In this document: piece after piece, positions 1 to 64,000 of the stretch | Layout: each line of letters begins with the position of its first letter | Numbering within the stretch: the first letter of the stretch is position 1 | Origin: Escherichia phage vb_EcoM_bov9_1 | Sequence record: MT884006.2 | Strand: one strand, 5' to 3' | Length of the DNA stretch: 64,000 nt | Program-made: the position numbers and the translations under genes | The notes under the pieces: generated by a model | The model's input: the letters and a program-made list of their open reading frames with translations, nothing else | The model's database searches: none | What the model was told of the DNA's origin: nothing

Positions 1-162
<162 letters not shown>

Positions 163-618
163 TTAAAAGAGGCTGTTCATTATTCGGTAAAGTGAAGGAC
201 CCATCACATATTGCCACTGAGTACGAGGAATAAGAGCAAAAGCATCCATCTCTGGAATCATAACGCCATCTTTATTTTCAAAATAAGACTCGCAATGGCA
301 ATTTCTAAACATCTCATGCTCTACTGGAATCGTATAATAAAATAACTGCAAGTCTTTATTACTAGAATATTTAAATACACCTAGGTCTTCTAGAAGATCT
401 GGATTATAATTGTTAAAACCAGTCTCTTCTAAACATTCTCTTCGTGCTGCATCTAGTGCGCTTAAATCAGAATTTTCTACGCGGCCCTTTGGAATATCCC
501 AGCGATGTGCCATCATTCCAGGCTTACGAGAACCAGTAACTCGTCCCATAAATAGGTCTTTATCTTCTGTCATAAAGATAATACCAGCTGATAATGTTTT
601 CATTTTAATTTCCTGCAT
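163..618 (-). CDS. nudE: Nudix hydrolase NudE
   Basis: Nudix box GRVENSDLSALDAARRECLEETG in 151 aa ORF; the second ATG at 603 (AGGAAA SD) may be the true start. Confidence 0.85.
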   Translation of the reverse strand: MQEIKMKTLSAGIIFMTEDKDLFMGRVTGSRKPGMMAHRWDIPKGRVENSDLSALDAARRECLEETGFNNYNPDLLEDLGVFKYSSNKDLQLFYYTIPVEHEMFRNCHCESYFENKDGVMIPEMDAFALIPRTQWQYVMGPSLYRIMNSLF

Positions 619-1088
619 TCAGTGATAAAGTTATTTAAATTTTGAGTATATTTCTTTTCATCAAAAATCTTTTGTTGTCTGCGTAAACGCCATGGCATTT
701 CAATGAACACACACCATATCCCAGATAATATTGCTGTTGTCAAAATATTAACAAATATAGTACAAAGAACCCAATCTCCTATTCTGTCCATTGGATTTTT
801 TCCAAAGAAGTAAAATACGAATGATGACACAGGAAGACTAATGATATACCACAGAAGCATATTCTTATCCGTAAACCATTCAGCGTTCGTTAACTTAGCA
901 CGACCGTTTTGAATACACACGAATTTATCGTCTGTTATAGTAGATGGCTTAGCTGCTTGATATCCCATTCTAAACTCCCTAATCAACAAATTTTTCATAT
1001 CTTCGGAACAACCATTCCAGTCAACTCTATCAACTGAAATGCCATCGTCCCCATCATCTAAATCATACCAGCGAGTTTTTAAAATCAT
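600..1088 (-). CDS. Hypothetical membrane protein (soluble N-terminal part plus two predicted TM helices)
   Basis: 162 aa ORF; hydrophobic segments LLWYIISLPVSSFVFYFF and ILTTAILSGIWCVFI; stop overlaps nudE start. Confidence 0.5.
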   Translation of the reverse strand: MILKTRWYDLDDGDDGISVDRVDWNGCSEDMKNLLIREFRMGYQAAKPSTITDDKFVCIQNGRAKLTNAEWFTDKNMLLWYIISLPVSSFVFYFFGKNPMDRIGDWVLCTIFVNILTTAILSGIWCVFIEMPWRLRRQQKIFDEKKYTQNLNNFITECRKLK

Positions 1089-1447
1089 TTGATTTTCCTA
1101 CAATTACTCACAAACTCTTCCATTGATTCTTTTTCAATATAAGACATGTAGCTATTATATTCTTTTAATTGTATTTTGTAATCTTTTTTTCTTTGCCAAT
1201 TTATTTTAAAATTATCATAATGAAAATATAACATAGTACCAAAGAATGAAAATAATGAAATCGCTATAGTATAACGAAGTTCACTCCAAACCTCTGTTAT
1301 AATTACTGTGCCGTCAATGTTTAAAATAAAACAGTCAATTAACAATCCAATAAGACTACCCGCAAGAGCTGCAAATACTGATACAGCAAGAATTAATAGT
1401 GCCTCAGGAAACGAATATTTGACTTTATTTAATTTTGGCTTTTGCAT
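1085..1447 (-). CDS. Hypothetical small membrane protein
   Basis: 120 aa ORF with two hydrophobic helices; ATGA stop/start overlap with downstream gene. Confidence 0.5.
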   Translation of the reverse strand: MQKPKLNKVKYSFPEALLILAVSVFAALAGSLIGLLIDCFILNIDGTVIITEVWSELRYTIAISLFSFFGTMLYFHYDNFKINWQRKKDYKIQLKEYNSYMSYIEKESMEEFVSNCRKIK

Positions 1448-1842
1448 CGTGATTCCTTAACAAATTTCATAATTTCATTAAATTCATACATATCAAGTTT
1501 AAGCTGATGTTCTTTTTTAATCTTTTTGCACTGGGCTTTCCAATCACGTACACGTTTACGATAGTGTCTTCCTTGATACCAGTATCCTACCCAATTTACA
1601 GGTATTAATAAAAGCGGAACTACCAATGGAAGAATTAGTGTTGCTCCAAATATTACACCAGATTCAATATCAGTCATAACGTCTATAACCATTCCAGCAA
1701 TCAGCAGAATCACAAATGATACAGCTACCACAGGACCTATTAATACATCAGTAGAAATTATCTGACGCTTTAATTCATACTTCAACGGTTTACTTGGAAG
1801 GTATAGTGATGGTTTTGACATATTCTCTACATTCCTTAACAA
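1429..1842 (-). CDS. Hypothetical small membrane protein
   Basis: 137 aa ORF with two hydrophobic helices; start uncertain (M1 or M8). Confidence 0.5.
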   Translation of the reverse strand: MLRNVENMSKPSLYLPSKPLKYELKRQIISTDVLIGPVVAVSFVILLIAGMVIDVMTDIESGVIFGATLILPLVVPLLLIPVNWVGYWYQGRHYRKRVRDWKAQCKKIKKEHQLKLDMYEFNEIMKFVKESRCKSQN

Positions 1843-2398
1843 ATTTTTCTAGTAATAAATCACTTTCAAAATTAGGATTTTCCACTAATTTATCAAAAAG
1901 ATCATCAACAATATTCAAGATATTTCTTTTACTAAGAATACGTTTATTTTCATGCTTCGTTTCAGAATCAACTATAAGAGTAAAGAAATATTTCTTTCCC
2001 TGAAATTTTACTGTAGTATCAATATAGAATAAATTTGACTTTTGTAAGTTACGTTTAAACCATGCGTCACTTAAACTATAAACACCGAGATAATCAAAAT
2101 CGTCGTTTAAATAACAAACTGTCCATTCAGGAGAAATGAAATCAGTAAATTCAACATCAAAATCGCATGTTAATAAATGAATTGATTCAATACTGTTAAT
2201 AAGTATTCCAGGACGTATTAAAGACTTTTTACCTCTAGAAAATCTTCCAGAAAGACTTTCATCAGTTTCATATGAAGAACCCCAATAATAATTACGTCCT
2301 TCTGCCATACGTTTAAGAGCATTTAATAATTGGTCTGGAACATCAACCTGTCTTTGAAACTCTTCAAACATTGAATTGAAATCACTTTGCATTTTCAT
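1790..2398 (-). CDS. Hypothetical protein
   Basis: 202 aa ORF, same strand and frame continuity as the early gene run; no recognisable motif. Confidence 0.5.
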   Translation of the reverse strand: MKMQSDFNSMFEEFQRQVDVPDQLLNALKRMAEGRNYYWGSSYETDESLSGRFSRGKKSLIRPGILINSIESIHLLTCDFDVEFTDFISPEWTVCYLNDDFDYLGVYSLSDAWFKRNLQKSNLFYIDTTVKFQGKKYFFTLIVDSETKHENKRILSKRNILNIVDDLFDKLVENPNFESDLLLEKFVKECREYVKTITIPSK

Positions 2399-2419
2399 TC
2401 CTATTTACTCCAAGTAATA

Positions 2420-2433
2420 GGGGCCGAAGCCCC
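2420..2433 (-). repeat. GGGGC-UUCG-GCCCC hairpin, copy 1 of 3
   Basis: Perfect 5 bp stem with UUCG tetraloop on the transcribed (minus) strand, 7 nt after stop of the 2440..3033 gene. Confidence 0.6.
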
Positions 2434-2439
2434 TTATCA

Positions 2440-3033
2440 TTATTTCAGAGAATTAATATATTCCTGAACATCGGCAGAGGTAGTTTCAACCCCAGAAATA
2501 TTACCATTAAAGGTTTCAACTCGAGCAAGAGTATCTTCAATATCAACCTTAGTCAGCGCTGCAATTTCAACTACATCATCAGCAGTACTAATTCCAAGTG
2601 CATTCGCTGCGCGAGTTTCACGGATATATTCCAATTTAACTGCAAGTTCTTGGCGAGCATCATCTAACTCAACTACTTTCTTAGCGATTTCAATTCGCAT
2701 TTCAGTATAACCATCAGCTTTAGTAGTCAGCTGTTCAGCTGTTCGACGATATAGCAAACCGAGTTTAGCATGCATTGTTACATCTTGACCTTCGGAAAGA
2801 AGCTTGCGAATTTCACGCTCTTTTGATTTAGCCTGTTTATTCTTTTCAACGATAAGTTCACGAATACGTTTTTCTTCATTAATAGATTTAACAGAAGCAG
2901 TTTTTAGATCTTTAATCTTATCAAGTAGTTTTGCTGCCGCAGCAGTATACTGTTCTTCAACAGATAGATTTTTAGCCATAGCAGAACCAAGTTTAGTGCG
3001 AATAAACTCAACAATTTTCTTCAGTGTGTTCAT
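2440..3033 (-). CDS. Hypothetical coiled-coil protein
   Basis: 197 aa ORF rich in heptad-like K/E/R/L/A stretches; loose PspA-like flavour only. Confidence 0.5.
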
Positions 3034-3090
3034 AGTATTTCCTTAGGTTGGTATAATTAGATAATATCACGTTTCTAATAGATTGTAAAC

Positions 3091-3426
3091 TTATTCTTCG
3101 TCTAGCTCGTCGATAAAGGCGTTGATGGCCTCGATAACGGCATCATTGATAGCTAATAAAATAAAATCATCGTCAGTACCTTTAGAAGATTCTAAAGCAT
3201 TGATATATGCTTGGTTGGCGAGTTCCCAAGCCTTTTTAAAATAAGGAGCTTCATCATCAGGACAAATATCCCGCACGCCTTCAAAGATACGTTTGGCATA
3301 ATCTAACACCCATTGTACAGGCATGTTTTGAGAGCGTTCGTTAAACTCTTTAAATTCCTTAGATTCAAAAAGCTCTTCAGGATAATAATTTCGATTACAA
3401 AAAGCTTTACTAAAGTTGCGTTTCAT
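3091..3426 (-). CDS. Hypothetical protein
   Basis: 111 aa ORF with acidic C-terminus. Confidence 0.45.
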   Translation of the reverse strand: MKRNFSKAFCNRNYYPEELFESKEFKEFNERSQNMPVQWVLDYAKRIFEGVRDICPDDEAPYFKKAWELANQAYINALESSKGTDDDFILLAINDAVIEAINAFIDELDEE

Positions 3427-3485
3427 AATGTTTTCCTCATGTTATTGATAGGCTCATAATATCTCAATCATGAGCCTATGTAAAC

Positions 3486-3761
3486 TTATTTCATATTATT
3501 GAAATATTCTTCTGCGATTTCGTCGTTATCATGGTAAACTTTAGAAGACAGTTTAACATAACTTTCAGCAGTGAACATGTTAATCACAACCTTTACAGTA
3601 TACCACTGACCGTCTTCATTGCCCATTACCGCATAAGTTTCAAACATCGGATGATCAGGACCGATAACTTTAATATCATTCACTGTACGACCGAAATCTT
3701 CTGAAACACATTTCATAAAGAAGTTGAACAGTTCGCCGTAATTATCCATTTCGTTCTCCAA
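3486..3761 (-). CDS. Hypothetical protein
   Basis: 91 aa ORF preceded by an early-type promoter and GGAGAA SD. Confidence 0.5.
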   Translation of the reverse strand: MENEMDNYGELFNFFMKCVSEDFGRTVNDIKVIGPDHPMFETYAVMGNEDGQWYTVKVVINMFTAESYVKLSSKVYHDNDEIAEEYFNNMK

Positions 3762-3792
3762 GTTGTTTTCTGTATCAGTAGTTGATAGTTGT

Positions 3793-3822
3793 ATAGTACC
3801 ATGGAAGAACAGGGATGTAAAC
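3793..3822 (-). promoter_or_regulatory. T4-type early promoter (GTTTAC -35, 18 bp spacer, TGGTACTAT extended -10)
   Basis: Minus-strand reading GTTTACA-N18-TGGTACTAT about 30 nt upstream of ATG at 3761. Confidence 0.55.
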
Positions 3823-3955
3823 AGTTTTGTGAAAAAATTTTTAAAAAGTTTTAGGGAATTCTAGGGTCAGGAGGGGCAATTAAAAGATAGGATAATATAT
3901 TATAAAGGGTAGAAACTAAATGATGCCTAGAGAGGCCCAGAAAGGCCTAGATACC

Positions 3956-3982
3956 AAAAAGTCCCAACCTTTCGGTTGGGGC
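3956..3982 (-). terminator. Intrinsic terminator (7 bp stem, GAAA loop, U-tract)
   Basis: Minus strand reads CCCAACC-GAAA-GGTTGGG followed by TTTTTGG; near-identical copy at 4512..4540. Confidence 0.65.
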
Positions 3983-3990
3983 TAAGAATG

Positions 3991-4464
3991 TTATTTGATT
4001 TGTTTAGCAGACCAAATGCGGTCTTTAATAATTTTTTGGATGTCTTCAACATACTCAAGAGAGTGAGCATGTGGGTTATCTTTGAAACTATGAGCTCGCG
4101 CAAGTTTCTGGCCTTCGGTCTTAATTATCAAAAGTTCTTTAAGAATTGCTTCATACCTAGAGATAATTCCTTTAGCAATATTTTTTTCTTGTGCTGCTTT
4201 AGGGTCAGCCTTAGGAGCAGGTTTACCTGAAGCCTTTGCAAAAGCAGCTCCAGTAGCAACTAAACTTTTCCAGGCCATACTAACTGCATTTCCCGTAAAT
4301 CCTTCCGCTTTCATGTCGCGTGCGAACTGGAATCGCGATTCATCAGAAGCATCTTTATAAGAATATTTACCCGCTGCAATGGCTGCTTTTGCGACAGCTT
4401 GAATTTCGGTGCTAGATGCTTCATTTAACACCGCTTCATTTAAAAATTGAGTATATGATTTCAT
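3991..4464 (-). CDS. Internal-protein-like (IPII/IPIII-like) with N-terminal capsid targeting sequence
   Basis: 158 aa product starts MKSYTQFLNEAVLNEA, resembling the T4 internal-protein CTS (MKTYQEFIAEA) with L-x-E prohead protease sites; basic Ala/Lys-rich body; AGGAAA SD before ATG at 4464. The ORF-track extension to 4641 would run through a terminator hairpin. Confidence 0.6.
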   Translation of the reverse strand: MKSYTQFLNEAVLNEASSTEIQAVAKAAIAAGKYSYKDASDESRFQFARDMKAEGFTGNAVSMAWKSLVATGAAFAKASGKPAPKADPKAAQEKNIAKGIISRYEAILKELLIIKTEGQKLARAHSFKDNPHAHSLEYVEDIQKIIKDRIWSAKQIK

Positions 4465-4511
4465 CTTATTTCCTGTTTTAATTTGTAGATTTAATATACT
4501 AATATTTATAC

Positions 4512-4540
4512 CAAAAAGCCCCAACCTTTCGGTCGGGGCT
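4512..4540 (-). terminator. Intrinsic terminator (10 bp stem with one G-U, GAAA loop, U-tract)
   Basis: Minus strand reads AGCCCCGACC-GAAA-GGTTGGGGCT followed by TTTTTGG; ends the tRNA transcription unit. Confidence 0.65.
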
Positions 4541-4591
4541 AAGCCTTGCGGCAACCTTGTCGGGGTTCCACCTGCTAAGGCAAGTGTTTGT

Positions 4592-4683
4592 ACGAAACGC
4601 CGGGATTCGAACCCGGTTATTAAGTAGTTGACGCTACTCAATATTTTTAAAAGGCCATATCTCGACCATATCCGAACGTTCCG
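4592..4683 (-). ncRNA. tRNA-like element or stable RNA candidate (non-canonical)
   Basis: Intact T-arm (CCGGG-TTCGAAT-CCCGG) and a 7 bp acceptor-like stem, but about 15 extra nt in the body, a 6-nt loop where the anticodon loop should be, and no encoded CCA. Confidence 0.25.
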
Positions 4684-4856
4684 TCAAAAACGCTACTCGG
4701 CTTATGGCAAAGATATTTCCTCGAATCGATAATTCGGTGCGCCGTTTCTGCTGTGATATAAGGGGACATTAACAAAACATAAAGATTTATTAATGCCAGT
4801 CCTTAAACAGGGAACATCAGTCCGACGACTTGCCGGTAGCGACCCGGCTTCTTGTC

Positions 4857-4932
4857 TGGTCGAGGCAGTAGGGATCGAACCTACGACCCAGGACTTAGAA
4901 GGTCCTTGCTCTTCCTTCTGAGCTATGCCTCG
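4857..4932 (-). tRNA. tRNA-Arg (anticodon UCU)
   Basis: Manual cloverleaf: acceptor CGAGGCA/TGCCTCG, T-loop, anticodon loop CUUCUAA, CCA encoded. Confidence 0.85.
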
Positions 4933-4936
4933 TATT

Positions 4937-5011
4937 TGGCGGACGTGATAGGATTCGAACCTATAACCAATCGCTTAACAGGCGATCGCTCTGCCATTGA
5001 GCTACACATCC
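4937..5011 (-). tRNA. tRNA-Asn (anticodon GUU)
   Basis: Manual cloverleaf with all four arms regular, T-loop TTCGAAT, anticodon loop CUGUUAA, CCA encoded. Confidence 0.75.
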
Positions 5012-5015
5012 AAAT

Positions 5016-5102
5016 TGGTGGGGAGTGGTGGAGTCGAACCACCCGAGTCGCAATGACAATGGATTTACAGTCCACACCGCTACCTCTACGGGATAACTCC
5101 CC
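5016..5102 (-). tRNA. Putative type II tRNA-Tyr (anticodon GUA) with a weak D-stem
   Basis: 7 bp acceptor, T-arm GGTGG-TTCGACT-CCACC, anticodon arm with loop CUGUAAA, 15-nt variable arm resembling bacterial tRNA-Tyr; D-stem has only 2 clean pairs. Confidence 0.55.
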
Positions 5103-5111
5103 AAATTAATT

Positions 5112-5186
5112 TGGTGGCCCTGGGTGGAATTGAACCACCATCTGGCGATTATGAGTCGCTTGCTTGAACCTTCCAGCTACAGGGCC
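5112..5186 (-). tRNA. tRNA-Ile (anticodon CAU, presumably lysidine-modified)
   Basis: Manual cloverleaf; anticodon loop CUCAUAA; CCA encoded. Confidence 0.8.
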
Positions 5187-5187
5187 T

Positions 5188-5264
5188 TGGTGCTGATTGA
5201 CGGAATCGAACCGCCGACCTTCTCATTACAAGTGAGTTGCTCTACCTACTGAGCTAAATCAGCA
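5188..5264 (-). tRNA. tRNA-Thr (anticodon UGU)
   Basis: Manual cloverleaf; anticodon loop CUUGUAA; T-loop TTCGATT. Confidence 0.8.
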
Positions 5265-5268
5265 AAAC

Positions 5269-5358
5269 TGGCGGAGGCGATAGGATTTGAACCTATGAGT
5301 CGCTCCGGCGACTGCCGGTTTTCAAGACCGGTGCATTAAACCACTCTGCCACGCCTCC
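5269..5358 (-). tRNA. tRNA-Ser (anticodon UGA), type II
   Basis: Reverse complement GGAGGCGTGGCAGAGTGG...CCGGTCTTGAAAACCGG...GGTTCAAATCCTATCGCCTCCGCCA matches the T4 tRNA-Ser architecture. Confidence 0.9.
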
Positions 5359-5364
5359 AAATAT

Positions 5365-6015
5365 TTATATATTGTTAATTTGATTTAGAATTCTTTTTGC
5401 TTGAGTATGACTTACGCCAATATGCTTAGCATATTTAGATAATTCACCACGTTTAGAAAAATCATATAATTTAGAAATTTCTATTCTTCTTTTTCTTTCA
5501 TCCGCAGAAACTTTTGCTTCGTTTGCTTTTGCTATTTTACGTTTAGCTTCTTGAGAATGAGTTTTACCAGCAAAGCCGTTCTTCATTAATCCATTTGAAG
5601 ACCATCCTTTTAATTTTCCGTTAGAATGTGCCTTTTTAACACCCAATGAAATTAATTCGCGTTGCTGATCTGTCATAGGATAATTATTTATATGATCCCA
5701 TCCACCTTCACCTCCAAGTTTTAAATTATACACATCTGGTCTATTTAAAAACTCTTCTGTGACAATATTTTTCTCGGCTTCAAGCATAGATTCTTTATCA
5801 TCAAAATACTCTAATATTTCTTTAGAAAAATTTTCTATACCATATTTATCTTGGGCTCTTTTTAATAATTTACCAGAACCCATATATCCATCATCTAAAT
5901 TTTCGGTAGAATGCACACCAATATAAATTTTATTATTAATTTTATTTGTTATTTTATAAAGATAAAAATGCATATCAGTCCCTAATAAAGAACTGAGCGT
6001 CTCACGACGAGTCAT
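5365..6015 (-). CDS. segB: GIY-YIG homing endonuclease (SegB-like) embedded in the tRNA cluster
   Basis: N-terminal motif YLYKITNKINNKIYIGVH...GYMGSG typical of GIY-YIG Seg/I-TevI enzymes plus a basic C-terminal domain; the internal ATG at 5973 is a likelier start than 6015, which lies 5 nt from tRNA-Gly. Confidence 0.8.
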   Translation of the reverse strand: MTRRETLSSLLGTDMHFYLYKITNKINNKIYIGVHSTENLDDGYMGSGKLLKRAQDKYGIENFSKEILEYFDDKESMLEAEKNIVTEEFLNRPDVYNLKLGGEGGWDHINNYPMTDQQRELISLGVKKAHSNGKLKGWSSNGLMKNGFAGKTHSQEAKRKIAKANEAKVSADERKRRIEISKLYDFSKRGELSKYAKHIGVSHTQAKRILNQINNI

Positions 6016-6019
6016 AAAT

Positions 6020-6093
<74 letters not shown>

Positions 6094-6098
6094 AAATT

Positions 6099-6185
6099 TG
6101 GTGCGAGAAGTGGGACTCGAACCCACAAGGAAATCATTCCGCAGCATTTTAAGTGCTGTGCCTTTACCAATTTGACCATTCTCGC
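6099..6185 (-). tRNA. tRNA-Leu (anticodon UAA), type II
   Basis: Acceptor GCGAGAA/TTCTCGC, long variable arm, anticodon loop CUUAAAA. Confidence 0.8.
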
Positions 6186-6187
6186 GC

Positions 6188-6259
6188 TGGGAATAAAGGA
6201 CTCGAACCTTTGCATCCTGGAATCAAAATCCAGTGCCTTACCAACTTGGCTAATTCCCA
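6188..6259 (-). tRNA. tRNA-Gln (anticodon UUG), CCA not encoded
   Basis: Acceptor TGGGAAT/ATTCCCA, T-arm AAAGG-ACTCGAA-CCTTT, anticodon loop UUUUGAU; abuts tRNA-Leu. Confidence 0.75.
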
Positions 6260-6328
6260 ATTATTAACAAAGGCTCTCAAATAAGAACCCTTGATGATAG
6301 AGGGTATTAATCAGTGCGGTATGAGTTA

Positions 6329-6355
6329 ATAATAACAAATAATTCTTAAAGCAAA
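6329..6355 (-). promoter_or_regulatory. T4-type middle promoter (MotA box TTTGCTTTA, 12 bp spacer, TATTAT -10) upstream of the tRNA cluster
   Basis: Minus-strand reading TTTGCTTTA-N12-TATTAT about 70 nt upstream of tRNA-Gln. Confidence 0.45.
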
Positions 6356-6870
6356 TTAAACATTTTAACGGTCGGCAAAACAATTTCTTCTTCTATATAA
6401 GAGTATTTAACACTCTCAACTACACGCAGAAAATCATAATCATAATATTCAGAAGCACTGCCTAAAATATTAATAAGTCCTTCAAGCACTTTATTACCAT
6501 TCACAAAGAATAAGTCAAATACACGTTCTTCGTCTTCTTCGGATTTATTACCAAGGTCAACTTCTATATCAAAGACCTTTTTAATGAATTCTGAACAAAG
6601 CTGGTCTGAGAACAGTCCTTCAACCAAGTATTCATAAATAAAAAGCGATTGCTCGCTGAACAAGCCATTACCACAATAACGTTCAGCTTTAGTACTAGAA
6701 TGTCTGCTTTTAAACTTCTTTAAAAGATATTGGAACTGTAAGATTTCATGCTCTTCTACGCCAAACAGTGTTTTAGTTTTATAGTTGTCACCATCATTTT
6801 CCCAGGTAGTGACATCAATTACGTAACCCTGCGGAATTGTAGTACCTAAACAAATATTCATTTTCACCAC
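6346..6870 (-). CDS. Hypothetical protein (variable locus between tRNAs and 57B)
   Basis: 174 aa ORF, acidic, no recognised motif. Confidence 0.45.
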   Translation of the reverse strand: MVKMNICLGTTIPQGYVIDVTTWENDGDNYKTKTLFGVEEHEILQFQYLLKKFKSRHSSTKAERYCGNGLFSEQSLFIYEYLVEGLFSDQLCSEFIKKVFDIEVDLGNKSEEDEERVFDLFFVNGNKVLEGLINILGSASEYYDYDFLRVVESVKYSYIEEEIVLPTVKMFNLL

Positions 6871-7160
6871 GCTGCATTAATATAAGTATATTTAATACAT
6901 TCAAGACTTAAAGGATTCTTGAAAATATCATATTCAAGAGGACCTTTTTCTGTTTCAATAAAGAAATCAAAATTTACTGTATTAAATTTACGGTCTTCCT
7001 TCACTAATTTAACCTGAGAAGATGAACGGTCAATGTAAACCTTTTCAACTTCAAAACATGTTAAAATGCCATAATCATCAATCAAGGCTTTAGCTGCTTC
7101 TTGATCATATTTATATCCATTTTCAATGGATGATACTTTAGCATAAAGAATCATTATCAA
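6864..7160 (-). CDS. Hypothetical protein
   Basis: 98 aa ORF with start/stop overlap to neighbours. Confidence 0.45.
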   Translation of the reverse strand: MIMILYAKVSSIENGYKYDQEAAKALIDDYGILTCFEVEKVYIDRSSSQVKLVKEDRKFNTVNFDFFIETEKGPLEYDIFKNPLSLECIKYTYINAAW

Positions 7161-7549
7161 CCTTCATCAACAATAGTATGAGTATGGGCATTTACAATTT
7201 GCCACCAATCAAAGCGATTAGAACCATACATCGGTTTGTTTTCATTTTCTTTGATAATATCACGAAGTTCATCTTCAGTAGCGGCTTTCGCGATTAAATC
7301 AGCATATCCACCACGAGGATAATAATTATCACCTGCAAAAAGTAAAAAGTTTGGTTTAATGTTATTGAACTCTTCAAGAGTAATAACTGTTCCTGATGGT
7401 AGTTGAACAATCTCTACATATTTATATCCTAATTTTTGAGCAGCATCTACTGCTTCAAGCAAAGTATCATGAGCCCATCCAATTTGGCAATCTGGCTTTT
7501 CAGATGGATTAGCCTGATAATCCGCGTACACTTTATACATTCTATTCAC
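7157..7549 (-). CDS. Hypothetical protein
   Basis: 130 aa ORF, translationally coupled to the upstream 61 aa ORF. Confidence 0.45.
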   Translation of the reverse strand: MNRMYKVYADYQANPSEKPDCQIGWAHDTLLEAVDAAQKLGYKYVEIVQLPSGTVITLEEFNNIKPNFLLFAGDNYYPRGGYADLIAKAATEDELRDIIKENENKPMYGSNRFDWWQIVNAHTHTIVDEG

Positions 7550-7727
7550 CTTTAGAAATTTTATCCATAACGATAGCGATTAAACCAATTAAAAATGCTA
7601 CTACAAGCGAAAACACATTTTCTGCTGTAGTTAATAATCCGCATATAAATCCAACAAACATTGAAAAACTAAAAGCGGAAGCAGAAATTGCAATAGCAAC
7701 ATTTCGAATTAATTCACAGCGTTTCAT
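7542..7727 (-). CDS. Hypothetical small membrane protein
   Basis: 61 aa ORF with two hydrophobic segments; early promoter and GAGGAG SD upstream. Confidence 0.45.
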   Translation of the reverse strand: MKRCELIRNVAIAISASAFSFSMFVGFICGLLTTAENVFSLVVAFLIGLIAIVMDKISKGE

Positions 7728-7755
7728 TTTATTCTCCTCAGTAGTTGATAGGGTA

Positions 7756-7785
7756 ATAGTATCACTACTAAAACCCTATGTAAAC
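7756..7785 (-). promoter_or_regulatory. T4-type early promoter (GTTTAC -35, 18 bp spacer, TGATACTAT extended -10)
   Basis: Minus-strand reading GTTTACA-N18-TGATACTAT about 30 nt upstream of ATG at 7727. Confidence 0.55.
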
Positions 7786-7797
7786 AACTTTGTGAAA

Positions 7798-8494
<697 letters not shown>

Positions 8495-8495
<1 letters not shown>

Positions 8496-9220
8496 TATAG
8501 TACCTTTAGTGTATTTTTAATTTTAGAAAAAAGTTCTTCAAGAGAACCATCGTTTGTAATTACTAAATCGCCATCACGAATTGGCAATCCAGCTTCTGTA
8601 ATATGTGTATCATTGGATTTTTGACCAGGACGAACTACATGAATTACTGTAGCACCCATCGCCCTAGCCGCATCCATTTCATGATCTTGACGAGTATCAG
8701 GAACGATATAATAATCATAACCTGAGTTAAATTTATCAAGATAATCTAAAGCAAATAATTTTACCCAGTACATGCGGTCGAAGTTATTAACAATCAAATC
8801 CGTACCTAGGGCTTGCATCAGACGACGGACTGACCATTGATCTTCAATATTATTTATAACGTCAATAATCTTGTTAAATGCTACGGAATTAACTGATTCT
8901 TGTCCTTCGTCATCAAAAACAAACACACCCTTAATTGGGCTTTTACCGTTAAGATAGCAAAATGCTTGTTCCATAATCGTGATTACTTCTGATTTAGTCA
9001 GATTTAAATTAGTCTCACGATCATAGTCAATTCCTTCAAACTCTTTACGAGTTAAGCAAGGATAGTCAGTGTTTTCTGCAAATACGCCCCATGCATAAGC
9101 CAATGCATCCTTAATAGGACCAGCAAGTTGGTATTTAACTGCAGAATAATTGCTCATGATAAAATCAGCAGTAGTATCTTTTCCACTACGCTTTACACCG
9201 CTTAAAAAGATTAGTTTCAT
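8495..9220 (-). CDS. 1: gp1 deoxynucleoside monophosphate kinase
   Basis: P-loop GVKRSGKDT near N-terminus; 241 aa from ATG at 9220 with GAGGAG SD (ORF track extends 13 codons further upstream). Confidence 0.85.
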
Positions 9221-9269
9221 GTGTTTCTCCTCAAATTTAATTAAGATTATAACACACAAAACTGAAGCA

Positions 9270-9800
9270 TTAAACTTCTGCTATAATTTTTCCATCTTTT
9301 TCTACTTGAAAATATGTGTAAGGAATCGTTGCAGTACATACTAAAGCCGGGTCTGAATCTTCTGTGTAGCTAAATTCTACTTCAGATAGGTCAGAAACCC
9401 AAGGCTTATAAAAATTTATTGACATCACGATTTCAGTTTTGCTATTATCTAAGATGTAAAGCGTAATGTACTCAGGACCTGTTTTTTGGGCAGTATTTTC
9501 ACCTGTAAGATAGTTGCTAGTTCCTAGCATCCATTCATACATTCCTATCCACGACTTAAGTTCTTCATCAACTATAAATCTCACAATGAGTGGATCATAC
9601 TCAAATGTAACACCTGGACGTTGTGCTCGGCCCAGTCCAAACGGCCCAGTCACGGTATCAGTAACAGGTATTCTAATTCCTGGAATAGGAACTGACTGAG
9701 CATTTAAAGTAAAAGCAGACGTAGTATTACTATGTGGTATTGATACTACAAAGTTAGTTGTATTTGCTTGGTTAAAAATTTGTTGCAGAGCTTGCGACAT
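9270..9800 (-). CDS. 3: gp3 tail completion / sheath stabiliser
   Basis: Conserved position between genes 1 and 2; 176 aa from internal ATG at 9800; ORF-track start at 9881 is probably an upstream extension. Confidence 0.7.
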   Translation of the reverse strand: MSQALQQIFNQANTTNFVVSIPHSNTTSAFTLNAQSVPIPGIRIPVTDTVTGPFGLGRAQRPGVTFEYDPLIVRFIVDEELKSWIGMYEWMLGTSNYLTGENTAQKTGPEYITLYILDNSKTEIVMSINFYKPWVSDLSEVEFSYTEDSDPALVCTATIPYTYFQVEKDGKIIAEV

Positions 9801-9906
9801 ATATTCCTCATAATGCTTTATAACTGTTGGTGGTATAATGGGTCTAAGTCCCTTCCATTCAATTCCATTTAGAACAAACAACAGAAAAGAATGGAAGATA
9901 ATAGAA

Positions 9907-10731
9907 TTAAATATTTGACCAGACTTTGTTTGCAGAGAAACGTTTTCCTTTTGAAACGAACTGCTGAAGTGGCATCAACACAACGTTCGCCCAGTCTTTC
10001 GGGGCGATTTCAACAAGGCTACCCATAATATTACCAGGTATATATGCCTTAATCATTTGGTCTGCACCCCTAAATCCTTTCACTTGACTCCAATCAATTT
10101 TTAATTTCGTTTTATTAGTAATAATAGGTGTATTTGCATATTGCTTTAAAAGCTCTTCTAGAAATTGCTGACGAGCTTTAGGTGGAATATAGTGCAAGTT
10201 TAATCCGTACATTAAATTATGCTTACCTAAACCAAGGTAAATTATCAAAGGAAATTTATCCCAGTAAGGAAGAGTTTCCTTGTGTTTAGCATCATAAGCA
10301 AAAGCATATATTCGTCCCGGCTGCGGGCGAACAACTTTATGTCCTTTTACTTGCTTAATAGTTTCAGCAAACCACTTTCTGGTTTTATTATTAATTGCTG
10401 CGCCTTCATTACGAATTTTATCACGCAATGTTTGTCTGAATGAATTTATCATAAGCAGTTGTCTTTCTTGCTTATTGAGTTTATTCATTGGTTTTGATTC
10501 AAGCTTTTGAATCTTTTCAGCCGTTTTAATTCCTGAAGCATATTTTGACATTGCCGAAGTAAACGTAGAGTATTTGATTCCTCTTTCTTCAGCAAATTGC
10601 TTTCCTGTCATTCCTTTTGCTTTGGCCTTTTTGTATTCAAGACCTATCTGAATCCATTTCTTTTCGTTTAATGATTGCTTAACCTTTGGAACTTGGGGAG
10701 TGCTTTCATTAATTATTTGAAAAATAGCCAT
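9907..10731 (-). CDS. 2: gp2 DNA end protector
   Basis: 274 aa basic protein in conserved position between genes 3 and 4. Confidence 0.8.
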
Positions 10732-11183
10732 TATGCCCCCTTAAAGCCAAGAGCTCGTAATCCATCTTCTGTTAGAATTCTAAATTTTATTCCACGCTTT
10801 TCAGCTAAAGATTGTGCTGCTTTCCATTTGTCAGTATTAACAGAATATGTATAAATTTCATTCATAAATCTTTTCTTCGCTGCAGTTGTTAGATGTGCTG
10901 GTTTAACTGGTGGTTGTGTTTCTTTTTTAGGTTTTATTTCAATAAAAAATTCTTGTCCAGAAGAATCTTTCATCCAAATATCCATGAAGTATCTACGTTT
11001 TTTCCCTTCTGCATTACAAAAATAAGGAATTACTGCTGTTTCACTACCCCATGCAATAATTTCTGGATTTTTATCTAACCATTCAAAAAAGAATTTTTCC
11101 CAATTTGATCTATACGTAATTTTTTTAGGGTCACCTCTATACTTTGATATATTTTTAGGAACCCATTTTCCAGAATATGCCAT
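10731..11183 (-). CDS. 4: gp4 head completion protein
   Basis: 150 aa ORF divergent from gene 53, with its own late promoter. Confidence 0.8.
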
Positions 11184-11194
11184 TGGATTCTCCT

Positions 11195-11202
11195 TATAAA
11201 TA
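11195..11202 (+). promoter_or_regulatory. Late promoter TATAAATA for gene 53
   Basis: Exact TATAAATA 29 nt upstream of ATG at 11231. Confidence 0.7.
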
Positions 11203-11209
11203 GATAATA

Positions 11210-11217
11210 TATTTATA
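11210..11217 (-). promoter_or_regulatory. Late promoter TATAAATA (minus strand) for gene 4
   Basis: Plus strand TATTTATA equals minus TATAAATA, 27 nt upstream of ATG at 11183; divergent from the gene 53 promoter. Confidence 0.65.
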
Positions 11218-11230
11218 AACAGGAGGGCCC

Positions 11231-11821
11231 ATGCTCTTTACATTTTTTGATCCGATTGAATATGCGGCCAAAACGGTGAATAAAAACGCGCCGACTATTC
11301 CTATGACAGATATTTTTAGAAACTATAAAGACTATTTTAAACGTGCTCTTGCGGGATACCGCTTACGTACTTATTATATTAAAGGTTCACCTCGTCCCGA
11401 AGAATTAGCAAATACTATATATGGAAATCCACAGTTGTATTGGGTTTTATTGATGTGTAATGATAATTATGACCCGTATTATGGATGGATTACTTCGCAA
11501 GAAGCTGCTTATCAAGCATCTATACAAAAATACAAAAATGTAGGTGGAGACCAAATAGTATATCATGTAAATGAGAATGGTGAAAAATTTTATAATTTAA
11601 TATCATACGATGATAATCCATATGTTTGGTATGATAAAGGCGATAAAGCTAGAAAATATCCTCAATACGAAGGAGCACTTGCTGCGGTCGATACGTATGA
11701 AGCTGCTGTTCTTGAAAATGAAAAACTTCGTCAAATAAAAATAATAGCAAAATCAGACATTAATTCATTTATGAACGACCTTATACGTATAATGGAGAAA
11801 TCTTATGGAAATGATAAGTAA
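11231..11821 (+). CDS. 53: gp53 baseplate wedge protein
   Basis: 196 aa ORF in conserved position immediately before gene 5. Confidence 0.85.
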   Translation: MLFTFFDPIEYAAKTVNKNAPTIPMTDIFRNYKDYFKRALAGYRLRTYYIKGSPRPEELANTIYGNPQLYWVLLMCNDNYDPYYGWITSQEAAYQASIQKYKNVGGDQIVYHVNENGEKFYNLISYDDNPYVWYDKGDKARKYPQYEGALAAVDTYEAAVLENEKLRQIKIIAKSDINSFMNDLIRIMEKSYGNDK

Positions 11822-13532
11822 TAACCTTAATTGGTTTGTTGGTGTTGTTGAAGATAGAATGGACCCATTAAAATTAGGTCGTGTTCGTGTTCGTGTTGTT
11901 GGTCTGCATCCACCTCAAAGAGCACAAGGTGATGTAATGGGTATTCCAACTGAAAAATTACCATGGATGTCAGTTATTCAACCTATAACTTCTGCAGCAA
12001 TGTCTGGAATTGGAGGCTCCGTTACTGGACCGGTAGAAGGAACTAGAGTTTATGGTCATTTTTTAGACAAATGGAAAACTAACGGAATTGTCCTTGGCAC
12101 GTATGGTGGAATAGTTCGCGAAAAACCGAATAGACTTGAAGGATTTTCTGACCCAACCGGGCAGTATCCTAGACGTTTAGGAAATGATACTAACGTACTA
12201 AACCAAGGCGGAGAAGTAGGATATGATTCCTCTTCTAACGTTATTCAAGATAGTAATCTAGACACCGCAATAAATCCCGATGATAGACCACTATCAGAGA
12301 TTCCAACCGATGATAATCCAAATATGTCAATGGCTGAAATGCTTCGCCGTGATGAAGGATTAAGACTAAAAGTTTATTGGGATACTGAAGGATATCCGAC
12401 AATTGGTATTGGTCATCTTATCATGAAGCAGCCAGTTCGTGATATGGTTCAAATTAATAAAGTTTTATCAAAACAAGTTGGTCGTGAAATTACTGGAAAC
12501 CCAGGTTCTATTACAATGGAAGAGGCGACAGCTTTATTTGAGCGTGATTTGGCTGATATGCAACGTGACATTAAATCACATTCTAAAGTAGGACCAGTCT
12601 GGAAAGCTGTCAACCGTTCTCGTCAAATGGCATTAGAAAATATGGCATTTCAAATGGGTGTTGGCGGTGTAGCTAAATTTAACACAATGTTAACTGCTAT
12701 GCTAGCCGGAGATTGGGAAAAAGCATATAAAGCCGGTCGTGATTCATTGTGGTATCAACAAACAAAAGGCCGTGCATCCCGTGTTACCATGATTATTCTT
12801 ACGGGGAATTTGGAATCATATGGTGTTGAAGTGAAAACCCCAGCTAGGTCTCTATCAGCAATGGCTGCTACTGTAGCGAAGTCTTCTGACCCTGCTGACC
12901 CTCCTATTCCAAATGACTCGAGAATTTTATTCAAAGAACCAGTTTCTTCATATAAAGGCGAATATCCTTATGTGCACACAATGGAAACTGAAAGCGGACA
13001 TATTCAGGAATTTGATGATACCCCTGGGCAAGAACGATACAGATTAGTTCATCCAACTGGAACTTATGAAGAAGTATCACCGTCAGGAAGAAGAACAAGA
13101 AAAACTGTTGATAATTTGTATGATATAACAAATGCTGATGGTAATTTTTTGGTAGCCGGCGATAAAAAGACTAACGTCGGTGGATCAGAAATTTATTACA
13201 ACATGGATAATCGTCTTCACCAAATAGATGGAAGCAATACGATATTTGTTCGAGGCGATGAAACTAAGACGGTTGAAGGTAATGGAACTATCCTAGTTAA
13301 AGGTAATGTTACTATTGTAGTTGAAGGTAATGCTGACATTACAGTTAAAGGAGATGCTACCACTTTAGTTGAAGGAAATCAGACTAATACAGTAAATGGA
13401 AATCTTTCTTGGAAAGTTGCTGGGACAGTTGATTGGGACGTTGGTGGTGATTGGACAGAAAAAATGGCATCTATGAGTTCTATTTCATCTGGTCAATACA
13501 CAATTGATGGATCGAGGATTGACATTGGCTAA
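11805..13532 (+). CDS. 5: gp5 baseplate central spike with lysozyme domain
   Basis: 575 aa; N-terminal OB domain, central T4-lysozyme-like domain (EGLRLKVYWDTEGYPTIGIGHL), C-terminal VxGxxxxxV beta-helix repeats. Confidence 0.95.
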   Translation: MEMISNNLNWFVGVVEDRMDPLKLGRVRVRVVGLHPPQRAQGDVMGIPTEKLPWMSVIQPITSAAMSGIGGSVTGPVEGTRVYGHFLDKWKTNGIVLGTYGGIVREKPNRLEGFSDPTGQYPRRLGNDTNVLNQGGEVGYDSSSNVIQDSNLDTAINPDDRPLSEIPTDDNPNMSMAEMLRRDEGLRLKVYWDTEGYPTIGIGHLIMKQPVRDMVQINKVLSKQVGREITGNPGSITMEEATALFERDLADMQRDIKSHSKVGPVWKAVNRSRQMALENMAFQMGVGGVAKFNTMLTAMLAGDWEKAYKAGRDSLWYQQTKGRASRVTMIILTGNLESYGVEVKTPARSLSAMAATVAKSSDPADPPIPNDSRILFKEPVSSYKGEYPYVHTMETESGHIQEFDDTPGQERYRLVHPTGTYEEVSPSGRRTRKTVDNLYDITNADGNFLVAGDKKTNVGGSEIYYNMDNRLHQIDGSNTIFVRGDETKTVEGNGTILVKGNVTIVVEGNADITVKGDATTLVEGNQTNTVNGNLSWKVAGTVDWDVGGDWTEKMASMSSISSGQYTIDGSRIDIG

Positions 13533-14061
13533 TATACTTCCAATGAGCGCTGATTTAGGAGAATCCATGGAAGGTTCTTCTATCGACGTCACCTTTACCG
13601 CTCAATTAGAAACAGGTGAAACGTTAGTATCTATAAATATAACTAGTTACGAAGAAACTCCTGGGGTTTTAGTAGAAGAAAATCGCTTATATGGAACATA
13701 TGAATCTGTATTTGGTTTCGGAAATGACGCGTTGAAATATCGTTTAGGCGATGAATTTAAAACTGCTGCTTCATGGGAAGAACTTCCTACTGATTCTGAT
13801 ACTCAGTTGTATTTGTGGAAAGCTCCTCAAAATCTCCAGAAGACATTCACTTACGAAGTAACATTAATATATGACTACCAAGAACAAAGTGAATCTGGAG
13901 GTTCTGGTAGTAATTCTAGGTCATCTTCTGATACTACTGAACCGACAGATCCTCCTGCTCCAGTAAGAAAAACTCTCGTTAAAAATTATACTAAAACTAT
14001 AGTTGGAAATTGGAGTCGTTGGGCTAATAAATTGAGAAGCTATGTGTATGAGAGGCCATAA
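13504..14061 (+). CDS. 5.1: gp5.1-like hypothetical protein
   Basis: 185 aa ORF overlapping the gene 5 stop; start uncertain (candidates at 13504 and 13543). Confidence 0.6.
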
Positions 14062-14355
14062 ATGTCAGGATTAAGTTATGATAAGTGTGTCACTGCTGGC
14101 CATGAAGCGTGGCCTCCAACAGTTGTGAATGCTACACAAAGTAAAGTATTCACTGGAGGAATTGCTGTTCTAGTAGCAGGCGATCCAATTACAGAACATA
14201 CAGAAATTAAAAAGCCATATGAAACACATGGCGGAGTGACACAACCCAGAACTTCTAAGGTATATGTCACTGGAAAGAAAGCTGTTCAAATGGCTGATCC
14301 AATATCATGCGGTGATACTGTGGCTCAGGCATCATCTAAAGTATTCATTAAATAG
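14062..14355 (+). CDS. 5.4: gp5.4 PAAR-repeat spike tip protein
   Basis: 97 aa, Gly/Val-rich beta-rich sequence matching T4 gp5.4. Confidence 0.8.
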
Positions 14356-14363
14356 GATTTAAA

Positions 14364-16346
14364 ATGGCAAATACCCCTGTAAATTATCAATTAACAAGAA
14401 CAGCAAATGCTATTCCCGAGATATTCGTCGGGGGTACGTTTGCTGAAATAAAACAAAACCTCATTGAATGGCTTAATGGCCAAAATGAATTTTTGGATTA
14501 TGATTTTGAAGGCTCAAGATTAAACGTTCTGTGTGACCTTTTGGCTTATAATACGCTGTACATTCAACAGTTTGGTAATGCTGCTGTGTATGAAAGCTTT
14601 ATGCGTACTGCTAACTTACGAAGTTCAGTTGTTCAAGCTGCACAAGATAACGGATATTTACCTACTTCAAAATCCGCTGCGCAGACCGAAATTATGTTAA
14701 CATGCACTGACGCATTGAATAGGAATTACATTACTATTCCTCGCGGAACTCGCTTTTTAGCATATGCAAAAGATACTTCTGTTAATCCATATAACTTCGT
14801 TTCTACCGAAGACGTTATTGCTATTCGTGATAAAAATAACCAATATTTTCCGCGTTTAAAATTGGCCCAGGGACGTATAGTAAGAACTGAAATCATTTAT
14901 GATAAATTAACACCTATTATCATTTATGATAAAAATATTGATAGAAACCAGGTTAAATTATATGTTGATGGAGCGGAATGGATTAACTGGACAAGAAAGT
15001 CAATGGTTCATGCTGGTTCAACATCAACGATTTACTATATGCGTGAAACTATTGATGGAAACACTGAATTCTATTTTGGTGAAGGTGAAATTTCTGTTAA
15101 TGCTTCTGAAGGAGCTTTGACCGCTAATTATATCGGAGGTCTTAAACCTACTCAGAACTCTACGATTGTCATTGAGTACATCAGTACTAATGGCGCTGAC
15201 GCAAACGGAGCAGTCGGATTTTCATACGCAGATACATTAACAAATATAACTGTCATCAATATTAATGAAAATCCAAACGATGACCCAGATTTTGTTGGGG
15301 CAGATGGTGGCGGTGATCCAGAAGATATTGAGCGTATTCGCGAATTGGGTACTATTAAACGCGAAACCCAGCAACGATGCGTAACTGCGACTGACTACGA
15401 TACATTCGTTTCAGAGAGATTCGGTTCTATTATTCAGGCAGTTCAAACTTTCACTGATTCTACTAAACCTGGGTATGCATTTATTGCTGCTAAACCTAAA
15501 TCAGGTCTGTATTTAACTACTGTACAACGTGAAGATATTAAAAATTATCTCAAAGACTATAATTTAGCTCCTATTACGCCATCAATTATTTCTCCTAATT
15601 ATCTTTTTATTAAGACTAATTTAAAAGTCACATATGCTTTAAATAAACTGCAAGAATCCGAGCAGTGGCTTGAAGGTCAAATAATTGATAAAATTGATCG
15701 CTATTATACCGAAGATGTAGAAATTTTTAACTCGTCTTTCGCTAAATCTAAGATGTTAACTTATGTAGATGATGCAGATCATTCTGTCATTGGTTCATCA
15801 GCGACTATTCAAATGGTTCGTGAAGTACAAAACTTCTATAAAACGCCTGAAGCAGGTATTAAATACAATAATCAAATAAAAGATCGTTCTATGGAATCTA
15901 ATACGTTTTCATTTAATTCTGGACGAAAGGTTGTAAATCCTGATACTGGTTTAGAAGAAGATGTATTATATGACGTTCGCATAGTATCAACAGACCGAGA
16001 TTCTAAAGGAATTGGTAAAGTTATTATTGGTCCATTTGCTTCTGGCGATGTTACAGAAAATGAAAACATTCAGCCGTATACAGGCAACGATTTTAACAAA
16101 TTAGCAAATTCTGATGGACGCGACAAATACTATGTTATCGGTGAAATAAATTATCCAGCTGACATGATTTATTGGAATATCGCTAAAATTAATTTAACAT
16201 CTGAAAAATTTGAAGTTCAGACTATTGAATTATATTCTGACCCAACTGATGATGTTATCTTTACTCGCGATGGTTCACTGATTGTATTTGAAAATGACTT
16301 ACGTCCACAATACTTAACTATCGATTTGGAGCCTATATCACAATGA
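14364..16346 (+). CDS. 6: gp6 baseplate wedge protein
   Basis: 660 aa ORF in conserved order. Confidence 0.9.
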   Translation: MANTPVNYQLTRTANAIPEIFVGGTFAEIKQNLIEWLNGQNEFLDYDFEGSRLNVLCDLLAYNTLYIQQFGNAAVYESFMRTANLRSSVVQAAQDNGYLPTSKSAAQTEIMLTCTDALNRNYITIPRGTRFLAYAKDTSVNPYNFVSTEDVIAIRDKNNQYFPRLKLAQGRIVRTEIIYDKLTPIIIYDKNIDRNQVKLYVDGAEWINWTRKSMVHAGSTSTIYYMRETIDGNTEFYFGEGEISVNASEGALTANYIGGLKPTQNSTIVIEYISTNGADANGAVGFSYADTLTNITVININENPNDDPDFVGADGGGDPEDIERIRELGTIKRETQQRCVTATDYDTFVSERFGSIIQAVQTFTDSTKPGYAFIAAKPKSGLYLTTVQREDIKNYLKDYNLAPITPSIISPNYLFIKTNLKVTYALNKLQESEQWLEGQIIDKIDRYYTEDVEIFNSSFAKSKMLTYVDDADHSVIGSSATIQMVREVQNFYKTPEAGIKYNNQIKDRSMESNTFSFNSGRKVVNPDTGLEEDVLYDVRIVSTDRDSKGIGKVIIGPFASGDVTENENIQPYTGNDFNKLANSDGRDKYYVIGEINYPADMIYWNIAKINLTSEKFEVQTIELYSDPTDDVIFTRDGSLIVFENDLRPQYLTIDLEPISQ

Positions 16347-19300
16347 CAGTAAAAGCACCTTCAGTCACTAGTCTCAGAATTTCCAAGTTATCCGCAAATC
16401 AGGTGCAAGTACGCTGGGATGACGTTGGTGCTAATTTCTACTATTTTGTAGAAATCGCTGAGACAAAAACAAACTCGGGGGAAAATCTCCCGAGTAATCA
16501 ATACAGATGGATTAACTTAGGATATACTGCAAATAACAGCTTCTTTTTTGATGATGCTGATCCACTAACATCATACATCATTAGAGTAGCTACGGCGGCG
16601 CAAGATTTTGAGCAGTCTGATTGGGTTTATACAGAAGAGTTTGAAACTTTTGCTACGAATGCTTATACATTTCAAAACATGATTGAAATGCAATTAGCCA
16701 ATAAATTCATTCAGGAAAAATTTACTCTTAATAATTCTGATTATGTTAATTTTAATAATGATACTATAATGGCTGCATTGATGAATGAATCGTTCCAATT
16801 CAGCCCATCATATGTTGATGTTTCATCAATCAGTAATTTTATTATTGGTGAAAATGAGTATCATGAAATACAAGGTTCCATTCAGCAAGTATGTAAGGAT
16901 ATTAACCGAGTTTATTTGATGGAATCAGAAGGGATTCTATATCTTTTTGAGCGCTATCAATCCGTAGTTAAAGTATCTAATGATAAAGGACAAACCTGGA
17001 AAGCTGTAAAGCTCTTCAATGACCGTGTAGGATATCCTTTATCTAAGACAGTATATTACCAATCTGCAAACACGACATACGTTCTAGGATACGACAAGAT
17101 TTTCTACGGCCGCAAATCTACTGATGTTAGATGGTCAGCTGATGATGTCAGATTTAGTTCACAGGATATAACATTTGCTAAACTTGGTGACCAATTGCAT
17201 CTAGGATTTGATGTAGAAATTTTTGCCACTTATGCGACTTTACCAGCTAATGTATACCGCATTGCAGAAGCTATTACTTGCACCGATGATTACATTTACG
17301 TTGTCGCCAGAGACAAAGTTAGATACATAAAAACGAGTAATGCACCTATAGATTCTGATCCATTATCTCCGACATATTCGGAAAGACTTTTTGAACCTGA
17401 TACAATGACTATAACTGGAAATCCTAAAGCAGTATGCTATAAAATGGATTCTATCGGTGATAAAGTTTTTGCTCTTATTATTGGAGAAGTTGAAACATTA
17501 AATGCCAATCCGAGAACATCAAAAATAATTGATTCTGTTGATAAAGGAATATATGTTTTAAATCATGATGAAAAAACATGGAAAAGAGTTTTCGGTAATA
17601 CCGAAGAAGAAAGAAGACGTATTCAACCCGGATATGCGAATATGTCAACTGACGGTAAATTAGTTTCTCTGTCTTCGAGTAATTTTAAATTTTTAAGTGA
17701 TAATGTTGTTAATGACCCTGAAACTGCAGCAAAATATCAGTTAATTGGCGCTGTTAAATATGAATTTCCTCGTGAATGGTTAGCTGATAAGCATTATCAT
17801 ATGATGGCATTTATAGCGGATGAAACATCTGATTGGGAGACTTTTACTCCTCAACCAATGAAATACTACGCAGAACCGTTCTTTAACTGGTCTAAAAAAT
17901 CTAACACACGTTGTTGGATAAACAACTCTGATAGAGCTGTAGTAGTTTATGCTGATTTAAAATACACTAAAGTTATAGAAAATATTCCGGAAACATCACC
18001 AGATAGATTAGTTCATGAATACTGGGATGATGGTGATTGCACTATAGTAATGCCAAATGTTAAATTCACTGGATTTAAAAAATATGCGTCTGGGATGCTT
18101 TTCTATAAAGCCTCCGGTGAAATAATTTCTTACTATGATTTTAACTATCGTGTGAGAGATACAGTAGAAATTATTTGGAAGCCAACTGAAGTATTTTTAA
18201 AAGCATTTTTACAAAACCAAGAGCACGAGACTCCTTGGTCACCAGAAGAAGAGCGTGGATTAGCTGACCCCGATTTAAGACCATTAATTGGCACAATGAT
18301 GCCTGATTCTTATTTGTTACAGGATTCGAATTTTGAAGCATTTTGCGAAGCATATATTCAATATCTTTCTGACGGATATGGAACTCAGTATAACAATTTA
18401 CGAAATTTAATTCGTAACCAATATCCGCGAGAAGAGCATGCGTGGGAATATTTATGGTCAGAAATATATAAAAGAAACATTTATTTAAATGCTGACAAAC
18501 GCGATGCTGTTGCAAGATTTTTTGAATCACGTAGCTATGATTTTTATTCTACTAAAGGAATTGAAGCATCATATAAATTTCTTTTTAAAGTTCTTTATAA
18601 TGAAGAAGTTGAAATTGAAATTGAATCGGGAGCGGGTACTGAATATGATGTAATCATTCAATCTGATTCTCTTACAGAAGATTTAGTAGGACAAACGATT
18701 TATACAGCTACAGGAAGATGTAATGTTACTTATATAGAAAGAAGCTATTCTAATGGTAAATTGCAATGGACCGTGACTATACATAATCTTTTGGGGCGTT
18801 TAATAGCAGGGCAAGAAGTTAAAGCAGAAAGACTTCCAGGTTTTGAAGGCGAAATTATTCGTGGGGTTAAAGGAAAGGATTTGCTTCAAAATAATATAGA
18901 CTATATTAATCGAAGTCGATCATATTATGTAATGAAAATTAAATCCAAATTACCTTCTTCTCGTTGGAAATCTGACGTTATTCGTTTTGTTCATCCAGTA
19001 GGATTTGGATTTATAGCAATTACACTTTTAACGATGTTTATTAATGTTGGTTTAACTCTTAAACACACAGAGACTATAATTAATAAATACAAAAACTATA
19101 AATGGGATTCTGGATTGCCTACTGAATATGCTGATAGAGTAGCTAAATTGACTCCAACTGGTGAAATTGAGCATGATTCGGTAACAGGCGAAGCAATTTA
19201 TGAGCCTGGCCCAATGGCTGGTGTAGAATATCCTCTTCCTGATGACTATAATGCTGAAAATAACAATTCAATATTTCAAGGTCAATTGCCGTCTGAACGA

Positions 19301-19441
19301 CGTAAATTAATGAGTCCTTTATTTGATGCATCTGGAACAACATTTGCGCAATTTAGAGATTTAGTTAATAAACGTCTAAAAGACAATATAGGAAATCCAA
19401 GAGACCCTGAAAATCCAACACAGGTTAAAATAGATGAATGA
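16343..19441 (+). CDS. 7: gp7 baseplate wedge initiator
   Basis: 1032 aa ORF in conserved order. Confidence 0.9.
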   Translation: MTVKAPSVTSLRISKLSANQVQVRWDDVGANFYYFVEIAETKTNSGENLPSNQYRWINLGYTANNSFFFDDADPLTSYIIRVATAAQDFEQSDWVYTEEFETFATNAYTFQNMIEMQLANKFIQEKFTLNNSDYVNFNNDTIMAALMNESFQFSPSYVDVSSISNFIIGENEYHEIQGSIQQVCKDINRVYLMESEGILYLFERYQSVVKVSNDKGQTWKAVKLFNDRVGYPLSKTVYYQSANTTYVLGYDKIFYGRKSTDVRWSADDVRFSSQDITFAKLGDQLHLGFDVEIFATYATLPANVYRIAEAITCTDDYIYVVARDKVRYIKTSNAPIDSDPLSPTYSERLFEPDTMTITGNPKAVCYKMDSIGDKVFALIIGEVETLNANPRTSKIIDSVDKGIYVLNHDEKTWKRVFGNTEEERRRIQPGYANMSTDGKLVSLSSSNFKFLSDNVVNDPETAAKYQLIGAVKYEFPREWLADKHYHMMAFIADETSDWETFTPQPMKYYAEPFFNWSKKSNTRCWINNSDRAVVVYADLKYTKVIENIPETSPDRLVHEYWDDGDCTIVMPNVKFTGFKKYASGMLFYKASGEIISYYDFNYRVRDTVEIIWKPTEVFLKAFLQNQEHETPWSPEEERGLADPDLRPLIGTMMPDSYLLQDSNFEAFCEAYIQYLSDGYGTQYNNLRNLIRNQYPREEHAWEYLWSEIYKRNIYLNADKRDAVARFFESRSYDFYSTKGIEASYKFLFKVLYNEEVEIEIESGAGTEYDVIIQSDSLTEDLVGQTIYTATGRCNVTYIERSYSNGKLQWTVTIHNLLGRLIAGQEVKAERLPGFEGEIIRGVKGKDLLQNNIDYINRSRSYYVMKIKSKLPSSRWKSDVIRFVHPVGFGFIAITLLTMFINVGLTLKHTETIINKYKNYKWDSGLPTEYADRVAKLTPTGEIEHDSVTGEAIYEPGPMAGVEYPLPDDYNAENNNSIFQGQLPSERRKLMSPLFDASGTTFAQFRDLVNKRLKDNIGNPRDPENPTQVKIDE

Positions 19442-20438
19442 TTCAAGTGTTATCTATCGTGCGATAGTTACTTCAAAATTTAGAACAGAAAAAATGTTGA
19501 ATTTTTATAATTCAATTGGAAGTGGTCCGGATAAAAACACTATCTTTATCACATTTGGAAGATCAGAACCGTGGTCATCAAATGAAAATGAGGTGGGCTT
19601 TGCCCCACCTTATCCTACCGATTCTGTATTAGGTGTAACTGACATGTGGACGCATATGATGGGAACAGTAAAAGTTCTTCCATCAATGCTTGATGCAGTT
19701 ATTCCTCGTCGAGATTGGGGAGATACTAGATATCCGGATCCATACACATTTAGAATTAACGATATTGTAGTGTGTAACTCAGCTCCTTACAACGCTACTG
19801 AATCAGGCGCGGGATGGTTAGTGTATCGCTGTTTAGATGTTCCTGATACTGGAATGTGCTCAATAGCATCTTTAACTAATAAGGATGAATGTCTTAAATT
19901 AGGTGGAAAATGGACTCCTTCTGCTAGGTCAATGACTCCTCCTGAAGGCCGAGGAGATGCTGAAGGAACAATTGAACCTGGGGACGGATATGTTTGGGAA
20001 TATTTATTTGAGATTCCGCCTGATGTATCTATAAATAGATGTACGAATGAATACATCGTGGTTCCTTGGCCTGAGGAATTAAAAGAAGACCCGACTAGAT
20101 GGGGATATGAAGATAATCTCACTTGGCAACAAGATGATTTTGGATTAATTTACCGTGTTAAGGCAAATACTATCCGTTTTAAAGCATATTTAGATTCAGT
20201 TTATTTTCCTGAAGCTGCATTGCCAGGAAATAAAGGATTTAGACAAATATCGATAATTACAAATCCTCTTGAAGCTAAAGTTCATCCAAATGATCCAAAC
20301 GTTAAAGCTGAAAAGGATTATTATGATCCTGAAGATTTAATGAGGCATTCGGGTGAAATGATTTATATGGAAAATAGGCCACCTATTATTATGGCAATGG
20401 ATCAGACAGAAGAAATCAATATTCTGTTTACATTTTAA
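19434..20438 (+). CDS. 8: gp8 baseplate wedge protein
   Basis: 334 aa ORF in conserved order. Confidence 0.9.
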   Translation: MNDSSVIYRAIVTSKFRTEKMLNFYNSIGSGPDKNTIFITFGRSEPWSSNENEVGFAPPYPTDSVLGVTDMWTHMMGTVKVLPSMLDAVIPRRDWGDTRYPDPYTFRINDIVVCNSAPYNATESGAGWLVYRCLDVPDTGMCSIASLTNKDECLKLGGKWTPSARSMTPPEGRGDAEGTIEPGDGYVWEYLFEIPPDVSINRCTNEYIVVPWPEELKEDPTRWGYEDNLTWQQDDFGLIYRVKANTIRFKAYLDSVYFPEAALPGNKGFRQISIITNPLEAKVHPNDPNVKAEKDYYDPEDLMRHSGEMIYMENRPPIIMAMDQTEEINILFTF

Positions 20439-20443
20439 ATTAA

Positions 20444-20470
20444 GGGAGCCCATGGGCTCCCTTTTTCTTT
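20444..20470 (+). terminator. Intrinsic terminator after gene 8
   Basis: GGGAGCCC-ATGG-GCTCCC hairpin followed by TTTTTCTTT. Confidence 0.65.
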
Positions 20471-20477
20471 ATAAATA
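20470..20477 (+). promoter_or_regulatory. Late promoter TATAAATA for gene 9
   Basis: Exact TATAAATA 25 nt upstream of ATG at 20502. Confidence 0.7.
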
Positions 20478-20501
20478 CTATAAACTCATAAGGAAACCGC
20501 T

Positions 20502-21368
20502 ATGTTCATTCAAGAACCAAAGAAATTGATTGATACCGGCGAAATTGGTAACGCTTCTACTGGTGATATCTTATTCGACGGTGGTAATAAAATTAATAGT
20601 GATTTTAACGCAATTTATAACGCGTTTGGCGATCAACGTAAAATGGCAGTAGCAAATGGCACTGGAGCTGATGGTCAAATTATCCATGCTACTGGATATT
20701 ATCAAAAACACTCTATCGCGGAGTACGCAACTCCAGTAAAAGTTGGCACTAGACATGATATTGATACTTCTACCGTAGGTGTTAAAGTTATCATTGAAAG
20801 AGGCGAACTTGGCGACTGCGTTGAATTTATTAACTCGAATGGATCAATATCAGTTACTAATCCTTTAACGATTCAAGCTATTGATTCAATTAAAGGCGTT
20901 TCAGGTAATTTAGTAGTAACTAGTCCATATAGTAAAGTTACTTTACGCTGCATTTCATCTGATAATTCTACGTCGGTTTGGAATTATTCTATTGAAAGTA
21001 TGTTTGGGCAAAAGGAATCACCAGCTGAAGGTACATGGAATATTTCTACATCTGGATCAGTTGACATTCCACTATTTCATCGCACTGAATACAATATGGC
21101 TAAATTGCTAGTTACGTGCCAATCAGTAGATGGAAGAAAAATTAAAACAGCAGAAATAAATATTCTTGTGGATATTGTTAATTCAGAGGTCATTTCTTCT
21201 GAATATGCTGTCATGCGAGTTGGGAATGAAACCGAAGAAGACGAAATCGCTAATATTGCATTTAGTATTAAAGAAAATTACGTAACGGCGACTATAAGTT
21301 CTTCAACTGTCGGTATGAGAGCAGCAGTTAAAGTTATCGCTACGCAGAAAATCGGGGTGGCTCAATAA
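20502..21368 (+). CDS. 9: gp9 baseplate protein, long tail fibre socket
   Basis: 288 aa ORF in conserved order. Confidence 0.9.
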   Translation: MFIQEPKKLIDTGEIGNASTGDILFDGGNKINSDFNAIYNAFGDQRKMAVANGTGADGQIIHATGYYQKHSIAEYATPVKVGTRHDIDTSTVGVKVIIERGELGDCVEFINSNGSISVTNPLTIQAIDSIKGVSGNLVVTSPYSKVTLRCISSDNSTSVWNYSIESMFGQKESPAEGTWNISTSGSVDIPLFHRTEYNMAKLLVTCQSVDGRKIKTAEINILVDIVNSEVISSEYAVMRVGNETEEDEIANIAFSIKENYVTATISSSTVGMRAAVKVIATQKIGVAQ

Positions 21369-23173
21369 TGAAACAAAATATTAATATCGGTAATGTTGTA
21401 GATGATGGTACCGGTGACTACCTGCGTAAAGGTGGTATAAAAATAAATGAAAACTTTGATGAGCTTTATTATGAACTCGGTGATGGTAATGTTCCATATT
21501 CAGCCGGTGCTTGGAAAACTTATAATGCTTCATCTGGGCAAACATTAAAAGCTGAATGGGGAAAATCATACGCTATTAATACTTCGTCTGGAAGAGTAAC
21601 ACTGCAACTTCCTAAAGGAACTGTTAATGATTATAATAAAGTAATTAGAGCTAGGGATGTATTTGCAACATGGAATGTTAATCCAGTTACTTTAGTAGCC
21701 GCTTCTGGTGATACTATCAAAGGATCATCGTCATCGGTTGAAATTAACGTTCAATTTAGTGATTTAGAGCTAGTTTATTGCGCTCCTGGCCGTTGGGAAT
21801 ATGTCAAAAATAAACAAATTGACAAAATTATTAGTTCAGACATTAGCAATGTAGCTCGTAAAGAATTTTTAGTCGAAGTTCAAGGACAAACAGACTTTTT
21901 AGATATTTTCCGTGGAACTAGTTATAATGTTAATAACATCAGAGTAAAACACCGCGGTAATGAATTGTATTACGGCGATGTTTTTAGCGAAAATAGCGAC
22001 TTTGGTTCTCCTGGAGAAAATGAAGGCGAATTAGTTCCTCTTGATGGATTTAATATTCGATTAAGACAGCCTTGTAATATTGGTGACACTGTTCAAATTG
22101 AAACATTTATGGATGGTGTATCACAATGGAGAAGTTCATATACAAGACGCCAAATAAAAGTATTAGATTCAAAATTAACGTCAAAAACTTCTTTAGAAGG
22201 AAGTATTTACGTTACTGATTTATCAACAATGAAATCAATTCCATTCTCTGCATTTGGATTAATTCCTGGAGAACCTATTAATCCTAATTCTCTTGAAGTT
22301 CGTTTTAATGGAATTTTACAACAACAAGCTGGAACAGCTGGATATCCTCTGTTTTTGTGTGAAGGCGCTAGTTCAGATACGCAAGAAGGATGTATATCTC
22401 TTGGTGGTGAATGGAAAGAATCAAACACAGATTATTCTATAGAATATGAAGATGGAAAACCTACCAGTCTTTTATTTGATAGAAAATTTGAATCAGGCGA
22501 TATAATCGTTATAACGTGGTTCAATAATGATTTAGGAACTCTTTTAGAAAAAGATGACATCATTGAATTGACTGATGACCGTTATGTTAGCAAAGGATCA
22601 TCTACCGAAGTTACTGGTGATGTAGCCTTAACAGATTTTGATAAAATCGGTTGGCCAAATGTTGAAAAAGTTGATTCTTATACTAGAACGTATAATTCAA
22701 TATCATCTATTTTCGATAGCATTTATCCTGTAGGTTCAATTTATGAAAATGCTATAAATCCAAATAATCCGGTGACTTATATGGGATTTGGTTCATGGAA
22801 ATTATTTGGTAAAGGACAAGTTTTAGTAGGATGGAATGATGATGTTACGGATCCAAACTTTGCTTTAAACAATAATGATTTAGATTCTAGCGGAAATCCT
22901 TCACATACTGCCGGTGGAACAGTTGGAACAACATCAGTAACGCTTGAAAACGCAAATCTTCCTGCAACTAAAACCGACGAAAGAGTTTTAATTGAAGACG
23001 AAAATGGATCGGTTATTATTGGAGGTTGCCAATATGACCCAGATGAAACTGGTCCTATATATACAAAATATCGTGAAGACTACGCAACAACAAACTCTTC
23101 ACATACTCCTCCTGCTAATATTAGTAATATTCAACCGTCTATTACTGTATACCGTTGGATAAGGATTGCATAA
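21368..23173 (+). CDS. 10: gp10 baseplate wedge / short tail fibre attachment
   Basis: 601 aa ORF in conserved order. Confidence 0.9.
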
Positions 23174-23832
23174 TGAGTTTACTTAATAATAAAGCGGGAG
23201 TTATTTCCCGCTTAGCAGATTTTCTTGGTTTTAGAACTAAGAAAAATGATATTTCGGTTATGAATAATCAGCCAGTAGGTGCTGTAACAATTTCACAAAT
23301 AGCAAAAGGTTTTTATGACCCAAATGTAGAATCTGCTATTAATGATGTTAGAAATATGGCAGAGCAACAGGTTGGAGCTGTATTAGTTAATATAAGCGGC
23401 GTATCTCCTACTGGAGTGCAACAAACAGACTACTGGTCATTTGAAGGAACTGTCAATGATACTTCAGCCAAACCGGGTGACACAGTTATTGTTAACATGT
23501 TTGGTATTCCAGTTAAAGCTACTAATGGAATGACTTCAATCGAATTTACCAGTGCCGTTAGAACAGCTCTACAGGAAATGGTTGCAAAATTTATTGCAAT
23601 TGATTCATTTGAAGACCATCCTACCATAGGAAATAAAATACAAGTTAAGTATTTAGATAACCAAGAACATATCTTAGAACAATACTCTGATAAAGGAATT
23701 ACTTTCAAACAAGAAATAATTTCTCCTTCTAAACCTGGATACGGAACTTGGCAATTATTAGGTGCGCAAACTGTCACGCTAGATAGTCACACACAACCTA
23801 CGGTATTTTATTATTTTGAGAGAATAGCATGA
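23155..23832 (+). CDS. 11: gp11 baseplate wedge / short tail fibre connector
   Basis: 225 aa ORF in conserved order. Confidence 0.85.
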
Positions 23833-25379
23833 GTAACAATACATATCAGCACGTATCAAATGAATCAAAATACGTTAAATTCGATCCTGTAGGATCGAAT
23901 TTTCCTGACACTGTCACGACAGTGCAGTCTGCATTATCAAAAATAAGTAATATCGGCGTAAATGGTATTCCTGATGCAACTATGGAAGTTAAAGGAATAG
24001 CAATGATTGCGTCAGAGCAAGAGGTTTTAGATGGAACTAATAATTCTAAAATCGTTACACCAGCTACATTAGCAACAAGATTATTGTATCCAAATGCTAC
24101 TGAAACTAAGTATGGTTTAACGCGCTATTCAACAAATGAAGAAACATTAGAAGGCTCAGATAATAATTCATCAATAACGCCGCAAAAACTGAAATACCAT
24201 ACTGACGATGTGTTCCAAAATAGATATTCGTCTGAGTCATCAAACGGGGTTATTAAAATATCATCTACACCTGCAGCTTTAGCTGGAGTAGATGATACTA
24301 CGGCAATGACTCCGCTAAAAACACAAAAACTTGCAATAAAATTAATTTCGCAAATAGCTCCTTCAGAAGACACAGCATCAGAATCTGTTAGAGGCGTAGT
24401 TCAGTTATCAACTGTCGCTCAAACTCGTCAAGGAACTCTCCGCGAAGGATATGCAATTTCTCCGTATACCTTTATGAATTCTGTTGCAACACAAGAATAT
24501 AAGGGTGTTATACGTTTAGGAACACAATCGGAAATTAACAGTAATTTGGGAGATGTTGCTGTAACAGGTGAAACATTAAATGGTCGAGGAGCTACCGGTT
24601 CTATGCGTGGGGTAGTAAAATTAACGACGCAAGCCGGTATTGCCCCTGAAGGTGATAGCTCTGGTGCATTAGCATGGAACGCAGATGTAATTAATACTCG
24701 TGGTGGACAAACTATTAATGGTTCTTTAAATTTAGACCATCTTACAGCAAACGGAATTTGGTCGCGCGGCGGAATGTGGAAAAATGGCGATCAACCTGTT
24801 GCCACTGAAAGATATGCGTCCGAAAGGGTTCCAGTTGGAACTATTATGATGTTTGCTGGAGATTCAGCTCCTCCTGGTTGGATTATGTGCCATGGTGGAA
24901 CTGTGTCAGGAGATCAATATCCTGATTATAGAAACACTGTTGGAACAAGATTTGGTGGGGATTGGAATAATCCAGGGATTCCTGATATGCGAGGTCTTTT
25001 TGTTAGAGGAGCGGGCACCGGTGGTCATATTTTAAATCAACGAGGACAAGATGGTTATGGGAAGGATAGACTTGGTGTAGGATGTGATGGAATGCATGTT
25101 GGCGGTGTTCAAGCACAACAAATGTCATACCATAAACATGCTGGTGGTTGGGGAGAATATAACAGAAGTGAAGGTCCATTTGGCGCGTCTGTTTATCAAG
25201 GATATCTTGGAACTAGAAAATATGCCGACTGGGATAACGCTTCATACTTCACCAATGATGGATTTGAATTAGGTGGACCGAGAGATGCCCTTGGTACACT
25301 TAATCGTGAAGGATTAATTGGTTATGAAACTAGACCATGGAATATATCATTAAACTATATTATTAAAATTCATTACTAA
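23829..25379 (+). CDS. 12: gp12 short tail fibre
   Basis: 516 aa, N-terminal repeat-rich fibre shaft and C-terminal receptor-binding region. Confidence 0.9.
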
Positions 25380-25388
25380 GGATTACAA

Positions 25389-26846
25389 ATGATTGAATTA
25401 AAAGATTTACCTTTTGTTGATAGCGTTCCTGGCGAAGGTCAGGAACGTATTTCATGGATTAAAAATGGTGAAGAAATACTAGGAGCTAGTACTAAGTATG
25501 GAAACGATGGATCAATGAATAGACCAACTGTTTCCGTGTTTAAAAATGTCGAAGTTCTTGATGAAAATGTGGGAATTCTTAAAACTGCCGTTGAAACATC
25601 ACAGGAAGATATTAAAACAATTCAAGGCATTTTAGATGTATCAGGAGATATAGAAGCACTATCGCAGATCAGCGTTAATAAAAATGATATATCAAATTTA
25701 AAGACACTCACAAATGAACATACTGATATATTAAATGGTACAAATACCACAGTTGACCGCATTCTTTCTGATATAGGTCCATTTAATGAGCAAGCAAATT
25801 CAGTTTATAGAACGATTAGAAATGATTTGCTGTGGATTAAAAGGGAATTAGGACAATATGCTGGACAAGATATTAATGGTCTTCCTGTTGTAGGAAATAA
25901 CAGCACAGGAATGAAGCACCGCATCATTAATAATACAGATGCTATAACTTCGCAAGGAATACGTCTAAGTGATTTAGAAGAAAAATTTATTGAATCTGAT
26001 GTAGGTTCGCTTACAATCGAAGTAGGAAATCTTAGACAGGAATTAGGACAAAGACCATCTTCATTTAGTGAAAGCATATATTCGCGTGTGCATAATTTAG
26101 ACCAAGCACAAATTGATCTAAATTCTGAAATTAAATTTATAAAAACTTCTATTGGATATCCAGGAAATACTTCTATAATCACAGATGTCAATGTCAATAG
26201 TCAAGAAATTTCAGCTTTAAATGATGAACTAAATAAAAGCGGAGGTGTTAAACAACGATTAACTATTATCGAAACATCGATTGGTTCAGATGATATTCCT
26301 TCTAGTATTAAAGGTCGAATTAAAGATAATACTACTTCTATTGAATCTTTAAATGGAATTGTAGGTGAAAACACCTCGTCTGGTTTAAGAGCCAATGTTT
26401 CATGGTTAAACCAAATTGTTGGAACTGATTCTAGCGGTGGACAACCTTCTCCTCCTGGGTCTCTTTTAAATAGAGTTTCAACTGTTGAAACCTCTGTTAA
26501 TAGACTTAACAATGATGTTCAAAACTTACAGGTTGAAATTGGTAATAACAATTCCGGAATTAAAGGGCAAGTTGTAACACTAAATAAATTAGTAAATGGA
26601 ACAAATCCGAATGGTTCAACTGTCGAAGAACGCGGATTGACTAATTCAATAAAAGCTAATGAGACTAACATTTCTTCAATTAATCAAGAGATTCGTAGTA
26701 TTAAAGGTAATGTGTCCTCATTGCAGAGGGATGTCCAGACTTTACAAGAAGCTGGTTATATTCCTGAAGCTCCAAAAGATGGTCAAGCTTACGTTCGTAA
26801 AGACGGCGAATGGGTATTGCTTTCTACCTTTTTATCACCAGCATAA
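25389..26846 (+). CDS. wac: Fibritin (whisker) with C-terminal foldon
   Basis: 485 aa coiled-coil protein ending [30 protein letters not shown] (foldon). Confidence 0.95.
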
Positions 26847-26877
26847 CATGGGGCCGCAAGGCCCTAAAGGATTTTAA

Positions 26878-28579
<1,702 letters not shown>

Positions 28580-28620
28580 TAAATATTATAAACTAATTAA
28601 AGCCCAGATTAGGAGAAATC

Positions 28621-31758
<3,138 letters not shown>

Positions 31759-31789
31759 ATATATTAAAGCATATTAAAGAGGATTAAAA

Positions 31790-33769
31790 ATGACTTTATT
31801 ATCTCCGGGCATTGAGCTCAAAGAAACTACGGTTCAAAGCACCGTGGTTAATAACTCTACTGGTACAGCAGCTTTGGCCGGTAAATTCCAGTGGGGTCCT
31901 GCTTTTCAGATTAAACAGGTTACAAATGAAGTAGATTTAGTTAATACTTTTGGTCAACCAACCGCTGAAACTGCTGACTATTTTATGTCTGCGATGAATT
32001 TCTTGCAGTACGGAAATGACTTACGAGTTGTTCGTGCTGTTGATAGAGATACCGCTAAAAACTCATCGCCAATTGCTGGTAATATTGAATACACAATTTC
32101 TACACCAGGTAGTAACTATGCAGTTGGAGATAAAATCACGGTCAAATATGTTTCAGATGATATTGAAACTGAAGGTAAAATTACCGAAGTAGACGCAGAT
32201 GGAAAAATTAAGAAAATTAATATTCCTACTGCAAAAATTATCGCTAAAGCGAAAGAAGTCGGTGAATATCCAGCACTAGGTTCTAACTGGACTGCAGAAA
32301 TTTCTTCGTCTTCCTCTGGTTTAGCTGCAGTAATAACTCTTGGAAAAATTATTACTGATTCTGGTATTTTATTAGCTGAAATTGAAAATGCTGAAGCTGC
32401 TATGACAGCTGTTGACTTTCAAGCAAGTCTCGAAAAATATGGAATTCCAGGAGTAGTAGCTCTTTATCCAGGCGAATTAGGCGATAAAATTGAAATTGAA
32501 ATCGTATCTAAAGCTGACTATGCAAAAGGAGCTTCTGCATTACTCCCAATTTATCCAGGTGGTGGTACTCGTGCATCTACTGCCAAAGCAGTGTTTGGAT
32601 ATGGGCCGCAGACTGACTCACAGTACGCTATTATAGTTCGTCGAAATGATGCTATTGTTCAAAGCGTTGTTCTTTCAACTAAGCGTGGTGAAAAAGATAT
32701 TTACGATAGTAACATCTATATCGATGACTTTTTCGCAAAAGGCGGCTCAGAATATATTTTTGCAACTGCACAAAACTGGCCAGAAGGCTTCTCTGGAATT
32801 TTAACTCTGTCTGGTGGATTATCATCAAATGCTGAAGTAACAGCAGGAGATTTGATGGAAGCTTGGGACTTCTTTGCTGACCGTGAATCTGTTGATGTTC
32901 AACTGTTTATTGCGGGTTCTTGTGCCGGTGAATCTTTGGAAACAGCATCTACTGTCCAAAAACACGTCGTTTCAATTGGTGATGCTCGCCAGGATTGCTT
33001 AGTATTGTGCTCACCACCGCGTGAAACTGTAGTTGGAATTCCTGTAACCCGTGCTGTTGACAACTTAGTCAATTGGAGAACTGCCGCAGGTTCATATACT
33101 GATAATAACTTTAATATTAGTTCAACCTACGCAGCAATTGATGGTAACTACAAATATCAGTATGACAAATATAATGATGTGAATCGTTGGGTTCCATTAG
33201 CAGCTGATATTGCTGGTTTATGCGCAAGAACTGATAACGTATCTCAGACTTGGATGTCACCAGCTGGTTATAATCGTGGCCAGATTCTTAACGTTATTAA
33301 ACTTGCTATTGAAACTCGCCAGGCACAACGTGACCGCTTATATCAAGAAGCTATCAACCCAGTAACTGGTACAGGTGGTGATGGTTACGTATTGTATGGT
33401 GATAAAACAGCTACTTCTGTTCCTTCTCCATTTGATCGTATTAACGTTCGTCGTCTGTTTAATATGTTGAAAACGAATATCGGACGTAGTTCAAAATATC
33501 GTTTGTTTGAATTAAACAACGCGTTTACTCGTTCTTCATTCCGTACAGAAACTGCTCAGTACTTGCAAGGAATTAAAGCTCTCGGTGGAATTTATGAATA
33601 TCGTGTAGTTTGCGATACAACAAATAACACTCCGTCAGTAATTGATAGAAATGAGTTTGTTGCAACATTCTACATCCAACCGGCGCGCAGTATAAATTAT
33701 ATCCAGCTTAACTTCGTTGCGACTGCTACTGGTGCAGATTTCGATGAGTTAACTGGTCTTGCTGGTTAA
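31790..33769 (+). CDS. 18: gp18 tail sheath protein
   Basis: 659 aa ORF in conserved order. Confidence 0.95.
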   Translation: MTLLSPGIELKETTVQSTVVNNSTGTAALAGKFQWGPAFQIKQVTNEVDLVNTFGQPTAETADYFMSAMNFLQYGNDLRVVRAVDRDTAKNSSPIAGNIEYTISTPGSNYAVGDKITVKYVSDDIETEGKITEVDADGKIKKINIPTAKIIAKAKEVGEYPALGSNWTAEISSSSSGLAAVITLGKIITDSGILLAEIENAEAAMTAVDFQASLEKYGIPGVVALYPGELGDKIEIEIVSKADYAKGASALLPIYPGGGTRASTAKAVFGYGPQTDSQYAIIVRRNDAIVQSVVLSTKRGEKDIYDSNIYIDDFFAKGGSEYIFATAQNWPEGFSGILTLSGGLSSNAEVTAGDLMEAWDFFADRESVDVQLFIAGSCAGESLETASTVQKHVVSIGDARQDCLVLCSPPRETVVGIPVTRAVDNLVNWRTAAGSYTDNNFNISSTYAAIDGNYKYQYDKYNDVNRWVPLAADIAGLCARTDNVSQTWMSPAGYNRGQILNVIKLAIETRQAQRDRLYQEAINPVTGTGGDGYVLYGDKTATSVPSPFDRINVRRLFNMLKTNIGRSSKYRLFELNNAFTRSSFRTETAQYLQGIKALGGIYEYRVVCDTTNNTPSVIDRNEFVATFYIQPARSINYIQLNFVATATGADFDELTGLAG

Positions 33770-33804
33770 TACGGTGCATTCTAAAGGCCTGTTTCGACAG
33801 GCCA

Positions 33805-33812
33805 TATAAATA
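33805..33812 (+). promoter_or_regulatory. Late promoter TATAAATA (distal) for gene 19
   Basis: Exact TATAAATA immediately after the GGCCTGT-TTCG-ACAGGCC hairpin at 33786..33803. Confidence 0.6.
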
Positions 33813-33863
33813 CACTATATCCTTAATTCTTTAATTCTATATGCCCTAGGTTAAACATAGGGA

Positions 33864-33871
33864 TATAAATA
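33864..33871 (+). promoter_or_regulatory. Late promoter TATAAATA (proximal) for gene 19
   Basis: Exact TATAAATA 15 nt upstream of ATG at 33886. Confidence 0.65.
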
Positions 33872-33885
33872 CTACAGAGGCTAAT

Positions 33886-34377
33886 ATGTTTGTAGATGAT
33901 GTAACACGAGCGTTTGAATCTGGTGATTTTGCTCGACCTAACTTATTCCAAGTAGAAATTTCTTATCTTGGACAAAATTTTACGTTCCAATGTAAAGCCA
34001 CTGCTTTACCAGCTGGTATTGTAGAAAAAATTCCAGTCGGATTTATGAACCGTAAAATTAACGTGGCAGGCGATCGTACATTCGATGACTGGACTGTTAC
34101 AGTAATGAACGATGAAGCTCATGATGCTCGCCAGAAGTTTGTTGATTGGCAAAGCATTGCCGCAGGACAAGGAAACGAAATTACTGGTGGAAAACCTGCA
34201 GAGTATAAAAAGAGCGCTATTGTTCGTCAATATGCTCGTGATGCTAAAACAGTAACAAAAGAAATTGAAATTAAAGGTCTGTGGCCTACTAACGTGGGTG
34301 AACTTCAATTAGATTGGGATTCAAACAATGAAATCCAAACCTTTGAAGTAACTCTTGCTCTCGATTATTGGGAATAA
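33886..34377 (+). CDS. 19: gp19 tail tube protein
   Basis: 163 aa ORF in conserved order. Confidence 0.95.
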   Translation: MFVDDVTRAFESGDFARPNLFQVEISYLGQNFTFQCKATALPAGIVEKIPVGFMNRKINVAGDRTFDDWTVTVMNDEAHDARQKFVDWQSIAAGQGNEITGGKPAEYKKSAIVRQYARDAKTVTKEIEIKGLWPTNVGELQLDWDSNNEIQTFEVTLALDYWE

Positions 34378-34409
34378 AATGAATGGGGAGAAATCCCCAT
34401 CCTGCTTAA

Positions 34410-36034
<1,625 letters not shown>

Positions 36035-36035
<1 letters not shown>

Positions 36036-36274
36036 TGGAAGGTTTAATTGAAGCTATTAAATCAAACGACCTCGTAGCCGCTCGTAAATTATTTGCTGAA
36101 GCCATGGCTGCAAGAACGACTGATTTAATCAAAGAAGAAAAAATCACTATCGCTCGTAATTTCTTAATCGAGGGTGAAGAACCTGATGACGAGGATGAAG
36201 ATGACGACGACGATAATGATGATAAAGACGACAAAAAAGACAAAGACTCTGACGAAGACGAGGATGATGAATAA
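36035..36274 (+). CDS. 67: gp67 prohead core protein
   Basis: 79 aa with strongly acidic D/E-rich C-terminus. Confidence 0.85.
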
Positions 36275-36699
36275 TGATTCTAATCCCTGAAACTCATGAA
36301 TTAGTTCTCGAGAATGTCGAAGCACTTATTCCTGAAGCACAGGGTCGCTTTGACGAGTTGTCTTCTGCTTTAAATAAAGACGATATAAATAAAATTATCG
36401 AGAATATGCTTGATGATGAAACTGATTTAGCGGTTGCATTAGCTTCTATTAATGAAAATATGCCGTTAAATGAATTCATCGTTAAACATGTTTCTGCCCG
36501 TGGTGAAATTACTCGCACTAAAGATCGCAAAACCCGCGAACGTAATGCATTTCAAACTACCGGGTTGTCTAAAGCAAAACGTAGACAAATTGCTCGTAAA
36601 GCTACCAAAACGAAGATTGCCAATCCAGCAGGTCAATCTCGTGCTCAGCGTAAGCGTAAAAAAGCTCTTAAACGCCGTAAAGCATTAGGATTAAGCTAA
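36274..36699 (+). CDS. 68: gp68 prohead core protein
   Basis: 141 aa with basic C-terminus, in conserved order. Confidence 0.85.
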
Positions 36700-37337
36700 T
36701 GAATGAACCCCAATTACTAATTGAAACTTGGGGTCAACCTGGCGAAATTATTGATGGCGTACCAATGCTTGAATCTCATGATGGAAAAGACTTAGGTTTA
36801 AAACCTGGTTTATACATCGAAGGAATATTTATGCAAGCGGAAGTCGTCAATAGAAATAAACGTCTTTATCCAAAACGTATATTAGAAAAAGCGGTAAAAG
36901 ACTATATCAATGAGCAAGTTTTAACTAAACAAGCTCTCGGAGAATTAAATCATCCTCCACGCGCTAATGTTGACCCAATGCAAGCCGCTATCATTATAGA
37001 AGATATGTGGTGGAAAGGAAATGACGTATACGGACGAGCTCGTGTTATTGAAGGTGACCACGGTCCTGGAGATAAATTAGCAGCTAATATTCGTGCCGGA
37101 TGGATTCCAGGAGTTTCTTCTCGTGGATTAGGTTCATTGACTGACACAAATGAAGGTTATCGTATCGTAAACGAAGGATTCAAATTAACTGTAGGTGTTG
37201 ATGCAGTATGGGGTCCAAGTGCTCCAGATGCATGGGTAACTCCTAAGGAAATTACCGAATCACAGACGGCGGAAGCCGATACAAGTGCCGATGACGCCTA
37301 TATGGCTCTCGCAGAGGCCATGAAAAAAGCGTTATAA
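36699..37337 (+). CDS. 21: gp21 prohead core protein / maturation protease
   Basis: 212 aa ORF in conserved order. Confidence 0.9.
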   Translation: MNEPQLLIETWGQPGEIIDGVPMLESHDGKDLGLKPGLYIEGIFMQAEVVNRNKRLYPKRILEKAVKDYINEQVLTKQALGELNHPPRANVDPMQAAIIIEDMWWKGNDVYGRARVIEGDHGPGDKLAANIRAGWIPGVSSRGLGSLTDTNEGYRIVNEGFKLTVGVDAVWGPSAPDAWVTPKEITESQTAEADTSADDAYMALAEAMKKAL

Positions 37338-37367
37338 ATATTATTATCTAAACAACAGGACTACAAA

Positions 37368-38177
37368 ATGCTTAAAGAACAACTGATTGCCGAAGCGCAG
37401 AAAATTGATGCTTCCGTTGCTCTTGATAGTATTTTCGAATCAGTTAATATTTCTCCGGAAGCAAAAGAAACTTTCGGCACTGTATTCGAAGCTACCGTCA
37501 AGCAGCACGCCGTTAAATTAGCTGAATCTCATATCGCTAAAATTGCTGAAAAAGCAGAAGAAGAAGTAGAAAAAAATAAAGAAGAAGCAGAAGAAAAAGC
37601 TGAGAAGAAAATCGCTGAGCAAGCTTCTAAATTCCTTGACCATCTTGCAAAAGAATGGCTCACTGAAAATAAATTAGCAGTAGATAAAGGTATCAAAGCC
37701 GAACTGTTTGAATCCATGCTTGGTGGATTGAAAGAGCTCTTCGTTGAACACAACGTTGTTGTTCCAGAAGAATCAGTTGATGTTGTAGCTGAAATGGAAG
37801 AAGAGCTGCAAGAACATAAAGAAGAATCAGCTCGTCTGTTCGAAGAACTCAATAAGCGTGACGCATATATCAATTATGTGCAGCGTGAAGTGGCATTGAG
37901 CGAAAGTACTAAAGATCTGACTGAGTCTCAAAAAGAAAAAGTCTCTGCTCTGGTCGAAGGTATGGATTATTCAGATGCATTCTCAAGTAAATTGAGTGCA
38001 ATCGTAGAAATGGTGAAGAAGTCTAATAAAGATGAAAGCACTATTGCTGAGGGTATAAATACTCCTGATACTGAAGCAGCCGGACTAAATTTCGTCACTG
38101 AAGCTGTAGAAGATAAATCTGCACAAGGTGCAGAAGATATTGTAAGTGTATATGCGAAAGTCGCATCTCGTTTCTAA
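37368..38177 (+). CDS. 22: gp22 prohead core scaffold protein
   Basis: 269 aa coiled-coil E/K-rich protein in conserved order. Confidence 0.9.
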   Translation: MLKEQLIAEAQKIDASVALDSIFESVNISPEAKETFGTVFEATVKQHAVKLAESHIAKIAEKAEEEVEKNKEEAEEKAEKKIAEQASKFLDHLAKEWLTENKLAVDKGIKAELFESMLGGLKELFVEHNVVVPEESVDVVAEMEEELQEHKEESARLFEELNKRDAYINYVQREVALSESTKDLTESQKEKVSALVEGMDYSDAFSSKLSAIVEMVKKSNKDESTIAEGINTPDTEAAGLNFVTEAVEDKSAQGAEDIVSVYAKVASRF

Positions 38178-38195
38178 TTTTAAAGGTTAACACAA

Positions 38196-39761
38196 ATGAC
38201 TATCAAAACTAAAGCTGAACTTTTGAACAAATGGAAGCCATTACTGGAAGGTGAAGGTTTACCGGAAATTGCTAATAGCAAACAAGCGATTATCGCTAAA
38301 ATCTTTGAAAACCAGGAAAAAGATTTCCAGACAGCTCCGGAATATAAAGACGAAAAAATTGCTCAGGCATTCGGTTCTTTCTTAACAGAAGCTGAAATCG
38401 GTGGTGACCACGGTTACAATGCTACCAACATCGCCGCAGGTCAGACTTCTGGCGCAGTAACTCAGATTGGCCCAGCTGTTATGGGTATGGTACGTCGTGC
38501 TATTCCTAACCTGATTGCTTTCGATATTTGCGGTGTTCAGCCGATGAACAGCCCGACTGGTCAGGTATTCGCACTGCGCGCAGTATATGGTAAAGACCCA
38601 ATCGCTTCCGGCGCTAAAGAAGCATTCCACCCAATGTATGGTCCAGATGCAATGTTCTCTGGTCAGGGTGCTGCTAAGAAATTCGCTGCTTTGAAAGCAA
38701 GTGATACTCTTGAAGTCGGAACTATTTACACCCACTTCTTCCAGGACACTGGTACTGTGTATCTGCAAGCTACAGCAGCTAAACAAATTGATTCAGGTGC
38801 ATCTGACGCAGACAAATTAGATGCTGAAATTAAGAAACAAATGGAAGCTGGTGTACTGGTAGAAATCGCTGAAGGTATGGCTACTTCTATCGCTGAACTT
38901 CAAGAAGGTTTTAACGGTTCTACCGATAACCCGTGGAATGAAATGGGCTTCCGTATCGATAAACAAGTTATCGAAGCTAAATCTCGTCAGCTGAAAGCTG
39001 CTTACTCTATTGAATTAGCACAAGACCTCCGCGCTGTTCACGGTATGGATGCTGATGCTGAACTGTCTGGTATTCTGGCTACAGAAATTATGCTGGAAAT
39101 TAACCGTGAAGTTGTTGATTGGATTAACTACTCAGCTCAGGTTGGTAAATCTGGTATGACCCTGACTCCGGGTTCTAAAGCTGGTGTATTTGACTTCCAG
39201 GACCCAATCGATATTCGTGGTGCTCGCTGGGCAGGTGAATCCTTTAAAGCTCTGTTGTTCCAGATTGACAAAGAAGCAGTTGAAATTGCTCGTCAGACCG
39301 GTCGTGGTGAAGGTAACTTCATTATCGCTTCCCGTAACGTAGTTAACGTTCTGGCTTCAGTTGATACCGGCATTTCTTATGCTGCACAGGGTCTGGCTAC
39401 CGGCTTTAACACTGATACTACCAAGTCAGTATTTGCTGGTGTTCTGGGTGGTAAATACCGCGTATATATCGACCAGTATGCTAAACAGGATTATTTCACT
39501 GTAGGTTATAAAGGTCCGAACGAAATGGATGCTGGTATTTACTATGCTCCATATGTAGCTCTGACTCCGCTGCGTGGTTCCGATCCGAAGAACTTCCAAC
39601 CTGTAATGGGATTCAAAACTCGTTACGGTATCGGTATCAACCCATTTGCAGAATCCGCTGCTCAGGCTCCGGCTTCTCGCATCCAGAGCGGTATGCCTTC
39701 TATTCTGAATAGCCTTGGTAAAAACGCTTACTTCCGCCGTGTATATGTTAAAGGTATCTAA
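38196..39761 (+). CDS. 23: gp23 major capsid protein
   Basis: 521 aa starting MTIKTKAELLNKWKPLLEGEGLPEIANSKQAIIAKIFENQEKDFQTAPEYKDEKIAQAFGSFLTEAEIGG. Confidence 0.97.
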   Translation: MTIKTKAELLNKWKPLLEGEGLPEIANSKQAIIAKIFENQEKDFQTAPEYKDEKIAQAFGSFLTEAEIGGDHGYNATNIAAGQTSGAVTQIGPAVMGMVRRAIPNLIAFDICGVQPMNSPTGQVFALRAVYGKDPIASGAKEAFHPMYGPDAMFSGQGAAKKFAALKASDTLEVGTIYTHFFQDTGTVYLQATAAKQIDSGASDADKLDAEIKKQMEAGVLVEIAEGMATSIAELQEGFNGSTDNPWNEMGFRIDKQVIEAKSRQLKAAYSIELAQDLRAVHGMDADAELSGILATEIMLEINREVVDWINYSAQVGKSGMTLTPGSKAGVFDFQDPIDIRGARWAGESFKALLFQIDKEAVEIARQTGRGEGNFIIASRNVVNVLASVDTGISYAAQGLATGFNTDTTKSVFAGVLGGKYRVYIDQYAKQDYFTVGYKGPNEMDAGIYYAPYVALTPLRGSDPKNFQPVMGFKTRYGIGINPFAESAAQAPASRIQSGMPSILNSLGKNAYFRRVYVKGI

Positions 39762-39776
39762 TCTTTGACGATTTAA

Positions 39777-39805
39777 GGGACCTTCGGGTCCCTTTAGTTG
39801 TTTTT
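39777..39805 (+). terminator. Intrinsic terminator after gene 23
   Basis: GGGACC-TTCG-GGTCCC hairpin followed by a T-rich tract. Confidence 0.65.
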
Positions 39806-39809
39806 ATGG

Positions 39810-39817
39810 TATAAATA
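39810..39817 (+). promoter_or_regulatory. Late promoter TATAAATA for gene 24
   Basis: Exact TATAAATA 28 nt upstream of ATG at 39845. Confidence 0.7.
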
Positions 39818-39844
39818 AATCATATAAACCAAAAGGAAAGCGCA

Positions 39845-41128
39845 ATGGCTAAAATCAACGAACTTCTGCGCGAATCAACCACAACGAATAGCAACTCAAT
39901 CGGTCGCCCAAATCTCGTTGCTTTGACTCGCGCTACCACTAAATTAATATATTCTGACATTGTAGCAACGCAAAGAACTAATCAACCTGTTGCTGCTTTT
40001 TATGGTATCAAATACCTTAACCCAGACAATGAATTTACATTTAAAACTGGTGCTACTTACGCTGGCGAAGCTGGATATGTAGACCGAGAACAAATCACAG
40101 AATTAACAGAAGAGTCTAAATTAACTCTCAATAAAGGCGATTTATTCAAATATAATAACATCGTTTATAAAGTATTAGAAGATACTCCATTCGCTGATAT
40201 TGAAGAAAGCGACTTAGAGTTAGCTCTTCAGATTGCAATTGTTCTTTTAAAGGTTCGTCTATTTTCTGACGCAGCGTCAACAAGCAAATTTGAAAGCTCT
40301 GATAGTGAAATTGCGGATGCTAGATTTCAGATTAATAAATGGCAAACCGCGGTTAAATCTCGTAAACTTAAAACTGGTATCACAGTTGAATTAGCGCAAG
40401 ATTTAGAAGCAAATGGATTCGATGCTCCTAATTTCTTGGAAGATTTGCTTGCAACTGAAATGGCAGATGAAATCAATAAAGATATTCTGCAGTCTTTGAT
40501 TACAGTGTCAAAACGCTATAAAGTTACAGGAATTACTGATAGTGGATTCATCGATTTGAGTTATGCATCTGCACCTGAAGCGGGTCGTTCATTATATCGA
40601 ATGGTATGTGAAATGGTTTCGCATATCCAAAAAGAATCAACTTATACAGCAACGTTCTGTGTTGCTTCAGCTCGTGCCGCTGCGATTCTTGCTGCATCAG
40701 GTTGGTTAAAACATAAACCAGAAGATGATAAATATCTTTCACAAAATGCCTACGGGTTCTTAGCTAATGGTTTACCGCTTTATTGCGATACTAACAGCCC
40801 ATTAGATTATGTAATCGTTGGTGTAGTAGAAAATATCGGTGAAAAAGAAATTGTTGGATCAATTTTCTATGCTCCGTATACAGAAGGTCTTGACTTAGAT
40901 GACCCTGAACATGTAGGTGCATTTAAAGTTGTTGTTGATCCAGAAAGCTTACAACCGTCTATCGGTTTATTAGTTAGATATGCTTTATCAGCAAATCCTT
41001 ATACCGTAGCAAAAGATGAAAAAGAAGCAAGAATAATTGATGGTGGAGACATGGATAAAATGGCGGGTCGTTCAGATTTGTCTGTTTTATTAGGTGTTAA
41101 ATTACCAAAAATTATTATTGATGAATAA
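39845..41128 (+). CDS. 24: gp24 capsid vertex protein
   Basis: 427 aa gp23 paralogue in conserved order. Confidence 0.95.
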   Translation: MAKINELLRESTTTNSNSIGRPNLVALTRATTKLIYSDIVATQRTNQPVAAFYGIKYLNPDNEFTFKTGATYAGEAGYVDREQITELTEESKLTLNKGDLFKYNNIVYKVLEDTPFADIEESDLELALQIAIVLLKVRLFSDAASTSKFESSDSEIADARFQINKWQTAVKSRKLKTGITVELAQDLEANGFDAPNFLEDLLATEMADEINKDILQSLITVSKRYKVTGITDSGFIDLSYASAPEAGRSLYRMVCEMVSHIQKESTYTATFCVASARAAAILAASGWLKHKPEDDKYLSQNAYGFLANGLPLYCDTNSPLDYVIVGVVENIGEKEIVGSIFYAPYTEGLDLDDPEHVGAFKVVVDPESLQPSIGLLVRYALSANPYTVAKDEKEARIIDGGDMDKMAGRSDLSVLLGVKLPKIIIDE

Positions 41129-41134
41129 AACAAA

Positions 41135-41160
41135 GGGACCGAAAGGTCCCTTTTTATTTA
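41135..41160. terminator. Bidirectional intrinsic terminator between convergent genes 24 and rnlB
   Basis: GGGACC-GAAA-GGTCCC hairpin flanked by A-run upstream and T-run downstream. Confidence 0.65.
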
Positions 41161-42165
41161 GCTCACCAACTCAATCCAAGCTGGACGAAGTACATCTTGT
41201 ACCATTTTAACTAATTCCTTTTTAATCAAAGAAGGATTATCTGCTTGAGTTAGAGTAATACCTTCACGAGAAGTTTCTTCCAAAATATCTTGAACAGTTA
41301 GCCCCATCACCTTTCCAAAATCCTTTGGACCAATTTCGCCAATTTTAGAAATAACGTTATTTACGCGGTTTAGTGTAACGTAACAAGCTAAAATTCCAAC
41401 CAATTTGTTATCAGCTTCTGATAGTTCAACTTTAGCTTTAATAGGCTTATCAGACTTTTTCTTTTCACTAAATTTAGAGTTCTTGCATTTAATCGCTACA
41501 CGAGCACCGTTTGGCAGCCATTTAGGGAAACAAGGCTTCAGAACATAACCTTCTGCAGTATTATCACCAATAACATTAGCATCAAATACACAATTATTTG
41601 CTTCGACAAGGTCTTCCGATGCCGTAACGTTATAAGCGGCTAAGACGGAATCAAGGTCGTTTGGAATCATGATAAGAGCATCAAATGTTCCACGTCCAAG
41701 CATTGGTGCCATTTTAAAACCAAACGTATTACAGAAATCTTGCATTTCGTAATCACTCATGTAATAAGTATCACCGCTTTCCGTGTTTATGATGATATCG
41801 AATACATAGAAATCTTTTTCACCGTAGTCAACACCTTTCTGAATTCCACCACCAGCGAATTCACCAAAGACTTGATATGTCACCGGCACTGAAGTTGAAA
41901 TACTGTCCATGACTTCTTGAACGCCTTTAATAGCTTTATCATACTTTTTGAGTACTATTTCATAGCCATAAAAATCTTCAGCAGGAAGAATAGGACCAGT
42001 ACGTTTAGCGCAAGTCACTTTATCACGCTCAATAATCAACGAGAAATTTGTGCCGTGAATCTTTTCACGAGCTACCCATTCGCCGCCAGTCAATCCCAAG
42101 CTGTAAAGTTTTTCAATAAATTTAGAGTTGTAATGATTTTCAAGACTGCTATACTTTTTAAACAT
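41158..42165 (-). CDS. rnlB: RNA ligase 2
   Basis: 335 aa; nucleotidyltransferase motif I KIHGTN with the catalytic lysine, C-terminus closely matching T4 Rnl2. Confidence 0.9.
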
Positions 42166-42174
42166 AATTAATCC

Positions 42175-42453
42175 TCAAAATGTAATTTCTAACCAATCAC
42201 CATCACGCTGATCACTATTGACTTTAAAGCTAAATCCTTCTTTTCTAAGCCAATCACCAATTTCTTCAGTAATCAATTTATCGCGAGCAGTACAATAATA
42301 ACTAAAATGTGTTTTACCTTGTTCAGCTGCTTTATTAGCAAGTTCCGAAAAATCTTTAATAAAACACTCTAGCTTAAACTGTTTACTTTTAAGTGCTTTT
42401 TCGCGTAATTGATTAGCAAAAGATTCATTTTCATAAAGATCATACTGTTCCAT
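42175..42453 (-). CDS. Hypothetical protein
   Basis: 92 aa ORF upstream of rnlB, overlapping the preceding HTH ORF by 14 nt. Confidence 0.5.
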   Translation of the reverse strand: MEQYDLYENESFANQLREKALKSKQFKLECFIKDFSELANKAAEQGKTHFSYYCTARDKLITEEIGDWLRKEGFSFKVNSDQRDGDWLEITF

Positions 42454-42655
42454 TTTTCACCTTTTTATTGATATGTCTTTTTCTATAGACAACTTTTTCT
42501 CGAGTTTCAAATTTATTCTTAGCAGTCATAGCTCGAGCCCATAATACAGCCACTTCTTTTGCCTGTAAGTTTAATTCACGAGCAATTTCAATGAATGACT
42601 TTCCAGACTCATGAAGAGTAAACACCACAACCTCAGTTCTCATAATCAATCTCAT
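42440..42655 (-). CDS. Small helix-turn-helix protein
   Basis: 71 aa; segment HESGKSFIEIARELNLQAKEVAVLWARA resembles a sigma-70 region 4 / LuxR-type HTH; basic C-terminus. Confidence 0.45.
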   Translation of the reverse strand: MRLIMRTEVVVFTLHESGKSFIEIARELNLQAKEVAVLWARAMTAKNKFETREKVVYRKRHINKKVKNGTV

Positions 42656-42724
42656 GTTATCGAGTTGGTGCCATTATATACATCATTTTCTGATTGTGTT
42701 TTGTGTGCTTTCAAAATGAAGAAA

Positions 42725-42738
42725 GGGGCCGAAGCCCC
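42725..42738 (-). repeat. GGGGC-UUCG-GCCCC hairpin, copy 2 of 3
   Basis: Identical 14-mer, 7 nt after the hoc stop codon. Confidence 0.6.
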
Positions 42739-42744
42739 TTATGA

Positions 42745-43875
42745 TTATGGATAGGTATAGATGATACCAGTTTCTAAAGCAGTTTTATGAATGATATATC
42801 CATTACGCGATTCTTGGACATCAACTTCTGGATAGTCTTTCATCATCTTCTGAAGAGTGTAACGATGCAGGTAGTATTTACTATCTGGATCTTCAGTTTT
42901 CCAATCTTTACCTTCTTCAGTCATTTTTTGAATTTCATCCATAACCCACCAACCGCACCAGATGTAAGCTGAGCTACGGTGTGGAAGAGGATGAACATAA
43001 GGTAATTCACCTTCTGGTTCTGGAGCAACTTTATCAGTTACCTGAACTTGACCTTCTGCCGTAATAGTTTTGCTATCATAATCAGCAGCAGTAACAGTTG
43101 CAGTAACTTCAATAGTTTGACTTCCAATAGATGAGGTATCAACGGTATATACATTAGTTGACCCTTCTACAGGAGAAGAATCTTTCTTCCATGAATACTC
43201 AATTTGCGCTTCTTCTGGAGCATCAGTGACATTAGCAGTAAATGTAGCCGAAGCATCTTGTTGAACGTTAATAGAAGGAGGAGTCAATGTAACCTGTGGA
43301 TTCATTGTTTTCTTATTAACCGTTAATGATACTTCATTGGAAGTAACTTCCTTTTCATTGTAATTTTCAGCAGTTACTTGGGCTACGCATTTAATTCTTT
43401 TTACTCCACTTGTAGTTGGAGTATAGCTAAATGTAGAGTTAGTTTCTCCACCAACTTGTGAATCATCTACATACCACTGATACGTAGCAGATGCTCCATC
43501 AGGTTGAGAAACTAAGGCAGCGGTAAATTCAACAGCTGTTCCGATTACTCCAGCGTCAGGGCTATTAGGAGTTACAGCTAAGGTAGTCGTTTGTGTCTTA
43601 TTTTGAACTGTGATAGTTGTAGTAGCTTCTGCTGTTTCAGCATCAGTATCTGGAACTGTATTTGTTGCAACTACTTTAATAGTCTTTTGCCCAGCAGGTC
43701 CTTTTAATACATAATCAAAAGTTGCTTCAGCTCCATCTTGTGGAGCATCATCTACAGTCCAAGCATATGTAATAGTTCCGCCTCCAGTTTCACCACTGGG
43801 TGTAGCAGTAAACTGCTGAGTCTGATCTATAACTCCAGTAGGTGTTTTAGGAGTTATATCAACTGTAAAAGCCAT
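42745..43875 (-). CDS. hoc: Hoc, highly immunogenic outer capsid protein
   Basis: 376 aa with tandem Ig-like T/V-rich repeats and a conserved C-terminal capsid-binding region. Confidence 0.85.
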   Translation of the reverse strand: MAFTVDITPKTPTGVIDQTQQFTATPSGETGGGTITYAWTVDDAPQDGAEATFDYVLKGPAGQKTIKVVATNTVPDTDAETAEATTTITVQNKTQTTTLAVTPNSPDAGVIGTAVEFTAALVSQPDGASATYQWYVDDSQVGGETNSTFSYTPTTSGVKRIKCVAQVTAENYNEKEVTSNEVSLTVNKKTMNPQVTLTPPSINVQQDASATFTANVTDAPEEAQIEYSWKKDSSPVEGSTNVYTVDTSSIGSQTIEVTATVTAADYDSKTITAEGQVQVTDKVAPEPEGELPYVHPLPHRSSAYIWCGWWVMDEIQKMTEEGKDWKTEDPDSKYYLHRYTLQKMMKDYPEVDVQESRNGYIIHKTALETGIIYTYP

Positions 43876-43884
43876 AAGTTATCC

Positions 43885-44565
43885 TTATTTTAATGTTACG
43901 AAAGAAGAATTGCGTGTTTCACGAATTAAAACTGATCCATCACGATTAATGTAATAAATTAAGCTAAATAAAGTTTGGTGTGCTGACGCGTGCTCAAAAC
44001 TTGTTGGGTGAGATTTCCAATCCGGAGTTTCAGCAATCCATTGATAAATCCACCAAGGAACAGTGCAGAATCCTGGATTTTTTCCAATCAACTGAAGATT
44101 CGGACTAAAGTTTTCCGGAAGAGTAAATACAGACGGCCTTTCAGATTCAATAATCTCAGCTACAGCCTGTTCGAATTTTTCTTCAACAAAAGGAGTATCT
44201 TCAATCAAAACATCGGTATTTTCAGGAATTTTATCCGTTTCTACTACTTCAATTTTAATGTCAGATTTAACCGGAGAATCAATCAGAAGTGCTGCTTCTG
44301 GATTGACTTCTTCATCGTCATATTTTAACCCCTCTGCAGCATCAGCAGCATCAATTAAGTCTTTAATAGATAACCCATCAGTCTCCGGCATAGGTTCACT
44401 AGCGAGCTTCTGGAGGGCTTCTTCAATATCAACAACGATATTATCAAAAGATTTATTCTTTTTGACCTTTATACCAAACTGTTCAGCATATTCAGCTAAT
44501 TTAGCTTTAGCTTCTTTATTATCATCAAGAGCCTTCAGCTCTGCAATATAATCTTTATCTATCAT
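43885..44565 (-). CDS. inh: Inh-like, inhibitor of prohead protease
   Basis: 226 aa acidic protein immediately upstream of hoc. Confidence 0.55.
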   Translation of the reverse strand: MIDKDYIAELKALDDNKEAKAKLAEYAEQFGIKVKKNKSFDNIVVDIEEALQKLASEPMPETDGLSIKDLIDAADAAEGLKYDDEEVNPEAALLIDSPVKSDIKIEVVETDKIPENTDVLIEDTPFVEEKFEQAVAEIIESERPSVFTLPENFSPNLQLIGKNPGFCTVPWWIYQWIAETPDWKSHPTSFEHASAHQTLFSLIYYINRDGSVLIRETRNSSFVTLK

Positions 44566-44578
44566 AATATTTCCTCAG

Positions 44579-44586
44579 TATAAATA
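44579..44586 (+). promoter_or_regulatory. Late promoter TATAAATA for uvsW
   Basis: Exact TATAAATA 30 nt upstream of ATG at 44616. Confidence 0.6.
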
Positions 44587-44615
44587 TAGATATATTTATT
44601 ACATGGTATTTAGAC

Positions 44616-46127
44616 ATGACTGACATTAAAGTACATTTTTATGATTTTAGTCACGTGAGAATTGATTGTGAAGAAAGTACATTTCATGAACTCCGTGATT
44701 TCTTTAGCTTTGAAGCTGATGGGTATCGTTTTAATCCGAAATACAAATATGGCCACTGGGATGGACGAATCCGTCTTTTAGATTATAATCGTCTTCTTCC
44801 ATTCGGCTTAGTCGGGCAAATTAAAAAGTTCTGTGATAATTTTGGCTATAAAGCCTGGATTGACCCGCAAATTAACGAAAAAGAAGAATTATCAAGAAAA
44901 GATTTTGATGAATGGCTTTCTAAATTAGAAATCTATTCAGGAAATAAAAGAATTGAACCGCACTGGTATCAAAAAGATGCAGTGTTCGAAGGATTAGTTA
45001 ATCGTCGTAGAATTCTTAATCTTCCAACATCTGCAGGTAAATCTTTAATTCAAGCTTTGCTTGCGCGATATTATTTGGAAAATTATGAAGGTAAAATTCT
45101 TATCATTGTTCCAACAACTGCTCTGACAACTCAGATGGCTGATGACTTTGTTGATTATCGTTTATTCAGTCATGCAATGATAAAGAAAATCGGTGGCGGA
45201 GCATCAAAAGATGATAAATATAAAAATGATGCACCAGTCGTCGTTGGTACATGGCAAACTGTAGTTAAACAACCAAAAGAATGGTTCTCACAGTTTGGAA
45301 TGATGATGAATGATGAATGCCATCTTGCTACAGGAAAAAGTATTTCATCTATCATATCAGGTTTAAATAACTGTATGTTTAAATTTGGTCTATCTGGTTC
45401 ATTACGTGATGGCAAAGCCAATATCATGCAGTATGTTGGAATGTTTGGTGAAATATTTAAGCCAGTAACGACTTCTAAGTTAATGGAAGATGGACAAGTA
45501 ACTGAGCTAAAAATTAATAGTATTTTTCTTCGCTATCCCGATGAGTTCACTACTAAATTAAAGGGAAAAACTTATCAAGAAGAAATAAAAATTATTACTG
45601 GGCTTAGTAAAAGAAATAAATGGATCGCTAAATTAGCTATTAAGCTTGCGCAAAAAGATGAAAACGCTTTTGTCATGTTTAAACATGTATCACATGGTAA
45701 AGCTATTTTCGATTTAATTAAAAATGAATACGATAAAGTTTATTACGTATCAGGGGAAGTTGATACCGAAACCCGCAATATAATGAAAACCTTAGCTGAA
45801 AATGGTAAAGGAATAATTATAGTAGCTAGTTATGGTGTATTTTCTACTGGTATTTCAGTTAAAAATCTGCATCACGTTGTTTTAGCGCACGGTGTTAAAT
45901 CAAAAATCATTGTATTACAAACAATCGGTCGTGTATTACGTAAGCATGGTTCTAAGACAATAGCAACCGTCTGGGACCTCATAGATGATTGTGGCGTTAA
46001 GCCAAAATCTGCTAATACGAAAAAGAAATATGTTCATTTGAACTATCTTTTAAAACACGGCATTGATCGTATTCAGCGCTACGCAGATGAAAAATTTAAT
46101 TACGTAATGAAAACAGTTAATTTATAA
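44616..46127 (+). CDS. uvsW: UvsW SF2 helicase
   Basis: 503 aa; Walker A TSAGKS and DEAH-like MNDECH motifs. Confidence 0.9.
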   Translation: MTDIKVHFYDFSHVRIDCEESTFHELRDFFSFEADGYRFNPKYKYGHWDGRIRLLDYNRLLPFGLVGQIKKFCDNFGYKAWIDPQINEKEELSRKDFDEWLSKLEIYSGNKRIEPHWYQKDAVFEGLVNRRRILNLPTSAGKSLIQALLARYYLENYEGKILIIVPTTALTTQMADDFVDYRLFSHAMIKKIGGGASKDDKYKNDAPVVVGTWQTVVKQPKEWFSQFGMMMNDECHLATGKSISSIISGLNNCMFKFGLSGSLRDGKANIMQYVGMFGEIFKPVTTSKLMEDGQVTELKINSIFLRYPDEFTTKLKGKTYQEEIKIITGLSKRNKWIAKLAIKLAQKDENAFVMFKHVSHGKAIFDLIKNEYDKVYYVSGEVDTETRNIMKTLAENGKGIIIVASYGVFSTGISVKNLHHVVLAHGVKSKIIVLQTIGRVLRKHGSKTIATVWDLIDDCGVKPKSANTKKKYVHLNYLLKHGIDRIQRYADEKFNYVMKTVNL

Positions 46128-46140
46128 GGGCTTCGGCCCT

Positions 46141-46383
46141 TTGGAGAAAAAGATGTTACTAGAATTTAAACAATTTCTTTATGAAGCTTCTATTGATGAA
46201 TTTATGGGTAAAATTGCCTCTTGTCAAACATTAGAAGGTTTAGAAGAACTTGAAGCTTATTATAAGAAAAGAGTTAAAGAAACTGAATTAAAAGATACTG
46301 ATGACATCTCTGTGAGAGATGCTTTGGCAGGAAAAAGAGCTGAATTAGAAGATTCAGATGATGAAGTAGAAGAAAGCTTTTAA
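46141..46383 (+). CDS. uvsW.1: UvsW.1 small acidic protein
   Basis: 80 aa ORF immediately after uvsW. Confidence 0.7.
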   Translation: MEKKMLLEFKQFLYEASIDEFMGKIASCQTLEGLEELEAYYKKRVKETELKDTDDISVRDALAGKRAELEDSDDEVEESF

Positions 46384-46438
46384 ATTAAAAAAGGCCCAAC
46401 CAAAAAGGAAGGGCCAAAACTATAGACTAAAGGTCACA

Positions 46439-46606
46439 CTATAGCAAAAGTTGTGTTTCATTTAATTGTTCTTCCGAACTTTCTGAAACTGGTAGTTCTT
46501 TAATGTAATTATAGCAAGGCCCAGGATGTACAGGACCTTTGTCTGTTTCAACAACCAATGCAGAATCGATTGGAGTTTTACAGACAACACAAATCTTATC
46601 TGACAT
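46439..46606 (-). CDS. Small Cys-containing hypothetical protein, not in the ORF track
   Basis: 55 aa ORF MSDKICVVCKTPIDSALVVETDKGPVHPGPCYNY... with GGAGACAATC upstream of the ATG; Cys at 6, 9 and 31. Confidence 0.4.
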   Translation of the reverse strand: MSDKICVVCKTPIDSALVVETDKGPVHPGPCYNYIKELPVSESSEEQLNETQLLL

Positions 46607-46634
46607 GATTGTCTCCTCTGAATTATATATCTAT

Positions 46635-46859
46635 TTATACAACTCTCATATGCATATCAATGCCCATATCTTTAGAATAAAAATATTCATCAAGATATCC
46701 AGCAAATTTTCCTTTAATATAAAGGACATCTTCACCACACGGGTGGTCGGCCAGGATACGAATATCCTGACGCTTAAGATTATACTTTTTCATTAAGAAT
46801 TGAATCTCAGTTTCAAATTCTTCTTCATAATTAAAAGCATCATCAATGCTATATCTCAT
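46635..46859 (-). CDS. Hypothetical protein downstream of uvsY
   Basis: 74 aa ORF, start overlapping the uvsY stop. Confidence 0.55.
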   Translation of the reverse strand: MRYSIDDAFNYEEEFETEIQFLMKKYNLKRQDIRILADHPCGEDVLYIKGKFAGYLDEYFYSKDMGIDMHMRVV

Positions 46860-47272
46860 TATTTTCCAGCCTCAAATGCTCGCATGTCTTGAATGTGCTT
46901 AATAGCAAATCCACGTGATTTAATAGCATCAAGAGCTCCGCTACAGAAATCTAATAAAATCCCCCAATACTGTAACGAGGTATCAACCTTTAAAACATCC
47001 TTATCAGCTGATAGAACTGTCTTCATTTCTGATTTCTCGTAACGATCCATACTAAATTCATCACCATCTCCTCGTCCCGAGTAGTAGTCTAATTTAGCTT
47101 TAAGAGCAACTTTCTTTTGCGCGTCAATTCTAAGCATTTCCTTTTTAATACTTGAATGCTTATTAAGCCATTTACTATATAACATCACATTATTAGCTGC
47201 TTCATACTGTAATTTAGTCGAATCTATAAACACATCTTTCTTCAATTCTTCTTGAAGATCTTCTAATCTCAT
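46859..47272 (-). CDS. uvsY: UvsY recombination mediator
   Basis: 137 aa ORF in conserved position upstream of gene 25. Confidence 0.85.
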   Translation of the reverse strand: MRLEDLQEELKKDVFIDSTKLQYEAANNVMLYSKWLNKHSSIKKEMLRIDAQKKVALKAKLDYYSGRGDGDEFSMDRYEKSEMKTVLSADKDVLKVDTSLQYWGILLDFCSGALDAIKSRGFAIKHIQDMRAFEAGK

Positions 47273-47338
47273 ATTGTTCTCTATTCAATTGTTATTGGAT
47301 GGACTTAGATTCATTATACCACGTTTTAACGTGAAGCA

Positions 47339-47737
47339 TTATACTCTATTACTAGAAGCCAGTTGCAGTTTTATCTGCTCAATATCATCAGGGTTATCGA
47401 TGACCGAAAAACGTATTTCTACTATCAGAGTATAATCATCATAAACGGGTATCACATTAACTGCTAATTTATCAATACGTGGCTCATAGTTTCTTACTGC
47501 GCTTTCGATATTACGCTCAACTGTGTCAGCAGTAAGAGGAGTCATATTTTCAAAAAGCTGGTCTGATAAATCACATCCAAATTCAGGGTCAAACGGTCTT
47601 GAACCTTTTCTTGTTGTAATAATTCCCAAAAGACTGTTTTTAATTGACCTTAATCCAAGTGATCTGGAAACGTCTTTGTTCCAATCCATTTTCATTTCCG
47701 GGTCAATGTCAGAATAAAGCTTATTAATATTTGACAT
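47339..47737 (-). CDS. 25: gp25 baseplate wedge protein
   Basis: 132 aa ORF in conserved order. Confidence 0.9.
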   Translation of the reverse strand: MSNINKLYSDIDPEMKMDWNKDVSRSLGLRSIKNSLLGIITTRKGSRPFDPEFGCDLSDQLFENMTPLTADTVERNIESAVRNYEPRIDKLAVNVIPVYDDYTLIVEIRFSVIDNPDDIEQIKLQLASSNRV

Positions 47738-48363
47738 TATAGTAACTCAAAGAACTCTTTGAGGCCTCTTATTACGTGAGCATGGGTTTTTCCACACTCT
47801 GGACACTTAATTGGAACAGCCAAATAAACAGTAGGCTTTAAAAGCATATCTTTTATAGCTACAATATCTGACTCTGTGATGATAGAATATAAATCTTCTA
47901 GTTCCTTTTCATTTAAGTCTTCAACTGGAATGCTTTCCCCGTTAGCATGAATCGTTTCTATGCATGATACTATCATGTGGGCTATATTTTTATCATCAAA
48001 AATTTTAGGGTATCGGAATTTAATTTTAATGTCACCCAGTGTATACCAGAGGTCTTCTGGCGCATCTATTTGTGTATGTAATAGATTTATATGGGTTGGT
48101 ATTTCAGTTCCACAGGTGCACTTCCAGGAGTTTTCGTGATTAACTTCGCCGAGAGAATGTGCCCATAAATGAATCAACAATAGTTCTGATTCTTGGCGGT
48201 TTAAATCTTTTGCATTTGTGCAGTCTTTGATTAGCTTTTTAACAATTACTTCTACGGAACCATTATTTTTGGCAGTAATAAGTTCTAGATATTCTTTAAG
48301 AGTAAATGCGCGACAATTGATTATTTTAGAACCAACTCTCACATCAAATTTGTATTCATACAT
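47737..48363 (-). CDS. 26: gp26 baseplate hub protein
   Basis: 208 aa ORF divergent from gene 51. Confidence 0.85.
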
Positions 48364-48385
48364 ATTTTAGCTCCTTTATTTATCA

Positions 48386-48393
48386 TATTTATA
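48386..48393 (-). promoter_or_regulatory. Late promoter TATAAATA (minus strand) for gene 26
   Basis: Plus TATTTATA equals minus TATAAATA, about 25 nt upstream of ATG at 48363; overlaps the divergent gene 51 promoter. Confidence 0.6.
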
Positions 48394-48397
48394 AATA
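48390..48397 (+). promoter_or_regulatory. Late promoter TATAAATA for gene 51
   Basis: Exact TATAAATA 18 nt upstream of ATG at 48415. Confidence 0.65.
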
Positions 48398-48414
48398 GAA
48401 TAAAAGGAGCATCT

Positions 48415-49164
48415 ATGGCAAACATTATTCGTTGTAAATTACCAGATGGTGTTCATCGTTTTAAACCATTTACGGTAGAAGATTATCGAGATTTTTTGTT
48501 AGTTCGAAACGATATAGAACATCGGTCACCACAAGAACAAAAAGAAATAATTACTGATTTAATTGATGATTATTTTGGAGACTATCCGAAGACTTGGCAA
48601 CCATTTATATTTTTGCAGGTATTTGTAGGGTCAATAGGTAAAACTAAAGTACCGGTCACATTTGTATGTCCAAAATGTAAAAAAGAAAAGACAGTTCCAT
48701 TTGAAATATATCAAAAAGAATTAAAGGAACCTGTTTTTGATGTAGCTAATGTTAAAATTAAATTAAAGTTTCCTTCTGAGTTTTATGAAAATAAAGCAAA
48801 GATGATTACTGAAAATATTCATTCTGTTCAAGTAGATGAAATATGGTATGATTGGAAGGAAATTAGTGAATCAAGCCAAATAGAACTTGTTGATGCCATC
48901 GAGATAGAAACATTAGAAAAAATTCTCGATGCAATGAATCCTATTAATTTAACTCTACATATGTCATGCTGTAATAAGTACATTAAAAAATACACTGATA
49001 TAGTAGACGTGTTTAAGCTATTAGTTAACCCAGATGAGATATTTACTTTTTATCAAATTAATCACACACTCGTAAAAAGTAATTATAGCTTAAATTCAAT
49101 AATGAAAATGATTCCTGCCGAGCGCGGATTCGTATTAAAACTGATTGAGAAGGATAAACAATAA
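48415..49164 (+). CDS. 51: gp51 baseplate hub assembly catalyst
   Basis: 249 aa ORF in conserved order. Confidence 0.85.
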
Positions 49165-50339
49165 TGAGTATGTTGCAACGCCCCGGATATCCAAATCTCA
49201 GCGTTAAATTATTTGATAGCTACGACGCTTGGAGTAATAATAGATTTGTTGAATTAGCTGCTACTATTACCACATTAACTATGCGGGATTCTCTTTATGG
49301 CCGAAATGAAGGAATGCTGCAGTTTTATGATTCTAAAAACATCCATACAAAAATGGATGGAAATGAAATAATTCAGATTTCTGTAGCTAATGCAAATGAT
49401 ATTAATAATGTTAAAACACGAATTTATGGATGTAAGCATTTTTCCGTGTCAGTAGATTCAAAAGGTGATAACATCATTGCTATTGAATTGGGAACTATTC
49501 ATTCTATAGAAAATCTTAAATTTGGTAGACCATTTTTCCCTGATGCGGGTGAATCTATAAAAGAAATGCTTGGCGTCATTTATCAAGACCGTACATTATT
49601 AACTCCAGCGATAAATGCTATAAATGCTTATGTTCCTGATATTCCATGGACTAGCACATTTGAAAACTATTTGTCATATGTCAGAGAAGTTGCTCTAGCT
49701 GTAGGAAGCGACAAATTTGTATTTGTGTGGCAAGACATCATGGGAGTTAACATGATGGACTATGATATGATGATAAATCAAGAACCATATCCAATGATTG
49801 TCGGTGAGCCATCTTTAATAGGTCAATTTGTCCAAGAATTAAAATATCCATTAGCATATGATTTCGTTTGGTTGACTAAATCGAATCCTCACAAACGTGA
49901 CCCAATGAAAAACGCTACTATCTATGCGCATTCGTTTTTGGATTCTTCATTGCCAATGATTACTACAGGAAAAGGAGAAAACTCTATTGTAGTGTCAAGG
50001 TCAGGTGCTTATTCTGAAATGACTTATAGGAATGGATATGAAGAAGCTATTCGTCTTCAAACTATGGCACAATATGACGGCTATGCTAAATGTTCTACTG
50101 TCGGTAATTTTAACTTGACTCCTGGTGTTAAAATTATTTTTAATGATAGTAAAAACCAATTTAAAACAGAATTTTACGTTGATGAAGTTATCCATGAATT
50201 ATCAAATAATAATTCAGTAACTCATCTTTATATGTTCACTAATGCAACGAAACTGGAAACAATAGACCCAGTTAAGGTTAAAAATGAATTTAAATCTGAT
50301 ACTACCACTGAAGAAAGTAGTTCTTCCAATAAGCAATAA
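49164..50339 (+). CDS. 27: gp27 baseplate hub protein
   Basis: 391 aa ORF in conserved order. Confidence 0.9.
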
Positions 50340-50817
50340 AGAAGTTTCTATTCCTAAAATGGGTCTTAAACATTATAACATTTTAAAGGATGTTAAAGGT
50401 CCTGATGAAAATTTAAAACTTCTTATTGATTCTATTTGTCCGAATTTATCACCGGCAGAAGTTGATTTCGTTTCTATTCATTTATTGGAATTTAATGGAA
50501 AGATTAAATCTCGTAAAGAAATAGATGGCTATACTTATGACATTAATGATGTCTATGTATGCCAAAGATTGGAATTTCAATACCAAGGAAATACATTTTA
50601 TTTTAGACCTCCTGGAAAATTTGAACAATTTTTAACGGTGAGCGATATGTTATCTAAATGCTTGCTTAAGGTCAACGATGAAGTTAAAGAAATTAATTTT
50701 CTTGAGATGCCAGCATTCGTTTTAAAATGGGCAAATGATATTTTTACAACTTTAGCAATTCCTGGCCCTAATGGTCCAATAACTGGAATTGGCAATATTA
50801 TTGGATTATTTGAATGA
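50284..50817 (+). CDS. 28: gp28 baseplate hub distal subunit
   Basis: 177 aa ORF overlapping the 3' end of gene 27. Confidence 0.8.
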
Positions 50818-52586
50818 AAAAGCCACAAGAAATGCAAACGATGCGTAGAAAAGTTATTTCAGATAATAAACCAACACAGGAAGCGGCTAAATCCGCTTCC
50901 AACACTTTATCTGGACTTAATGATATATCTACGAAATTGGATGATGCTCAAGCTGCTTCTGAATTAATAGCTCAAACTGTCGAAGAAAAATCGAATGAAA
51001 TAGTTGGAGCAATTGGTAACGTAGAAAGCGCAGTGAGTGATACTACTGCCGGTTCTGAGTTAATTGCTGAAACTGTCGAAATTGGCAACAATATTAATAA
51101 AGAAATCGGTGAATCACTCGGAAGCAAATTAGATAAATTAACAAGTTTACTAGAGCAAAAAATCCAGACAGCTGGAATTCAACAGACTGGAACTAGTTTA
51201 GCCACTGTTGAAAGCGCTATTCCTGTTAAAGTCGTTGAGGATGATACTGCCGAATCTGTGGGTCCTTTATTACCAGCTCCCGAAGCAGTTAATAATGATC
51301 CTGACGCTGATTTTTTCCCTACCCCTCAACCAGTTGAACCCAAACAAGAATCGTCAGAAGAAAAACAGAAAAAAGAAGCATTTAACTTAAAATTATCTCA
51401 AGCTTTAGATAAATTAACAAAGACTGTTGATTTTGGATTTAAGAAATCCATTTCAATTAGTGATAAAATATCAAGCATGTTATTTAAGTACACCATAAGT
51501 GCTGCTATTGAAGCTGCTAAAATGACTGCAATGATATTGGCTGTTGTTGTTGGAATAGACCTTTTGATGGTTCATTTTAAATACTGGTCAGATAAATTTT
51601 CAAAAGCCTGGGATTTATTTAATACTGACTTTACTAAATTCTCTAGCGAAACCGGAACATGGGGTCCTTTATTACAGAGCATCTTTGGTTCTATTGATAA
51701 AATTAGACAACTTTGGGAAAAGGGAGATTGGGGTGGATTGACAGTAGCTATTATAGAAGGGCTTGGAAAGGTTCTTTTTAATTTAGGAGAGCTTATTCAA
51801 TTAGGTATGGCTAAATTATCTGCTGCAATTCTTCGAGTTATTCCTGGCATGAAGGATACTGCTGATGAAGTAGAAGGAAGAGCACTGGAAAATTTCCAAA
51901 ATACTACAAATGCTTCTCTTAGCAAAGAAGATCAAGAAAAAGTTGCAAATTATCAATATAAAAGAATGAACGGAGATCTTGGTCCAATAGCAAAAGGATT
52001 AGACAAAATTGCGAACTGGAAAACTCGTGCTTCTAACTGGATTCGTGGTGTTGATAATAAAGAAGCACTAACGACTGATGAAGAGAGAGCAGAGGAAGAA
52101 GAAAAATTAAAGCAACTTTCTCCGGAAGAAGCTAAAATTGCTTTAATGAAAGCTAATGAAGCTCGTGCTGCTATGAATCGTTTTGAACAATATGCCGATT
52201 CAGCTGATATGAGTAAAGACTCAACGGTTAAATCAGTTGAAGCTGCCTATGAAGACCTTAAAAAACGGATGGATGACCCGGATTTAAATAATTCACCGGC
52301 AGTTAAAAAAGAACTTGCTGCTAGATTTTCTAAAATTGATGCTACTTATCAAGAGCTCAAGAAAAATCAGCCTAATGCCAAACCTGAAACTTCTGCTAAA
52401 TCACCAGAAGCAAAACAAGTCCAGGTAATAGAAAAGAACAAAGCACAGCAAGCTCCTGTTCAACAAGCATCTCCTTCAATCAATAATACTAATAATGTTA
52501 TTAAGAAAAATACTGTCGTTCATAATATGACACCTGTAACGAGCACGACTGCTCCTGGTGTATTTGGCGCGACTGGAGTTAATTAA
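50814..52586 (+). CDS. 29: gp29 tail tape measure / hub protein
   Basis: 590 aa ORF in conserved order. Confidence 0.9.
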   Translation: MKKPQEMQTMRRKVISDNKPTQEAAKSASNTLSGLNDISTKLDDAQAASELIAQTVEEKSNEIVGAIGNVESAVSDTTAGSELIAETVEIGNNINKEIGESLGSKLDKLTSLLEQKIQTAGIQQTGTSLATVESAIPVKVVEDDTAESVGPLLPAPEAVNNDPDADFFPTPQPVEPKQESSEEKQKKEAFNLKLSQALDKLTKTVDFGFKKSISISDKISSMLFKYTISAAIEAAKMTAMILAVVVGIDLLMVHFKYWSDKFSKAWDLFNTDFTKFSSETGTWGPLLQSIFGSIDKIRQLWEKGDWGGLTVAIIEGLGKVLFNLGELIQLGMAKLSAAILRVIPGMKDTADEVEGRALENFQNTTNASLSKEDQEKVANYQYKRMNGDLGPIAKGLDKIANWKTRASNWIRGVDNKEALTTDEERAEEEEKLKQLSPEEAKIALMKANEARAAMNRFEQYADSADMSKDSTVKSVEAAYEDLKKRMDDPDLNNSPAVKKELAARFSKIDATYQELKKNQPNAKPETSAKSPEAKQVQVIEKNKAQQAPVQQASPSINNTNNVIKKNTVVHNMTPVTSTTAPGVFGATGVN

Positions 52587-52594
52587 GGAATAAT

Positions 52595-53689
52595 ATGGCA
52601 ATTGTTAAAGAAATAACTGCTGATTTAATTAAAAAGTCCGGTGAGAAAATTTCAGCCGGACAGAGTACTAAATCAGAAGTAGGAACTAAAACATACACTG
52701 CCCAGTTTCCAACTGGGCGTGCTAGTGGTAATGACACTACAGGGGACTTCCAGGTAACAGATCTATATAAGAATGGATTATTATTTACTGCATACAATAT
52801 GTCATCTAGGGATTCTGGAAGTCTTAGATCGATGAGATCTAACTACTCTTCTTCATCTTCGAGTATTTTACGTACAGCAAGAAACACTATTAGTAGTACA
52901 GTATCAAAACTATCAAATGGATTAATATCAAATAATAATTCAGGAACAATAAGTAAATCTCCTATCGCAAACATTCTTTTACCGAGATCTAAATCTGATG
53001 TTGATACATCATCACATAGATTTAATGATGTTCAAGAAAGCCTTATTAGTAGAGGCGGAGGTACTGCTACTGGAGTGCTAAGTAATATTGCTTCAACCGC
53101 AGTATTTGGGGCGTTGGAAAGTATAACACAAGGTATAATGGCTGATAATAATGAACAGATTTATACGACAGCCAGAAGTATGTATGGTGGTGCTGAAAAT
53201 AGAACTAAAGTGTTTACATGGGATTTGACTCCACGTTCAACGGAAGATTTGATGGCTATTATTAATATCTATCAATATTTTAACTATTTTTCTTATGGTG
53301 AAACGGGTAAATCTCAATATGCTGCTGAAATAAAGGGGTATTTAGATGATTGGTATCGTTCTACGTTAATTGAACCTTTATCTCCGGAAGACGCAGCTAA
53401 AAATAAAACACTATTTGAGAAAATGACATCGAGTTTAACTAACGTTCTAGTGGTTTCAAACCCGACAATTTGGATGGTGAAAAACTTTGGTGCAACATCT
53501 AAGTTTGATGGAAAAACGGAAATATTTGGCCCATGCCAAATACAGAGCATCAGATTTGATAAAACACCCAATGGTAACTTTAACGGATTAGCTATTGCTC
53601 CAAACCTCCCTAGTACATTTACTCTCGAGATTACTATGAGAGAAATTATCACGTTAAACCGTGCTTCTTTATATGCGGGGACTTTTTAA
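52595..53689 (+). CDS. 48: gp48 baseplate-tail tube junction protein
   Basis: 364 aa ORF in conserved order. Confidence 0.9.
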   Translation: MAIVKEITADLIKKSGEKISAGQSTKSEVGTKTYTAQFPTGRASGNDTTGDFQVTDLYKNGLLFTAYNMSSRDSGSLRSMRSNYSSSSSSILRTARNTISSTVSKLSNGLISNNNSGTISKSPIANILLPRSKSDVDTSSHRFNDVQESLISRGGGTATGVLSNIASTAVFGALESITQGIMADNNEQIYTTARSMYGGAENRTKVFTWDLTPRSTEDLMAIINIYQYFNYFSYGETGKSQYAAEIKGYLDDWYRSTLIEPLSPEDAAKNKTLFEKMTSSLTNVLVVSNPTIWMVKNFGATSKFDGKTEIFGPCQIQSIRFDKTPNGNFNGLAIAPNLPSTFTLEITMREIITLNRASLYAGTF

Positions 53690-54654
53690 TGTATTCTTTA
53701 GAGGAATTTAATAATCAAGCAATAAACGCAGATTTCCAACGTAATAATATGTTTAGCTGCGTTTTTGCAACAACTCCATCAACTAAAAGCTCTTCGTTGA
53801 TAAGTTCAATTAGCAACTTTTCTTATAATAACTTGGGCCTAAATTCAGATTGGTTAGGATTAACTCAAGGCGATATTAATCAGGGAATTACCACGCTAAT
53901 TACAGCTGGCACACAAAAACTGATAAGAAAATCAGGTGTTAGTAAATATCTTATTGGTGCCATGAGTCAACGTACAGTTCAAAGTTTATTAGGCTCATTT
54001 ACAGTTGGTACATATTTAATTGACTTCTTTAACATGGCATATAACTCATCTGGATTGATGATATACTCTGTAAAAATGCCAGAGAATAGATTATCCTATG
54101 AAACTGACTGGAACTATAATTCTCCTAATATTCGTATAACTGGGAGAGAATTAGACCCTTTGGTTATTTCATTTAGAATGGATTCAGAAGCTTGTAACTA
54201 TCGTGCAATGCAAGACTGGGTTAACTCTGTTCAAGACCCAGTAACTGGATTGCGTGCTTTGCCGCAAGATGTCGAGGCAGATATTCAGGTTAATCTTCAT
54301 TCTCGCAATGGATTACCTCATACTGCGGTGATGTTCACCGGATGCATTCCAATATCAGTGAGCGCTCCTGAGTTATCATATGATGGAGATAACCAAATAA
54401 CTACATTTGATGTTACTTTTGCGTACAGAGTGATGCAGGCTGGAGCAGTTGATAGGCAAGCTGCGCTTGAATGGCTTGAATCTGCTGCTATAAATGGTAT
54501 TCAAAGCGTTCTCGGAAATAGTGGAGGTGTTACTGGACTATCTAATTCGCTTTCACGACTCAGTAGATTAGGGGGAACTGCAGGAAGCATTTCAAACATT
54601 AATACTATGACAGGAATTGTCAATTCGCAGAGTAAAATATTAGGAGCAATATAA
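53689..54654 (+). CDS. 54: gp54 baseplate-tail tube initiator
   Basis: 321 aa ORF in conserved order. Confidence 0.9.
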   Translation: MYSLEEFNNQAINADFQRNNMFSCVFATTPSTKSSSLISSISNFSYNNLGLNSDWLGLTQGDINQGITTLITAGTQKLIRKSGVSKYLIGAMSQRTVQSLLGSFTVGTYLIDFFNMAYNSSGLMIYSVKMPENRLSYETDWNYNSPNIRITGRELDPLVISFRMDSEACNYRAMQDWVNSVQDPVTGLRALPQDVEADIQVNLHSRNGLPHTAVMFTGCIPISVSAPELSYDGDNQITTFDVTFAYRVMQAGAVDRQAALEWLESAAINGIQSVLGNSGGVTGLSNSLSRLSRLGGTAGSISNINTMTGIVNSQSKILGAI

Positions 54655-54658
54655 CAAT

Positions 54659-54690
54659 GGGGACCTTTCGGTCCCCATATTTTTATTTAC
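54659..54690 (+). terminator. Intrinsic terminator after gene 54
   Basis: GGGGACC-TTTC-GGTCCCC hairpin followed by ATATTTTTATTT. Confidence 0.65.
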
Positions 54691-54973
54691 GGAATGAAAT
54701 GAAAGCAGAAACTGAAGCAACTAAACTGTCTTCAATATAAACTTCAATTTTTACCGGAGCTTCTGACTCAAATTTACCTGTTACTACACCCTGAAAAATG
54801 CTTTCAGTCTGTTCTGGCTTTGAAAAATTTTCAGAAGGGAAAATTCCGAACTTTTTATCTGTTCCAAAAATTTTAATAAATTCATCGTAAACTGCTTCAT
54901 TAAAAGCGTTATCAGCAGGAATAACGCCTTCAACTACAAGTTCTTGACCTAAAAAGCGCAAAGAAGATTTCAT
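54683..54973 (-). CDS. Hypothetical early protein
   Basis: 96 aa ORF with its own early-type promoter, between late genes 54 and the alt paralogue. Confidence 0.5.
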   Translation of the reverse strand: MKSSLRFLGQELVVEGVIPADNAFNEAVYDEFIKIFGTDKKFGIFPSENFSKPEQTESIFQGVVTGKFESEAPVKIEVYIEDSLVASVSAFISFRK

Positions 54974-55004
54974 TTTGTGTTCCTCATGTTATGTCAGTAA
55001 GACT

Positions 55005-55034
55005 ACTATAACACAACATAAGGAACTTGTAAAC
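55005..55034 (-). promoter_or_regulatory. T4-type early promoter (GTTTAC -35, 18 bp spacer, TGTTATAGT extended -10)
   Basis: Minus-strand reading GTTTAC-N18-TGTTATAGT about 30 nt upstream of ATG at 54973; -35 overlaps the alt paralogue stop codon. Confidence 0.55.
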
Positions 55035-57091
55035 TACATTTTGAACTTTTTAGACATTCCGTTGATGTTAACCAAAGAAGCTAAGATTTGAGAAACTTCG
55101 TTTTCCTCTTCTTTTGATTCTTCTACAAGGAATTGATTAAATCCAGCCATTGGACGAACTTCACCAGTTTCCATCAGATGGTCGCCATCATATACTGATT
55201 CTTCTAATTGTTCAGAAGGAGGAACGATTGTACCTTCGATTAGATACTTGTTATAAGCAGTTTCTTTCATCATGTACGTACTTACTTTATTAATCTTCAG
55301 TAAAATTCCACGCGGCAAAATAACTTCAGCTTCGGATGGAAATCCTGATAAATGACCTGGAACGATAACTTTAACTCGTTCAGCTCCTTTAATTACCATA
55401 CCTACATTAGTTTCAGCGTCTTCATTCGCATATGTAGAATGACTACCCATATGCATTAAATCTTCAGCATCAACTGAACCTTCTCCTTCACCAGAAAATA
55501 CTGCTCCGGAATCATCTAAGGCCATATAATTTTTACCATATTCACCGAAGATATTTGGCTTGAGTGAAGTAGATACAAAGTTCTTGAAATAGAACATTTT
55601 ATTTTCTATATTATGACGTAAAGTTTTAAAGGTAACTTCTTGCCCACGATAAAGAGTAGTTCCTGGAGGAAGAACTGAACCTTTAGAAAATGCAGAATCC
55701 AGCGTCTCAATATGTTTAATAGCTCGTTCCATATATTCTTCACGGGTAGAATCAGGTTTACCTAGAAGGAACGAGTTCATTTCAACATATGAATCTGCGC
55801 AATAATCTTCAATTACATCAGACTCAGCCTGAGTTAATCCTTTTGGAGTTACTTCAGTGCTTGCATATTCATATGCCTGAGCAGCAGATTCATCAATTAA
55901 TTTATAAATTCCATTCATTACAAATTGAATAATAGCTGTCTTTTCATCTGGTGTAGCTTTAGAACCTTTAACTAAATCATTGACAATTTTCTTAATAACA
56001 TCAAAGCTATTAGAAATATTAATGTCAGCAAGATCGCTTAAAATTTTATCAGTTTTATAATCAAAGAATTCTTTATTCTTTAAATATTCTTGAGAACCTT
56101 GATATGTTATATCGCTCTGCAGCTTGATAGATGGATCGCGTAAACGTGCATGGGCCAATGCAATATGATTTCGGAAGCTTTCGAGTTCATAATCACTAGA
56201 TTTAAAACGAGAAGCACTTCTCATACCACCGATAGCTCCTTTGCTAAAGTTTGAACCAACCTGAATAACGCCAGAGTTCATTGGTCCTTCTGCTTTATAT
56301 ACCGGAACTTTAGATTCAAACTCTTGATATTTCTTAGCAGCGAAGCTATCACCCTGAAGTGAAGCATCAACAGTAGAATATTGAGCTTGTGCTGCTAATC
56401 GACGACTAATTTTAGTTTTCTGAATAACAGCTTGATCCGTGCGCTTATCATTTTCTAAAGCAATAGAAGCAGCAACAGCAACAGCTTTAGGAACAGCATT
56501 ACCTGTTTTAACGTCTACATAAACATCACCAACCTTTGATTCAACTTTTGTGAATAACTCGGTTGAAATAGGAGGTACACCTGGAATGTCTTCTAAATTG
56601 GCATTTTTACGGTAAACCATAATATATGCGTACTTTTTATCATAATCCCAGATTTCCTTTAAAAGAACATATCGACCTGCTCCTTTAGTACGTACTAAAC
56701 GGTCAGCAATAACTTGCATTTGCCGAGCAGCGCCATTTGTTTTACTTTTTAGTACGCGGAATAAGCATGCATCAATTTTATACTGTTTCATTGTTTGAAG
56801 AGCAGTATCAAAAACAGCATTAATGACGCCAATTGGATTTCCACCCAAGTTTTTAAGCTTAACTAATGATAGTTTCTCATTAACACCTATCATTACGATA
56901 TGCATCATTTTGTCGCCTGGCTTAACGTTTTTATTCGTATCACCGCCAGAGGTGTATGTACAAAATCTAAATCCAGGAAGCACGCTTTCTTCACCTGCTT
57001 GAATAGCAAAAATTTGAGGTATTTTATGCTTAGGATTTAAGTTAACAACCGGCGCCGAAGCGCCGTCAAATAATTCTGTAATAAGTTCCAT
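55034..57091 (-). CDS. Alt-family ADP-ribosyltransferase, paralogue 2
   Basis: 685 aa; N-terminal about 230 aa highly similar to the adjacent alt (MELITELFD...), diverged middle region, C-terminal ART motifs LYR, FVSTSL and SEAEVILPRG. Confidence 0.8.
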   Translation of the reverse strand: MELITELFDGASAPVVNLNPKHKIPQIFAIQAGEESVLPGFRFCTYTSGGDTNKNVKPGDKMMHIVMIGVNEKLSLVKLKNLGGNPIGVINAVFDTALQTMKQYKIDACLFRVLKSKTNGAARQMQVIADRLVRTKGAGRYVLLKEIWDYDKKYAYIMVYRKNANLEDIPGVPPISTELFTKVESKVGDVYVDVKTGNAVPKAVAVAASIALENDKRTDQAVIQKTKISRRLAAQAQYSTVDASLQGDSFAAKKYQEFESKVPVYKAEGPMNSGVIQVGSNFSKGAIGGMRSASRFKSSDYELESFRNHIALAHARLRDPSIKLQSDITYQGSQEYLKNKEFFDYKTDKILSDLADINISNSFDVIKKIVNDLVKGSKATPDEKTAIIQFVMNGIYKLIDESAAQAYEYASTEVTPKGLTQAESDVIEDYCADSYVEMNSFLLGKPDSTREEYMERAIKHIETLDSAFSKGSVLPPGTTLYRGQEVTFKTLRHNIENKMFYFKNFVSTSLKPNIFGEYGKNYMALDDSGAVFSGEGEGSVDAEDLMHMGSHSTYANEDAETNVGMVIKGAERVKVIVPGHLSGFPSEAEVILPRGILLKINKVSTYMMKETAYNKYLIEGTIVPPSEQLEESVYDGDHLMETGEVRPMAGFNQFLVEESKEEENEVSQILASLVNINGMSKKFKM

Positions 57092-57094
57092 GAT

Positions 57095-59188
57095 TTATCC
57101 TTGAACGAACTTGTAAGGCATGTTTGTAATATCTATGCAAGACGCAATAATTCCAAGAGATGATTCTACTTTCTGTTTAATATTTGATGAAACAAATGAT
57201 GCAAAGTCAACTCTGTCTTCTATTTCAATATCACCTGTCATTGCAGCCAATTCACCAGTTTCCATTAAATGGTCTCCATCATAGATTACCGATTCGGTGA
57301 GCTCTTCCGTGGTCATAACTTCAGCTTGAATGAGTTTTGTATTATTAGATGTTGTTCCGTCATTATTAGAAGCATCGGTTATTTTATTAACTTTGACCAT
57401 CAATCCACGCGGTAGAATAACTTCAGCTTCTGTTGCTATTCCGAGACTTCCTGGATATACAACATTAACTTTATGAGCTCCATCAATTGCCCATCCTATT
57501 TGAACTTTAACATATTCAGGATTTTCTTTATACGCTCTTATTTCGTTTGGATTAATAGTTATTCCTTCTTCATTTTTATCAACTGTTAATTCATTGCGAG
57601 CTTCTGGTTCTAAAAGACCAATACCAGCATGTGTGATTCCAAAACGTCCAAAAATGATAGGAGTTAAAGAAGTAGATACAAAATTTCTGAAGTAGAACAC
57701 TTTATTTTTAACTAACGCTTCATATATAGGAGCAGTCATACTTTGAGCACGATAAACTGTAATGCCTTCTGGTATACGGTCACCATTTTCAAAAGCTGAA
57801 TCTAAGTTATTTATAGCAGATTCAATTTCTTTTTCACTCATTACATCGTATCGTTCTGGATTGTAACGACCTAAAAGAAGATTATTGATGTCAGTATATC
57901 CTGATCCACAATACTCTCTAATGCCGCGCTTTTGCGATGGAGTATATTTAGAACCATCACGTGCAATGGTAATATCAATCATTGGACCTGCACCAATTCC
58001 AGAAAAGCTATAAATCATTCGTTTGAGGAATTTAGTTTTTGCTGCGTTCCAGGAATTTTTAGTTATTTCTTCCCAGACTTCATCTGGCTGCCCTTTACGA
58101 GTTTTATTATGTTTATCAAGCCAATTATCTTTATATTCTTCAAATAATTGATTAACAGCTGCTGCGTATTTCTCTAAACATTTTATTGAAGTAGTTGGTT
58201 CATTTTTAATCGCATTAAGAATTACATCTTTAATTTTTTCAGAAACTTCATTAACCTCACTTTTTAAAAAGAATTTATAGTCATAGTGAAGTTCATCTGC
58301 GGTTCCTTCGGCAATAATTTTTGCTGCCTTAGTTTTAGAAGCTAATGAATTAATTCCAAGCTTCATTTCTTCTGCTTCGGGAATTAAAGGAGCTGTAGCA
58401 GGTTTATTGAAATTAGCTGCGGTAGATTCATATTTCTGGAATAATTCGCTTTCAAATCTAGAAGATTCTAATGACTGACTTTGTGCAATTGCTCTACGGG
58501 AAATTTTAACTTTAACGATAACAGCTTGGTCAGAGCGTTTATCATTTTCTTGTGCAATAGATGCTGCAATTGCCTCATTTTTAGTTACTTGAGCTCCAGT
58601 ATCTTTATTGATATAAACATCGCCGACTTTCGATTCAACCTTAGTAAAGAGCTCGGTACTAATTTCAGGAACTCCTGGAATGTCTTCTAGTGATACATTT
58701 TTGCGATGTATAAGAATATATGCGTACTTTTTATCATAATCCCAGAGTTCCTTAAGAAGGACGTATCTGCCACCTGAACGACTACGGATAAGTCTATCAG
58801 CAATAACTTGAATTTGTCGAGCTTGACCAGCAGTTTTAGACTTAAGAATACGAAGCATACAGGCATCAATTTTATACTGACGCATCGTCTGCATTGCAAC
58901 AGTAAAAACTGAATTGATGTAATTAATTGGGCTTGGACCGAGACCTTTTAATTTAGCAATTGAACCTTTAGCAGTTAATGTAAAAGGAACAATATGCATC
59001 ATTTTATCGCCCATTTTTAAATCGCGATTAGTATCACCTCCAGATGTATAGGTACATAAACGAAAGCCTGGTTGTTCAATTGCATCATCAACATGAACTG
59101 AAAAAATTTGTGGTATTTTCTTCTTTGGATTTAAGTTTGTAATCGGAAGAGTAGTATCTTCGTCAAATAATTCTGTAATAAGTTCCAT
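57095..59188 (-). CDS. alt: Alt ADP-ribosyltransferase (packaged, injected)
   Basis: 697 aa matching T4 Alt at N- and C-termini; ART motifs VYR, FVSTSL and EAEVILPRG; late promoter upstream. Confidence 0.9.
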   Translation of the reverse strand: MELITELFDEDTTLPITNLNPKKKIPQIFSVHVDDAIEQPGFRLCTYTSGGDTNRDLKMGDKMMHIVPFTLTAKGSIAKLKGLGPSPINYINSVFTVAMQTMRQYKIDACMLRILKSKTAGQARQIQVIADRLIRSRSGGRYVLLKELWDYDKKYAYILIHRKNVSLEDIPGVPEISTELFTKVESKVGDVYINKDTGAQVTKNEAIAASIAQENDKRSDQAVIVKVKISRRAIAQSQSLESSRFESELFQKYESTAANFNKPATAPLIPEAEEMKLGINSLASKTKAAKIIAEGTADELHYDYKFFLKSEVNEVSEKIKDVILNAIKNEPTTSIKCLEKYAAAVNQLFEEYKDNWLDKHNKTRKGQPDEVWEEITKNSWNAAKTKFLKRMIYSFSGIGAGPMIDITIARDGSKYTPSQKRGIREYCGSGYTDINNLLLGRYNPERYDVMSEKEIESAINNLDSAFENGDRIPEGITVYRAQSMTAPIYEALVKNKVFYFRNFVSTSLTPIIFGRFGITHAGIGLLEPEARNELTVDKNEEGITINPNEIRAYKENPEYVKVQIGWAIDGAHKVNVVYPGSLGIATEAEVILPRGLMVKVNKITDASNNDGTTSNNTKLIQAEVMTTEELTESVIYDGDHLMETGELAAMTGDIEIEDRVDFASFVSSNIKQKVESSLGIIASCIDITNMPYKFVQG

Positions 59189-59207
59189 GTTATCCTCTCT
59201 AGTGTTT

Positions 59208-59215
59208 ATTCTATT
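59208..59215 (-). promoter_or_regulatory. Late promoter TATAAATA (minus strand) for alt
   Basis: Plus TATTTATA equals minus TATAAATA, 20 nt upstream of ATG at 59188, with GAGAGGA SD between. Confidence 0.65.
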
Positions 59216-59244
59216 TATAAAATTAAAGGCCCGAAGGCCTTTAA

Positions 59245-59430
59245 TTAATAGAGAGCTAAAAGAGTACGATATACTTCAAACTTTGGACCTTTTTCATATG
59301 GATCAAATCTTTCCGTGAATTCATCATATGCTAGTTTATCTGGGAATTCAAGAATAACCTGCGATACCGCAGTGGAAACATCTCCACCTTCTTTTTGAGC
59401 CACGACAATTGTTTCTAAGTAAGCTTTCAT
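59245..59430 (-). CDS. Hypothetical protein
   Basis: 61 aa ORF overlapping the gene 30 stop. Confidence 0.45.
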   Translation of the reverse strand: MKAYLETIVVAQKEGGDVSTAVSQVILEFPDKLAYDEFTERFDPYEKGPKFEVYRTLLALY

Positions 59431-60890
59431 AAACCAGTTACCTCATGAAAATCGCCAAATACATCTTCGAACGTATTAGCTTTAGTTTTATCTTCACGTA
59501 AACGAATTGCAATTGGAAGAAATAGCTTAACGTAATCAGTACGTCCATCTAATTTTACCCAGCCGTTGCATTCGCACTCTAGAATTTTTCCAATATAATA
59601 ATTTTGGTTTTCCATAATGCGAGTACGGTCAAGTTCATGCGATTTTACGCCGGCTTTATCTTTTAAGCCTGAACCAGCATTTACTTTAATTTTTCCACAC
59701 TCTGATTCAAGAATGAAACCACCTGCTTTAGTAGGGTCTTTACGGTGAGGATAAATTCCTACAATTTTTAAATCAACATCAATTACTTCTTTAAATTTAT
59801 AAAGATTTTTTGAACGAGCATTTTCCCATAATCCATCGATATTTTTGAGAATAATACCTTCAAGACCTTGGTCAATATACTTTTTGTAAATTACCTTAGC
59901 TTCATCTAGGTTATTTACTACTTGGTTTTCAATTAAAATTACTTTATCATAGCCTGATGTCATTTGTTCTAGTTTAGAAAAACGTACATCATATTTTAAA
60001 CGAAACGCCGGAAGACCGTATATTTCTACCAACGGAACATAATCCCAGACCTGAAACTTCATGCATTGAGCTTCTTTTTCTGAAATAGTTCCCTTTAAAG
60101 ATTTATTAGCGATTCCATTAGAAGTAGTACGTGATTCAGCTACTTCGGCGAATTCTTTAGCTTTACTAATTTCAGGATAAGCATCAAAAAGAAAATCTAG
60201 GCCTTCTGGCTCCTTTTCAACTTGCTCATGGTATACCAATTCGCCATCAATTAACACACCTTCTGGATGAATCTGGCGAGCTTCTGCAGTCATTTTGATT
60301 AACTCTTCTTTGAGAAGATCTAATCCTAGATATTCATTACCAGCTCGTGATAAAAGACGAACATCATCTAATTCATCACCTCTGACTTCAGCAAAGCACC
60401 GAGCTCCATCAGCTTTTAATTGGGCAAAGGCTGGAAATTTAATATTCTTGCTAATGCCTTTTTCATCATAAGAACTTGCCAGCATTTGAGGTTGTTCAGG
60501 AATTAAACCTGGCCAAACTTTGTTTGCAATAGATACTGATGCACCGCATTCAAGGTCTCGCATCATCACCCGACGCAAAACTTCAACATCATCTTTTTTA
60601 CCGTCAGTAATATATCCAGTTAATTCCTCAATTGCCGCATTTCCAGTCAATTTCCGAGTAGCTAATGTGAATTCAATGAAGTCAAGCATATCGGTAAGAG
60701 TCAACATTCCAAAACTCTGGGTAGCAATACCAGGTTTAGGCCATTTCTTGATATAATACTGTAACCCACGAGAATAAGTCAGACGATATACTCGTTTGAG
60801 CAATTCATTATCTTTATTCTTTTCAAGAATTGCTTGCTTTTGCTTAGTTGAACCAATAGATGCTATTTCATTCAGAATTTTAAGAATCAT
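59427..60890 (-). CDS. 30: gp30 ATP-dependent DNA ligase
   Basis: 487 aa starting MILKILNEIASIGSTKQKQAILEKNKDNELLKRVYRLTYSRGLQYYIKKWPKPG; adenylation motif KADGAR. Confidence 0.97.
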   Translation of the reverse strand: MILKILNEIASIGSTKQKQAILEKNKDNELLKRVYRLTYSRGLQYYIKKWPKPGIATQSFGMLTLTDMLDFIEFTLATRKLTGNAAIEELTGYITDGKKDDVEVLRRVMMRDLECGASVSIANKVWPGLIPEQPQMLASSYDEKGISKNIKFPAFAQLKADGARCFAEVRGDELDDVRLLSRAGNEYLGLDLLKEELIKMTAEARQIHPEGVLIDGELVYHEQVEKEPEGLDFLFDAYPEISKAKEFAEVAESRTTSNGIANKSLKGTISEKEAQCMKFQVWDYVPLVEIYGLPAFRLKYDVRFSKLEQMTSGYDKVILIENQVVNNLDEAKVIYKKYIDQGLEGIILKNIDGLWENARSKNLYKFKEVIDVDLKIVGIYPHRKDPTKAGGFILESECGKIKVNAGSGLKDKAGVKSHELDRTRIMENQNYYIGKILECECNGWVKLDGRTDYVKLFLPIAIRLREDKTKANTFEDVFGDFHEVTGL

Positions 60891-61156
60891 TGTTCATCCT
60901 TTAGAGTTTGGTTTACAGCTCTATTATAAATCAATTCATCATTAAGCTCAGTCAAAGACCTGTGGTACGTGGTTCTAACTTTATTTCCTTGCATCCAGTG
61001 CTTGACGTAAATGAAACCTTGCTCTACACATTTTTTAAAAATTCGTTCGTCTTTTTGAGCTCGGAATTCTGGATTGCATCTAAAAAATTGATTTACGTGA
61101 CCGTAATCACGTGTAGTATTACCTTCATTTTCATAAATAGTGTAAACGACAAACAT
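60887..61156 (-). CDS. Hypothetical protein (30.1 position)
   Basis: 89 aa ORF immediately upstream of gene 30. Confidence 0.5.
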   Translation of the reverse strand: MFVVYTIYENEGNTTRDYGHVNQFFRCNPEFRAQKDERIFKKCVEQGFIYVKHWMQGNKVRTTYHRSLTELNDELIYNRAVNQTLKDEQ

Positions 61157-61992
61157 TAGAATGCTCCTTGGAAAATATTATCACCACTAGTAGGTCTATT
61201 ATACAAATACTCTATGCCACCGGGTTTAATATAGTTCCATGTCTGAAACGGATGCGTCTGATATGGATGATATAGATTATAAGGATTAAATCCAGGAGTT
61301 CTCCAGGTAGTGTTCCAAGGAAAAGAATCATTTTTAATCATCTTTTCAATTACATCTTTTATAGCTTTTTCACTATCAAAACTTTCTTTATTTTCATTCG
61401 ATGGAAAAAGCTTATTCTCTACATCATTCCATGTATAAACTCGCTGTGCAGTTTTTGGAATACTGTCACGCTCCCCTCGAGCCATCCAATAAACAGGAAC
61501 ATTTAATATTTCACTCGCATGATCGCAGTGGTGAGCGAGATCGTCAATATAACAAATTACGTTATATTTCTCTTTTGCCTTTTTGAACAACTCTTCTTTT
61601 GAAGAATCATGACCACACATCAATACTTCTGAGAAGGCACCAGGAAAAAGAGCATTCAAATTAAATTGACGATTCAGCAGAGCGTCAATAGAATCACCCA
61701 GTGCTGTAACAGCTACAAAATTATAATCTTCTTTTAATTTGTTAATTACACACAGGGCATCTTTATATGGAGACAAATAGCGAATAAAATCTGAACGATT
61801 ATACTTTTCGATTAATTTAACACCAAGTTCTTCATCGCAATTAAAGAGCTTACCAGGAGAAATAAATTTTTCGTCCTGAATCATTTTTAAAATATGTTCC
61901 AACGGAAGATTATATTTTTGGGCAAAATAAGGAAGGCCCGATTGCCAGCTTAAACACACCCCGTCAATATCAGTCAAAATAGTAGGCTTCAT
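61156..61992 (-). CDS. HAD-superfamily hydrolase-like protein (30.2 position)
   Basis: 278 aa; N-terminal motif I ILTDIDGV (hhhDxDGx), later VAVTAL and CYIDDLAHH resembling HAD motifs II-IV, plus a C-terminal extension of about 100 aa. Confidence 0.55.
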   Translation of the reverse strand: MKPTILTDIDGVCLSWQSGLPYFAQKYNLPLEHILKMIQDEKFISPGKLFNCDEELGVKLIEKYNRSDFIRYLSPYKDALCVINKLKEDYNFVAVTALGDSIDALLNRQFNLNALFPGAFSEVLMCGHDSSKEELFKKAKEKYNVICYIDDLAHHCDHASEILNVPVYWMARGERDSIPKTAQRVYTWNDVENKLFPSNENKESFDSEKAIKDVIEKMIKNDSFPWNTTWRTPGFNPYNLYHPYQTHPFQTWNYIKPGGIEYLYNRPTSGDNIFQGAF

Positions 61993-62453
61993 AGAGAGTC
62001 TCTTAATAGGTTTAACACATCAATAAATTCAGCTTCGGTTAGTATTGTATCATCTTTTGTTAGACCACTAGCCATGCTATGCTTCAAAATTTTTCCTTTA
62101 GAGGCTTGTAAGGCATCACGAAACCCCTTGTTTTGAATCGCTGCTTCAAAATATGCATTTGTATACAACTCTTTCCATGCTGCAGAGTATCTTGAAAAGG
62201 GAATTCCAAGCCAGAAAAGCGTCCCACGGTCCGCAGCTCTTGCATAAGCTCTTCCACTTTGCTGGGCGGCCAAGCCGGAGAGCCCAAATATACGTTTTTG
62301 TTGTTCAACATTTTTCACCTTGCATCCTTGGAGGAATCCTTCAAGACCTCCGAATTGAATACCATCCATGACGAAAGGCCATTGGGCGAAATTACTTAAT
62401 GCACACGATGGCCATCTAAAATTGCTTCTAATCTCTAACTCAGACATTTTCAA
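61989..62453 (-). CDS. NADAR / YbiA (DUF1768)-like protein (30.3 position)
   Basis: 154 aa; ALSNFAQWPF...DGIQF...E.FLQ..K pattern parallels the E. coli YbiA GDFSNFAAWPI...DGKTW...EHYFQAQK core. Confidence 0.6.
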   Translation of the reverse strand: MKMSELEIRSNFRWPSCALSNFAQWPFVMDGIQFGGLEGFLQGCKVKNVEQQKRIFGLSGLAAQQSGRAYARAADRGTLFWLGIPFSRYSAAWKELYTNAYFEAAIQNKGFRDALQASKGKILKHSMASGLTKDDTILTEAEFIDVLNLLRDSL

Positions 62454-62646
62454 TACTTATAATTTCAACATCAGCCCAATGACCATAGCAAGGAAGACGA
62501 AATTCAACTGGCCAGTTAGGGTCCTTTTCTAATATAATAGACTCAACTTGTGGTTCTTCATGTTCATCAGTATATGGATTTTTATCTGTTACTTTATATG
62601 TGACCTTAATGTACTGAATTCCAAAAATCTTATTAATTATATTCAT
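62440..62646 (-). CDS. Hypothetical protein
   Basis: 68 aa ORF in the translationally coupled early gene run. Confidence 0.45.
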   Translation of the reverse strand: MNIINKIFGIQYIKVTYKVTDKNPYTDEHEEPQVESIILEKDPNWPVEFRLPCYGHWADVEIISIENV

Positions 62647-62840
62647 ACTAATTCCTTTAATCCGTAAATAGGAGACAATTCATCACCCATACGAAGGTCT
62701 TCATTTCCATCTACCCAGGAAACAATATAAGCCTCTTTTATTTGAACACCACTCCATTTAAATGGAGGTAGAACCTTAGAAATTAATCCAGGTATACCAA
62801 CTCCCTTTAATTCAACAGTTTGACCTAAAAAGAATTTCAT
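62643..62840 (-). CDS. Hypothetical protein
   Basis: 65 aa ORF in the translationally coupled early gene run. Confidence 0.45.
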   Translation of the reverse strand: MKFFLGQTVELKGVGIPGLISKVLPPFKWSGVQIKEAYIVSWVDGNEDLRMGDELSPIYGLKELV

Positions 62841-63127
62841 TAGAACCTCATCTGAAAACCATGCGATTTAACATTACCGCCGCCAATATCAGAAATATTA
62901 ATTTCACGCGCAATTGAAGGGTCAATGTCAATTTCACGATTAAGTTTAGCGATAGCTAAAGTATCACGCCCATTTACTGTACGGAATTCTAAAGGACAAA
63001 CCACATCAACGTAATTTTTAATCGATTCACTGGTAAGCTGCAAATGAGCAGGAAGGTCTTTAGGTGCCTTTGAGAAAACCACTTCACAAAAATTTTTGCG
63101 GGTGTCAAAATAAGTAGTCATAAACAT
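62840..63127 (-). CDS. Hypothetical protein
   Basis: 95 aa ORF. Confidence 0.45.
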   Translation of the reverse strand: MFMTTYFDTRKNFCEVVFSKAPKDLPAHLQLTSESIKNYVDVVCPLEFRTVNGRDTLAIAKLNREIDIDPSIAREINISDIGGGNVKSHGFQMRF

Positions 63128-63144
63128 AATATTTTCCTCAGTAA

Positions 63145-63158
63145 GGGGCCGAAGCCCC
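63145..63158 (-). repeat. GGGGC-UUCG-GCCCC hairpin, copy 3 of 3
   Basis: Identical 14-mer, 11 nt after the stop of the 63169..63534 gene. Confidence 0.6.
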
Positions 63159-63168
63159 TCATTTTATT

Positions 63169-63534
63169 TTAAATATCAAATTCGTTAAGAACTACATCAA
63201 AGATTGCTTCAAGATGCTCAGGTTTAGCTCTGTTACTCAGAATATGACGAATCCAAGTTTTAACCAAAAGCTTGCGATTATCACCATTCCAGCAAGGATG
63301 AGTCCCTAAATCGCGTTGACGAAAATCATCATCTAAAGCGATTTTAAAATTTGAACCTTCCATTGTGATTGAAACCGTGATGCCATTTTCAAATCGCATA
63401 TAAACGTAGTTAGGAGTCATATACTGTTCAATTTCGCATACTGATCCATTTTGATGTTTCCAAAGGCAAATAGTATCAATAGAACCTGCAATACCATTAG
63501 AAACATATTTACGTTCAAAGTTGATGTAGTTCAT
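63169..63534 (-). CDS. Hypothetical protein
   Basis: 121 aa ORF with an early promoter upstream. Confidence 0.5.
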   Translation of the reverse strand: MNYINFERKYVSNGIAGSIDTICLWKHQNGSVCEIEQYMTPNYVYMRFENGITVSITMEGSNFKIALDDDFRQRDLGTHPCWNGDNRKLLVKTWIRHILSNRAKPEHLEAIFDVVLNEFDI

Positions 63535-63571
63535 TTTTGTTCTCCGAGATGTTTAATTGCGGTACAGGTAT

Positions 63572-63600
63572 ATAATATCATATCCTGTACCAAAGTAAAC
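63572..63600 (-). promoter_or_regulatory. T4-type early promoter (GTTTAC -35, 17 bp spacer, TGATATTAT extended -10)
   Basis: Minus-strand reading GTTTAC-N17-TGATATTAT about 40 nt upstream of ATG at 63534. Confidence 0.5.
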
Positions 63601-63602
63601 AA

Positions 63603-63935
63603 TTATTTTACTACTTTCCAGTGCTTCATGTCAAGTTTACCGACTTTTTTCATCTTCTCAATTAAGCGTTCGGCACGTTGGCGAGCTGTAACATAATACC
63701 ATTCACCTAATTCATTTTGTTCAATTTTTCCAACGATTACTGTATTCAATTCATAAATCCAACCAGTAAAGAAATTATGAACTTGAATTGTAAAGGTGAA
63801 ATCTGTTCCCATACCTTCTGTTGTTTCTACTTCAATAATATCACCTTCAACTGCCATTAAGAACCACATAGTTTCGTTATATTCACCATTGAAGCATTTA
63901 GCTTTAACTGCAGCGTTCAGATTAATCGTTTTCAT
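63603..63935 (-). CDS. Hypothetical protein
   Basis: 110 aa ORF with early promoter and AAGGAG SD upstream. Confidence 0.5.
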   Translation of the reverse strand: MKTINLNAAVKAKCFNGEYNETMWFLMAVEGDIIEVETTEGMGTDFTFTIQVHNFFTGWIYELNTVIVGKIEQNELGEWYYVTARQRAERLIEKMKKVGKLDMKHWKVVK

Positions 63936-63962
63936 TTTATTCTCCTTTGTTTGTGTAAGATA

Positions 63963-63992
63963 ATACTATCACAAAGGAACCATACTGTAAAC
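63963..63992 (-). promoter_or_regulatory. T4-type early promoter (GTTTAC -35, 18 bp spacer, TGATAGTAT extended -10)
   Basis: Minus-strand reading GTTTACA-N18-TGATAGTAT about 30 nt upstream of ATG at 63935. Confidence 0.55.
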
Positions 63993-64000
63993 AACTTTAT

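Follow-up and report, generated by a model that had tools for sequence, protein, structure and literature searches.

Three overlapping genes for small membrane proteins in a Tequatrovirus, which by sequence are the orthologues of T4 e.2, e.3 and e.4, end in a conserved C-terminal peptide, and the repeated junctions that encode this peptide are the breakpoints of precise whole-gene losses. The genes are already known; they have long been annotated in T4 and are uncharacterized, and the match to T4 keeps the finding from being counted as new. What is new is a single point, and a modest one: the conserved C-terminal peptide of e.2–e.5 at repeated junctions of whole-gene gain and loss. No lytic phage has been studied better than T4, yet about half of its genes, e.2–e.4 among them, have no known function; a cluster-specific end-peptide in common with e.5, rapidly evolving hairpins and in-frame cassette loss together give T4 workers a concrete and cheap handle. 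In the reading that we favor, to which we would give roughly even chances as a whole, e.2–e.4 are non-essential proteins, anchored N-in/C-in in the membrane, which display a common cytoplasmic helix and behave as dispensable early cassettes.

Gene identities and the coupled array

All features described here lie on the minus strand of the analyzed stretch, 64 kb of Tequatrovirus DNA (the window), and the three ORFs of the initial annotation are indeed present there. The e.2 orthologue (600..1088; 162 aa) matches phrog_2203 over its full length at 1.7e-77 and occupies the same position as T4 e.2, and its homologues at 85–95% identity carry precomputed PF26896 assignments. The e.3 orthologue (1085..1447; 120 aa) matches phrog_2330 at 4e-58, and the e.4 orthologue (1429..1821) matches phrog_2604 at 1.6e-70, both over their full length, the latter also belonging to PF26873 (Phage_T4_Y06O, the e.4 family). 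The lengths first given for e.2 and e.3 stand, while the 137 aa given for e.4 results from counting from a TTG at 1842, in frame and further upstream; from the conserved ATG at 1821, which is annotated in T4 and other phages, the length is 130 aa. Upstream lies the e.5 orthologue (1790..2398; 202 aa; phrog_2607 at 7.9e-109), a soluble protein with the C-terminus EKFVKECREY, and downstream lies nudE (163..603), identified as a Nudix hydrolase by PF00293 at 1.1e-13 and by annotation. Protein identity of e.2, e.3 and e.4 to their T4 counterparts is 82–89%, and the gene order e.6-e.5-e.4-e.3-e.2-nudE-e and the overlaps are the same as in T4, with conservation also in the annotated teqhal record.

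In T4, the three genes carry UniProt labels of the Y06M/N/O type (‘uncharacterized protein in nudE-segB region’), fall into PHROGs 2203, 2330 and 2604 and into PF26896 and PF26873, and are annotated just as ‘conserved hypothetical, predicted membrane protein’, in agreement with the initial statement that they have no assigned function. A literature search by gene name returned no functional study of these genes, only omics and CRISPRi tables. That at least one of the three ORFs is not a real gene is hardly conceivable. Such a view could cite the absence of an e.4 annotation in MT884007.2 and the frameshifted e.2 of reference T4, where two frameshifts cut the protein to 102 aa versus the intact 162 aa here, but tblastn finds e.2, e.3 and e.4 intact in hundreds of genomes (533–666 records), at one place per genome each; moreover, the ribosome-binding sites (RBSs) are properly spaced, and the T4 proteins are listed as detected by mass spectrometry in the supplements of PMC9697503. 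An IMG/VR scan gave only nine loci, all of them T4-like, and an exhaustive HMMER search of 1.84 billion proteins with the e.4 profile gave six matches, all e.4 or its fragments and fusions.

The translational coupling claimed at the outset is evident from the overlapping stops and starts, which share ATGA at e.2/nudE and again at e.3/e.2, and extend over 19 nt at e.4/e.3 and 32 nt at e.5/e.4. The genes e.5, e.4, e.3, e.2 and nudE form one chain, with e.5 as the first cistron and nudE as the last; the nudE ATG at 603 has AGGAAA 7 nt upstream, while no Shine-Dalgarno (SD) sequence precedes the alternative ATG at 618. The 5′ boundary of this coupled block is a GGGGC-UUCG-GCCCC hairpin between e.6 and e.5 (2419..2434), found by scan and annotated as a stem_loop in the T4 record L13089.1; a T-run is missing from the coding strand. 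The nearest promoter-like site upstream of the block, annotated or predicted, is a sigma-70-like early promoter (TTTACA-17-TATTAT, TG extended; 3061..3089) upstream of e.6, and L13089.1 annotates a −35/−10 pair at the same place before msp3 (= e.6). Within the e.5–nudE stretch itself, the only promoter-like matches that a scan turned up were weak (9–10 of 12) and lay in coding sequence, the coding strand had no hairpin resembling a terminator, and L13089.1 likewise annotates no promoter or hairpin between e.5 and nudE.

Membrane hairpins and cytoplasmic tails

Two hydropathy scales agree on exactly two hydrophobic segments in each of e.2, e.3 and e.4, as initially predicted, and a hydropathy search of nudE, e.5 and e.6 found none. 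In e.2, an acidic, soluble N-terminal domain of 76 aa precedes the two-helix hairpin, made of residues 77–97 (798..860; KD 19-residue peak 1.81, Hessa sum 1.6) and 105–129 (702..776; KD peak 2.18, Hessa sum −0.4), and a basic tail with NFITECRKLK as its last residues. In e.3, a basic N-tail (MQKPKL...) leads into predicted helices at residues 15–40 (1328..1405; KD peak 2.55, Hessa sum −1.9) and 57–76 (1220..1279), the second of marginal hydrophobicity (KD about 1.3, Hessa sum 3.3), followed by a basic tail ending EFVSNCRKIK. The e.3 N-terminus was also considered as a signal peptide or lipoprotein signal and was ruled out on inspection, its hydrophobic stretch being about 22–26 residues long and lacking a lipobox. 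In e.4, a basic N-tail (MSKPSL...) precedes predicted helices at residues 24–46 (1684..1752; KD peak 2.73, Hessa sum −0.7) and 55–76 (1594..1659; KD peak 2.57, Hessa sum 0.2), and the protein closes with a cytoplasmic helix, long and basic, that has KFVKESRCKSQN at its end.

The basic nature of the tails is upheld by charge counts of +9/−4, +10/−7 and +15/−6 for e.2, e.3 and e.4, respectively. The loops between the helices, predicted to be periplasmic and 7–16 residues long, are acidic or neutral and without positive charge, and basic residues cluster in the N- and C-terminal segments; from the positive-inside rule, we infer that all three proteins would insert into the inner membrane with both ends inside (N-in/C-in). 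AlphaFold2 models of e.4 and e.2 are both low in confidence. That of e.4 (pLDDT 65) has helices at residues 24–48, 54–106 and 111–129, and a Foldseek search of the PDB with it gave nothing meaningful (best E 4.4). The model of e.2 has helices at residues 69–96 and 99–161, but its pLDDT of 49.8 makes the N-domain uninterpretable. PDB sequence searches with e.2, e.5 and e.6 found no match.

Conservation is unevenly distributed along these genes. At the protein level it is 0.73–0.77 in the transmembrane segments versus 0.83–0.95 in the tails, and at the DNA level 0.75 in the hairpins versus 0.87–0.98 at the junctions; the membrane hairpins evolve fastest, and the junctions and cytoplasmic tails slowest. 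The initial annotation had held the relatedness of the three proteins to be not established, and alignment bears this out for the membrane part: with the last 12–14 residues trimmed, hhalign gives probabilities of at most 37%, confined to the MxKPxL N-terminus. Pairwise BLASTP among e.2C, e.3, e.4 and the Mosigvirus versions found only weak matches dominated by hydrophobic bias. Homology of e.2–e.4 is undetectable beyond the cytoplasmic tail. Between tails alone, hhalign reports 78% for e.3–e.4 over 40 columns, 84% for e.3–e.2 over 19 columns and 38% for e.5–e.2. Considered as one paralogous family of tandem duplicates, the proteins share architecture, termini and junctions, and lack full-length similarity.

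The C-terminal peptide and its junctions

The six-frame translation of the 64 kb matches the pattern F-[VI]-x-[EN]-C-[RK] in just three places, each of them the C-terminal end of e.5, e.3 or e.2, compared with 0.21 matches expected from shuffles and 0.005 expected near ORF ends. The peptide reads F-V-K-E-C-R in e.5 (TTT GTT AAG GAA TGT AGA; 1826..1843), upstream of the e.4 ATG; F-V-S-N-C-R in e.3 (TTT GTG AGT AAT TGT AGG; 1097..1114), where AGGAAA is the SD for e.2; and F-I-T-E-C-R in e.2 (TTT ATC ACT GAA TGC AGG; 612..629), where AGGAAA is the SD for nudE. In e.4, the variant F-V-K-E-S-R (TTT GTT AAG GAA TCA CGA; 1447..1464) contains AAGGAA, the SD for e.3. The last residues of all four proteins, e.5 through e.2, form a helix of the pattern hydrophobic-x-x-F-[VI]-x-[END]-[C/S/I/V]-[RK], and the motif cysteine is not essential, since S, I or V takes its place in e.4. 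A repeat search further identified an exact 16-nt direct repeat, AAATTTGTTAAGGAAT, with one copy at the e.4/e.3 junction (1452..1467) and another, at 100% identity, at the e.5/e.4 junction (1831..1846). The sequence AAAAAUUUGUUAAGGAA may resemble the RegA operator. The occurrence of the motif in e.5, a soluble protein encoded upstream, lies outside the set of three proteins in which it was first noticed.

The initial annotation attributed the shared ending to the SD and start of the next gene being read in frame. Part of this holds, for the DNA encoding the peptide doubles as the RBS of the next gene, and every copy in the window overlaps an SD-like AAGGAA or AGGAAA 5–10 nt before the next ATG. 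Taken to its limit, the same account would make the ending a mere by-product of translational coupling, the proteins being unrelated and the peptide without a role; the junction DNA is indeed the most conserved of the region, as double constraint would predict, and nothing similar is left once the last 12–14 residues are trimmed. Within one genus, part of the nucleotide conservation of the motif certainly comes from the overlapping RBS and next-gene start, and at the 94–98% identity seen among Tequatroviruses the peptide and RNA constraints are inseparable. Nonetheless, we consider the by-product account improbable, because 18 other SD-containing coupled junctions in the 64 kb window lack the motif and have unrelated endings. 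Likewise, the place of the SD within the motif differs from gene to gene: it covers K-E (AAGGAA) in e.5 and e.4 but R-K (AGGAAA) in e.3 and e.2, and in Gapriver e.2 it has moved to E-E (GAGGAA). The peptide is retained in Mosigvirus, Gaprivervirus and Dhakavirus (four genera with Tequatrovirus) despite such shifts and codon changes, the arginine being kept while its codon varies among AGG, AGA, CGA and CGT. For example, in e.5 of Gaprivervirus and Dhakavirus the motif lies eight codons upstream of the next start (in Gapriver, the e.4 ATG), and the SD (GAGG/GGGG) is separate from it, and in Mosigvirus e.5 a change of K to M destroys AAGGAA, yet E-C-R-E-Y is retained. Finally, an RBS has no need of the hydrophobic residue at −3 or of the F-[VI] pair.

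The same junctions mark the points at which genes have come and gone. Many Tequatroviruses have precisely lost e.2, and in at least 43 records e.3 and nudE are contiguous; compared with Gaprivervirus, Dhakavirus lacks e.4. A hybrid junction in L009 joins TGCAGGAAA to TTAAAATGA, and in Dhaka e.5 is fused to e.3 at AAAGAGGTTCAAAATG. These exchanges are in-frame and keep the translational coupling, a small example of how coupled accessory-gene operons can expand and contract without breaking translation, and the natural deletions and fusions support the dispensability of e.2–e.4.

These observations are consistent with a mechanism in which each hairpin of e.2–e.4 would serve mainly as an anchor, with the conserved cytoplasmic terminal helix as the functional surface. 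The amphipathic face of this helix (L/M/I, F, V/I and C at i, i+3, i+4 and i+7) probably docks a common partner, which might be another of these proteins, e.5 or a host protein. The array may have arisen through tandem duplication by unequal exchange at the junction, a duplication read from the termini only, since homology of the hairpins is undetectable. Its members would be individually dispensable accessory cassettes that act early in infection, on the cytoplasmic side of the host membrane, in a role such as host takeover or envelope defense. As a more specific and tentative possibility, rather doubtful as it stands, the terminal helix [L/M/I]-x-x-F-[V/I]-x-E-C-[R/K] could be a dedicated docking peptide through which e.5 and up to three anchors (e.4, e.3 and e.2) engage the same cytoplasmic partner. 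If so, the array would be a modular, recombination-prone device for tethering or sequestering, early in infection, some factor of host or phage at the inner membrane, and the junction would serve three purposes: as a peptide, as a ribosome-binding site and as the place where in-frame recombination adds or removes cassettes.

Functional context and known systems

T4 Imm, Sp and RI are small T-even proteins located in or at the inner membrane, made early and dispensable in the laboratory. The initial annotation pointed to factors of this kind, and e.2–e.4 could be imagined as lysis-timing or superinfection-exclusion factors working with the endolysin, as do Imm, Sp, RI and holin regulators. Like Imm and Sp, the three come from a T-even phage, are made early and are small proteins of the inner membrane; they are co-transcribed towards gene e, and their hairpins and loops vary as arms-race surfaces would. 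We find this role unlikely, however, as no match in PHROG, Pfam, NCBIfam or PADLOC points to an immunity, spackle, holin or antiholin family. Specifically, no Imm or Sp family appeared among the PHROG matches at E≤0.01 or the Pfam matches at E≤1, PADLOC models gave none against e.2–e.6 at E≤1, and scans of e.2–e.6 with Pfam (in a copy without PF26873 and PF26896), NCBIfam and PADLOC produced none above cut-offs. The periplasmic loops of e.2–e.4 leave little to act on an incoming phage, and the genes are individually lost in many natural phages. The adjacency to the endolysin and Nudix genes is synteny and not a functional link: JS09 (Mosigvirus) carries unrelated genes after e.3, with e.2 and nudE absent from the 3 kb examined, and in Gapriver and Dhaka an insert of about 3.2 kb separates e.3 from e.2-nudE-e. 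The current understanding of lysis and of the endolysin and Nudix genes is unchanged by these findings.

Data from T4 fit the favored reading of e.2–e.4 as dispensable early cassettes. Their RNAs are classed as early in the supplements of PMC9697503, which, together with the missing family match, argues against holins, antiholins or spanins. Knock-down by CRISPRi-ART is scored ‘Not Fit’, that is, without fitness effect, in the supplements of PMC11879866, but since gene e is likewise scored ‘Not Fit’ in that screen, it is insensitive at this locus.

Compared with Imm, Sp and RI, then, e.2–e.4 show no sequence or profile similarity; moreover, Sp and RI act via periplasmic domains, whereas the conserved part of e.2–e.4 is predicted to be cytoplasmic and their periplasmic loop is tiny. 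Another comparison is with the Psp membrane-stress system, of which the block might be a phage version, with coiled-coil e.6 as PspA and e.3 and e.4 as PspB and PspC. The likeness is superficial: a helical e.6 of about 200 aa is followed by small inner-membrane proteins with cytoplasmic helical tails, as in E. coli PspB and PspC beside their coiled-coil protein, and some databases label e.3 and e.4 ‘sulfurtransferase’, recalling PspE. Such a relationship is very unlikely indeed, and effectively refuted at the sequence level by hhalign, in which the e.6 family against E. coli PspA gives a probability of 0.2%, and e.3 and e.4 against PspB, PspC and PspD at most 0.5%, except for 19.5% between e.4 and PspB, which reflects a hydrophobic helix and a basic patch. 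Even at E≤1, e.6 has no match to Pfam PspA_IM30, a rhodanese domain is likewise missing, and PspB and PspC are single-pass proteins, unlike the two-helix e.2–e.4.

A further parallel concerns the junctions. The PeSL (‘promoter-early stem-loop’) elements that Arbiol et al. reportedly described in 2010 are said to be mobile regulatory cassettes of T4-type phages, and the likeness lies in short boundary repeats that, in plastic T4-type regions, would act as recombination sites shuffling small early genes. The e.5–nudE array has no promoter or stem-loop between its cassettes and falls outside PeSL; its repeat lies instead inside the coding sequence, where it spans the codons of the C-terminal peptide together with the RBS and the start of the next gene.

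Identity and neighbourhood of the e.x genes

On the basis of gene order, strand and position, the three ORFs at 600-1842 are orthologues of T4 e.2 (600-1088), e.3 (1085-1447) and e.4 (1429-1821). All genes of the block lie on the minus strand and, of those listed, e.6 (2440-3033) is transcribed first, followed by e.5 (1790-2398), e.4, e.3, e.2, the Nudix gene nudE (163-603) and the lysozyme gene e, of which only the start (up to 129) is included. The e.4, e.3 and e.2 products match phrog_2604 (E 1.6e-70), phrog_2330 (E 4e-58) and phrog_2203 (E 1.7e-77) over their full length, and database relatives are assigned to PF26896 and PF26873 (Phage_T4_Y06O), two recent Pfam families named for uncharacterised T4 proteins. 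Over its first 3.1 kb, the window matches the Tequatrovirus vb_EcoM_bov10K1 (MT884007.2, 64001-67100) at 100% identity and many other T4-like phages at 94-98%.

The initial annotation was correct in seeing three small membrane-protein ORFs, but these are long-known T4 genes. That they have no assigned function agrees with the T4 annotation of all three as "conserved hypothetical, predicted membrane protein" (PMC9697503, PMC11879866 supplements) and with a knock-down table listing their function as unknown (PMC11879866 supplements). Of the proposed lengths (162, 120 and 137 aa), that of e.4 counts from a TTG in frame; from the ATG at 1821, which is the conserved start, it is 130 aa. In MT884007.2, e.4 is unannotated (gap between 65447 and 65790), the ORF being intact and conserved. 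The nudE start also varies between records (146 or 151 aa; 603 or 618, minus strand): at 603, the ATG shares an ATGA with the e.2 stop and has AGGAAA 7 nt upstream, and the ATG at 618 lacks a Shine-Dalgarno (SD) sequence. Finally, database names include "sulfurtransferase" and "DNA primase" for e.3/e.4 homologues (P0002, P0012, P0057 and others) and "host specificity protein" for e.6. No rhodanese, primase or tail-fibre domain was detectable, so these names seem to be mis-annotations passed from record to record.

Adjacency to the endolysin and Nudix genes is real in the window but varies between genera. For example, Mosigvirus JS09 has an e.6-e.5-e.4-e.3 block followed by unrelated small genes, with e.2 and nudE absent from the 3 kb examined, and in Gapriverviruses and Dhakaviruses ~3.2 kb of other genes separates e.3 from e.2-(orf)-nudE-e. 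These gene orders argue that the adjacency is synteny and not evidence of shared function.

Upstream of the block lies a tRNA cluster (Arg, Asn, Tyr, Met, Thr, Ser, Gly, Leu; ~4800-6200, minus strand) with an inserted homing-endonuclease gene; T4 likewise has a tRNA cluster with such a gene (segB) at this place, although its tRNA set differs. In a 489-kb E. coli contig (GCA_025336695.1, JAODFN010000001.1), a T4-like genome passes into host genes (LysE, LysR, DEAD helicase) immediately behind the phage's glycyl-radical (grcA-like) gene; the contig is probably chimeric, assembled across that shared gene.

Membrane topology and expression

Hydropathy analysis with Kyte-Doolittle 19-residue windows and with the Hessa scale bore out two hydrophobic segments each in e.2, e.3 and e.4, the second of e.3 being marginal, and found none in the neighbours nudE, e.5 and e.6. 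The loops are short (7, 16 and 8 residues) and carry no net positive charge; e.3 and e.4 have basic N-tails, and the basic C-tails previously described carry charges of +9/-4, +10/-7 and +15/-6. From this distribution, the positive-inside rule predicts N-in/C-in hairpins with cytoplasmic tails. AlphaFold2 placed helices at 24-48, 54-106 and 111-129 of e.4 (pLDDT 65) and at 69-96 and 99-161 of e.2 (pLDDT 50); the models were too weak for fold comparison, the best Foldseek match having an E of 4.4. Some e.4 alleles (P0132-P0135) have a wholly different hairpin sequence between N- and C-tails identical to those of the window, and an e.3 allele (P0036) has a 4-residue indel in its periplasmic loop relative to the window, pointing to mosaic replacement of the membrane/periplasmic part or to diversifying selection on it.

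The proposed translational coupling holds: e.2/nudE and e.3/e.2 overlap at ATGA, e.4/e.3 by 19 nt and e.5/e.4 by 32 nt, each overlap with an SD-like sequence 5-10 nt upstream. A scan for promoters and hairpins placed sigma-70-like promoters upstream of e.7 and e.6, and found only weak promoter-like matches (9-10/12), inside coding sequence, from e.5 to nudE. It also found a perfect tetraloop hairpin, GGGGC-UUCG-GCCCC, in the e.6-e.5 interval (2419-2434); this has no T-run on the coding strand and probably acts in RNA stability or processing, not as a strong terminator. Both the promoters and the hairpin are likewise annotated in the old T4 entry L13089.1 (msp1-msp8), which has none between e.5 and nudE. 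In T4, e.2-e.6 RNAs are classed as early; of the proteins, all of which have been detected, e.4 and e.5 are early, e.2 and e.6 middle and e.3 late (PMC9697503 supplements). Genome-wide dCas13d knock-down scored e.2-e.6, with function listed as unknown, as "Not Fit"; gene e was likewise "Not Fit" (PMC11879866 supplements), so this screen is insensitive at the e.x locus.

The shared ending and the junctions

In the window, e.5 ends in ...LLEKFVKECREYVKTITIPSK, e.4 in ...IMKFVKESRCKSQN, e.3 in ...MEEFVSNCRKIK and e.2 in ...LNNFITECRKLK. The strict pattern F-[VI]-x-[EN]-C-[RK] has three matches in the six-frame translation of the 64 kb, each at one of these C-terminal ends, against 0.21 expected from shuffles (0.005 close to long-ORF ends). 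The initial annotation had explained the shared E/N-C-R-K by the SD and next start being read in frame. SD overlap is indeed a second constraint, with AAGGAA on the K-E codons of e.5 and e.4 and AGGAAA on the R-K codons of e.3 and e.2, but it does not account for the motif. An SD and the next ATG fall within the last codons of 21 of the window's 74 ORFs of at least 80 aa, and at the 18 coupled junctions outside the e.x cluster the endings are unrelated to the motif; coupling alone therefore does not generate it. In JS09, e.5 ends in ...EQFIMECREY, where K to M destroys AAGGAA, e.4 in ...MEFVKEIRCKS and e.3 in ...ENFIKECRK. In Gapriver- and Dhakaviruses, e.5 ends in ...NRFIAECREY, with the e.4 start eight codons on behind its own GAGG or GGGG; e.4 ends in ...EEFIKEVRNGTA, e.3 in ...ETFIKECKS, and a distant e.2 orthologue (31-34% identity) in ...NSFIEECRK, with Arg as CGT and the SD GAGGAA on E-E codons. 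Since the arginine is kept through AGG, AGA, CGA and CGT, we conclude that the C-terminal peptide itself is under selection. The spacing of its residues (hydrophobic at -3, F, V/I, C or small hydrophobic at +4) would fit an amphipathic helix face.

Profile-profile comparison (hhalign), using family alignments that took in other genera, gave probabilities of 78% for e.3 and e.4 (40 columns, cytoplasmic tail), 84% for e.3 and e.2 (final 19 residues) and 38% for e.5 and e.2 (final 15 residues). With the last 12-14 residues trimmed, no pair exceeded 37%, and only an MxKPxL start was common to e.3 and e.4. Pairwise BLASTP among e.x proteins was uninformative, tblastn matched each of e.2, e.3 and e.4 to one place per genome, and the e.4 profile, run exhaustively with HMMER against 1.84 billion representatives, returned only e.4, its fragments and one fusion. 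The earlier caution about relatedness across the membrane parts thus stands, and what the e.x proteins have in common is their termini, i.e., the junctions. Among six Tequatroviruses, hairpin-coding DNA is least conserved (~75% invariant columns) and the junctions most (87-98%); in e.3 and e.4 proteins, tails (0.83-0.95) are more conserved than hairpins and loops (0.73-0.77).

The e.5/e.4 and e.4/e.3 junctions have in common an exact 16-nt repeat, AAATTTGTTAAGGAAT. In a Tequatrovirus without e.2 (L009), the end of e.3, ...GATTGCAGGAAA|TTAAAATGA, continues directly into nudE and is a hybrid of the e.3/e.2 and e.2/nudE junctions; contiguous e.3-nudE occurs in at least 43 phage records, including RB32, RB33, PP01 and PST. 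Dhakaviruses lack e.4 and join the e.5 tail to the e.3 start at AAAGAGGTTCAAAATG, matching the junctions on either side of e.4 in Gapriverviruses. In addition, phiE142 has lost e.3, UFV05 carries an in-frame e.4::e.2 fusion at TCCTGTG microhomology (read from the window sequence), one e.4 variant lacks its hairpin, and e.2 of reference T4 is doubly frameshifted. The e.x genes are therefore individually dispensable in nature. In reference T4 (NC_000866, 2980-3470, equivalent to window 600-1088), the two frameshifts are compensating and leave a 102-aa product with the first helix only and, in frame, a remnant (e.2a and e.2b in the T4T annotation); e.2 is intact in the window. LR597657.1 (Escherichia phage T4_ev240, H154), whose name marks it as a T4 derivative, shows the contiguous e.3-nudE arrangement without e.2, unlike reference T4.

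A probable coupled cassette array

Most likely, e.2, e.3 and e.4 are early, non-essential, N-in/C-in inner-membrane anchors whose conserved working end is the basic cytoplasmic tail and terminal amphipathic helix, common also to soluble e.5, in a translationally coupled cassette array that grew and shrinks by exchange at the coding junctions repeated along it. They may plausibly act at the cytoplasmic membrane face, in taking over the host or in competition at the level of the envelope. The earlier comparison with superinfection-exclusion and lysis-regulation factors found no support, and no support linked e.2-e.4 to lysis, Imm/Sp-type exclusion, known defence families or a Psp-like system, the last also considered and rejected for the block. 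The initial reading was thus partly right, sound in its caution over the membrane parts and insufficient in its SD-only account; the present analysis adds a better explanation of the ending that the proteins share and of how the array evolved. In Mosig-, Gapriver- and Dhakaviruses (loci L004 3357-4151, L005 3191-4441, L016 2155-3421 and L017 1648-3110), e.3 is followed by three to six small soluble paralogues in tandem (RB69ORF139c-like), each ending W-V-[SA]-S-S-x-x-C, and, like the e.x array, these form a tandem family with a conserved C-terminal peptide.

Follow-up and report, generated by a model that had tools for sequence, protein, structure and literature searches.

The DNA analyzed here (the window, a stretch of 64,000 nucleotides) is a segment of a Tequatrovirus (T4-like) genome, and it raises the question of what a small gene framed by two terminator hairpins beside the tRNA cluster encodes, and whether the product is an internal protein (IP) of the phage head, as an earlier note on this DNA had proposed. 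The minus-strand gene order follows that of T4: genes 1, 57A, and 57B, the open reading frames (ORFs) of the tRNA locus, and the tRNA cluster with its GIY-YIG ORF are followed in the window by rnaD, rnaC, the gene in question, and e.8 through nudE. In the two stretches tested around the gene (901 nt and 621 nt), Escherichia phage vb_EcoM_bov10K1 is 99.9% identical to the window. The coding sequence of the predicted internal head protein precursor lies at 3991..4464 on the minus strand. These coordinates agree with the earlier note, but its length of 158 aa does not, as 474 nt including the stop codon encode 157 aa (17.2 kDa, pI 9.5). The protein starts MKSYTQFLNEAVLNEA, and a Shine-Dalgarno sequence read from the DNA (AGGAAA; 4469..4474, minus strand) is separated from the ATG by a 4-nt spacer. 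A TTG-initiated ORF of 216 aa was rejected as spurious because it spans the hairpin and rnaC and because orthologs are annotated at 157 aa.

The upstream neighbors are rnaC and rnaD (T4 species 1 and 2 stable RNAs), which were located at approximately 4591..4855 on the minus strand by alignment with the T4 annotation; the rnaC/rnaD region matched no Rfam family. The downstream neighbor is e.8 (3486-3749 in the region 3486..3821, minus strand), preceded by a sigma-70/early-type promoter-like site at 3793-3821 on the same strand. The gene is thus found between the rnaC terminator and e.8 and not at the classical IP loci, 57B-tRNA and denV-e, which confirms that it adjoins the tRNA cluster away from the ipI and ipII/ipIII positions. 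The gp21 prohead protease (Peptidase_S77, E = 6e-112), the gp22 scaffold, the gp20 portal, and gp68 are all encoded in the window.

The leader of the 157-aa protein (residues 1 to 15, MKSYTQFLNE/AVLNE/A; 4420..4464, minus strand) is capsid-targeting-like and includes two predicted gp21 sites. Mutagenesis of the IPIII leader has assigned targeting to residues 4 and 7 and processing to residues 8 and 10 (PMC9026906). These determinants are Y4, F7, I8, and E10 in IPIII and Y4, F7, L8, and E10 in the 157-aa protein. We scored the first 11 residues against MKTYQEFIAEA (IPIII) with BLOSUM62 at 568 Met starts, taken from both strands with at least 40 codons downstream. The 157-aa ORF obtained the top score of 29 (z = 5.3; next best, 19), which is higher than the scores of the bona fide leaders of T4 IPI (24) and PST IpV (25), and it was the only one of the 568 starts to satisfy a four-position rule (aromatic-4, F7, I/L-8, and E10). 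The resemblance to the capsid targeting sequence (CTS) of the T4 internal proteins, on which the proposal had been founded, is therefore substantiated by the top score and by all four published determinants. Judged from its sequence, the leader behaves as a CTS by those determinants.

The likeness might also have arisen by chance, or by a recent recombination with the leader of an ip gene, in a non-packaged late protein of unrelated function. Several leader positions are indeed nonclassical (S3, T5, Q6, and N9 depart from MKTYQEFIAE), the body is not homologous to that of any named IP, and the leader ranked 3rd of 568 with a naive position-specific scoring matrix (PSSM) built from six leaders, a matrix that we judged to be over-fitted, with a heavy penalty on S for T and L for I, and replaced by BLOSUM62 and the determinant rule. 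Nevertheless, this explanation is highly improbable, as it has to account for a leader that is kept in homologs from four phage genera, down to about 40 to 50% identity, while the body diverges. The homologous leaders read MKSYAEFLTE and MKTYNEFL.. in Mosigvirus-type alleles, MLEYSEFLKE in Yersinia phage fHe-Yen9-01, MLKFNEFLAE in a metagenomic homolog, and MKFKEFLAE in Klebsiella phages. It would also leave aside that a leader of this kind precedes unrelated bodies in the neighboring cassettes of the site, that no other start satisfies the determinant rule, and that the late promoter described below is conserved.

The L-x-E motifs of the type cut by gp21 that the earlier note had reported are present at E10 and E15, each followed by Ala. 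The cleavage context at both sites is L-N-E/A, with Ala at P1' as in the T4 IPs, which are cut at IAE/A or ITE/A. The second LNE/A site stems from a 15-nt tandem duplication (4418-4428 / 4433-4443) and is missing from alleles of 153 to 154 aa. The predicted cleavage products would have the N-terminal peptides AVLNEASSTEIQAVAK (from A11) and ASSTEIQAVAK (from A16). One more L-x-E is found at E110, and further cleavage could occur there. This additional internal site, as well as a predicted all-helical fold with a long helical hairpin like that of scaffolding proteins, would suit an accessory of the prohead core that is targeted to the scaffold and then degraded or expelled at maturation, so that it is neither retained nor injected. 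Such a fate is shared by gp22 and much of gp67 and gp68, which are degraded or expelled at maturation.

Evidence from virions is available for an ortholog, g140 of Yersinia phage fD1 (phiD1, HE956711), which is 97% identical to the 157-aa protein. In liquid chromatography-tandem mass spectrometry (LC-MS/MS) of virions purified by ultracentrifugation, fD1 g140 was assigned to the strict tier ("PPAP") and had no T4 counterpart (PMC8309999). The same screen flagged 113 of approximately 277 gene products as particle associated, including clearly nonstructural proteins (PMC8309999), and it therefore discriminates weakly. The fD1 data (PXD026812) were originally searched with fully tryptic specificity. 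Mass spectrometry of virions, the test suggested in the earlier note, thus did not speak against packaging, as the ortholog was detected in purified virions, with the reservation that the screen is weakly discriminating, and this lack of specificity is a further point for a non-packaged protein. The homology searches likewise did not place the 157-aa protein in any non-packaged family (Pfam, PHROG, NCBIfam, and PDB profile). That the ortholog was found at the strict tier in purified mature virions speaks against a core accessory that is lost at maturation. In addition, the gene varies in presence between phages and is lacking in T2, T4, and T6, which indicates that it is dispensable for assembly, and the cassette locus also holds other tag-bearing accessory genes; a core accessory is therefore improbable.

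Late expression, as is characteristic of the IP class, is predicted from the sequence TATAAATA at 4503..4510 on the minus strand, 46 nt before the ATG and behind a strong terminator. We take this sequence to be the T4 late (gp55-type) promoter box of gp55-dependent promoters. There are 13 such boxes on the minus strand within 64 kb, so that any given ATG would have about a 1% chance of lying within 60 nt of one. The box straddles the junction of repeat and cassette: the last bases of the upstream repeat (..GGTAT) provide the first half of the late box (..GGTAT/AAATA). The downstream repeat copy runs into ..GGTAT/CTAGG, and no promoter is formed. A [T/A]ATAAATA sequence precedes the ATG by 34 to 48 nt in the window as well as in each of the other Tequatrovirus and Mosigvirus loci examined (11/11), and the Klebsiella Jiaodavirus locus has the same arrangement of hairpin, T-run, and GTATAAATA. 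No early or sigma-70-like promoter was found between the upstream hairpin and the ATG. The upstream hairpin is the one that ends the tRNA-rnaD-rnaC unit in T4, indicating that the gene is insulated from early and middle transcription. The 157-aa gene is thus predicted to be a self-contained late unit within an early region.

The two hairpins belong to a 36-nt direct repeat (3951-3986 and 4508-4543) that is identical at 34/36 positions and occurs nowhere else in the 64 kb. Read along the minus strand, a GC stem closed by a GAAA loop precedes a T-run in either copy, and the two were called terminator-like. The upstream copy (4508..4543, minus strand) is the terminator of the tRNA-rnaD-rnaC operon, with a 10-bp stem, a GAAA loop, and T5, and folds at -20.3 kcal/mol (z = -3.5). 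The downstream copy (3951..3986, minus strand) is the terminator of the cassette. It has two substitutions and a 7-bp stem, and the substitutions weaken its folding to -13.3 to -13.6 kcal/mol (z = -1.6). The conserved right junction GGTATCTAGGCC comes next and leads into the e.8 promoter region. The earlier note was thus right that a pair of near-identical GAAA-loop terminator hairpins flanks the gene, but its size of about 27 bp falls short of the 36-nt repeat. It had overlooked the fusion of the late box to the upstream repeat and the identity of the hairpin with the known terminator of the tRNA/rnaC operon. T4 has a single hairpin at the same place, with the same core sequence and near identity across the 36 nt. 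The downstream hairpin copies the upstream one in several lineages; one Mosigvirus has a different variant sequence, common to its two copies. In other lineages the downstream hairpin is unrelated to the upstream one, so that a twin terminator, although common, is not found throughout.

We compared the locus across T4-like genomes, as the earlier note had suggested, and the cassette was found to vary. T4 has no gene between e.8 and rnaC and only the single hairpin; the sequence to its left corresponds to that left of copy 1 in the window, and the sequence to its right to that right of copy 2, which defines a 557-bp indel bounded by the repeat. Empty sites with a single hairpin are also present in T2, T6, PST, RB3, and RB10. 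The 157-aa gene (gene 1) is alone at the site in the window, fPS-2, and fD1. In L007 (= Yersinia phage ZN18), ime09, HP3, and Shfl2, gene 1 precedes an unrelated ORF of 187 aa (gene 2; MKTYAEFLTE/AAK), which stands alone at the rnaC/e.8 site in FL12. The site therefore has at least four states (empty, gene 1, gene 1 plus gene 2, and gene 2). The 157-aa and 187-aa proteins have the leader in common and nothing else. In fHe-Yen9-01 there are three tandem ORFs with a CTS leader, the last of which encodes the homolog of the 157-aa protein. Every junction falls at the hairpin T-run, reading ..GGGGCTTTTT/GGTATAAATA into gene 1, ..GGGGCTTTT(T)/AGTTTGAATC into gene 2, and ..CTTTTTGGTATCTAGGCC into the e.8 promoter region.

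The clean empty site of T4 with its one hairpin indicates that the cassette is an exchangeable module, as the earlier note had supposed. Synteny places the gene downstream of the tRNA cluster in Mosigvirus and Jiaodavirus as well, and this conserved position indicates that the 157-aa gene is probably old in the Tevenvirinae. The T4-type empty sites are most simply explained as deletions between the hairpin copies; exchange by coinfection would be expected to give the same pattern of site states. The multistate nature of the locus, the second tag-bearing gene, and the absence of the gene from T2, T4, and T6 alike had escaped the earlier note. We also inspected the classical loci of the phage that matches the window. 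There is no leader-bearing ORF at its ipI locus and only an IpIV ortholog at its ipII/ipIII locus, so that IpIV is the one other recognizable CTS protein at the three loci examined, with no IPI, IPII, or IPIII. From these sequence comparisons, the rnaC/e.8 intergenic site appears to be a third polymorphic and modular IP locus that was previously unrecognized.

The 157-aa protein matched PHROG 2280 over its full length (E = 1.6e-59), a family of unknown function, which therefore adds no functional information. In Pfam, only a subthreshold match to Shikimate_dh_N was obtained (E = 0.11), and neither NCBIfam nor a PDB profile search returned a relative. An exhaustive phmmer search of 1.8 billion representatives gave 10 matches, approximately 8 of which are genuine relatives at the 50% identity level. 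Two proteins with five matched stretches each, P0017 (2315 aa) and P0018 (866 aa), were discarded as spurious; they are of low complexity, rich in T, G, and S, and match on "AAGSYSYK". The protein is encoded in 511 phage records, all of which read "hypothetical," as do the members of its cluster that were read, and the 187-aa second gene is found in 165 phage records. The carriers of tag-bearing genes at rnaC/e.8 comprise Tequatrovirus, Mosigvirus, Jiaodavirus, and a Yersinia phage lineage.

The AlphaFold2 model (pLDDT 77) predicts an all-helical protein with a three-helix N-terminal domain (residues 18 to 71), a linker of low confidence, and a long helical hairpin (residues 88 to 154). Foldseek gave nothing significant against the PDB (best E value, 1.5) and only the protein's own family against BFVD. 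We delimited the N-domain, the predicted three-helix bundle with an invariant AGKYSY motif, as residues 17 to 78 (4231..4416, minus strand) and the basic Pro/Lys/Ala-rich linker, which has low model confidence, as residues 79 to 95 (4180..4230, minus strand). The C-domain, residues 96 to 157 (3994..4179, minus strand), contains the core of the predicted helical hairpin (helices 88 to 124 and 131 to 154). Among coliphage alleles, the C-domain is nearly invariant (dN 0.03 to 0.05) and the N-domain is not (dN 0.21 to 0.34). The N-domain has thus undergone approximately 5 to 12 times more nonsynonymous change, and three allele types occur on a nearly constant C-domain. The dN/dS values of 0.07 to 0.21 indicate that the gene is real and under purifying selection. 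A swapped C-domain in the Klebsiella and Yersinia homologs was also considered; in view of the intermediate P0016 and of motifs held in common, divergence may be the more likely explanation.

We conclude that the 157-aa protein is probably a packaged, late-expressed, leader-targeted, and gp21-processed internal head protein of an unnamed family. The strong tRNA-rnaD-rnaC terminator would block read-through from early and middle transcription, and transcription of the gene would be confined to the late phase, starting from the TATAAATA box, which is fused to the terminator. The precursor leader (MKSYTQFLNE...) would then act as the CTS, binding the gp22 scaffolding core of the prohead, and the gp21 protease would remove it by cutting after E10 and/or E15 (LNE/A). 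The mature protein, basic, all-helical, and 142 to 147 residues long, may remain alongside the DNA inside the head and pass with it into the next host on ejection. Targeting, cleavage, and injection are inferred steps. Together with its late promoter and a terminator of its own, the gene would form a cassette that can be gained, lost, and combined with the second tag-bearing cassette through recombination at the hairpins.

A packaged protein need not have a specific host target. It could serve as a general basic, DNA-associated filler, contributing to charge neutralization and to DNA packing or ejection, a role long assumed for IPII and IPIII. As the earlier note had stated, the body is basic and Ala/Lys-rich like these two proteins: its pI is 9.5, with 17.8% Ala and 12.7% Lys, compared with pI 9.3 to 9.5, 14 to 16% Ala, and 13.5 to 15% Lys in T4 IPII/IPIII. 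The mature form has a net charge of +7 to +8, and the Lys/Pro/Ala-rich linker resembles basic DNA-binding tails. IP lysines contact DNA phosphates inside T4 heads (PMC3012670), and, with only IpIV and no IPI to IPIII at the three loci, the 157-aa protein may form much of the internal protein mass. However, the very models for this role, IPII and IPIII, have proved to be specific GmrSD inhibitors (PMC12373910). The gene is also dispensable in nature, being absent from T2, T4, T6, and PST, and the rapid change of the N-domain with its three allele types points to a changing partner more than to binding of DNA in general. We therefore consider a general filler rather unlikely.

By analogy with the T4 IPs, we tentatively suggest that the packaged 157-aa protein may neutralize a host defense that acts on the incoming modified DNA. 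Since 2025, all three T4 IPs have been known as specific inhibitors of type IV restriction enzymes, Ip1, Ip2, and Ip3 each inhibiting one distinct GmrSD enzyme (PMC12373910). If the 157-aa protein acts in this way, the variable N-domain would be the candidate recognition surface; neither the sequence nor the model gave any pointer to a specific target (Foldseek against PDB and BFVD and PDB profile search), and no sequence or fold similarity to IPI* or any PDB entry was found. Ten ip genes (ip1-10) have been tried on other GmrSD variants, with no new pairs (PMC12373910). It is possible, although doubtful, that rnaC/e.8 is a third hotspot of injected counter-defense genes, at which the 157-aa and 187-aa families, recombined through the hairpin, inhibit defenses for which there is no known phage inhibitor. 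Examples of such targets could be GmrSD variants that restrict T-even phages and are not blocked by ip1-10. The cassettes of such a hotspot would move by recombination at the terminator hairpin, which also builds the late promoter.

The 157-aa and 187-aa proteins are therefore two candidates for new injected anti-defense effectors. Tag-bearing genes at rnaC/e.8 have been overlooked because the sites of T2, T4, and T6 are empty and because every record says hypothetical. These empty sites offer a natural gain-of-function test by addition of the gene, and a carrier is available in a public collection, as the window protein is identical to bas42_0248 of the BASEL phage AndreasVesalius (Bas42). 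The locus may also be relevant to host-range prediction for therapeutic phages.

IPs are defined by their leader, and their bodies are mutually unrelated. Their genes have been described at two loci only and were said to be absent elsewhere (PMC2839356; PMC12373910). The 157-aa protein follows the T4 and T-even IPs (IPI-III and Ip4-Ip10/IpIV-VI) in having a leader of about 10 residues of the form MK(T/S)(Y/F)x(E/Q)F(I/L)xE followed by an (I/L)-x-E/A gp21 site, in being small, basic, and Ala/Lys-rich, and in being dispensable and polymorphic between close relatives. As in these IPs, the gene is flanked by repeated stem-loop blocks and the leader alone is common to unrelated bodies. In contrast to them, the gene is located at rnaC/e.8 rather than at 57B-tRNA or denV-e, the cleavage motif is duplicated, and the body is unrelated to those of the six IPs compared (IPI, IPII, IPIII, IpIV, IpV, and IpVI). 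Alignment with IPII/IPIII by hhalign covered the leader only (probability, 12 to 19%), and inspection by eye of the IPI and PST IpIV, V, and VI translations against the 157-aa protein likewise showed the leader alone in common. PST IpIV, which also has 157 aa and is located at a classical locus, was considered as the same gene and rejected, as its translation is unrelated except for the leader. In contrast to the named IPs, the 157-aa protein is called an IP in none of its records (0/511). A sequence-fragment search of the available supplements of PMC12373910 found no match to the 157-aa or the 187-aa protein, and no mention of RB32ORF133c was found in the literature. Both the unnamed IP family and the third modular IP locus appear to be new, although an earlier mention in Repoila 1994 or Comeau 2007 is conceivable.

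Homology blocks at the IP loci of T-even phages were reportedly described by Repoila in 1994. The rnaC/e.8 cassette resembles these blocks and the PeSLs (Arbiol et al. 2010; Comeau et al. 2014) in that an ORF is bracketed by repeated intergenic elements with a terminator stem-loop, a sister genome (T4) has a single copy of the element instead of the ORF, and different cassettes are combined at the same junctions. In contrast to both, the repeat is just 36 nt long and a bare intrinsic terminator, its left copy also serves as the terminator of the tRNA/rnaC operon, and there are two copies in 64 kb rather than a genome-wide repeat family. The promoter is the late TATAAATA box and not an early or sigma-70-like one, so that cassettes at this site would be exchanged as a unit of late promoter and terminator, unlike the early promoter/stem-loop blocks described before.

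The predicted internal head protein precursor encoded between rnaC and e.8 (157 aa) has evolved unevenly along its length. Nonsynonymous divergence (dN) was 0.21 to 0.34 in the N-domain (window 4231-4416), which occurs as three discrete allele types, compared to 0.03 to 0.05 in the C-domain (window 3994-4179). The Klebsiella and Yersinia homologs showed the opposite pattern, with a divergent C-terminal half and a conserved N-domain. Within the leader, a 15-nt tandem duplication (window 4418-4428/4433-4443) doubles the LNEA cleavage motif; the duplication is absent from alleles of 153 to 154 aa.

The rnaC/e.8 site can also carry a second gene with a leader resembling the capsid targeting sequence (CTS), MKTYAEFLTE/AAK (slash, predicted gp21 cleavage site). 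This 187-aa ORF lies at 2100-2663 in L007 (Yersinia phage ZN18, MN716856) and at 653-1219 in L018 (FL12), and it has a late-like box and a hairpin of its own. It is unrelated to the 157-aa gene and was found both alongside that gene and without it. All 165 phage records with this ORF annotate it as hypothetical. In the fHe-Yen9-01 contig (L015), three tandem ORFs (200-358, 922-1491, and 1501-2037) have CTS-like leaders, listed as MKTYIEFINE, MLQYNEFLKE, and MLEYSEFLKE, and the last ORF is the homolog of the 157-aa gene. The 189-aa ORF among them shows weak similarity (E = 1e-4) to the 187-aa gene, and its similarity to the 157-aa protein family is likewise weak (hhalign probability, 42%).

In Mosigvirus KAW3E185 (L004), the hairpins flanking the homolog (2430-2460 and 2972-2995) share the variant GCCCCTTCCTTACGGTTGGGGC, unlike the Tequatrovirus hairpin sequence. 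Because both copies carry this one variant, the sequences suggest gene conversion between them in this single example. The ortholog in Klebsiella phage KpV477 (L005 2495-2731) ends early at an in-frame TAA; the corresponding triplet in Klebsiella phage KP01 is AAA (Lys). The truncation reflects either a pseudogene or a sequencing error. The 94-aa protein P0013, from a Logan contig of 2,898 nt, is a chimera of a trna.3-like N terminus (compare window 7157-7549) and the final 32 residues of the 157-aa protein. This chimera either arose by natural recombination or is an artifact of assembly.

The classical ipI locus (window 6346-7727) contains trna.2-, trna.3-, and trna.4-like ORFs and an extra 174-aa ORF (6346-6870), and no leader-bearing ORF was found there. 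The ipII/ipIII locus of the phage matching the window holds only an IpIV ortholog (L020 1874-2347). Recognizable CTS proteins in the three loci examined therefore number only two.

The region at about 4545-4855 of the window is homologous to T4 rnaC and rnaD (the stable species 1 and 2 RNAs). It had no Rfam match even at an E value of ≤1, and Rfam thus appears to hold no family for these RNAs. The tRNA cluster (4857-6259) comprises Arg, Asn, Tyr, Met, Thr, Ser, Gly, Leu, and Gln tRNAs; unlike in T4, Pro and Ile tRNAs are missing. A 216-aa GIY-YIG-like ORF (5365-6015) is located between tRNA-Ser and tRNA-Gly, whereas in T4 segB lies between tRNA-Arg and tRNA-Ile.

Follow-up and report, generated by a model that had tools for sequence, protein, structure and literature searches.

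The untranslated interval between tRNA-Arg and an intrinsic terminator, positions 4541–4856 of the window (the whole 64,000-nt stretch of phage DNA analysed), is, by alignment, the orthologue of the rnaD–rnaC locus of phage T4, which specifies the species 2 and species 1 RNAs. Judged from covariation, rnaC is a tRNA-shaped molecule over its full 139 nt, with a big hairpin in the place of the D arm, and rnaD is, on comparative grounds, a separate, non-tRNA-like module with an invariant core and an interchangeable tip. The identity, anatomy and biogenesis of the two RNAs, taken jointly, can be stated with high confidence, the part on biogenesis being carried over from T4.

Layout of the locus and its identity with T4 rnaD–rnaC

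The window belongs to a T4-like (Tequatrovirus) genome. Nine tRNAs were identified on its minus strand by ARAGORN and Rfam, and no tRNA-Pro gene was found in it. In the direction of transcription, tRNA-Arg is followed by rnaD, a 5-nt spacer, rnaC, a conserved trailer, and the terminator. The features of the locus are as follows.

6259..6020, minus strand: tRNA sub-cluster Gln-Leu-Gly (ARAGORN, Rfam)
5362..5369, minus strand: TATAAATA, which matches the late-promoter consensus of T4 exactly and lies 4 nt ahead of tRNA-Ser
5358..4857, minus strand: tRNA sub-cluster Ser-Thr-Met-Tyr-Asn-Arg (ARAGORN, Rfam)
4857..4932, minus strand: tRNA-Arg(UCU), last tRNA of the second sub-cluster and upstream boundary of the interval (ARAGORN; Rfam tRNA, 65.8 bits)
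4735..4855, minus strand: rnaD (species 2 RNA) orthologue, 121 nt by the RB3 annotation (model R2, 148 bits; ends given to within a few nt)
4730..4734, minus strand: spacer AAUUA, 5 nt, between rnaD and rnaC (a 5–6-nt gap lies here in the RB3 and T2L annotations)
4591..4729, minus strand: rnaC (species 1 RNA) orthologue, 139 nt (98.6% identity to T4; model R1, 166.5 bits)
4541..4590, minus strand: 3' trailer with a CAAA tail, a hairpin CACUUGC-CUUA-GCAGGUG (4586..4569), and a conserved CCCCGAC segment
4512..4540, minus strand: intrinsic terminator closing the tRNA–rnaD–rnaC unit (terminator scan: 10-bp stem with 7 GC pairs, GAAA loop, T run)

An earlier note, made from the sequence alone, had described 4541–4856 as an untranslated segment bounded by a strong terminator at 4512..4540, and both statements hold: all open reading frames between tRNA-Arg and the terminator are of 42 aa or less with TTG starts, and the terminator scan places the hairpin proper at 4540..4517, with the T run after it. 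RNA folding, proposed there as a check, gave structures more stable than those of shuffled sequences both for the whole interval (z = −6.8) and for rnaC (4729..4591; MFE −50.6 kcal/mol, z = −5.2, with none of 200 shuffles as good). The trailer is almost invariant across homologues and too uniform for a structural test.

A BLAST search against phage genomes detected the interval in 805 records, with at least 80% of its length covered in 678 of them. In a three-way alignment that also included ATK47, it could be matched base for base with the T4 interval from tRNA-Arg to gene e.8, and the structure obtained from the alignments is backed by covariation. Annotated rnaC/rnaD features are present in the records of T4, ATK47, RB3, and T2L. 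In T4 strain 147 a feature of the homologous interval is annotated as "rnaC; small, stable RNA; species 1 RNA" and maps to 4729..4591, and 137 of the 139 positions (98.6%) are identical to the annotated T4 rnaC (KJ477685). In RB3 and T2L, rnaD ("species II RNA") is annotated directly after tRNA-Arg; the RB3 feature maps to 4855..4735 with 119 of 121 positions identical (98.3%), and identity to the T4 rnaD is 84%. Because the annotated T4 and RB3 features map onto the interval, it is the known rnaD–rnaC locus. The suggestion that a counterpart of the two stable small RNAs of T4 might lie here was thus correct for both of them, including the upstream half of the interval (4855..4735), which had escaped notice in the earlier note and is a second, separate RNA. 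The covariance-model search suggested along with the alignment recovered tRNA-Arg and no family at threshold for the interval RNAs: neither of them has a family in Rfam 15, only tRNAs reach the gathering threshold in the window, and within 4400–4950 nothing apart from tRNA-Arg comes near a family threshold.

The T4 rnaC is of equal length, lies likewise between rnaD and the operon terminator, and differs from that of the present phage by two base substitutions. The rnaD RNAs of T4, RB3, and T2 (about 116–121 nt) likewise start just past tRNA-Arg and have the same 5' 46 nt and 3' 20 nt, and the differences from T4 lie in the middle hairpin. The upstream tRNAs are Ser-Thr-Met-Tyr-Asn-Arg in this phage and RB3, whereas in T4 the order is Ser-Thr-Ile-segB-Arg. 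The annotated ends of rnaC in the T4/RB3 and T2L records disagree by 1–2 nt, at both ends.

Since the genes of the species 1 and species 2 RNAs have long been known in T4, the window adds nothing new in this respect, and rnaD–rnaC is here an already known and ordinary component of a T4-like genome. Both T4 RNAs were sequenced in the 1970s; according to the classical literature, species 2 and species 1 share a common precursor, and host RNases take part. More recently, a Northern blot showed T4 RNAC as a discrete, stable species of about 140 nt, transcriptome data were obtained for rnaD, and both were classed as late RNAs (PMC9697503). The octamer TATAAATA ahead of tRNA-Ser is a candidate promoter of the unit extending from tRNA-Ser through tRNA-Arg to rnaD and rnaC, and such a role fits the late class of the two RNAs in T4 (PMC9697503). 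Their function was given as unknown in 2010 (PMC3014915), 2022 (PMC9697503), and 2025 (PMC12685909).

Two further open reading frames lie near the locus. The tRNA cluster is split, between tRNA-Gly and tRNA-Ser, by a 216-aa open reading frame for a seg-like GIY-YIG/NUMOD3 homing endonuclease (5365–6015, minus strand); in T4 strain 147, segB is located elsewhere, between tRNA-Ile and tRNA-Arg. Past the terminator there is a 158-aa open reading frame (3991–4467, minus strand) with no Pfam match and with its own late-promoter-like motif TATAAATA at 4503–4510. The T4 sequence differs at this site, running to gene e.8, and since phage Lutter also has a comparable inserted open reading frame there, the junction after the terminator appears to be an insertion hot spot.

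The tRNA-like fold of rnaC and its loop–loop contact

The fold of rnaC was derived with the covariance model R1, built from sequences of Tequatrovirus, Mosigvirus, Gaprivervirus, Karamvirus, Moonvirus, Tegunavirus, Winklervirus, Gelderlandvirus, Kanagawavirus, and Marfavirus. It consists of the following elements.

4728..4722 (CGAUUCG) with 4599..4593 (CGUUUCG), minus strand: acceptor stem, 7 bp, formed by nt 2–8 and nt 131–137
4652..4721, minus strand: long hairpin of about 70 nt in the D-arm position, with apical loop UUGACG at 4687..4682 (19 of 26 counted pairs with compensatory changes)
4618..4643, minus strand: anticodon-like 10-bp stem with the 6-nt loop CGUCAA at 4633..4628 (8 of 10 pairs compensatory)
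4600..4616, minus strand: T arm CCGGG-UUCGAAU-CCCGG, read from the sequence (98% paired, two compensatory pairs)

In the consensus, a 3-bp helix leads into an irregular hairpin of about 65 nt, which is followed by an A-rich linker; the T arm begins one nucleotide after the 10-bp stem and abuts the 3' strand of the terminal stem. The five counted pairs of the acceptor stem are 100% paired, two of them with compensatory changes, and its two U-U positions become U-A and C-G in Yersinia phage phiR1-RT. RNAalifold predicted 47 pairs, 20 of them compensatory. Over 23 sequences, 97.8% of the cells were paired, changes on both sides were found in 29 of the 47 pairs, and none of 500 shuffles matched this result; as a control, structures slid by 1–3 columns paired at about 40% in the same set. 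In a more diverse set (n = 20), with the loop–loop helix described below included, 95.8% were paired and 33 pairs were compensatory. Genuine tRNA genes in the homologous loci gave weak full-length matches to R1.

Parts of this architecture had been seen in the earlier note, namely the canonical T arm CCGGG-UUCGAAU-CCCGG, present at 4616..4600, and a 6-nt loop in place of an anticodon loop, which is the CGUCAA loop on the 10-bp stem (4643..4618). However, that note closed its tRNA-like fold at 4592..4683, with an oversized body and a 7-bp acceptor-like stem of 4683..4677 with 4599..4593. This pairing is possible in the present sequence, but it is only 81% paired and shows no compensatory changes in 20 homologues; this internal acceptor stem, in which ACGGAACG is the partner of the 3' strand, scores below the shuffled mean and was rejected. 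Since the 3' strand pairs with the true 5' end, the structured RNA is 4729..4591 and not 4683..4592, and what had looked like an oversized body is part of a longer conserved fold with the big hairpin in the D-arm position.

As in a canonical tRNA (RF00005), the two ends of rnaC pair into a 7-bp acceptor stem, next to which there are a 5-bp T stem with the T loop UUCGAAU and a single-stranded 3' tail of 4 nt that ends in CA. Unlike it, rnaC has the 70-nt hairpin instead of a D arm, only 1 nt where the variable loop would be, a stem of 10 bp with a 6-nt loop instead of 5 bp with a 7-nt anticodon loop, and a tail UACA instead of NCCA. The sequence after the stem is U-A-C-A-A-A, with U-U-C-A in Tegunavirus and U-C-C-A in Marfavirus, so that the NNCA tail may be said to resemble the NCCA end of a tRNA; the nucleotide preceding the acceptor stem (position −1) is usually U. 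The conserved tail CAAA runs to 4587 (4587–4590) and reads CAAU or CAGU in a few homologues; it may be part of the mature RNA or a processing site. At the same junction, Dhakavirus phages have GAA-CACUUGCC directly after rnaD.

ARAGORN and RF00005 called no tRNA within 4541–4856. Likewise, ARAGORN made no tmRNA call, Rfam giving only a 17-nt fragment at 10 bits (E = 8.9), and rnaC matched none of the Rfam families of viral 3' tRNA-like structures, mascRNA, and YrlA even at E values up to 10. The tRNA-like domain of tmRNA, viral 3' tRNA-like structures, mascRNA, and bacterial YrlA are nevertheless comparable to rnaC, being also non-decoding RNAs with an acceptor/T-arm surface, and by analogy with these domains rnaC would be expected to be handled by tRNA-processing enzymes. 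It lacks the alanine identity pair, and it differs from YrlA in that the ends of the latter form a Ro-binding stem, whereas those of rnaC form the acceptor stem. To our knowledge, a kissing contact between the loop in the anticodon position and a D-arm extension occurs in none of these four groups.

The possibility of such a contact arises from the loop CGUCAA (4633..4628): it is fully complementary to UUGACG (4687..4682), the loop at the tip of the long hairpin, and the match ends at the loop boundaries. The loop–loop helix is Watson–Crick at all six positions in all 20–23 sequences, and two independent double changes have preserved it, CAUCAA/UUGAUG in Tegunavirus and CGCCAA/UUGGCG in Marfavirus. 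Because both loops covary in these two lineages, the data indicate a kissing contact, which may form within one molecule or between two; the evidence consists of the two variant lineages, and covariation is blind to the distinction between an intramolecular contact and a dimer.

The rnaD module and the distribution of both RNAs

The predicted elements of rnaD, named P1 to P3 where they are helices, are listed below.

4832..4848, minus strand: P1, 5-bp hairpin GCCGG/CCGGC with the 7-nt loop GUCGCUA (5 of 5 pairs compensatory, 100% paired, n = 18)
4737..4829, minus strand: long irregular hairpin (RNAalifold consensus)
4829..4823 with 4744..4737, minus strand: P2, closing helix (one compensatory pair)
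4816..4813 with 4752..4749, minus strand: P3, inner helix (one compensatory pair)

In P3, a U-A to A-U swap was found in 7 of 21 close homologues and in 4 of the 18 sequences used for pair counts. The minimum free energy structure from ViennaRNA pairs the rnaD core in another way (C37-G109, U38-A108, etc.), and it was replaced by the RNAalifold register of P3, since alignment A5 shows covariation of positions 38 and 107 from U-A to A-U. The rnaD core is near-invariant, which places most of its pairs beyond the reach of covariation.

Among the 21 close homologues, hardly any variation is seen in the first 46 nt and the last 20 nt of rnaD, and the middle hairpin is found as three sequences unrelated to one another, which have been recombined with different flanks. 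Model R2 also recovered more divergent copies from Moonvirus and Marfavirus, in which the middle has a further version, giving at least four versions altogether; the replacement hairpins are of the T2, JS10, and Moonvirus/Marfavirus types. The internal loops GGACUGA/GAAA and GUUCCCUG/UCACAGC are invariant and the apical hairpin is variable; these internal loops look like recognition sites, although neither could be matched to a known motif.

Several known or conceivable motifs were considered for rnaD and rejected. A hammerhead (CUGAUG...GAAAC) is inconsistent with a U at core position A9 and an unpaired stem II register, and the Rfam hammerhead families were not matched. In GGACUGA/GAAA, two extra As part the tandem G-A pairs from the C stem of a canonical K-turn, so the element is at best a non-canonical K-turn. 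Pairing of the P1 loop (CGCUA) with the two GUAGCG motifs of rnaC involves 5–6 nt, is not conserved in divergent rnaD, and would link two RNAs that occur independently; it was attributed to chance. The terminator scan also reported a plus-strand terminator-like site at 4832–4848. This site is the complement of the P1 hairpin and a by-product of the minus-strand RNA, and thus not evidence of plus-strand termination.

In all cases rnaD is preceded by the CCA of a tRNA 3' end and a spacer, either AAUA or AAUG. An open reading frame of about 115 aa (trna.2/RB69ORF150c) is inserted between tRNA-Arg and rnaD in Lutter, ATK47, and T2L (L002:1061-1405, L003:658-1002, L025:1343-1693). There the conserved rnaD sequence starts right past the stop codon of the inserted open reading frame, so that its 5' boundary (AAGAA) is kept whatever stands upstream.

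The genomic arrangement in other phages shows that rnaD and rnaC are independent cassettes in phage tRNA clusters. Dhakavirus phages have rnaD fused straight to the trailer, without rnaC, and in Providencia phage PSTCR6 rnaD lies between tRNA-Arg and tRNA-Ile, also without rnaC. Conversely, rnaC stands amid ordinary tRNA genes in Gelderlandvirus, Winklervirus, Karamvirus, and phage Ursula, and the rnaD model found no copy in the examined DNA flanking rnaC of these phages. The matches all came from phages of Enterobacterales. A pattern across the rnaC body was absent from all of the 185,579 genomes of bacteria and archaea that were scanned and was found in 11 metagenome contigs, all of them T4-like or Marfavirus-like; pattern scans of metagenomes and viral contigs yielded almost no extra diversity.

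The rnaC and rnaD RNAs are among the oldest unexplained phage RNAs, without an Rfam family and routinely mis-annotated as hypothetical proteins. The comparative fold could seed an RNA family, and the models would allow clean annotation over several hundred T4-like genomes.

Biogenesis and possible functions

Considering the layout of the locus, it is plausible that both RNAs are transcribed together with the tRNAs, probably at least partly from TATAAATA before tRNA-Ser. Host tRNA-maturation enzymes would then cut them from the tRNA-operon transcript: RNase P could act at the acceptor stem of rnaC, and the remaining ends would be generated by endonucleases and 3' exonucleases, the trailer being discarded.

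We tentatively propose, as one possibility suggested by analogy, that rnaC is a non-decoding tRNA mimic. It could be recognised by proteins that read the acceptor/T-arm surface, and it would be barred from translation because its tail is NACA and not NCCA and its anticodon-equivalent loop is presumably locked by the kissing contact. It could thus serve as a decoy or sponge that takes up some tRNA-binding factor of the host or the phage, and rnaD could be an RNA that binds protein and influences growth on certain hosts. The decoy idea is drawn from shape, cassette-like distribution, and analogy only, and a literature search on tRNA-like phage decoys returned nothing concerning rnaC or rnaD. The one functional hint concerns rnaD, in which a convergent single-nucleotide polymorphism appeared in three lines when a T4-like phage was adapted to a semi-permissive host (PMC12685909); from the coordinates given in that paper we computed that it falls in the variable middle hairpin. 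A more specific version, which we regard as doubtful, would make rnaC a member of an undescribed class of tRNA mimics with tRNA-like maturation and a kissing-locked loop, serving as a decoy for tRNA-binding or tRNA-cleaving host factors (e.g., in tRNA-targeting immunity), and rnaD an independent protein-binding RNA tuning growth on natural hosts. As starting points for experiments, the comparative models provide the acceptor stem formed by the RNA ends, the two kissing loops, the invariant core of rnaD with its exchangeable tip, and the cassette-like distribution.

It is unlikely, in our estimate, that the RNAs are by-products without any function in trans, the interval being a cis-acting processing or termination region whose pieces persist through structure alone. 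A location between the last tRNA and the terminator would suit such a region, as would the invariable position of rnaD behind a tRNA end and its spacer, and the acceptor/T-arm shape of rnaC would recruit RNase P and thereby set the neighbouring ends. T4 deletions lacking the rnaC and rnaD genes are viable on laboratory hosts, in which these genes are dispensable. However, an acceptor/T-arm minihelix would suffice as a processing signal, whereas the 70-nt hairpin, the 10-bp stem, the loop–loop complementarity, and several single-stranded motifs are also conserved and covarying in about ten genera, and rnaC also occurs mid-cluster, where ordinary tRNAs already provide processing sites. Moreover, the rnaD polymorphism was selected three times in host adaptation (PMC12685909).

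Quite unlikely is a role of both as regulatory small RNAs that base-pair with phage or host mRNAs via conserved single-stranded motifs. The invariant unpaired stretches GUUCCCUG and UCACAGC of rnaD and the A-rich linker of rnaC could serve such pairing, and the term "small regulatory RNAs" is used in PMC9697503. However, there is no known target, the conserved loops that stand out most in rnaC are each other's complement and not free, and tRNA-like ends are atypical for Hfq-type small RNAs.

The earlier note had also considered a tRNA pseudogene, and a decaying gene at 4592..4683 is very improbable. The canonical T arm and the acceptor-like stem gave some reason for it, and Rfam tRNA-Sec matches weakly over exactly 4592..4683 (17 bits, E = 1.4), but with a gathering score of 47 this match is far too low, neither ARAGORN nor the general tRNA model called the segment, and the internal acceptor pairing is not conserved. 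The 139-nt RNA, its non-tRNA parts included, is 98.6% identical to that of T4, these parts are conserved and covarying in about ten genera, and there are 33 compensatory changes; such identity together with compensatory change points to purifying selection and not to decay.

That the interval encodes a small protein is hardly conceivable: many phage records have hypothetical-protein CDS features over the homologous region and a 42-aa open reading frame is present at 4775..4647, but the latter straddles the rnaD/rnaC boundary and has a TTG start, the annotated frames vary in frame and strand among records, the substitutions are paired compensatory changes in stems, and T4 RNAC has been detected as RNA (PMC9697503). 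In GenBank, such "hypothetical protein" features lie over rnaC or rnaD on either strand (L019:1516-1653, L042:616-753, L038:542-715, L005:1007-1431), and because of the covariation they are almost certainly spurious calls.

Follow-up and report, generated by a model that had tools for sequence, protein, structure and literature searches.

In Escherichia phage vb_EcoM_bov9_1, the two small open reading frames (ORFs) that precede rnlB, the gene for RNA ligase 2 (Rnl2), are genes 24.3 and 24.2 of phage T4, and together with rnlB they form one compact three-gene operon inside the late head-gene cluster. Our favoured reading, to which we assign a probability of about 0.4, is that this operon is an early accessory unit in which 24.3 would encode a basic, nucleic-acid-binding helix-turn-helix (HTH) protein and 24.2 an adaptor associated with Rnl2. 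The DNA analysed was a 64,000-nt stretch of sequence record MT884006.2, called the window below. Its content at this locus is the same as in hundreds of deposited genomes; both are long-catalogued T4 genes, and the finding is real but ordinary. A search of the full-text literature found nothing on DUF2774, the family of the 24.3 product, or on gp24.2 or gp24.3 themselves.

Identity of the two genes

A 1.7-kb stretch of the window is 100% identical to Escherichia phage vb_EcoM_bov10K1 and 98-99% identical to many other Tequatrovirus genomes, with 721 phage records matching; the window is Tequatrovirus DNA. The gene order in T4 is the same: hoc, 24.3, 24.2, rnlB and then gene 24 on the opposite strand. 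T4 gp24.3 is an orthologue, the window DNA being identical over the aligned stretch except for one 33-nt gap in T4, and so is T4 gp24.2, which is 96-99% identical to the common Tequatrovirus form and has the same position and the same 14-nt overlap with its neighbour.

Profile searches agree with this assignment. The 71-aa ORF belongs to DUF2774 (PF11242; 107.5 bits against a cut-off of 29.2, 3.9e-31), with its residues 5-68 aligned to profile positions 1-63 of 63, and it matches phrog_1566 at 8e-33. The 92-aa product is a member of the 24.2 family by its match to phrog_2416 (3.5e-41) and by a position orthologous to that of T4 24.2, and PF26862 is precomputed for two 24.2 homologues (P0007 and P0008, 96-98% identical). 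The product of the third gene is an Rnl2, matching Pfam RNA_ligase (PF09414) at 4.6e-23, T4_Rnl2_C (PF18043) at 7e-24 and phrog_548 at 1e-132, and it carries the KxxG lysine motif as EKIHGTN.

Both small ORFs are real genes rather than chance ORFs, because they are widely conserved (by tblastn, 1079 phage records contain 24.3 and 699 contain 24.2), show a dN/dS of ~0.17 and are covered by the T4 expression data described below. The dN/dS value was obtained for both genes against a Mosigvirus and is rough, since dS is saturated. In the same comparison dN was 0.29 for 24.3, 0.42 for 24.2 and 0.08 for rnlB, with amino-acid identities of 62%, 54% and 88% respectively. Taken with that rough figure, the comparison suggests purifying selection on 24.3 and 24.2 combined with fast protein divergence.

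Set against T4 locus L001, the window phage lacks the homing endonuclease genes segD and segE (39761-39845 and 44565-44616 in the window), which in T4 lie between genes 23 and 24 and between inh and uvsW respectively.

Layout of the operon

The 71-aa ORF (42655..42440) and the 92-aa ORF (42453..42175) are both on the minus strand and overlap by 14 nt (ATGGAACAGTATGA); rnlB, a 335-aa ORF at 41158..42165 on the same strand, is the third cistron and starts 9 nt past the 24.2 stop. A Shine-Dalgarno sequence, AAGGTG, stands 4-5 nt before the 24.2 ATG, and that of rnlB, GAGGA, overlaps the 24.2 stop codon. The upstream boundary of the operon is marked by an intrinsic terminator 3' of hoc (42723..42740, minus strand; AAGGGGCTTCGGCCCCTT followed by a T-rich tail), of which T4 has an identical copy, and the downstream boundary by a bidirectional hairpin terminator where genes 24 and rnlB converge (41132..41153), which the terminator scan found on both strands. 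The tight packing (14-nt overlap, 9-nt gap) and the terminators at both ends make the three genes one compact unit. An Rfam scan of 40900-43000 gave no match near threshold. The preliminary description had placed both ORFs before rnlB on one strand with a 14-nt overlap, and these coordinates are confirmed. It had also called the two ORFs operon partners of rnlB, a view that is borne out by the packing, by the two intrinsic terminators and by joint early expression in T4.

The true start of 24.3 is probably the second ATG of the ORF, at 42643, which gives a coding sequence of 67 aa (42643..42440). Three observations argue for it: the DUF2774 profile begins at residue 5, the T4 RefSeq and a re-annotated T4 genome both use that start, and homologues in other genera begin there. 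A TATAAT read from the sequence at 42673..42678 on the minus strand, 30 nt ahead of the start codon at 42643, is a putative -10 element; as such it would leave a leader of only ~11 nt before the first ATG.

The T4 RefSeq copy of 24.3 lacks 33 nt inside the gene (window 42508-42540, minus strand; ~3950-4000 in T4 locus L001) and so encodes 56 aa. The missing 11 codons (RAMTAKNKFET) fill the exact interval from one CTCGAG (XhoI) site to the next. The 67-aa form is found in the window, in most Tequatrovirus records and in the re-annotated laboratory T4 (204 nt); besides the window, ~400 records have it. The gap is either the loss of a tiny XhoI fragment in an old assembly or, in certain T4 stocks, a genuine deletion between repeats of 6 bp.

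Expression and dispensability

In T4, rnlB, 24.2 and 24.3 are all classed as 'early RNA / middle protein' from transcriptome and proteome data (PMC9697503 supplement), and this shared class shows that all three are expressed, and expressed together. We compared the sequences upstream of DUF2774 in loci L005, L007, L010, L002, L019 and L015-L018 with window 42656-42745. In several genera a MotA box (TTTGCTT) overlaps the tail of the hoc terminator and is followed by a -10; Dhakavirus-like phages have GTTTAC, 17 nt and TAAGAT, a T4-type early promoter; in T4, Mosigvirus and the window there is TATAAT alone, and neither a good -35 nor a MotA box was found upstream of 24.3. The unit is thus pre-replicative across genera, through differing promoter types.

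T4 does not need 24.3, 24.2 or rnlB to grow on laboratory E. coli K-12. Transposon sequencing of T4 by HIDEN-SEQ found insertions at every TA site of the three genes (14 in 24.3, 23 in 24.2 and 84 in rnlB) and puts all three in the non-essential class (bioRxiv 10.1101/2025.11.20.689424 supplement), and their orthologues in phage Bas37 showed no significant depletion (bioRxiv 10.1101/2025.11.20.689424). None of the three is named among the genes conditionally essential with RexAB, RnlAB, CBASS, DarTG1 or DarTG2. The preliminary description had held that dispensability of both ORFs, with no effect on rnlB expression, would speak against its reading; as far as laboratory growth goes, the T4 transposon sequencing finds them dispensable.

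A helix-turn-helix protein with an invariant basic tail

The predicted structure of gp24.3 has an N-terminal three-helix HTH, and its last helix is long and basic and carries the sequence EKVVYRKR. The top single structural match is a LuxR-type DNA-binding domain, with other LuxR/FixJ regulators also matching, and most of the best matches are sigma region 4 domains, several of them solved with anti-sigma factors. By its model, the protein thus has the HTH fold of the LuxR/GerE DNA-binding domain. Family membership by sequence is another matter: gp24.3 scored 18.2 bits (E 0.002) against GerE (PF00196; cut-off 23.5), 13.1 bits (E 0.08) against Sigma70_r4_2 (cut-off 25.7) and 12.7 bits against TIGR02937 (cut-off 42.9). 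Other weak profile matches, to an ECF sigma region 4.2 in PDB (0.0024) and to an IS21-type transposase HTH, are also below curated cut-offs, and a sequence search of solved structures returned only generic HTH and designed-protein matches. The preliminary call of a sigma-70 region 4 / LuxR-like HTH in the 71-aa ORF is hence upheld for the fold, through the structural matches, and falls short for sequence membership in GerE or Sigma70_r4_2. A sigma-70 family sigma factor was considered and rejected: at 67 aa the protein has no regions 2 and 3, and only its fold resembles region 4.

The family consists of small proteins and is, in these searches, confined to phages. A DUF2774 profile search gave 116 relatives, all of 55-127 aa, single-domain and from T4-like phages, with no fused domain in any of them; no bacterial or archaeal relative turned up in 185,579 genomes. 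Among 51 diverse members the conserved positions fall in two groups: E12, F17, I20 and A21 are structural residues of the HTH, and E49, V52, Y53, R54, K55 and R56 make up the EKVVYRKR motif of the basic tail. Residues 28-45, the putative recognition helix, are variable, alanine-rich and hydrophobic, and few of them are polar.

From these data we infer that gp24.3 is a free-standing HTH of the LuxR/sigma-region-4 type with a family-invariant basic tail. It differs from LuxR/FixJ (GerE) proteins in having no receiver domain and from sigma-70 in having no region 2 or 3, and from both in the EKVVYRKR motif on its long basic last helix, which is specific to DUF2774. The protein is strongly basic (pI 10.3, with a family median of 10.1), and +6 of its net charge of +8 is in the tail; because the charge sits mostly there, the tail motif most likely binds nucleic acid. 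The functional centre of gp24.3 is probably this invariant tail and not the variable 'recognition' helix. Whether binding would be to specific DNA sequences is uncertain, given the family scores below cut-off and the variable, alanine-rich recognition helix.

A small acidic alpha/beta protein

The model of gp24.2 (pLDDT 77) has a helix at 12-44, a strand at 49-53, a second helix at 59-72 and a hairpin at 75-81/85-91, in other words a predicted long N-terminal helix followed by beta-alpha-beta-beta. Its fold matches are to R3H (7.0 and 6.9), Pop7/Alba (6.0) and KhpB/Jag (5.7), with sequence identities of 3-16%. In BFVD, all matches are uncharacterised proteins of 80-95 aa from T4-like and some other phages, and several phages, e.g. 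phiAS5 and Aeh1, have more than one gp24.2-like protein. No match for 24.2 was found in NCBIfam, PADLOC or a Pfam copy that lacks PF26862. When 1.84 billion representative proteins were searched exhaustively, four relatives came up; in all, the single-sequence searches of large protein sets run for this locus gave only 6, 3 and 4 relatives, the four being those just named.

Only one residue is invariant in a 19-member alignment of the family, a glycine at the end of the long helix; conservation is also seen at hydrophobic positions, at turns and at a C-terminal aromatic. Neither R-x3-H nor the Smr motifs occur in the alignment, and it has no His, Asp or Cys that is conserved. Assignments to the R3H domain (in which R-x3-H is expected) and to the Smr domain (in which the nuclease motifs are) were rejected on these grounds. 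Compared with the small alpha/beta nucleic-acid-binding domains of the R3H, Smr and Alba/Pop7 types, to which its identity is 7-16%, gp24.2 is acidic instead of basic (pI 5.0; family median 6.2) and has an additional long N-terminal helix, and its acidity weakens the case for RNA binding that the fold might suggest. Most simply, the model is that of a non-catalytic alpha/beta binding protein.

The 24.2 homologues of Kanagawa- and Marfavirus-like phages have an N-terminal extension of 30-50 aa with a conserved RRIQGWDE(A/S)G(H/Q)PIGGLK (L004 2833-3186 and L006 2782-3153; also L022, L025, L044 and L073).

Gene 24.2, and not 24.3, follows rnlB

Gene neighbourhoods were compared across 145 loci. 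We collected these with probes for DUF2774, Rnl2 and 24.2, both from IMG/VR contigs and from annotated phage records, and labelled their ORFs with local HMMs. Seven arrangements recurred. Tequatro-, Mosig-, Kanagawa-, Marfa- and Winklervirus have hoc, DUF2774, 24.2 and rnlB. Moon- and Gelderlandvirus and the group of Klebsiella phage Roth77 have DUF2774, a 117-aa 'VGDKNQ' protein, 24.2, rnlB and a DprA/SLOG-like gene, and Krischvirus has DUF2774, VGDKNQ and the SLOG-like gene without 24.2 and rnlB. Dhakavirus-like phages have DUF2774, a gap of ~115 nt and rnlB, without 24.2. The order is inverted in Gualtarvirus-like phages: two or three other genes follow DUF2774, then comes rnlB, and a 24.2-like gene overlaps its stop. 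In T4-like phages of 183-225 kb, one or two 24.2-like genes come directly after rnlB, with DUF2774 absent or >2 kb off, and RB43-like phages have rnlB, the SLOG-like gene and a longer protein with weak 24.2 similarity.

In this sample, which comes from one virus family with conserved gene order and was drawn through DUF2774 and Rnl2, a same-strand 24.2-like gene is present in 46 of the 86 non-identical Rnl2 loci and lies ≤150 nt from rnlB, on either side, in 40 of those 46. It is upstream of rnlB in Tevenvirinae, and downstream, often overlapping it, in the Gualtarvirus-like and 183-225 kb phages. The two types are related: an HMM built from upstream-type 24.2 only recovered the downstream type at E 1e-5 to 1e-2, with no unrelated matches at that level among 6404 ORFs. 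Of the 40 loci with both DUF2774 and 24.2, the two abut in 22 and are split by another gene in 18, and nine loci have DUF2774 and rnlB without 24.2. The complete RB49 genome has DUF2774 (5e-21), and in it we found neither Rnl2 (best E 0.086) nor a 24.2 member (best E 0.046).

These comparisons are evidence that it is 24.2, rather than 24.3, that goes with rnlB in both occurrence and location. DUF2774 appears independent of Rnl2, as it persists in RB49 without the ligase, and the 24.3-24.2 pair is, in these gene orders, not a fixed unit. The preliminary description had proposed the operon partners of rnlB as candidate regulators or specificity factors; with 24.2 tracking rnlB and DUF2774 persisting where Rnl2 is absent, a specificity factor for Rnl2 is possible for 24.2 only. 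Rnl2 for its part does not need 24.2, since at this locus Dhakavirus-like phages have retained rnlB but no 24.2. The adjacency of 24.2 and rnlB may also reflect shared ancestry, because all the genomes sampled belong to one family with strong synteny, and 24.2-like paralogues are located away from rnlB as well in some genomes.

Other small genes come and go at this locus. A gene of 181-195 aa with weak DprA similarity (PF02481), annotated as YspA SLOG family or DprA-like, directly follows rnlB in many T4-like genera (L002 5919-6467, L004 4299-4844, L009 4165-4752 and many other loci); it is kept in Krischvirus without rnlB and absent from T4 and the window. The VGDKNQ family (108-145 aa, no Pfam match, motif VGDKNQFEI ... 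VPSD) stands between DUF2774 and 24.2 in several genera, where its translation is coupled to that of DUF2774 (L005 2408-2761, L007 3240-3596, L002 4204-4530, L009 3314-3751). On contig L019 (5998-6579) VGDKNQ is fused in frame to DUF2774 in a 193-aa ORF; this could be an artefact of frameshift or sequencing, or else point to joint action of the two. The Gualtarvirus-like genes between DUF2774 and rnlB (L008 3229-4479, L035 6156-6785, L038 6156-6797) are mutual paralogues with a repeated E(Y/F)(H/Q)DWL(K/R)(E/S)N...LEVKY motif, of which one 214-aa protein has two copies.

Alternative readings

The preliminary description had likened the two genes to a toxin-antitoxin-like module. With 24.3 as HTH antitoxin and the 92-aa protein as toxin, only the layout speaks for this (the short HTH gene overlaps a second short gene downstream), and we give the idea hardly any credence. 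There is no match to a toxin, antitoxin or defence family in Pfam, NCBIfam or PADLOC; the 24.2 family has no conserved catalytic residues, a glycine being the sole invariant position; another gene splits the pair at 18 of 40 loci, 24.2 is missing in nine, and RB49 has DUF2774 alone; and the phage is strictly lytic. As for type II systems, neither a recognisable domain nor an inseparable adjacent pair was found. Insertions throughout 24.3 are tolerated in T4, an argument limited by possible polarity on 24.2. The likeness was accordingly dropped. Two other proposals give gp24.3 a part in transcription, and both are unlikely. It might mimic sigma region 4 through protein contacts in place of DNA binding, competing for the beta-flap of RNA polymerase or titrating a binder of region 4 such as AsiA or Rsd. 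T4-type phages remodel sigma70 region 4 through AsiA and MotA, which fits such a role, as do the prevalence of sigma region 4 among the best structural matches, several with anti-sigma factors, and a recognition helix that is variable and poor in polar DNA-contacting residues, with the invariant motif outside it. The top single match is however a LuxR-type DNA-binding domain, Sigma70_r4_2 scores only 13.1 bits against 25.7, and the strongly basic tail favours nucleic-acid binding. Just as slim is the chance that gp24.3 is a transcriptional auto-regulator of 24.2 and rnlB, acting at an operator in the hoc-24.3 intergenic region. The HTH fold and the place of 24.3 as first cistron, just downstream of the promoter region, are what one would expect of such a regulator, yet no conserved operator-like element or repeat was seen upstream of DUF2774 in the compared genera, which weakly disfavours a conserved auto-regulatory site; moreover, the promoter type varies between genera, and DUF2774 persists in RB49 without 24.2 and rnlB.

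The main rival, which we consider quite possible, is that the two products are unrelated, fast-evolving accessory proteins, for instance in host takeover or anti-defence, that merely share an early unit with rnlB, their adjacency being a matter of ancestry. Much of the above is in keeping with it. Both genes are non-essential, phage-restricted and diverging 4-5 times faster than rnlB; the locus, set between head genes, gains and loses small genes (the VGDKNQ family, the DprA/SLOG-like gene and others); 24.2-like paralogues occur elsewhere in some genomes; and Dhakavirus-like phages have Rnl2 without 24.2. Two patterns fit it less well: 24.2-like genes adjoin rnlB also in the loci of inverted order, with DUF2774 1.6-2.3 kb off, and 24.2 and rnlB are jointly absent from RB49.

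The DUF2774 gene of Klebsiella phage Roth77 (PQ657821.1; L002 3977-4204) is labelled 'anti-TA protein alt3', and uvsW of the same phage is labelled 'U3 small nucleolar RNA-associated SSU processome protein 25'; both labels appear to be automatic transfers. The alt3 name traces to T4 Alt.-3 (96 aa), extended mutants of which block CmdTAC (PMC11618068). The alt3 label was discarded, hhalign giving Alt.-3 a probability of 1.2% against DUF2774 and 0.2% against 24.2.

A possible accessory unit for RNA repair

In the favoured reading, the RNA of the 24.3-24.2-rnlB unit would be made early and, as in T4, its proteins would accumulate at middle times. As a basic HTH protein, gp24.3 would bind nucleic acid through its invariant EKVVYRKR tail, and its gene would head the operon in nearly all T4-like genera independently of Rnl2. 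Most likely, gp24.2 would be a non-catalytic accessory or adaptor acting with Rnl2, and not a partner of the HTH protein. The unit as a whole would then be an accessory, fast-evolving cassette for host interaction or RNA repair, and not a toxin-antitoxin module.

A narrower version, that gp24.2 is a dedicated partner of Rnl2, either an adaptor that selects or presents the broken RNA sealed by Rnl2 in vivo or a shield of Rnl2 against a host factor, is doubtful. It has a functional analogy in the trypanosome ligases REL1 and REL2, which are of the Rnl2 family and have the OB-fold proteins KREPA2 and KREPA1 as accessory partners: there too, a small non-catalytic protein may be seen as encoded or assembled with an Rnl2-type ligase. 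The analogy would stop at function, as no fold relation between gp24.2 and the OB-fold KREPA proteins is expected, and T4 Rnl2 has a C-terminal nick-sensing domain of its own.

What the analysis adds to the catalogued genes is support for the HTH fold, a non-catalytic alpha/beta fold for gp24.2, the tie between 24.2 and rnlB, and evidence against a toxin-antitoxin module. If the partnership between gp24.2 and Rnl2 is true, the 24.2 family would mark Rnl2-based RNA repair across T4-like phages, and would offer a genetic handle on the biological role of Rnl2 and a direct route to its in vivo substrate; otherwise, 24.3 and 24.2 would be two more small, fast-evolving, dispensable accessory genes of T4.

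Follow-up and report, generated by a model that had tools for sequence, protein, structure and literature searches.

The window, i.e., the whole stretch of 64,000 nucleotides from Escherichia phage vb_EcoM_bov9_1 (sequence record MT884006.2) that was analysed here, carries a small reading frame on the minus strand between late gene 54 and two genes for Alt-like ADP-ribosyltransferases. The features of this region are listed below in order of position, with the basis of each call in brackets; alt.-3, alt and the second alt paralogue are read leftward and gene 54 is read rightward.

53689 to 54654, plus strand: late gene 54, baseplate tail-tube initiator, convergent with alt.-3, stop codon at 54652-54654 (context)
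54657 to 54678, both strands: bidirectional hairpin common to alt.-3 and gene 54, ATGGGGACC-GAAA-GGTCCCCAT on the alt.-3 strand (scan, folding)
54683 to 54973, minus strand: alt.-3 coding sequence, 96 aa, ATG start, stop codon included (ORF list)
54981 to 54985, minus strand: Shine-Dalgarno sequence GAGGA, 7 nt 5' of the ATG, in the conserved CATGAGGA block (read from sequence)
54998, minus strand: predicted transcription start, an A 7 nt past the -10 hexamer, giving a leader of about 25 nt (inferred from usual sigma-70 spacing)
55005 to 55013, minus strand: extended -10 element TGT-TATAGT, with TGn at 55013-55011 and the hexamer at 55010-55005 (promoter scan)
55029 to 55034, minus strand: -35 element GTTTAC, or TTTACA in the sigma-70 register (sequence and promoter scan)
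55034 to 57091, minus strand: second full-length Alt-like ADP-ribosyltransferase (alt paralogue), 685 aa, directly upstream of alt.-3 (context)
55037 to 55056, minus strand: A-rich, UP-element-like stretch CTAAAAAGTTCAAAATG, at about -38 to -57, within the last codons of the alt paralogue (read from sequence)
57095 to 59188, minus strand: alt, ADP-ribosyltransferase, 697 aa (context)

The 96 aa reading frame described in the initial annotation is thus found in the ORF list at the coordinates given, and its placement between gene 54 and an Alt pair was confirmed, with two full-length alt paralogues upstream. The window is from a T2/T4-type Tequatrovirus; the 501 bases around the gene match Escherichia phage vb_EcoM_bov10K1 at 100% identity and T2, T6 and many other phages at 98-99%. 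The predicted product has a mass of 10.7 kDa, a pI of 4.7 and a net charge of about -5. It matches the Pfam profile DUF5498 (PF17602) with 213.2 bits (cut-off 27) over residues 1-96 of the 96-position profile, as well as PHROG 1739 (E = 2e-44), both of which are families of unknown function. The initial annotation had stated that the protein has no recognisable motif; this is right only in part, as the protein is a full-length member of these two families. It is identical to T4 Alt.-3 (NP_049808; UniProt P39493) at 95 of 96 residues, the sole difference being S89A, and the T2 and T4 records label the corresponding small ORF alt.-3, "conserved hypothetical protein". We identify the gene as alt.-3 because of the full-length DUF5498 and PHROG 1739 matches, the near identity to the T4 protein and the synteny with T2 and T4. 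T4 alt.-3 sits in the same slot, flanked by alt and gene 54, and shares its promoter elements, ribosome-binding site and hairpin with the gene of the window; taking identity and expression architecture together, it is very probable that the finding is this known gene. It does not represent a discovery: alt.-3 is a gene known from T4 annotation for decades, with its own Pfam family and with transcriptomic and proteomic data that place it in the early class.

The two full-length Alt-like genes of the window lie in tandem (55034-59188) with 3 nt between them. T2 and T6 likewise carry a full-length second alt paralogue upstream of alt.-3, whereas T4 has one alt gene and only the decayed remnants alt.-1 and alt.-2. 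The Pfam ART domain matches the downstream Alt copy of the window more weakly than the upstream copy (73 bits vs. 130 bits).

Expression signals and timing of alt.-3

On the minus strand, the gap between the alt paralogue and alt.-3 reads TAG-TTTAC-AAGTTCCTTATGTTGTGT-TATAGT-AGTCTTACTGACATAACAT-GAGGA-ACACAAA-ATG. Base 55034 is both the G of GTTTAC and the final base of the TAG stop codon of the alt paralogue (55036..55034), so that the -35 element does overlap this stop codon, as the initial annotation had claimed. The spacer from GTTTAC to TATAGT is 18 nt (55028..55011), or 17 nt in the TTTACA register, and the T-G of the extended -10 element is at -15/-14 (55013-55012). The promoter had initially been written as GTTTAC-N18-TGTTATAGT; the elements are present as described, and only this notation needed correction, as N18 reaches TATAGT and N15 would reach TGTTATAGT. 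Within the A-rich stretch, A-tracts were seen by eye at about -53..-49 and -44..-41, overlapping the alt coding sequence; T4 early promoters have been described as being of the UP/-35/TGn/-10 type (PMC2988021), with which a putative UP element here would be in line. No genome-wide map of T4 start sites was found in the literature searched, and a start near 54998 is a prediction.

In a promoter scan of positions 52-60 kb, TTTACA-17-TATAGT matched the sigma-70 consensus at 10 of 12 positions and carried the TG in addition, which makes it the joint best site of the scan; TG was found at only three sites in this interval, among which the alt.-3 promoter was the lone site with 10/12 matches. Overall, the generic sigma-70 scan showed no enrichment (29 sites observed vs. 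30.5 expected). Generic sigma-70-like matches thus occur at chance level in this AT-rich DNA, as would be expected if the promoter-like site were incidental and alt.-3 were expressed mainly by read-through through alt, and there is indeed no terminator between the alt paralogue and alt.-3. The more specific T4-type pattern GTTTAC-N18-TAnnnT, on the other hand, was found six times in the window, all on the minus strand, as compared to 0.79 expected matches (an approx. 7-fold enrichment on one strand only); none of 100 shuffled sequences reached six matches. All six matches read GTTTACA and have a TG-type extended -10 element. The five sites other than that of alt.-3 (GTTTACA-N17-TAnnnT at 3061-3090, 3456-3485, 3793-3822, 7756-7785 and 63963-63992, minus strand) presumably represent further early promoters of the T4 type.

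Published kinetic data for T4 also argue against expression of alt.-3 mainly by read-through. Time-resolved dual RNA-seq and proteomics classed T4 alt.-3 as early at both the RNA and the protein level, alt.-1 and alt.-2 as middle and alt as late (PMC9697503, Table S2). As alt.-3 peaks before the same-strand genes just upstream of it, a promoter of its own is needed, and we regard read-through as the main source of its expression as very improbable. Late alt transcripts probably do run through alt.-3 as well, since the intervening sequence holds no terminator. The early expression proposed in the initial annotation is therefore borne out for the T4 orthologue, which differs by one residue and has the same promoter elements. 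Of the further claim, that an early unit sits inside a late block, the early part stands; as to its position, the unit lies at the end of a minus-strand block, at a convergent junction.

A middle or late promoter for alt.-3 was considered and rejected, as neither the late motif TATAAATA nor a MotA box was found between the stop codon of the alt paralogue and the ATG of alt.-3 in the window, and as no middle promoter is listed for T4 between 115,371 and 127,234 (PMC2988021). The late-promoter motif TATAAATA was found upstream of alt (59212-59219, minus strand), where it starts at 59219, i.e., 31 nt before the alt start codon (59188), which fits the classification of alt as a late gene. A second copy of the motif lies within alt (57808-57815, minus strand), and none precedes the second alt paralogue or alt.-3. 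Rfam searches of the region yielded chance-level matches only, far under the gathering scores, and a reading as structured RNA was dropped.

The hairpin at the junction with gene 54

The hairpin is placed between the stop codons of gene 54 and alt.-3 (the latter at 54683-54685), three bases past the former and four bases past the latter, and has a 9 bp stem with 6 GC pairs and a 4-nt loop. It was scored as terminator-like on both strands, in agreement with the initial proposal of a terminator common to the two genes, with folding energies of -19.1 kcal/mol (z = -3.5) on the plus strand and -20.7 kcal/mol (z = -4.2) on the minus strand. The U-tract on the gene 54 strand (ATTTTTATTT) is clean. 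The tract on the alt.-3 strand (TGTTATATTG) is interrupted and weaker, and passes the 5-of-8 rule of the scan; most other genera have a clean T-run after the hairpin on the alt.-3 strand. Given this weak U-tract, the efficiency of termination in the alt.-3 direction is uncertain.

These elements fit a simple scheme of expression, the logic of which is either shown or well supported. Host sigma-70 RNA polymerase would fire the strong T4-type promoter immediately after DNA entry, the leader of about 25 nt with its good GAGGA ribosome-binding site would allow rapid synthesis, and the hairpin would both end the alt.-3 unit and shield it from the convergent late transcription of gene 54.

The hairpin differs among T4-like records in two respects. 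On the alt.-3 strand, its loop (54666-54669 in the window) reads GAAA in the window, T2 and loci L013 and L015 of our comparison, whereas it reads TTTC in T4 and loci L014, L016 and L017, a pattern suggestive of a flip of the palindromic hairpin among nearly identical Tequatroviruses. Moreover, in the T4 reference sequence (NC_000866 / AF158101, 2003; L002 4716-4745) the hairpin reads ATGGACC..GGTCCCC and is two G shorter than in the window (54657-54685), T2 and a recent T4 assembly (OZ209057; L038 438-470), where it reads GGGGACC..GGTCCCC. The published escape products of Alt.-3 (117 and 110 aa; see below) are obtained from the longer version only. In NC_000866, the shorter form is probably due to a compression error at this GC-rich site or to a difference between strains.

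Conservation and distribution of alt.-3

A tblastn search found the alt.-3 protein in 836 phage records, each match covering at least 80% of the protein. The initial annotation had held that absence or disruption of the ORF in most close relatives, with no phenotype on deletion, would speak against it; the ORF is intact in all 836 records carrying alt.-3. T2, T4 and eight divergent relatives (representing Dhakavirus, Mosigvirus, Marfavirus, Kanagawavirus, Karamvirus, Gelderlandvirus, Kagamiyamavirus and an unclassified Citrobacter phage) all have alt, alt.-3 and convergent gene 54 in this order. We aligned 32 loci from several genera, i.e., the flanks of 11 phages and 21 further loci from IMG/VR. 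GTTTAC, the exact 18-nt spacer and a TAnnnT hexamer were present in all 32 loci, as were the GAGGA core (within the longer CATGAGGA block in most) and a hairpin after the alt.-3 stop codon, the stem sequence of which differed by lineage. GTTTAC is invariant among these loci, while free divergence is seen in the spacer sequence and in the codons for the Alt C-terminus. A more divergent member occupies the same slot in a Klebsiella phage (hhalign probability 94%), with a promoter spacer of 17 nt; this protein (L034 4191-4469) has 92 aa and ends in GCIA rather than FRK.

The dN/dS ratio of alt.-3 was 0.03 in the comparison with T4 and 0.12 in the comparison with another Tequatrovirus; between genera, with dS saturated, it was 0.24-0.57. 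By these ratios, alt.-3 is under purifying selection. Nine residues are invariant in an alignment of 30 sequences (E11, E15, F24, F50, G66, E71, F91, F94 and R95), all of which are present in the window protein, and the C-terminal motif F-x-x-F-R-K, which the window protein also carries, is conserved across the family. The occurrence in 836 phage records, the low dN/dS and the detection of the protein early in T4 infection together indicate that alt.-3 is a real gene. The family consists throughout of small acidic proteins (pI 4.3-5.2). In Kanagawavirus members (L008 3501-3830, L027 and L028), the protein has a 13-residue acidic insertion in the last beta-hairpin and a length of 109 aa.

A profile search against 1.84 billion representatives yielded approx. 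19 genuine small proteins, all of the same kind, and by these searches the alt.-3 family is very small, with all of its members in T4-like phages that infect enterobacteria. Five long matches (398-1,924 aa, with many short matching stretches) were judged to be composition artefacts, as these are large proteins of secreted or surface type, at least some of them visibly repetitive.

As alt.-3 is found directly downstream of alt in every locus that has alt.-3, across many genera, Alt.-3 might be regarded as a dedicated partner of Alt, i.e., as an early-made inhibitor, antidote or specificity factor for the Alt that is co-injected with the DNA. Small cognate inhibitors are common for ADP-ribosyltransferase toxins, and early synthesis of Alt.-3 would suit the switching off of injected enzyme. 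The distribution data weaken this reading, however. Alt occurs in 1,221 phage records as compared to 836 for alt.-3, so that the two do not strictly co-occur, and an Acinetobacter Lazarusvirus, Tulanevirus IME13 and Krischvirus W115 have alt without an alt.-3-like ORF. Conversely, alt.-3 is intact in Salmonella phage Melville, in which alt is frameshifted. Moreover, the whole region is syntenic in T4-like phages and adjacency therefore constitutes weak evidence. We thus consider it unlikely that Alt.-3 serves as a partner of Alt. In Melville (L010 1333-3440), the alt frameshift has been confirmed by the depositors through resequencing, and alt.-3 keeps both its promoter and its hairpin.

Two further observations concern the surroundings of alt. 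In the non-Tequatrovirus genera examined, a palindrome, CAC(A/C)N-GGA-(A/T)GTG, lies within the -35/-10 spacer of the alt.-3 promoter (sites at L004 3454, L005 3451, L006 3451, L007 1288 and 3452, L009 3453, L011 3454, L021 2449 and L034 4142); it is absent in Kanagawavirus, the window and T4, and Gelderlandvirus has only a short version. The arms of the palindrome vary by lineage without losing their complementarity, and the palindrome itself is displaced by as much as 4 nt between loci. Citrobacter phage Ursula has it in a second place as well, behind the stop codon of the first alt copy, a site that lacks a promoter. The palindrome thus seems to be a feature of the alt 3' end, as an RNA hairpin or a site for protein binding, and not of the promoter. 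In Enterobacter phage IME523, the counterpart of T4 alt.1 upstream of alt (L008 1082-1267) is annotated as "GnsA/GnsB toxin".

The Alt.-3 protein and its candidate role

The AlphaFold model of the alt.-3 product, built from a shallow alignment, has a pLDDT of 96 and predicts a single-domain alpha/beta fold with the order strand-strand-helix-strand-helix-strand-strand. Comparison of the model with solved structures gave no significant match, searches with the NCBIfam, PADLOC and PDB sequence profiles found nothing, and no characterised protein and no defence or anti-defence family showed significant similarity to Alt.-3 in sequence or fold. Alt.-3 is of value as a conserved early gene of T-even phages with a confidently predicted fold that has no solved relative.

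Experimental data on the gene are available from T4. Phage T4 lacking alt.-3 still forms plaques (PMC11618068), which supports the "accessory" part of the initial reading; its host-takeover part is putative. Toxicity of the protein on expression, on the other hand, which had been put forward as a check, was not seen with T4 Alt.-3, as its induction did not reduce the viability of E. coli (10.1101/2024.02.24.581662). In Mosigvirus AV110, 45 early proteins were screened for toxicity and six (gp94, 135, 204, 208, 214 and 263) were toxic; the AV110 homologue of alt.-3, which lies approx. 25.7 kb into the record, is probably not among these six.

A deletion mutant that forms plaques, for which no phenotype was reported (PMC11618068), might suggest that the alt.-3 unit matters mainly as DNA or RNA, i.e., as an insulator and terminator at a convergent junction, and that the protein is functionless; the hairpin does serve both strands. 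Against this stand the strong purifying selection on amino acids, with the nine invariant residues and the conserved C-terminus, the high confidence of a fold predicted from a shallow alignment, and the detection of Alt.-3 protein in T4-infected cells (PMC9697503). In addition, Tulanevirus IME13 handles the same junction without the ORF. A role of the unit mainly as nucleic acid therefore appears exceedingly improbable.

The most specific clue to a function of the protein comes from T4 mutants that escape the CmdTAC defence system, which were selected by Vassallo et al. (Nature 2024; PMC11618068; preprint 10.1101/2024.02.24.581662). In every replicate, escape was due to C-terminally extended Alt.-3 of 110 or 117 aa, and alt.-3 was the only T4 gene in which escape was found (PMC11618068). 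The 117 aa form is sufficient by itself to rescue CmdTA toxicity and to protect the antitoxin CmdA from ClpP-dependent loss (PMC11618068; 10.1101/2024.02.24.581662), whereas wild-type Alt.-3 does neither (10.1101/2024.02.24.581662). T4 without alt.-3 was still restricted by CmdTAC and gave rise to no further escapers (PMC11618068), and the body of Alt.-3 is thus needed for escape, as deletion of the gene gives none. That escape was found in alt.-3 only, and requires this body, suggests that Alt.-3 may already be positioned near ClpP-dependent proteolysis or antitoxin-like substrates, in which case its conserved C-terminus would be the critical end.

Our tentative reading, drawn by analogy, is that Alt.-3 might be a stoichiometric early binder of a component of host proteolysis or defence, i.e., that soon after infection it would form a one-to-one complex with a protein of the host or of a defence system. 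This reading is based on the protein being small, acidic, single-domain, non-toxic and dispensable, with no enzyme-like homology, and on the restriction of its family to phages of enterobacteria. PinA (an inhibitor of Lon), Arn (an inhibitor of McrBC), AsiA (a binder of sigma-70) and Emp (of Mosigvirus AV110) are likewise short, dispensable, early and driven by a strong early promoter, and the one-to-one binding mode proposed for Alt.-3 is like theirs; the resemblance is in the way of working and does not represent a family relationship. AsiA and Emp differ from wild-type Alt.-3 in that induction of the latter gave no loss of viability. Alternatively, the conserved Glu and Arg residues (E11, E15, E71, R6 and R95) could point to a small enzyme or a ligand binder.

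For Alt.-3 as an early binder, the best candidate pathway would be ClpP-dependent proteolysis or antitoxin stability, and the conserved C-terminal strand ending in F-x-x-F-R-K might contribute to the interface or serve to switch specificity. If the free C-terminus sets target specificity, this would explain how a single mutation at the end of the gene redirects Alt.-3 against CmdTAC. It is more doubtful whether wild-type Alt.-3 naturally modulates ClpP-dependent proteolysis or the stability of antitoxins of the toxin-antitoxin type, as a counter-defence protein with an orphan fold; as the wild-type protein neither rescues CmdTA toxicity nor stabilises CmdA, the link to Clp and antitoxins may be purely a new property of the mutant tails. 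If wild-type Alt.-3 does act on proteolysis or antitoxin stability, it would represent a new kind of phage counter-defence protein.

The extended T4 variants share the same protein body, and the window encodes the wild-type 96 aa form. In the window, products of exactly the two lengths reported for T4 would arise from a change of the alt.-3 stop codon (117 aa, with the tail KYGDRKVPIVILLLIFYSAN) and from a 1-nt deletion close to the 3' end (110 aa); the two tails are unrelated in sequence. As the stop codons that end both extended forms are present, the one-mutation route by which T4 escapes CmdTAC is also open to the T2-like phage of the window.
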